Source: Methanobacteriaceae archaeon (GTDB taxonomy: Archaea > Methanobacteriota > Methanobacteria > Methanobacteriales > Methanobacteriaceae). Taken from it: a stretch of DNA of 19,141 nt. Made by a program: the position numbers and the translations under genes. The DNA is taken from NCBI GenBank assembly GCA_003558085.1, contig PWMT01000033.1, forward strand, positions 1 through 19,141, read 5' to 3'. Positions 1 to 19,141 of the stretch are shown one piece after another (the stretch's first letter is position 1; the number at the start of each line of letters is the position of its first letter). The notes below the pieces were generated by a model, which ran no database searches, had not been told where the DNA came from, and was given only the letters and a program-made list of their open reading frames with translations.

Positions 1-44
1 AGTTTTCGTAGTAGAATTTAAAGAAATTATGGAGGAAGAATAAT

Positions 45-1121
45 ATGTTCTCATTAGGAAAAGATAAGAAAAATAATGAACCAGTAAAGAAAAAAGCTCT
101 TGGTAACACTTTAGGAATTGATTTAGGTACTTTAAACAGTGTGGTGGCTAAACCATCTGGAGATAAATTTGATTTATATAAAATTCCTTCTGTAGTAGCC
201 GTTAAAAAAGAAGATCCTTCTTACGTACTAGCTGTAGGTCAAGAAGCTAAATCTATGCTGGGTAGAACCCCGGAAGATATTATAGCAGTAAGGCCCCTTC
301 GAAAAGGAGTTATTGAAAGTGTTGCTCAAGCGGAAGCATTATTGATATATTCTATAGAGATGGGATCCGGTGAAGACACTTCTAGTATAGATCGTATCGT
401 CATTGGAATTCCAGGCGATGCATCTGAAGTAGAAAAAAATGCAGTGGAAGAGATTGGTAGAAAAGCAGGAGCCAACTATGTTCTAGTAATCAGTGAAGGC
501 TTAGCTGCTGCTATAGGTGCTGGTTTACCTATTGCTGAAGCCACAGGAACTATGGTTATCGACATCGGTGCTGGATCCAGTGATATAGTGGTAATTTCAT
601 TAGGAGGAATCACTGACATTGAAACTATTCGAGTAGGTGGCGACGATATCGATGAAAATATTGTGGAACAAGTGAAAGAAAAATTCGAAGTAGAAATTGG
701 TATACATGAGGCTGAAAAAGCAAAAATTGGTGTAGGAATGGTTCACTGTAATATGGAGATGGAAAATGAAACCATCGCTGTAATTGGAAAATGTATGAAT
801 ACCAATAAACCTAAACAAGTAGAAATAGATTCTACTATGGTGGCCAATGCTGCAGAACCAATAATGGTTAAAATTATTGAATCTTTATCTTTAGTTCTTG
901 AAAGATTATCCCCAGAGTTAATATCAGGGATATACAATAAAACCGTGGTTGTAGGTGGAACTTCGCAACTATTCGGTCTTAAGGAAAGAATCTTTGAAGA
1001 AGTAGGGATTCCAGTTGAAATATCTGAAGATCCCATGACCGTAGTGGCCAAAGGAGCAGCTATAGTAGCAGCAGAACCTCGGGCTTTAGAACCGGAGGTT
1101 AGATTAAAGGCCATGAAATAA
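45..1121 (+). CDS. mreB: MreB/Mbl-family rod shape-determining protein (actin-like ATPase)
   Basis: 358 aa with actin-fold motifs GIDLGT, IDIGAG and VVVGGTS, and MreB-typical RPLRKGVI and AAAIGAGLPI. GGAGG RBS at 31-35. Confidence 0.93.
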   Translation: MFSLGKDKKNNEPVKKKALGNTLGIDLGTLNSVVAKPSGDKFDLYKIPSVVAVKKEDPSYVLAVGQEAKSMLGRTPEDIIAVRPLRKGVIESVAQAEALLIYSIEMGSGEDTSSIDRIVIGIPGDASEVEKNAVEEIGRKAGANYVLVISEGLAAAIGAGLPIAEATGTMVIDIGAGSSDIVVISLGGITDIETIRVGGDDIDENIVEQVKEKFEVEIGIHEAEKAKIGVGMVHCNMEMENETIAVIGKCMNTNKPKQVEIDSTMVANAAEPIMVKIIESLSLVLERLSPELISGIYNKTVVVGGTSQLFGLKERIFEEVGIPVEISEDPMTVVAKGAAIVAAEPRALEPEVRLKAMK

Positions 1122-1278
1122 ATCTTATTTTAAATTTTTTATTTTTAAACTACATTTTTTTTAATTAGTAAACCTAGTTTTTTGATAGATCTTTAATGTC
1201 GATTATACCAATTCCATAGGTAATAGAGAATACTTAATATGCATTTAATTAAAAAATGGTACTTAGCTTAAGATAATT

Positions 1279-1911
1279 ATGAAAATATTAGGAATTGATG
1301 AAGCTGGAAGAGGTCCTGTTATCGGACCCTTAATGGTTTGTGGTGTTTTAGCTTCTTCAGAACAATTAGAAATAATGGATAAAATGGGTATTAAAGATTC
1401 TAAAAAAATAACACCTAAAAAAAGAAAATTTTTATATCGTAAAATAAAAAGAATTGCCGAATCTTTTGTAGTTAGAATTTCAGCCCAAGACATTGATAAT
1501 TTAAGAGCCAAAAATGTAAATTTGAATGAAATCGAAAAAATTGCTATAATGAAAATCATTAAAGATTCCCAAGCTAAATCTGTTATAATTGACTCTGTAG
1601 ATGTAAATCCTTCTCGATTTGAAAGAGAACTAAGTGAAGTATTAGGGCCGGGAATTGAAGTTAAAGCTGAACATTCTGCAGATGATAAATATGTAGTGGT
1701 GGCTGCTGCCTCAATAATTGCCAAAGTGGAAAGGGATATTGAAATAGAGAAAATTGCACGCAAATATAATAAATTAGGTGAATTGGGATCTGGTTATCCT
1801 AGCGATCCCCGCACCAAATCTTTTCTAAAAAACTTTAATTATGATAACCTGCCTGACTTTGTCCGTAAGTCTTGGTCTACCGTGCAAAAACTTAAGGATC
1901 ATAAACAATGA
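1279..1911 (+). CDS. rnhB: Ribonuclease HII
   Basis: GIDEAGRGPVIGP, DSKK, VAAASIIAKV and GSGYPSDP motifs of archaeal RNase HII. Confidence 0.97.
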   Translation: MKILGIDEAGRGPVIGPLMVCGVLASSEQLEIMDKMGIKDSKKITPKKRKFLYRKIKRIAESFVVRISAQDIDNLRAKNVNLNEIEKIAIMKIIKDSQAKSVIIDSVDVNPSRFERELSEVLGPGIEVKAEHSADDKYVVVAAASIIAKVERDIEIEKIARKYNKLGELGSGYPSDPRTKSFLKNFNYDNLPDFVRKSWSTVQKLKDHKQ

Positions 1912-2101
1912 TCAAAAGATATTATATATTATCAATTAGAGAAATTAAATTTTATTTTAGCTTATAATATCTACAATAAAAAATCTAAATTGCATAAATT
2001 ATTTATCTTATAGATCAATCAAATAATTAACCATCAAAGAACAGAACAGATATGCTTAAATTTGATTAAACCAAAATTTGAACCAATGAAAAGATGATAA
2101 A

Positions 2102-2941
2102 ATGATTCTCGATTTTTTTAGCACTTCTTTAGGGACAATATTAGAAATGTTTCAAAGTGGAGGGGTTATAACCTACCTGATTGCCTTATTAGGTGTTTAT
2201 GGACTTATAACCTCCCTGGAAAAAATAGTATATTTAAAAAAGATATCTCGTGTAAATACAGCGCAAATAATTGGAACAGTTAATGATTCCATGGAAAATG
2301 GAGGCTCCTTAGAGGCGCTGCGGTCAATAGGCCAATATCAAAATCCAGTGTCTAAGATAATTTCTGAAGCTTTAAAAATAGGTTATCGGAATAAAAGCGA
2401 AGTAGAAGATGCTATGGAACGGGTGTTTATTGTAGAAATGGGTAACATGAGCAAGGGTTTGGAAACCATAAAAACCATTATTGAAATAGCTCCTCTCATT
2501 GGTTTAATCGGTACAGTTTTAGGTATGTTTTATACTTTTCGAGAAATAGGAATGACCGCTGACCCGGCAGCCATGGCAGGAGGAATTTACATTGCCCTTA
2601 TTACCACCATTATGGGTTTAAGTGTTGGTATCGTACTAGTGCCCTTCTATTCTTATATTAAAAATCATATAGACAAAGAAATGGATAAGATTGAACTGGT
2701 TAAAAAGATGACTAACTGGAGCTATGCTGTGATGAAAATAAAAGTAGATTCTAATATTAAAGAGGCGATTGAAGCTTTACAAGAATCTGAGGGTATCGTG
2801 AATGTGAAAAAAATCAATGATCCTCAAGCCAATATATGGGTGGCTTTTAAACCTAGCATGCTCGAGAAAAGCATTAATAACATTATCCTGGAAAAATGTG
2901 ACATCAATGCTGAAATTGTAATGAGTAAACTAAAACAATAA
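2102..2941 (+). CDS. MotA/TolQ/ExbB proton-channel family membrane protein with an extra C-terminal soluble domain
   Basis: N-terminal TM helix plus the family TM hairpin APLIGLIGTVLGM...ALITTIMGL. About 75 further soluble residues follow. Confidence 0.9.
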   Translation: MILDFFSTSLGTILEMFQSGGVITYLIALLGVYGLITSLEKIVYLKKISRVNTAQIIGTVNDSMENGGSLEALRSIGQYQNPVSKIISEALKIGYRNKSEVEDAMERVFIVEMGNMSKGLETIKTIIEIAPLIGLIGTVLGMFYTFREIGMTADPAAMAGGIYIALITTIMGLSVGIVLVPFYSYIKNHIDKEMDKIELVKKMTNWSYAVMKIKVDSNIKEAIEALQESEGIVNVKKINDPQANIWVAFKPSMLEKSINNIILEKCDINAEIVMSKLKQ

Positions 2942-3028
2942 GCTAATTAATTAAATAATAAAATAGTTATCTTTTTAAGAAAATTTATTTGCATAGACAT
3001 GGGACAATAATAAAACAAGGTTTTATAC

Positions 3029-3424
3029 ATGACTATGGATATCGAAAAATACCGTAATCAGATTCGAAATAGCAGCCCTAAATTTAATATGGTTCCTTTT
3101 ATTGACATACTATTTACTATATTAATATTTTTAGTTGTTACCAGCACTTTTCAAGTTGCTGAGGAGATAGATGCTGGTGGAAAACCAGAAATTGAAGGAA
3201 CCGGCGGCCCATCAGAATACTATTTAATCCCTGTGGCTGGTTTAAGGGAAGTTATTGTTAATGGTGAAGATATGTCAGCTTTTATCAGAAACAGTGCCAT
3301 AGCAGTGCATAGTCGGGTTATAGATGAGGGAGAGATAATTATCAAACCAAGAGAAAATAGAATAATTATTACTGCTCCCCCGGATTTACCTCTGGATAAG
3401 GCTGTAACCAGACCAGAACTATAA
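3029..3424 (+). CDS. ExbD/TolR family protein
   Basis: NMVPFIDILFTILIFLVV matches the ExbD/TolR TM signature with the conserved Asp. Directly follows the ExbB-like gene. Confidence 0.88.
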   Translation: MTMDIEKYRNQIRNSSPKFNMVPFIDILFTILIFLVVTSTFQVAEEIDAGGKPEIEGTGGPSEYYLIPVAGLREVIVNGEDMSAFIRNSAIAVHSRVIDEGEIIIKPRENRIIITAPPDLPLDKAVTRPEL

Positions 3425-3515
3425 AAATTTGATTTCAAAATAATAAACAACTATGAATTTAGTTTAATAAAAATTATTATCTAATTAGTATCTATAATTA
3501 TATCTGGTGAAAAAT

Positions 3516-4118
3516 ATGTATTTAGGTAGAATCTTGGCCTTAGGGACTAATGAAGATGGATCGTTTGTTGCTTATAGGGTATCCAGCCGATCTTTTCCCA
3601 ATCGAATGTCTAAAATATTTGAAAATAGTGCAGCTATTATTCCCAAAGAAGGATATGAAAAAGACATTTTTCAAAGTCCTTATATTGCCTATAACTGTAT
3701 AAAAATTGTGGATGATGTGGCTGTAGTGTCTAATGGTTCCCATACAGATGTGATAGCTGACAAAATATCCTTAGGAATGAATATAAGGGATGCTATCGCT
3801 GTTTCTTTAATAGCGATGGATTATGAAAAGGATGATTACAACACTCCCCGTATTGCTGGTGCAATCCGCAAAGGTGGAGAAGCATATATTGGAATCATCA
3901 CCCACCAGGGAATACTTGTAGAACGAGTCCCTCCTGGTGAAGTACAATATATTGCTACCTATGAACATATTAAACCTGTTAAAGTAGAATTTTATGCTAA
4001 AGATGCTGAAGAAGCAGCTGAATTTATTATGGATAAAGGTAAATTTCAAGAATTCCCTAATGAAGTTACATCAGCTGCTGCATTTGTAAAAGATGAATGG
4101 GAACTAAGTTCTATTTAA
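3516..4118 (+). CDS. purO: Archaeal IMP cyclohydrolase
   Basis: [30 protein letters not shown] and [13 protein letters not shown] are PurO signatures. GGTGA RBS at 3506-3510 favours ATG 3516 over GTG 3507. Confidence 0.95.
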
Positions 4119-4280
4119 ATTAATGATTTTTGAAGGGATATTATTGATTTAATGGAAAAATTTTTTCTTTTAGCTAAAATTCCTAATTAATTTTTTATTT
4201 CTTCTAGGAAAGCTAAAAAAATATTTGTCCCCCCTAAAAATGAAAATGAATAAATTTTAATCGATTCAAACGGTGCCTAG

Positions 4281-5042
4281 ATGATAATCGAATTGATTGG
4301 TCTTGAAAATATGCCTTTAATTAAAAAAGGTGATGATTTATCCCAACTAATATTGGATAGTGTACAAGTTCAAGGATGTGATCTGAAGGAAGCAGACATA
4401 CTTGTTATTGCTGAGACAGTAGTATCCAAATCAGAAGGTAATTGTATTGAATTAGATTCACTGAAACCTAGTCTTGAAGCTGAAGAATTAGCAAGAAAAA
4501 CTGGAAAAGATGCTTCTCTAATGGAAGCTATTCTAAAACATTCACAGGAAATAGTTAAAGTAGGTAAAGATTTCATTGTAACGGAAACTGAACAGGGATT
4601 TGTTTGTGCTAATGCAGGGATAGATGAATCTAATATTAAAAAAGGATGTGCTACTCCTTTGCCTCATAATCCAGATCAAAGCGCAGCTCACATTAGAAAA
4701 AAGATTGAGTCTAAGCTTCTTCAAAAAATTGGGGTGATTATATCTGATACTCAGGGAAGGCCCTTCCGAGAAGGTGCAGTGGGAGTGGCTGTGGGAAGTT
4801 CTGGAATAAAAACCCTATGGGATCTTACTGGAAAAAGGGATCTCTATGGTCAAAAATTACAAACCACCAAAATAGCGATTGCCGATGAATTAGCGGCTTC
4901 TGCTTCTCTATTAATGGGTCAGGCAAATGAAGGTATTCCTGTTGTAATTATAAGGGGTTACGATAACTTTGATATTTTAAAAGATCCTGATGCTAATGCT
5001 CAGCAACTGTTAAGACCAAAAAAATATGATGTTTTCCGCTAG
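4281..5042 (+). CDS. cofE: Coenzyme F420-0:L-glutamate ligase
   Basis: [29 protein letters not shown] and [14 protein letters not shown] motifs. Confidence 0.96.
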
Positions 5043-5125
5043 TACTAATATTATCGTAAATTAATGAGTAAATTTATGATTAACAGTAAGCAACAAAAAG
5101 TTTATTTAAAACATTGGTGAGAGTT

Positions 5126-6025
5126 ATGATCACTGTTCTCTCAGGTGGTACCGGAACCCCAAAATTACTGCAAGGAATTAAAAAATTAATAGACCCTAAA
5201 CAACTTAATGTAGTGGTTAACACTGTTGAAAATGATTATTTTTCCGGAGTTTATGTTGCTCCTGATGTAGACACAGTTCTTTATACTCTAGGAGATATTA
5301 TAAACGAGGAAACCTGGTATGGAATTAAAAATGACACCTTTATAACCCATGATAAATTAGATGAACTTGGTTATAAGGAATTATTAAAAATTGGGGATAA
5401 AGATAGAGCTTTTAAAATACAAAAGACTCAATTAATGGAAGAATATCCTTTTTCTAAAGTAGTGGACATGCAAAGAAAAAAAATGGGTATTGAATCTAAA
5501 GTTATACCGATGAGTGATCAGCAGTCCAGAATTGAGATCATCACCTCTGCCGGTGCAATCAGTTTTCATCAATTTTTAGTAGAGGAAAAAGGAGCAAGCA
5601 TAGTAGAAGACATAGTTTATAATGAAGTAGAACCTTCACCTCAATTATTAGAACTAATTGAAAATTCCGAAAAAGTTATTATCGGACCTTCTAATCCAAT
5701 TACTTCTATCGGACCTATAATTTCAATTAAAGGAGTAAAAAAAGCATTGAGAAATAATTATGTAGTGGGAGTTTCCCCCATTATTGGTAATAAAGCAGTT
5801 AGTGGACCAGCAGCTAAATTTATGCAGGCCATGGATTTGGAAGTATCTGCTCTAGGAGTAAGTATGATGTATACTGATTTTTTAGACAAGTTTATAATAG
5901 ATAAAGAAGATGCACAATTAAAAACAAAAATAGAAAAACTAATAAAAGAAGTCACGATAACAAAAACAAAGATGTATAACATAGAGGATAAATTGATGTT
6001 GGCCAAATTAATTTTGGGTGAATAG
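5126..6025 (+). CDS. cofD: 2-phospho-L-lactate transferase
   Basis: [40 protein letters not shown] and VSGPA motifs. GGTGA RBS at 5116-5120 before ATG 5126. Confidence 0.96.
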
Positions 6026-6026
6026 T

Positions 6027-6782
6027 ATGATACAGATGACTTTAATTCAAATTGATAACTACGGCCCTTGGACAGTGACTCCCACTCCACGGACCGAATC
6101 TGATCTTCAAATTTTACAAGCAGAACTATATGCTGATTTACAGCGTTTATTTGCCGCCAAACAAGGGCTGGTTTTTTTCACCCGCTTTGATAATATGTTA
6201 GCCATTACTAATGATACAGATGTGGAGGATCATTTACGTATTCAAAGATCTATACGAAACAGATACCCTGTGACTGTTAGTATGGGAGTAGGGGCGGCTG
6301 AAACTCCATATGATGCCCAAAGAAATGCAACCAAAGCTCTTCAAACCTATGGTGGGGCTCAATCTGAGGATAGGAGTGAAGTCTTAGCTATTGATGCCCT
6401 AGCTAATAAAGATGAAAGTTTTGTGCAATTAGCCCATATAGATATAAATGGTATTACTGAATCTTTAACTGATATAATACCTGCATATGACACTTCTTTT
6501 ATAGTAAACAGAGTTCAGCATTTTTTAATGAAAAAATTAATAGAAAAAGGTTCATTATTATTTTTCATTGGAGGAGACAATTTCATGTCACCCTGCAATG
6601 GGCTGGAGCCTCAAGGTTTGCTTAAAATCATCGAGGAGATAGAAGATGAAATTAATGTAGCTTTAAAAGCAGGAGTGGGAAAAGCTCCTACTGCTGAAAA
6701 AGCTGCAAATTTGGCAGATTTAGCCCTAGAAGAAATTAGAGATGGATTTACCTATGATCTGGTACATGTAATTAAAGAATAG
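6027..6782 (+). CDS. gch3: GTP cyclohydrolase III (archaeal, riboflavin/F420 precursor pathway)
   Basis: [19 protein letters not shown] and FIGGDNFM motifs. Starts 1 nt after the cofD stop, with GGTGA RBS at 6017-6021. Confidence 0.93.
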
Positions 6783-6821
6783 GATTAAAAAGGTTCAATA
6801 TTTTACTTTTATAGGAAAAAG

Positions 6822-7598
6822 TTGAAGATTAGTAAATATCTGAAAATTATTTTTTGTGAGTGTGAGTTTATCAACGTACTTGCTCCTATGGCGGGGATAA
6901 GTGATGCAGAATTTTGTTTAAAGCTTATCCCCTATGGTTTTGATATGGTTACCCTGGGAGGTTATAATAGTGACCAAGCCACTATTGATGCCGGTAAAAA
7001 GATAATATCTCGGGGAAGGCCTGAATTTGATATTAAGGAAGAAGAATTAATATTTAGTGTGGAAAGGGAAGCTAAAAAAATTAAAGATAAGTGGAATGGA
7101 AAAGTAGCGGTAAATTTAAGATCCATAAGCCCTGAACCTATAGTGGAGATTTCTAAATTAAAATTAGTGGATGTAGTGGAAGTAAATGCTCACTGCCGGC
7201 AAAAAGAAATCACCGATATTGGCTGCGGACAAGCCTTATTAACTCGTACTGATTTTATGGAAGAATTTTTACAGGAAGTTGTAAAAAAGTCCAAATCTAA
7301 AGTCTCTGTTAAAATAAGAGCTAATGTAGCCGGTGTGAATGAAGTTAAATTAGCTGGCATTATAGAAAATTGTGGAGCAGATTATCTGCACGTGGATGCA
7401 ATGAAACCTGGTTTTAAGGAAGCTGATCTGGAAATAATCAAGAAAATCAGTACTAAGACCCATATATTCCTCATAGGTAATAATTCCATAACTGACTTAA
7501 AATCAGCTCAAAAAATGATTAAAGCTGGTGCACAAGGCATATCAATTGCTAGGGCGGCCATGAAAGGTTATTTAGATTTTAAATTGTATGAATTCTGA
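6822..7598 (+). CDS. MJ0144-family (NifR3/Dus-like) flavin TIM-barrel protein
   Basis: LAPMAGI, EVNAHCRQ, SVKIR, LHVDAM, IGNNSI and SIARA motifs. Start is uncertain (TTG 6822), but it must lie upstream of LAPMAG. Confidence 0.85.
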   Translation: MKISKYLKIIFCECEFINVLAPMAGISDAEFCLKLIPYGFDMVTLGGYNSDQATIDAGKKIISRGRPEFDIKEEELIFSVEREAKKIKDKWNGKVAVNLRSISPEPIVEISKLKLVDVVEVNAHCRQKEITDIGCGQALLTRTDFMEEFLQEVVKKSKSKVSVKIRANVAGVNEVKLAGIIENCGADYLHVDAMKPGFKEADLEIIKKISTKTHIFLIGNNSITDLKSAQKMIKAGAQGISIARAAMKGYLDFKLYEF

Positions 7599-7856
7599 TA
7601 TATTAATTTATAAATATTGTAGATGATTATTTACAAATTATATTTGTCTTACTAGCAAGGTGAGAGTATTAAAAAAATTCAGCAAAAAAAAATAAAATTT
7701 AATAAGGTCTAATGGATTATAATATATATTAACTTTAAATAGAGTAAAACTCACAATGTTATTATTCATGCTGCTAGATACAACCAATTTGTGAGCAATG
7801 TTTATTAGAATATGTTGATTATTAGTATCTGTTGATGAATTTTTGAGGATGGTCTA

Positions 7857-9458
7857 ATGTCTTTTATAGTATTGGAAAATGTTACTAAAACTTTTAAACA
7901 AGTACCTGTTTTGAAGGATTTGAATTTGACTATCAATGAAGGTAAAGTACTGGGTATTTTAGGTAGAAGTGCGGCTGGAAAATCAGTTTTGATTAATATG
8001 CTCCGAGGGATGAAGGAGTATAAACCAGATGAAGGAAGAATAATATATAATATTGCCTTTTGTCCAGCCTGTTTTCGAGTAGAACCTCCTTCCATGGTCG
8101 GTTCAAATTGTGGTTGTGTTCGTGGTTGCGAATTTGAAGAAGAAAGTGTTGACTTTTGGAATTGTGATAAGAAAATTTTCAATGCTATAAAAAGAAGAAT
8201 AGCCATCATGTTGCAACGAACTTTCGCCCTTTATGAAGACGATACTGTAATTGAAAATGTTATAAAATCTATGCCGGAAATGGAATATGAGGATAGTACC
8301 TACCTGGCTTTAGAACTTTTAGAATTGAGTCAAATGACCCATCGTATTACCCACATTGCCCGGGATTTAAGTGGTGGGGAAAAACAAAGAGTAGTTTTAG
8401 CTCGTCAGCTAGCTAAGGACCCCATGTTATTTTTGGCTGATGAACCCACTGGTACTTTAGATCCTAAAACAGCGGAATTTTTGCATGAAGCATTAATGGA
8501 AGGGGTTAAAGAAAAGAATGTGACCATGGTTGTCACTTCCCACTGGCCCGAAGTAATGAAAAAACTTTCTGATTATGTTATCTGGTTGGAGAAAGGTGAG
8601 ATTATTGAAGAAGGAGATCCAGTGGAAGTAGTGGAAAAATTCATGTCTCAGGTGCCTTTACCAGAAAAAGGCGAGGAATTTGAATTAGGTGGCCCTATAA
8701 TTGAAATGAAAGATGTTAAAAAACATTACTATTCCATTGATCGGGGTGTAGTTAAAGCTGTTGATGGCGTAGATCTTGCTGTAGATGAAGGTGAAATATT
8801 TGGAGTGGTAGGTCTAAGTGGAGCTGGTAAAACCACTTTATCTCGCATATTAATAGGACTTACCGAACCTAGCGATGGTGAAATCAAGGTAAAGTTAGGA
8901 GAAAACTGGATAGATATGACAGAAAAAGGTCCTTTAGGTAGAGGGAGAGTGATACCCTATCTTGGAATTTTGCACCAGGAATATAGCTTATATCCTCATC
9001 GTAATGTTTTAGGAAACCTTACTGAAGCTATCAGTCTGTAATTACCGGCAGAATTTGCTAAAATGAAGGCCATGTATGTGTTAAAAGCTGTAGGTTTTGA
9101 TGAAAATTATGCAGAATCAATTTTAAAGAAAGATCCTGATGAATTAAGTGGGGGAGAAAGACATCGAGTGGCTCTAGCACAGGTACTTATTAAAGAACCA
9201 AATATTATAATTTTAGATGAACCTACCGGCACCATGGATCCTATGACTCGAATTCAGGTAACCGATTCTATTATAAAAGCCAGAGAAGAACTCAATCAAT
9301 CCTTCTTAATCATTTCCCATGATATGGAATTTGTATTGGATGTTTGTGATCGTGCCTGCTTAATGAGAGGCGGTAGGATACTTAAAATAGGGGAACCAGA
9401 ATCAATAATTGAAGAATTAACTCCTAAAGAAAAAGAAAAGATGCTTAGTGAAGAATAA
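7857..9458 (+). pseudogene. atwA: Methyl-coenzyme M reductase system component A2 (dual ABC ATPase), interrupted by an in-frame TAA at 9039-9041 (nonsense mutation or sequencing error)
   Basis: Two ABC domains ([19 protein letters not shown] and [19 protein letters not shown]) plus a CPAC..CGC insert. ORFs 7857-9041 and 9063-9458 share a frame: ...[15 protein letters not shown]..., 533 codons in total. Confidence 0.9.
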
Positions 9459-9569
9459 ATTCTTTTTCTAATATATTATTTTATAATTTTTAATATTAAC
9501 TTTTAATTTAATTATATATTGCCCTAAAATGTAAAAAATCATATATAGTAAATTATGGAGGATTATAAC

Positions 9570-10043
9570 ATGGAATGGGATGACGCACCATCACACGTAT
9601 GTAGAGGAGGGGATAAAAGAGCTTTAACATTTTGTTGCCCTCCCATTAAACCTTGCCCCATATTACATGCTTTAGAAGATGCTAATTTAACTGCTCAAGA
9701 TTACATGGAAATAAAGGAAGAGTTTGGGAAAAAAACCTCTTTGAGTGAGGGTGAAGGTACCTGTTTTGGCTCTTTGGTTTGGTGTTGTAAACCATCTAAA
9801 CCTTGCCCCCTAAGAGATATGCTATTGCGCCGTATAGGTATGAGTACTGATGAATACATGAAACTTAAAAAAGAATTATCAGAAGAATTAGTTGGTCCTG
9901 AGAAATTCTCAGATGAAGAAAGTATTAAAGCTCTCTCTGCCGCATTTAATGTTTCCGAAAGTGAAGCAAATGAAGTGATGCAAGAATGTGGTAATGATTT
10001 AAGAACTGCTATGAAAGTTTTAAGAATGAAGAATATGGAATAA
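9570..10043 (+). CDS. Methanogenesis marker 9 domain protein (Cys-rich) with a C-terminal helical UBA-like tail
   Basis: [19 protein letters not shown] and WCCKPSKPC repeats. GGAGG at 9557-9561 favours ATG 9570. Confidence 0.9.
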
Positions 10044-10066
10044 CAAACCATTTGGGAGCAATTTTT

Positions 10067-10705
10067 ATGGGCTGGACCCCACTAATCTGGGATATGGAAA
10101 AAAATAAAGTCCTTATTATAGGTTCTGGAGAAGTAGGGGAGAGAAGAGCTCTTAGATTTCTCGAAGCCGATGCAGAAGTAATTATAATTGGGGGAACTGT
10201 CTCTGAAAAATTATTGGCCTTGGGAGTCAGGGAAAAGCCAGCTCATAAACTGCAAAAATTGGTAGAGTGGGCTGATCTGGTGGTTATAGCCAGTGGAGAT
10301 GAGGAATTAAATAATAAAGCTGCTCATTTTGCCGGAAATAAATTTTTAAATAGAGCAGATCATCCTTTAGAAGGGAATATTATAGTACCTACCACTTTTT
10401 GGTTAGGTGATGCCCAAATATCAATTTTCACTGGCGGGAAAAGTCCATTAATGGCCCGCATACTTCGAAAAAAAATTCAGGAAACAATTAAAGAGGAAGA
10501 TATTCTTCAAATTGAATTACAACATTATGCTAGAGAAATATTAAAAGAGTTAGTTCCTCATCAAAGAAAAAGAAGAGATCACCTTTACCAAATTTTGAAT
10601 TCAAGTGAAATTAAAGAACTAATTAAGGCAGGCAAATTAGAAGAAGCTAAAACTCAAGTCAGAGAATATTTAAGGTCACAAGAATTAAAAATTAATCAAG
10701 ATTAA
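10067..10705 (+). CDS. Precorrin-2 dehydrogenase/sirohydrochlorin ferrochelatase (SirC/CysG N-terminal type)
   Basis: Rossmann VLIIGSGEVGERR, NRAD and SIFTGGKSPLMAR motifs. Immediately upstream of hemA. GGGAG RBS before ATG 10067. Confidence 0.9.
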   Translation: MGWTPLIWDMEKNKVLIIGSGEVGERRALRFLEADAEVIIIGGTVSEKLLALGVREKPAHKLQKLVEWADLVVIASGDEELNNKAAHFAGNKFLNRADHPLEGNIIVPTTFWLGDAQISIFTGGKSPLMARILRKKIQETIKEEDILQIELQHYAREILKELVPHQRKRRDHLYQILNSSEIKELIKAGKLEEAKTQVREYLRSQELKINQD

Positions 10706-10733
10706 ATATCATTTACTATAGGGAGGAAACTTC

Positions 10734-11939
10734 TTGATTCTGAATATAAGAGTGGATCATAAAACTGCTGATATACGAACCATAGAAAGAAGTTCCAACA
10801 ACTTAGAAAACCTTATTCAGGATTTAAATAACCACCATAATATTCAGGAATATATCTCTCTTACTACTTGTAATCGTACTGAATATTATTTAGTGCTGCC
10901 TGATTTTGATCATGAAAATTTAAACTGGGATGGTTTTGAAAAAAAAATTGTGATTGAAAAAAATGAAAAAGCCCTCAGACATATTTTAAAATTAGCATCA
11001 GGTTTAGAATCGATGATTGTAGGTGAAGATCAAATATTAGGACAGTTGAAAGATGCTAAAAAAATAGCACTGAAAGATGGTTGTTGTGGGACAATATTAG
11101 ATACTGTTTTTACTAAGGCCGTTCATGTAGGGCAAGTTGTTCGTAGAAAAACCCATATCAATCGTGGATACGTTTCTATTGGCTCTGCTGCTGTTGAACT
11201 TGCAGAAAGCGTACATGGAGATTTGAAATGTAAAAAAGTGCTGGTGGTGGGTGCTGGGAAAATGGGTACTCTGGTGGCTAAAGCACTAGTTGAGAAACAT
11301 TTAAAAGCCATTGTAGTAGCCAATAGAACTCATGATCGTGCAGTTAAACTGGCTAAAGAATTAGGTGGTTATGCCATTCATTTTGATCGTTTTATGGAAG
11401 CAATGGAAGATGCAGATGTTATTATCAGTGCCACCGGAGCTCCTCACGCCATCGTAACTTATGATAAAGTTAAAGAAGCAGTAGAACCTTCTAGAAGGAG
11501 ATCTATGGTGATGGTTGATATTGCTAATCCACGTGATATAGAGGAAAACGTGATAGATTTAGGTGTTAAATTATTCAATATCGATGATCTGCGGGGTATT
11601 GCAGCTAAAAATCGTGATAAACGTGAAAAAGAAGCTCTTGAAGCTGAAAAGATTGTGGATGAAGAACTAAAGCTTCTTTTAAATTCACTGAAACATTTAA
11701 AAATCGAACCTGTGATCCGTGATATTAGAAGGGAAATGGAAATTATTAGAACTAAAGAAACCAAAAAAGCATTGAAAATCTTAGGAGACCTGCAAGGAAA
11801 AGAAATTGTTGTGGATAAACTTACTAAATCTCTGGTGGATAAAATATTTTATGATTTGGTATTAAATCTTAAAAAAGCAGCTGAAGAAGATGATGACAAT
11901 ACCATAGAAACTTGCAAAGAATTATTTTCACTTAAATGA
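10734..11939 (+). CDS. hemA: Glutamyl-tRNA reductase
   Basis: [33 protein letters not shown] and DIANPRDI motifs. TTG start with GGGAGG RBS. Confidence 0.97.
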
Positions 11940-12012
11940 TTCCTTATGACATTTAATTAAATATTAGATTTATTTAATTTAATTCTACATTAAACATTTA
12001 ATAATTGAATAT

Positions 12013-12564
12013 TTATTCACCCCGATTAGTTAGGCCTAAAAATCTGCTAGTTAAATGGTCAGTTAAGGAGCTATAAAAAGCTGATCTTGATTTACCATTA
12101 TTATGGGCCATATTTAAAATAGACCCTTCAAATAATATGAAAAATAGGAGGGGGCATTATAACAATGATTAATATCAATAGTATAGGGGAATAGAAGTGG
12201 GTCAGAGTATCAGTCATGAAAGAAATAATAAGCAGAATCAAGGGGATGGATAGGTAAATGAAAAAGATAATGCTATCTTTAAATACATGCTCGAACAGTT
12301 TTTTAAGGTTATGGGAAGGAGCTAATTTATTTTCTCCTTTAACAGTTGATTCAATGATACTGAAAATATAGCCTGCCTGGATAAAAAAAATAAAAGCAAC
12401 CACGGTATGAAAATTAATATAATTTCTGCATAGGAGTTTTCTGGATTTAATTTGTCTAAAAAATCAGTGAGGATAAATAAAATACTCAGCAAAATTAATT
12501 TAGTCAGTCAGAAGCTGCATATTGACTGGAATCTAAAATTATTTTCCTTTAATGTTTTATTCAC
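12013..12564 (-). pseudogene. Degenerate DUF4013-like membrane protein gene
   Basis: Fragments in different frames read KE/IILDSSQYAASD/(W)TKLILLSILFI, QAGYIFSIIESTVKGENKL..LFEHVFK..IYLSIP, GSILNMAHNNGKSRSAF and TSRFLGL. These resemble DUF4013 architecture, with several frameshifts, stops and an apparent internal deletion. Confidence 0.6.
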
Positions 12565-12575
12565 CGTGAATAAAA
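12555..12575. repeat. Perfect 10-1-10 palindrome TTTTATTCAC-C-GTGAATAAAA
   Basis: Read directly from the sequence. Lies 22 nt past the AAA ATPase stop and overlaps the presumed start of the DUF4013-like remnant. Confidence 0.8.
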
Positions 12576-12597
12576 GAAAATTGAGGAGATATTTTGC

Positions 12598-13719
12598 TTA
12601 GGCAAACATGTGTTTAGGTTCATTTTTTTCCTTTGTATAGTTTTTAAGTGCATAATCTATATCTTCTTTATCCACAATATGTTTATCCTCGGATATGGCC
12701 TTATGCAAAGCAGTTTTAAGTAATTTTTCTTTAATATCTCTCCCTGACATTCCTTTAGATAATTGAGCTAATTTTAAAGTAGATACTTTAAGTTCTAATG
12801 GCATAGATTCTATATAATTTTGAATCATTTCCTTTCTCTCTGCCTCATCTGGTAATTTGAATTCAATTTCTTCCTCAAATCTGCTTCTAATAGCATAATC
12901 TAAAAGAGATGGATTATTGGTGGCTCCGATAGTAACCACCCCTTGATTTTCATTTATACCGTCCATTTCCGTTAAAACTGCATTGACCACTTCGGACACA
13001 TCGCCCCTTAAAGATTGAAATTTCCGATCCAGTGCAATAGCATCTATCTCATCGATGAATATTACTGAAGGAGATGTTTTAACGGCAATGTCAAATAAAT
13101 CATGTATATGTCTTGAACCATCACCCACATGATCTCCAATTAAACTGGTGGCTTTCACTAGATATAGCGGAACCTTTAATTCGCTAGACAAAGATTTGGC
13201 TAACATAGTTTTTCCGGTACCAGGAGTGCCATAAAATAATATGTTGCGAGGAGCCCAGTCCCTGAAGTGTTCTGGATCCTGCAAATACTTACTGATGATT
13301 TTGCATTTCATTTTAGCATGATCTTGTCCAATCACATCTTTCATTTTAATATTGGTTTCCGTATCTTTGATTTCAGTGATATCCTGATGATCAATTAAAA
13401 TAATAGAAGTGTTTTGGGTTATTTTAGAATTATTTGGATGGGCTTTTATGACTTTAAATGCATAATCAGGTAGAATTTTCTGATCAAATAAAAATGAACC
13501 CTCCACCACATTAAAGCCTTCCCATTGTTCCCTGGCATAAACTTCAAATAAATCTTTGTTCAAGGCCTCGATTTTTGGAGTATCCATTAAATTACAACTA
13601 AAAGGATAACCTATTGGTTGTAATACTACCAACTTAGATTCTTTCAAGGTATCGTTGGTACTGATGGATGATTTATTTTCAGATATATGGGCATCATATA
13701 TTATGTTATTAAATCTCAC
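12598..13719 (-). CDS. AAA+ ATPase, AMA family (Archaeoglobus and methanogens ATPase; COG1223-like)
   Basis: N-terminal LQPIGYPF (AMA GYPL-like), Walker A GTPGTGKT, Walker B IFIDE, and SRH ATNN..LD.AIRSRF. GTG start with AGGTGA RBS at 13730-13725. Confidence 0.88.
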
Positions 13720-13889
13720 TACATCACCTAAGTTAAAAAAAAAGTTGAATCGTCTGTTAATTAGTTATGTGCTGAGTACTTATATGATTTTTGGCCTTTA
13801 TAAAATAGTTTATCGATAATAAACTTATTTTTAATAAGATAAAATTAAGAAAATATGTTTACCTAAATAATAGAGGTAACTGTTTTTAG

Positions 13890-14092
13890 AAAATTAAAAG
13901 TTTCCTAGGGTAAGGGGATACATTTGGCTAAGGTAAGGAGGTAAATAAGCTTACCCTAGGATATGATTGATGTTAACAGTGATTTACAGCTAAAAACCCC
14001 TGGAGAAGATTTTGGCAGAAGAAATTAGCCAGGGGGTAGCTGAAATATATTCCATTATTGATTTTTTTTGGGTGTACCTAAAAATTCTATAG
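13890..14092 (-). ncRNA. Putative two-hairpin small regulatory RNA (ends inferred)
   Basis: 12-bp perfect stem 13903-13914/13950-13961. Second stem 13987-13992/14037-14042 plus 13997-14003/14029-14035. TATA box upstream on -, U-rich tract after the last stem, and no convincing ORF. Confidence 0.55.
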
Positions 14093-14138
14093 AGTATATT
14101 AATACCCCACCCTATATAAAAGTTTAGGTGTACCTAAA
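14067..14138 (-). promoter_or_regulatory. Promoter (TATA TTTTATATA, 14121-14113 on -) flanked by two palindromic operator-like boxes resembling DtxR/MntR sites
   Basis: TTTAGGT-GT-ACCTAAA at 14123-14138 (perfect 7-2-7) and TTTGGGT-GT-ACCTAAA at 14067-14082 (15/16 identical). Confidence 0.7.
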
Positions 14139-14148
14139 ATTATTAAAA

Positions 14149-14994
14149 TCAGATATTAACAATTTCATAAAAACAATTTTTGAGTTTAAGTGCATCCCGA
14201 TCAATAAGAGGAGTTTCACAGATAATTGTGGAACTCCATCCACTCTCCATTAAAATCTGTAAAAGAGGTTTTACTGGAGGCCCGTATTCTTTTTGGGAGA
14301 GTTTATGATGCTTCCTCTCACCAGAACTTCCAAATTCTATACGAGCAAAATGACAATGCAAATGATTAATATCCAGTTCTTGATCCAATTCATCCACTAT
14401 TTTCTGGTAATCTTCCCTGGAATTAATGCTTCCACCAGAACGGGCATGTAAATGAGCAAAATCAATGGTGGGCTGGAAATTTTCAAATGTTTGACAAAGA
14501 TTAATTATTTCTTCTAAGCTTCCAAGTTGAGATTTTTTTCCACTAGTCTCAGGAGAAAAAATAAAGTTTTTAATTCCCTTTTCATTTAATTGTTCTAGAA
14601 TTTGAGCAATAGATTGTTTACATTTTTCCAAAGCTATTTCCGGAGTATATTTAGTGTAGAACCCCGGATGAAAAACAATTCTATAAGCCCCCATCCATTC
14701 TGCTACCTGCGCTGATTGTACTAATCTTTGTATTGATCTATCTATAACCTTAGAATCAGAAGAAGATAAATTCACATAATAAGGAGCATGCATAGAAATT
14801 AAAACCTTATTTTTTTTAGCATTCTCCTGAAGTTCCTGGGCAGGCTTTTTAGAAATTCGAACCCCATAAGTAGCCTGATACTCATAAGCATCTAAACCTT
14901 CTGATGCTAGATAATCACATACTTCTGGCGTTTTGCCTTTATAATCTATAGGATTACCTGCCGGTCCAAATCTAACCTTTTTAGTCATTACCAT
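14149..14994 (-). CDS. Endonuclease IV (AP endonuclease family 2) TIM-barrel protein
   Basis: RFGPAG, SMHAPYYVNL, VFHPG, PETSGK, IDFAHLHAR, LHCHF, ERKH and ICETP metal-ligand motifs. Start could be 14994 or 14988. Confidence 0.9.
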   Translation of the reverse strand: MVMTKKVRFGPAGNPIDYKGKTPEVCDYLASEGLDAYEYQATYGVRISKKPAQELQENAKKNKVLISMHAPYYVNLSSSDSKVIDRSIQRLVQSAQVAEWMGAYRIVFHPGFYTKYTPEIALEKCKQSIAQILEQLNEKGIKNFIFSPETSGKKSQLGSLEEIINLCQTFENFQPTIDFAHLHARSGGSINSREDYQKIVDELDQELDINHLHCHFARIEFGSSGERKHHKLSQKEYGPPVKPLLQILMESGWSSTIICETPLIDRDALKLKNCFYEIVNI

Positions 14995-15130
14995 CAGTTT
15001 TAGTATTAAATATTATTATTAAAAGAAGGTTCTCCATCATGTATTTAGATAAAGCTAGTTATATATACTTACTAATATTGATTTTTTGGAAAAAAAGAAT
15101 AAAATAAAAGTTTTTAGAGGTAAACGGTTT

Positions 15131-16375
15131 ATGGAAATATTTGATGTAGCAGTAATCGGAGCCGGTCCTGCCGGTTGTATGGCAGCCCTAAGAGCAGCTC
15201 AGCTCAATAAAGAGGTAATCTTATTGGAGAGAAATGATAAGATAGGGCGTAAACTTCTATTAACTGGTCAGGGGAGATGTAACTTTACTAATATAGCAAG
15301 TTTAAAAGTTTTCCTGGAAATGTTTGGTAAGAGAGGTTCTTTTTACCGAGATGTCTTCTATAAATTTTCTAATTATGATTTGATTGATTATTTCCAATCT
15401 CGTGGACTTGGATATAAAGTTGAAGATTCAGGACGTGTATTTCCCATTACCGAAAAGTCTAAAACAGTAGTGGATATTCTAAAAAAAGATTTAGATGAAC
15501 TTCAGGTGAAGATATTATATAATTTTCGTTTAAAATATCTTAATAAGGATTCTGGAATTTTCCAATTATCTTCCACCAAAAATCAGTTAATCAAAGCTCA
15601 TAATGTCATAATAGCAACAGGAGGAGCATCTTATAAATCAACAGGCTCAAGTGGTGATGGTTTTAAATTTGCAGAATCATTAGGACATCACATAACCAAA
15701 TTAACACCAGGGGGAGTGCCTCTATTAGTAGAAGAAGAATGGGTTTTCCAACGTAAAGGTGTAACTCTAGAAAGGGTAGGGATGAGTATAGAATATGATG
15801 GAAAAATAAAACATTTACCTCGTGGAAATCTTCTTTTAACACATTTTGGTATTTCCGGTCCGGTTATTCTAGATATGAGTCATATGATCGTTGAAATTAT
15901 AGATATTTATGAAGATTTAAAGCTAAACATTGATTTTAAACCAGAAATCAATCAGGAATCATTAGAAACTCAGCTGATGGAAGATTTCCAGATTTATAGT
16001 AAAAAGAGTTTGAAAAATTATCTAAAACAACATCTGCCCCAAAGCTTAATCGAACCCATTTTACAGACTGTATCCCTTGATCCACAAAAAAAATTGAACC
16101 AAATAACTAAAAAAGATAGATTAAAGTTAATTAAAACTTTAAAATCACTTCAATTAACCATAATAGATAATCTGCCCTTAGATAAAGCATTGGTAACATG
16201 TGGGGGTGTATCAAAAAAGCAAATAGATCCTAGAACCATGGAATCAAAGCTGGTTAAAAACTTATATTTTGCAGGAGAGATAATTTCTGGATGTGGTCGG
16301 AGAGGAGGCTATAATTTGCAACAGGCATTTTCAACAGGATATGTGGCAGGAGAAAGTGCCTCAGGAAAGAAATGA
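15131..16375 (+). CDS. HI0933/YhiN/BaiN-family NAD(P)/FAD-dependent oxidoreductase
   Basis: GAGPAG, GRKLLLTGQGRCNFTN, GRVFP, ATGGASY, LLTHFGISGP, VTCGGV and GGYNLQQAFSTG motifs. GAGGT RBS at 15117-15121 favours ATG 15131. Confidence 0.92.
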   Translation: MEIFDVAVIGAGPAGCMAALRAAQLNKEVILLERNDKIGRKLLLTGQGRCNFTNIASLKVFLEMFGKRGSFYRDVFYKFSNYDLIDYFQSRGLGYKVEDSGRVFPITEKSKTVVDILKKDLDELQVKILYNFRLKYLNKDSGIFQLSSTKNQLIKAHNVIIATGGASYKSTGSSGDGFKFAESLGHHITKLTPGGVPLLVEEEWVFQRKGVTLERVGMSIEYDGKIKHLPRGNLLLTHFGISGPVILDMSHMIVEIIDIYEDLKLNIDFKPEINQESLETQLMEDFQIYSKKSLKNYLKQHLPQSLIEPILQTVSLDPQKKLNQITKKDRLKLIKTLKSLQLTIIDNLPLDKALVTCGGVSKKQIDPRTMESKLVKNLYFAGEIISGCGRRGGYNLQQAFSTGYVAGESASGKK

Positions 16376-16406
16376 ATTATGATCTTATAATTATATTAAA
16401 AAAATA

Positions 16407-16757
16407 TCAGGATTTTTTATCTAAATCTATAGCCTGTTTGATAAAGCCTTCCATTTGAGGACTTATATTGTACTCATCTTTTATTTTAAAATGTCTTATT
16501 CTTTTTCCAGTTCCTTCTATAAGCTGTTCCGGGTCATACAGATCAGTTCCCTTCCAGAATTCTAGATTTATATGATTTTTGTGTATTACTATGGCAAATA
16601 AGGGGCCATTTTTTTTATAGGTTAAATTATTCCATTTAATTTCTTCATCTAATTCCTTATCAATTTCTAATATTTTATTTCTGGTTTTAAGCGCCAATTC
16701 AGACATAGGATTATTAAATGAAGATAAATATTTCTCTACATCTACTCTTTGAGGCAA
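16407..16757 (-). CDS. DUF1801/YdhG-like small protein
   Basis: VEKYL, EEIKWN..TY, HINLEFWKG..L.DP..LIEGTGKRIRHFKI pattern. TTG start with GGTGA RBS. Confidence 0.78.
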   Translation of the reverse strand: MPQRVDVEKYLSSFNNPMSELALKTRNKILEIDKELDEEIKWNNLTYKKNGPLFAIVIHKNHINLEFWKGTDLYDPEQLIEGTGKRIRHFKIKDEYNISPQMEGFIKQAIDLDKKS

Positions 16758-16801
16758 ATTTTCACCAAAAATTAGTTAAAGAAAATATATTAGGGAATTA
16801 T

Positions 16802-17815
16802 TTATAAAATTCCCATTGCTTTATTGGTTTTTTGGACTGTTTTTTCAGGATCTTCTTCCATTTCCAATAAGGCTCTAATAGCATCTACGTTTTCAGGGAC
16901 TACATTGGATTCCTGGTGCACGGCCTGCATGTAGTACAGTTCACCCTCTGTGATATTTAAAGATTCCTGCCATACTGGTATTTCAAAAAGATCATTTCTG
17001 GAGCGTCCTAATTCTTTAGCATATTCCATGATCTCGGCAGTTGAACCTAAACCTTCATTGGCCTTAACCAGCATAACTCGCGATGTATCTTCCAGTTTTT
17101 TTATGATTTCCTCCACTTCTACCTGATTTTCAAGTTCCACCATTAAATTATGTTGGTGCATCAAGGTGGTGGGTACTAACAAGGCCACGGTATTGATGTT
17201 TATATCATACATAACTGTCTGTAGATCAGGTCCATGGTGTGATGGAACTGTGGGGGGGTTTGGTACAATAGAATTTAGTGGACCTACATTAATCTGGTGG
17301 GGATCGCCACCTCTTCGTACCATCACCGCTCTAACTTTTTTTATCCCGCAAAGATCATTTATTGGTTTTAAGGTACGAGTTAAACCGGTAGTATTACAGG
17401 AAACTACTCTTACATAATCCTGTCCAAATGAATCACTATAGTTAGCAAATGCATTAAAGGATAAACCTATATCCTCATGTTTTTCCCCACCCTGAAAAAT
17501 GGCTTTTAGGCCTAGATCTTTATACTGTGCTAGATTTTTGGCACCTACACCTCCCGGTGTACAGTCCACTACTATATCTGCTTTTTCTAGCATTTCATCC
17601 ACAGTGCCACTGATTTCAATTCCTGCATCGTGGAATAATTTTTCTCTCTCAGGAAAACTTATATATAAATCATATCCCTTTTCTACTGCCATGCGGGCTT
17701 CAAAATCAGGCTTGGTCTTACTAACCCCAATAATTTTTAGATCGTCCTGGGCAGAAACCGCATCAGCCACCCTTTTTCCTATAGTCCCATATCCATTCAC
17801 TACTACTGATTTCAT
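16802..17815 (-). CDS. gap: Archaeal (type II) phosphorylating glyceraldehyde-3-phosphate dehydrogenase
   Basis: [20 protein letters not shown], catalytic [16 protein letters not shown] and [14 protein letters not shown] motifs. AAGGAGGT RBS. Confidence 0.97.
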
Positions 17816-18345
17816 TTAACAACCTCCTTATAATATTCAGATATACATTAAAAAGCATATTATGTTGAGTTAAACATTTCCCCTTAATTTAATGGTGAGT
17901 TGAAAATTAAATCTGCTTAAACCTATATAGATATTCTATTAAACAGTGGATATAAATTTTATCCTGAAAGGTAATTTTTCTTCTAAATCCTGAAAATTAT
18001 AAGTTAATTTTAGAAATAAGCATAAGTGTTTATTTATTTAAAGTCAGAGTAATTATTTCCTTTTACTTATCCTTAATAGTAAATATTTAAGGATATTGAG
18101 AATATAATAATTTAAGAGATTGATTTTATGAATAATAATATCAGATATTCCTTTCTTAAATTAATTTATTTAAGATTACTATAGAAAGCTATTATCTACT
18201 TAGACTAATATTTAAACAATATACGGTTTAGAAAGTTTTCCCTGAATTCTTTCCAAGTAAGATTTTTAAATCATTGGAAGTAAAATATATTATTGGGAGT
18301 AAAAATATTATCTATCTTATAAAATAAAATGAATCATAAAATAAA

Positions 18346-18819
18346 ATGGTGATAGAATTGGATATAAAGGATAAAATCGTGGGAGAAGAAAAATTAGCAT
18401 TAATAAGTCACATCGGACCGCCTGAAGAAATGGGAATACTGATAGAAGAAATCGCATATTGGGCTGAGGAAAATCAAGTGAAAATAATTGGTCCGCCATT
18501 TGCTATTTATTATTCAAATCCTCAAAAAGTTCCTCCAGAAGAATTTAAATATGATGTGGGCTTTCCTATTCAAGATGAGGTAACTGGAACAGATAAAATA
18601 TTGATTGTGAGCATACCAGAACATCGGGTAGTTTATACTGTATATAAAGGTCCTTATGCTAATATAGACCGAGTTTATGATGCTCTCGTAAAATTCGTTC
18701 TAACTCATGATTATGATGTTATAGGTTCACCTAAGGAAATATATTTTAACAGTCCAGAAGAGGTAGCAGCTAGTGAATTATTAACTGAAGTTCAGTTCCC
18801 GGTTATAAAAAAAGGATAA
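18346..18819 (+). CDS. GyrI-like small-molecule-binding domain protein (stand-alone)
   Basis: HIGPPEEM, GPPFAIYY..P, YKGPY..I..VYDAL, EIYFNSP and TEVQFPV pattern of the GyrI/BmrR effector domain. No HTH domain. Confidence 0.88.
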   Translation: MVIELDIKDKIVGEEKLALISHIGPPEEMGILIEEIAYWAEENQVKIIGPPFAIYYSNPQKVPPEEFKYDVGFPIQDEVTGTDKILIVSIPEHRVVYTVYKGPYANIDRVYDALVKFVLTHDYDVIGSPKEIYFNSPEEVAASELLTEVQFPVIKKG

Positions 18820-18862
18820 AAAATTTAGGTTTTTTAATTTCTATTTCATTTTAAAATGAGTA

Positions 18863-19141
18863 TTAATCCACCATATCTTCATAATCATTGCTTCCCTCAT
18901 ACTCTATATGTACACAATTAGAGCTCTCACATATATGGCAATAGGGTCCAGATGGTGTTGGTGATGGTGTTGATTGGGTTTCTGGTTGTTGTTTTTCCCT
19001 TGTAATCGTAGTTAGTGGTGCAGGTAAGACTCCTGGTGTATTTATATTCACAATAGAACCATTAGGAGTTACCACTACTTCCATGGTACTGCCATCTGCA
19101 AATATAATCTCTAACACGTAATTATTATCCTCATCCCGTCG
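18863..19141 (-). CDS. C-terminal part of a hypothetical protein (5' end lies outside the window)
   Basis: The frame is open to the window edge (RRDEDNNYVLEIIFADG...). It ends with a P/T/S-rich linker, YCHICESSNCVH and an acidic tail. Confidence 0.7.
   Translation of the reverse strand, partial: RRDEDNNYVLEIIFADGSTMEVVVTPNGSIVNINTPGVLPAPLTTITREKQQPETQSTPSPTPSGPYCHICESSNCVHIEYEGSNDYEDMVD

Follow-up and report, generated by a model that had tools for sequence, protein, structure and literature searches.

The gap between the endonuclease IV-like and AAA ATPase genes of this methanogen may harbour an independent non-coding RNA gene of about 200 nt, whose promoter would be repressed by a Fe(II)-loaded DtxR-family repressor and whose product would act in trans as an iron-sparing RNA; we consider the chances of this reading to be about even. 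What was observed is the anatomy of the locus, the tie between its operator and the iron regulon, conserved and covarying sequence in the genus, and operator-driven units in other genera; transcription, the iron response, action in trans and the targets are inferred. The RNA would run on the minus strand from about 14089 to about 13888 of the window (the whole 19,141-nt stretch of DNA that was analysed), over about 200 nt. Two putative operators bracket the TATA box, one on the BRE side and the other just past the predicted start site. With sufficient iron, TBP/TFB or RNA polymerase would be denied access; under iron scarcity, the RNA would be produced along with feoB and dtxR. Its two hairpins would then present long pyrimidine-rich loops, whose conserved segments (UUCUUCUGCC in loop 1, ACCUC and CCUUAGCCAAAUGUAUC in loop 2) could pair in trans with translation-initiation regions, the candidate targets being the start-codon regions of two genes, hdrA for loop 1 and an frhA-like NiFe-hydrogenase gene for loop 2. 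The outcome would be less synthesis of iron-rich proteins, that is, an iron-sparing response.

A preliminary description of this DNA had proposed that the gap of about 430 nt holds a complete minus-strand transcription unit, and our re-reading of positions 13600-14400 found all of its parts in place: an operator, a TATA box, two conserved hairpins and a T-tract, which together make a self-contained unit. Upstream of it lies the gene of an AP_endonuc_2/endonuclease IV-like TIM barrel protein (14149-14994, Pfam PF01261) and downstream that of a PRS2-type AAA ATPase (12598-13719; Pfam AAA, PRS2_N and AAA_lid_PRS2_C), both on the minus strand like all features given here. Operator 1 is the palindrome TTTAGGTACACCTAAA (14138-14123), which occupies the BRE position directly upstream of the TATA box TTTTATATA (14121-14113), and palindrome and TATA box are kept as a single string family-wide. 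Judging by archaeal promoter geometry, transcription would start about 23-26 nt past the TATA box, at 14090-14087, where CTATAGA is kept in four of four genus members. Operator 2, TTTAGGTACACCCAAA (14082-14067), follows 56 bp after operator 1 and just downstream of the predicted start; this second palindrome is present as had been described, but it is imperfect in this genome, where one mismatch turns the half-site CCTAA into CCCAA. A comparable second palindrome, at a spacing of 54-55 bp, recurs in other genera. The unit closes with a T-rich tract, CTTTTAATTTTCT (13900-13888), a candidate archaeal terminator of which the congeners keep only CTTTTG/A (T4) after hairpin 2. As only T4 is conserved, termination may be partial and the transcript may run on into the AAA gene. 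A scan for bacterial-type promoters and terminators was uninformative, since the promoters are archaeal and its terminator rule does not accommodate a loop as large as that of hairpin 2.

The operator probably links this promoter to iron. The palindrome TTTAGGTAYACCTAAA is also found in this genome on the promoter of the sole full-length DtxR-family gene and twice upstream of feoB, with 14-16 bp of the palindromic sequence recurring, which supports the operator-like character first assigned to 14138-14123. Exact TTAGGN4CCTAA occurs eight times in the 1.86-Mb assembly, against about two expected from composition. Outside the present locus, one site overlaps the 5' end of the dtxR gene (contig C44, 7801-8577; Pfam Fe_dep_repress, Fe_dep_repr_C and FeoA; the assembly encodes only two Fe_dep_repr_C proteins), feoB has two, at 65 and 90 nt upstream, the promoter of a VTT/DedA-domain gene has one, which appears at two contig ends, and two appear to be intragenic. 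Family-wide, TAGGN4CCTA was found at most 1.2 kb upstream of feoB at 28 of 29 loci from 27 genera (30 loci were fetched and L088, whose match contains six stops, was omitted), where composition predicts about 0.01-0.02 sites per locus. At one further locus (L033) the dtxR gene itself stands under a double palindrome with 55-bp spacing. The 30-35 nt string of palindrome and TATA box (query positions 5-39) is 85-100% identical in other genera of the family, and 98 of 201 genomes match the 266-nt query somewhere at E<=0.01, mostly in this part.

Because it sits on the dtxR promoter and upstream of feoB, both here and across the family, TTAGGN4CCTAA is very probably the operator of Fe(II)-DtxR. 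The control by a metal (Fe/Mn) repressor that had been suggested thus fits a DtxR-family iron regulon, although 'Fe/Mn' is probably to be narrowed to Fe(II). When the repressor was aligned with the Mn sensors ScaR and SloR, it showed a Cys in IHNQACKMEH where they have Glu, which presumably corresponds to C102 of DtxR. The association with feoB and this one repressor residue are what points to Fe(II) specificity. A 2015 study of DtxR regulons in Archaea by Leyn and Rodionov may already describe this operator for Methanobacteriales. A scan of the genome for operators with one mismatch gave two more intergenic candidates, on contigs C121 and C154; the C154 unit was rejected as too weak, with a fold z of -0.94 and adjacent genes of lipid synthesis.

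The predicted RNA contains two hairpins, both present in the MFE and the centroid fold of 13880-14095. Hairpin 1 (14042-13987; CAGCUA-C-CCCCUGG / CCAGGGG-UUUU-UAGCUG) is made of a 5' arm (14042-14029), a 25-nt loop (14028-14004) and a 3' arm (14003-13987); it lies where it had been placed, but its stem is interrupted by a bulge and an internal loop. Hairpin 2 (13961-13903) does have the perfect 12-bp stem ascribed to it (13961-13950 with 13914-13903), and its 35-nt loop (13949-13915) contains CCUUAGCCAAAUGUAUC as well as ACCUCCU, which at 13942-13936 is exposed in the fold of this genome's RNA. The MFE of this segment, -41 kcal/mol, compares with -31.8 +/- 4.0 for shuffled sequences (z = -2.33), and 5 of 200 shuffles fold equally well. 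Only the stems are GC-rich; the RNA overall has 38% G+C, the genome 35.4%. By direct count both loops are pyrimidine-rich (about 71-72%), and each carries GCCAAA, as was first noticed. Within loop 1, the motif UUCUUCUGCCAAA (14023-14011) is a candidate seed common to operator-driven RNAs of other genera.

Promoter and RNA are syntenic and 70-72% identical in all three congeners (G001-G003), and the rest of the gap is unalignable. Hairpin 1 is kept in the three, with U-A replaced by A-U and C-G by U-G. The stem of hairpin 2 reads CCUGGGGUGGG/UCUGCCCCGGG in them, which amounts to two G-C-for-A-U double changes and four one-sided wobble changes, so that compensatory changes retain the stems within the genus, the check in relatives that had been advised. 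When 11 copies, 9 of them distinct, were aligned, pairing held for 84.5% of cells, in comparison to 40-73% with partners slid, and both-side changes are seen in nine pairs, a number reached by none of 500 shuffles. Covariation support is thin nonetheless, because the alignment was fitted to the model and is composed essentially of two lineages (our genome, G000, and a tight three-species cluster) together with paralogous copies. Loops are conserved above stems in the genus alignment. The motif UUCUUCUGCCAAA is the same in four genus members, barring one deleted A in G002, and G001 carries the hairpin 2 module in three tandem copies. ACCUCCU of loop 2 is not kept; the three congeners read AACCUCU, and the common part is only ACCUC.

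In agreement with the initial impression, the RNA matches no family in Rfam: with Rfam 15 the best hits in 13500-14400 were plant or animal miRNA models at 14-24 bits (thresholds 48-195), and five related loci run in gathering mode returned none. Strong matches of a covariance model of the RNA (R1) were confined to the genus among 151 family genomes; all 16 weak matches inspected (E 1e-3 to 0.1) were coding-like DNA that lacked the palindrome, and in a run of R1 on 17 of 45 loci the RNA was found only in L139 and L144. A pattern scan of metagenomes returned 16 loci, 13 of them chance matches in unrelated coding DNA and three near-identical to known congeners.

A near-identical operator-promoter precedes structurally unrelated non-coding units in other Methanobacteriaceae genera. 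In species-representative genomes, the CTCTTAATT stem of an RNA of about 140 nt follows 32 of 46 exact promoter sites, and this RNA is found in cultured Methanobrevibacter, including M. intestini WWM1085 and M. filiformis DSM 11501. UUCUUCUGYC is common to our RNA and the units of other genera, and CAACCUC to most; the other-genus units carry UCUUCUGYC, present in 31 of 31 aligned Methanobrevibacter-type RNAs, or UCUCUGCU in units of the g6 type. The Methanobrevibacter-type RNA resembles ours in its near-identical palindrome and TATA promoter, in UCUUCUGYC and CAACCUC, in the absence of an ORF and in a T-run terminator. Its architecture differs: its 5' hairpin varies, its long stem CUCUUAAUUG/CAAUUAAGAG is invariant, and its UCUUCUGYC lies in a single-stranded 3' tail, whereas in our RNA this motif lies in the hairpin 1 loop (14011-14023). 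Homology between the two was tried and rejected: the model of the Methanobrevibacter-type RNA (R2, filters off) scored 17.9 bits with E 0.9 at 13995-14122, which ranks under two unrelated matches in the same window, and R2 picked up none of the three congeners. Our genome has no intergenic CTCTTAATT...AATTAAGAG stem pair, and the looser pattern TCTTAATT...AATTAAGA occurs in it only with arms at least 200 nt apart, on contigs C47 and C155. We also observed that the invariant loop AACCUCAAUUA of the Methanobrevibacter-type RNA is complementary to the 5' stem arm of the same molecule, a hint of alternative intramolecular folding.

The position of the unit raises the idea that it is an iron-regulated second promoter of the PRS2-type AAA gene, followed by a structured 5' leader, with transcripts from about 14089 running through the hairpins into 13719-12598 and the hairpins acting in cis on stability, attenuation or processing. 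It is true that in G000, G001 and G002, the three genomes in which the gap is fully assembled (the G003 contig stops inside the gap), the AAA gene comes next after the unit and points the same way, that only a T4 run is conserved past hairpin 2, and that many analogous g5 and g6 units precede a co-oriented argG. We nevertheless judge a leader to be unlikely. The AAA gene has a separate TATA-like box of its own, TTTTATAAAGG (13805-13795), which is not part of the RNA, and a conserved 5' region: the upstream block TTT(T)ATAAA...CCAAAA.CATATA is kept in G000 and G002 and is similar in G001. The stretch between this box and hairpin 2 is unconserved, BLAST conservation restarting only at the box (query positions 345-427). 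Furthermore, the downstream gene varies by genus (AAA, argG or none); at L014, the Methanobrevibacter-type RNA is alone between one gene's end and a convergent gene; and the three tandem copies in G001 suit an RNA gene more than a leader.

If the unit is an independent RNA gene, the question is what its loops may recognise. Loop 2 was first proposed to have an anti-Shine-Dalgarno function. Among 1906 gene starts (crude ORF calling, 77% coding density), GGAGG precedes 267 and GAGGT 187, so the exposed ACCUCCU could touch many mRNAs. On the other hand, only ACCUC is conserved, and targets did not rise above shuffles: RNAduplex means are equal for real and shuffled loops, and shuffles reach lower minima. 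The 3' end of 16S rRNA, with which loop 2 would be compared, is absent from the assembly. The case for an anti-Shine-Dalgarno loop is weak. Better conserved is the loop-1 motif UUCUUCUGCC, and that is no anti-Shine-Dalgarno sequence.

A 12-nt perfect complement of loop 1, UGGCAGAAGAAA, lies at the start codon of hdrA and is the longest among the 1906 gene starts. AUGGCAGAAGA(A/G) opens hdrA in 17 of 18 genomes from seven genera; in G101, hdrA reads AUGACAGAAGAAA and the corresponding unit reads UUUCUUCUGUCA. Among 28 TGGCAGAAGAA sites in five genomes of five genera, hdrA is the sole start-codon site in all five. As for loop 2, its conserved segment is complementary over 10 nt, at the start codon, to GAUACAUUUG in the translation-initiation region of the frhA-like gene, which is identical in four genus members. 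The candidate pairings would thus be UUCUUCUGCC with GGCAGAAGAA (hdrA) and CAAAUGUAUC with GAUACAUUUG (frhA-like). The lengths of these matches lie within chance: when the 19-nt loop-1 segment was shuffled, 3 of 30 versions reached a 12-nt match somewhere; for the 13-nt seed, 14.5% of 200 shuffles reached 11 nt; and a match as long as the 10 nt at frhA was reached in 57% of shuffles. Nor is the cross-genus agreement at hdrA independent evidence, because the hdrA start region hardly varies. We therefore offer both targets as hypotheses only. HdrA belongs to the essential core machinery of methanogenesis and would be an unusual choice for iron sparing.

These results invite another explanation, which we also find improbable, that of an iron-repressed RNA that works by other means than antisense pairing, as a protein-binding RNA, a sponge or a scaffold, or through loops recognised by a protein. 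Loop conservation is stricter than pairing with a single target requires, target enrichment was not seen, and the complementarity of AACCUCAAUUA to the 5' arm in the Methanobrevibacter-type RNA suggests alternative folds, all of which would suit such an RNA. Against it, conserved single-stranded pyrimidine-rich segments are the usual signature of seed regions, and the common motif is complementary to a conserved start-codon region.

It is still less probable, and in our view very unlikely, that no functional RNA exists and that the DtxR sites play some other part, for example that of an insulator or a roadblock behind the endonuclease gene, or belong to a decaying promoter, the hairpins being neutral or terminators of upstream transcription. 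The degenerate operator 2 in G000 and the modest fold z-score of -2.33 would agree with this, but double changes preserve the stems, the loops stay conserved while the remainder of the gap is unalignable, and a near-identical promoter drives conserved non-coding units in many genera. A small protein gene can hardly be entertained at all and was ruled out: there is a 21-codon ATG frame over hairpin 1 in G000 only and there are 49- and 65-codon frames beginning in loop 1 of G001 and G003 only, but no ORF, frame or start codon is conserved across the genus (the start region reads TAATTTC in G000 and G002 and TAATGTTC in G001 and G003), no SD precedes the frames, and substitutions track base pairing rather than codon periodicity.

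A bolder version of the favoured reading, an iron-sparing RNA acting in trans, would extend it to the whole family, and we put it forward tentatively, as rather unlikely. According to it, lineage-specific RNAs would all stand under a common Fe(II)-DtxR operator-promoter, the seed UUCUUCUGYC would have been kept because it masks the hdrA start, and in this genus the second loop would also cover the start of the operon for F420-reducing hydrogenase. The iron demand of methanogens is very high. If this version is true, the supply of iron would directly hold back those enzymes of hydrogenotrophic methanogenesis that cost the most iron, human-gut and rumen Methanobrevibacter included, and no metal-responsive riboregulator would have been described in Archaea before it; our literature search found neither a post-transcriptional iron response in methanogens nor an iron-responsive sRNA under a DtxR-type repressor in any archaeon. 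The proposal provides a testable link from iron supply through HdrA and Frh to methane output in gut, rumen and digesters. The operator-promoter is in itself a search handle, which already picks out the conserved RNA of about 140 nt in cultured Methanobrevibacter.

The preliminary description saw here an archaeal functional analogue of bacterial iron-sparing sRNAs. The connection of the operator with the iron regulon and the conserved hairpins speak for this, while the lack of target enrichment speaks against it. In the circuits of RyhB, PrrF1/PrrF2, FsrA and IsrR, a metal-loaded repressor silences the sRNA, and when iron is scarce the sRNA blocks translation of iron-rich proteins. C/U-rich single-stranded seeds are common to these sRNAs and to our RNA, and the tandem duplication of PrrF1/2 resembles the three copies in G001. 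In contrast, their repressor is Fur, not DtxR, some of them depend on Hfq, their sequences are unrelated to ours, and they act mostly on iron proteins that are non-essential, while our candidates are enzymes at the core of methanogenesis.

On the archaeal side, MDR1 of Archaeoglobus fulgidus acts by blocking polymerase recruitment. The archaeal DtxR family, comprising MDR1, DtxR of Thermococcus kodakarensis and Idr1/Idr2 of Halobacterium, has palindromic operators at promoters and represses its own gene and iron-uptake genes in a metal-dependent manner (PMC3074139). Metal-dependent autorepression and control of iron uptake through promoter palindromes would be the same as proposed here, but the motif GTT-N8,9-AAC given there for MDR1 differs from TTAGGN4CCTAA (PMC3074139). 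Our literature search found no case of one of these repressors controlling a non-coding RNA. If the proposed circuit is real, the pairing of a metal repressor with an iron-sparing RNA arose in Archaea too, from unrelated parts.

The closest parallel is MrsI (ncRv11846) of mycobacteria, which is an iron-sparing sRNA with a site for IdeR, a DtxR-family repressor, near the start in its promoter, and with a short conserved seed in a hairpin loop that pairs with the 5' ends of iron-protein mRNAs (PMC6016810). It is bacterial and about 100 nt long, its seed measures 6 nt, and targets such as bfrA have been proven by experiment, whereas our RNA is described from sequence alone, has no similarity to it in sequence or structure (Rfam gave no match), and stands in an archaeal TATA/BRE setting with two or three 16-bp palindromes. 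What the two would have in common is a DtxR-family operator near the start and a conserved loop seed, and our best reading of this locus is of an iron-repressed regulatory RNA whose logic would be closest to that of IdeR-controlled MrsI.

The 429-nt gap between the endonuclease IV-like (AP_endonuc_2) gene (14994-14149, minus strand) and the gene for a PRS2-type AAA ATPase (13719-12598, minus strand), both assigned by Pfam, reads as one minus-strand unit, and we could reproduce the anatomy given for it in the preliminary description. In order of reading there is a palindrome, TTTAGGTACACCTAAA (14138-14123), a TATA box, TTTTATATA (14121-14113), a second palindrome with one mismatch (14082-14067), hairpin 1 with a loop of 25 nt (14042-13987), hairpin 2, whose 12-bp stem is perfect and whose loop measures 35 nt (13961-13903), and a T-rich tract (13900-13888). 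Both hairpins are present in the MFE and centroid folds, and the fold z-score is -2.33, with equally good folds in 5 of 200 shuffles. Transcription would start near 14089, where a conserved CTATAGA lies about 24 nt past the TATA box, and would end at the T-tract. The region is single copy in the 1.86-Mb assembly. It had not been recognised earlier as a described RNA family, and an Rfam search likewise gave no match, even at E ≤ 10. A small protein gene was considered and rejected, as no ORF is conserved.

Judged from sequence and pairing among relatives, the window's RNA is conserved as an RNA. The order endonuclease, gap, AAA gene is complete in two congeneric species (G001 and G002); in a third, G003, the endonuclease side alone is visible because the contig stops within the gap. 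Promoter and RNA show 70-72% identity with the congeners, the following ~110 nt fail to align, and the alignment picks up again with the 5' region of the AAA gene and the TATA-like box that belongs to it. The best conserved parts of the RNA are its loops: UUCUUCUGCC(A)AAA, CAUCAAUC and ACCUC are present in all four species of the genus, and CCUUAGCCAAAUGUAUC is kept with one point change in G001 and one in G003. The stems change in a compensatory manner, from CAGCUA/UAGCUG to UAGCAA/UUGCUG in hairpin 1 and from CCUAGGGUAAG/CUUACCCUAGG to CCUGGGGUGGG/UCUGCCCCGGG in hairpin 2, where two A-U pairs become G-C by double change, four one-sided changes give wobble pairs and no pair is broken (these were taken from the alignment rows, because MAFFT shifts the 3' arm by one base). 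The stems and loops of the preliminary description are thus kept in relatives: among 11 copies (9 distinct) 84.5% of cells pair, versus 40-73% with partners slid by 1-3 columns, and nine pairs are changed on both sides, a number reached by none of 500 shuffles, these statistics representing essentially two lineages and an alignment fitted to the structure. G001 carries three tandem copies (L003:1073-1633, minus strand), the second and third consisting for the most part of the module of hairpin 2, preceded by a TTTTATACC box that lacks the palindrome; the G003 contig stops within the same repeat. A metagenome pattern scan gave 16 matches, three of them near-identical to the RNA, and no more distant members, and a model search of 151 genomes returned only noise outside the genus for this RNA type.

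The promoter has a much wider distribution. When the gap was BLASTed against 201 genomes of the family, the RNA body was matched within the genus only, while a string of palindrome plus TATA box (30-35 nt) has matches of 85-100% identity across many genera, frequently followed after 54-55 bp by another palindrome. The window's own genome has eight exact TTAGGN4CCTAA sites versus about two expected. One is the RNA locus itself, one overlaps the 5' end of a gene for a 258-aa protein (Fe_dep_repress, Fe_dep_repr_C and FeoA domains), two precede feoB by 65 and 90 nt, one, present at two contig ends, is on the promoter of a VTT/DedA-domain gene, and two are apparently intragenic. Of 30 feoB loci retrieved from 27 genera we also analysed all but L088, a match with six stops; TAGGN4CCTA occurs within 1.2 kb upstream of feoB in 28 of these 29, the expectation from base composition being about 0.01-0.02 per locus. 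At another family locus, L033, a dtxR gene stands behind a double palindrome, the second of which also includes its AGGTGA ribosome-binding site.

Fe_dep_repr_C proteins number only two in the assembly (95.9% complete), the full-length 258-aa one and one after feoB. The repressor is about equally similar to DtxR, IdeR, MntR and ScaR (E 1e-17 to 1e-23), and in the alignment it has a Cys at the position of the Glu in the Mn sensors ScaR and SloR, which we take to be the sulfur ligand position typical of iron sensors. Because of the regulon sites at dtxR and feoB and this Cys, the operators very probably bind an Fe(II)-loaded DtxR homologue, and the earlier claim of a metal-repressor operator is strengthened by the sharing of the palindrome with these promoters. 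Operator 1 abuts the TATA box on its BRE side and operator 2 lies just past the predicted start, a geometry that fits repression, which would take place under sufficient iron. That DtxR homologues of archaea can repress iron-uptake genes or the gene that encodes them is described in PMC3074139.

Some further loci of the same genome deserve mention. The second DtxR-like protein (225 aa, Fe_dep_repr_C and FeoA), encoded directly downstream of feoB (L041:3203-3880, plus strand, contig C66), has no detectable N-terminal DNA-binding domain, and 9 nt at the coding start of its gene are complementary to the motif of loop 1. Two operator-like sites, of which one is exact and the other has a mismatch, lie 45 bp apart between genes for a VTT/DedA-domain membrane protein and the DNA polymerase II large subunit (L042:3700-3755, equal to L043:60-140, at the ends of contigs C170 and C20), which suggests that the DedA-like gene belongs to the iron regulon. 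Between phosphatidylserine decarboxylase and CDP-alcohol phosphatidyltransferase genes (L181:880-1260, minus strand; C154:12180-12560) a TATA box is followed by a one-mismatch palindrome and ~350 nt without an ORF, with a long-range stem CAAGUAGGGGG...CCCCCCUACAAG, then ACAACCUCC, and a fold z-score of only -0.94.

In other genera the palindrome and TATA string is usually followed by a structured unit that ends in a T-run and contains no ORF. An exact scan of species-representative genomes for TTAGGN4CCTAAACTTTTATATA yielded 46 sites, distributed over 45 loci whose records, with a single exception, are titled Methanobrevibacter, Methanobacterium, Methanobacteriaceae, Methanobacteriota or Methanovirga; L155, with the exact promoter string and then a Methanobrevibacter-type RNA, is titled Bacteroidaceae bacterium and is probably a mis-binned contig. 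The covariance model of the window's RNA, run on 17 of the 45 titled loci, found it in L139 and L144 only. Within 330 nt after 32 of the 46 sites there is CTCTTAATT, and 31 sequences bearing it align as an RNA of ~140 nt, the Methanobrevibacter-type (L014:1506-1700, plus strand, also L140, L137 and 29 further loci; alignment A6). Its 5' hairpin is variable, its stem CUCUUAAUU/AAUUAAGAG is invariant with a covarying extension (GGGG/CCCC, GAGG/CCUC), its loop UCAACCUCAAUU is invariant save for one change in 2 of 31, and its 3' tail UCUUCUGYC, directly before the terminator T-run, is invariant. Complementarity of this loop to the 5' stem arm of the same molecule would allow two alternative folds. 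This RNA has no Rfam match; its own model, searched against 151 genomes, found it in 9 of 13 genomes of genus g5 and 1 of 3 of g7. Genus g6 has a longer form with the same stem, loci titled M. filiformis have two copies, and most of the further forms (g6, g17, M. filiformis) share the same pyrimidine motif. In genus g17 (L018:1509-2500, plus strand; L020, L036, L016) a stretch of ~1.8 kb that lacks any ORF of at least 80 aa contains two operator-driven non-coding units in tandem, ~540 nt apart, and each unit has two palindromes spaced by 55 bp.

Membership of the window's RNA in the Methanobrevibacter-type family was rejected by the score of that family's model (17.9 bits, E 0.9). Common to both are the promoter, UUCUUCUGCC, which sits in loop 1 of the window's RNA, and AACCUC, whose counterpart there is ACCUC in loop 2. 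Given this common promoter and these motifs without a model match, we treat the units as putative lineage-specific RNAs of one regulatory class, be they diverged homologues or replacements. A rival reading, which we keep alive since the conserved T4 run is weak, is that the unit is a cis leader or a second promoter of the AAA gene; it has to contend with the AAA gene's own promoter block, the tandem copies, the downstream gene that varies between genera, and the L014 unit, which stands alone, with the end of a gene on one side and a convergent gene on the other, and thus is not a leader there.

A separate RNA would act in trans via its exposed loops, which we compared with 1906 crudely called gene starts of the own genome. 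Duplex energies of the real loops were no better than those of shuffled loops. Ribosome-binding sites of GGAGG type (267/1906) and GAGGT type (187/1906) are common, so an ACCUCC loop could touch many mRNAs; still, the anti-Shine-Dalgarno mechanism proposed at first, while possible, is unsupported, because ACCUCC is not kept across the genus. The longest exact complement of loop 1 (12 nt, UGGCAGAAGAAA) spans the candidate start codon of hdrA, as we read the gene of a 659-aa Fer4/FAD protein, and that of the genus-conserved half of loop 2 (10 nt, GAUACAUUUG) covers the spacer and UUG start of a gene for a 405-aa NiFe-hydrogenase large subunit, read as FrhA, with a start region that does not differ among the four genus members. 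Both candidates head operons of iron-rich enzymes and are thus the kind of target expected of an iron-sparing RNA. Yet a 12-nt match was reached by 3 of 30 shuffles, an 11-nt one by 14.5% and a 10-nt one by 57% of 200, so both match lengths are within chance and the targets are hypotheses.

The hdrA opening has AUGGCAGAAGA(A/G) in 17 of 18 genomes examined (7 genera); in G101 hdrA has AUGACAGAAGAAA and the operator-driven unit UUUCUUCUGUCA. Five genomes of five genera contain 28 TGGCAGAAGAA sites, three being the RNA genes themselves, and hdrA is the sole start-codon site common to all the genomes (start-codon sites also occur in an atpD-like gene in two genomes and in an mvhG-like gene in a single genome, both named from N-termini by eye). 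This cross-genus agreement is not independent support, because the hdrA site hardly varies. The hdrA 5' region (L110:2310-2345, minus strand, contig C117) reads ACTTGTACAAGGTGA, with ACTTGTACAAGGCGA in G101 and ACTTGTACAAGGAGA in G139, and its perfect palindrome CTTGTACAAG, adjoining the ribosome-binding site and kept in 18 of 18 genomes (7 genera), could be another regulator's operator or a small RNA hairpin. It may also be that the window's RNA works otherwise than by base pairing, for example by binding a protein or through alternative folds. A non-functional region fits poorly with the covariation and the family-wide pattern.

The regulatory half of the proposed iron-controlled RNA is well backed by computation, while its expression is something we infer and its targets are hypothetical. 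In our literature search neither an iron-responsive sRNA of a methanogen nor control of a non-coding RNA by an archaeal DtxR homologue came up; the operator motif may already be included in Leyn and Rodionov (2015), reportedly a comparative work on archaeal DtxR regulons. The nearest described system is MrsI of mycobacteria, which according to PMC6016810 is an iron-sparing sRNA with a site for the DtxR-family regulator IdeR near its start and a seed in a loop, though its sequence is unrelated. RyhB, PrrF, FsrA and IsrR follow the same logic as proposed here, but they are controlled by Fur and are likewise unrelated in sequence.
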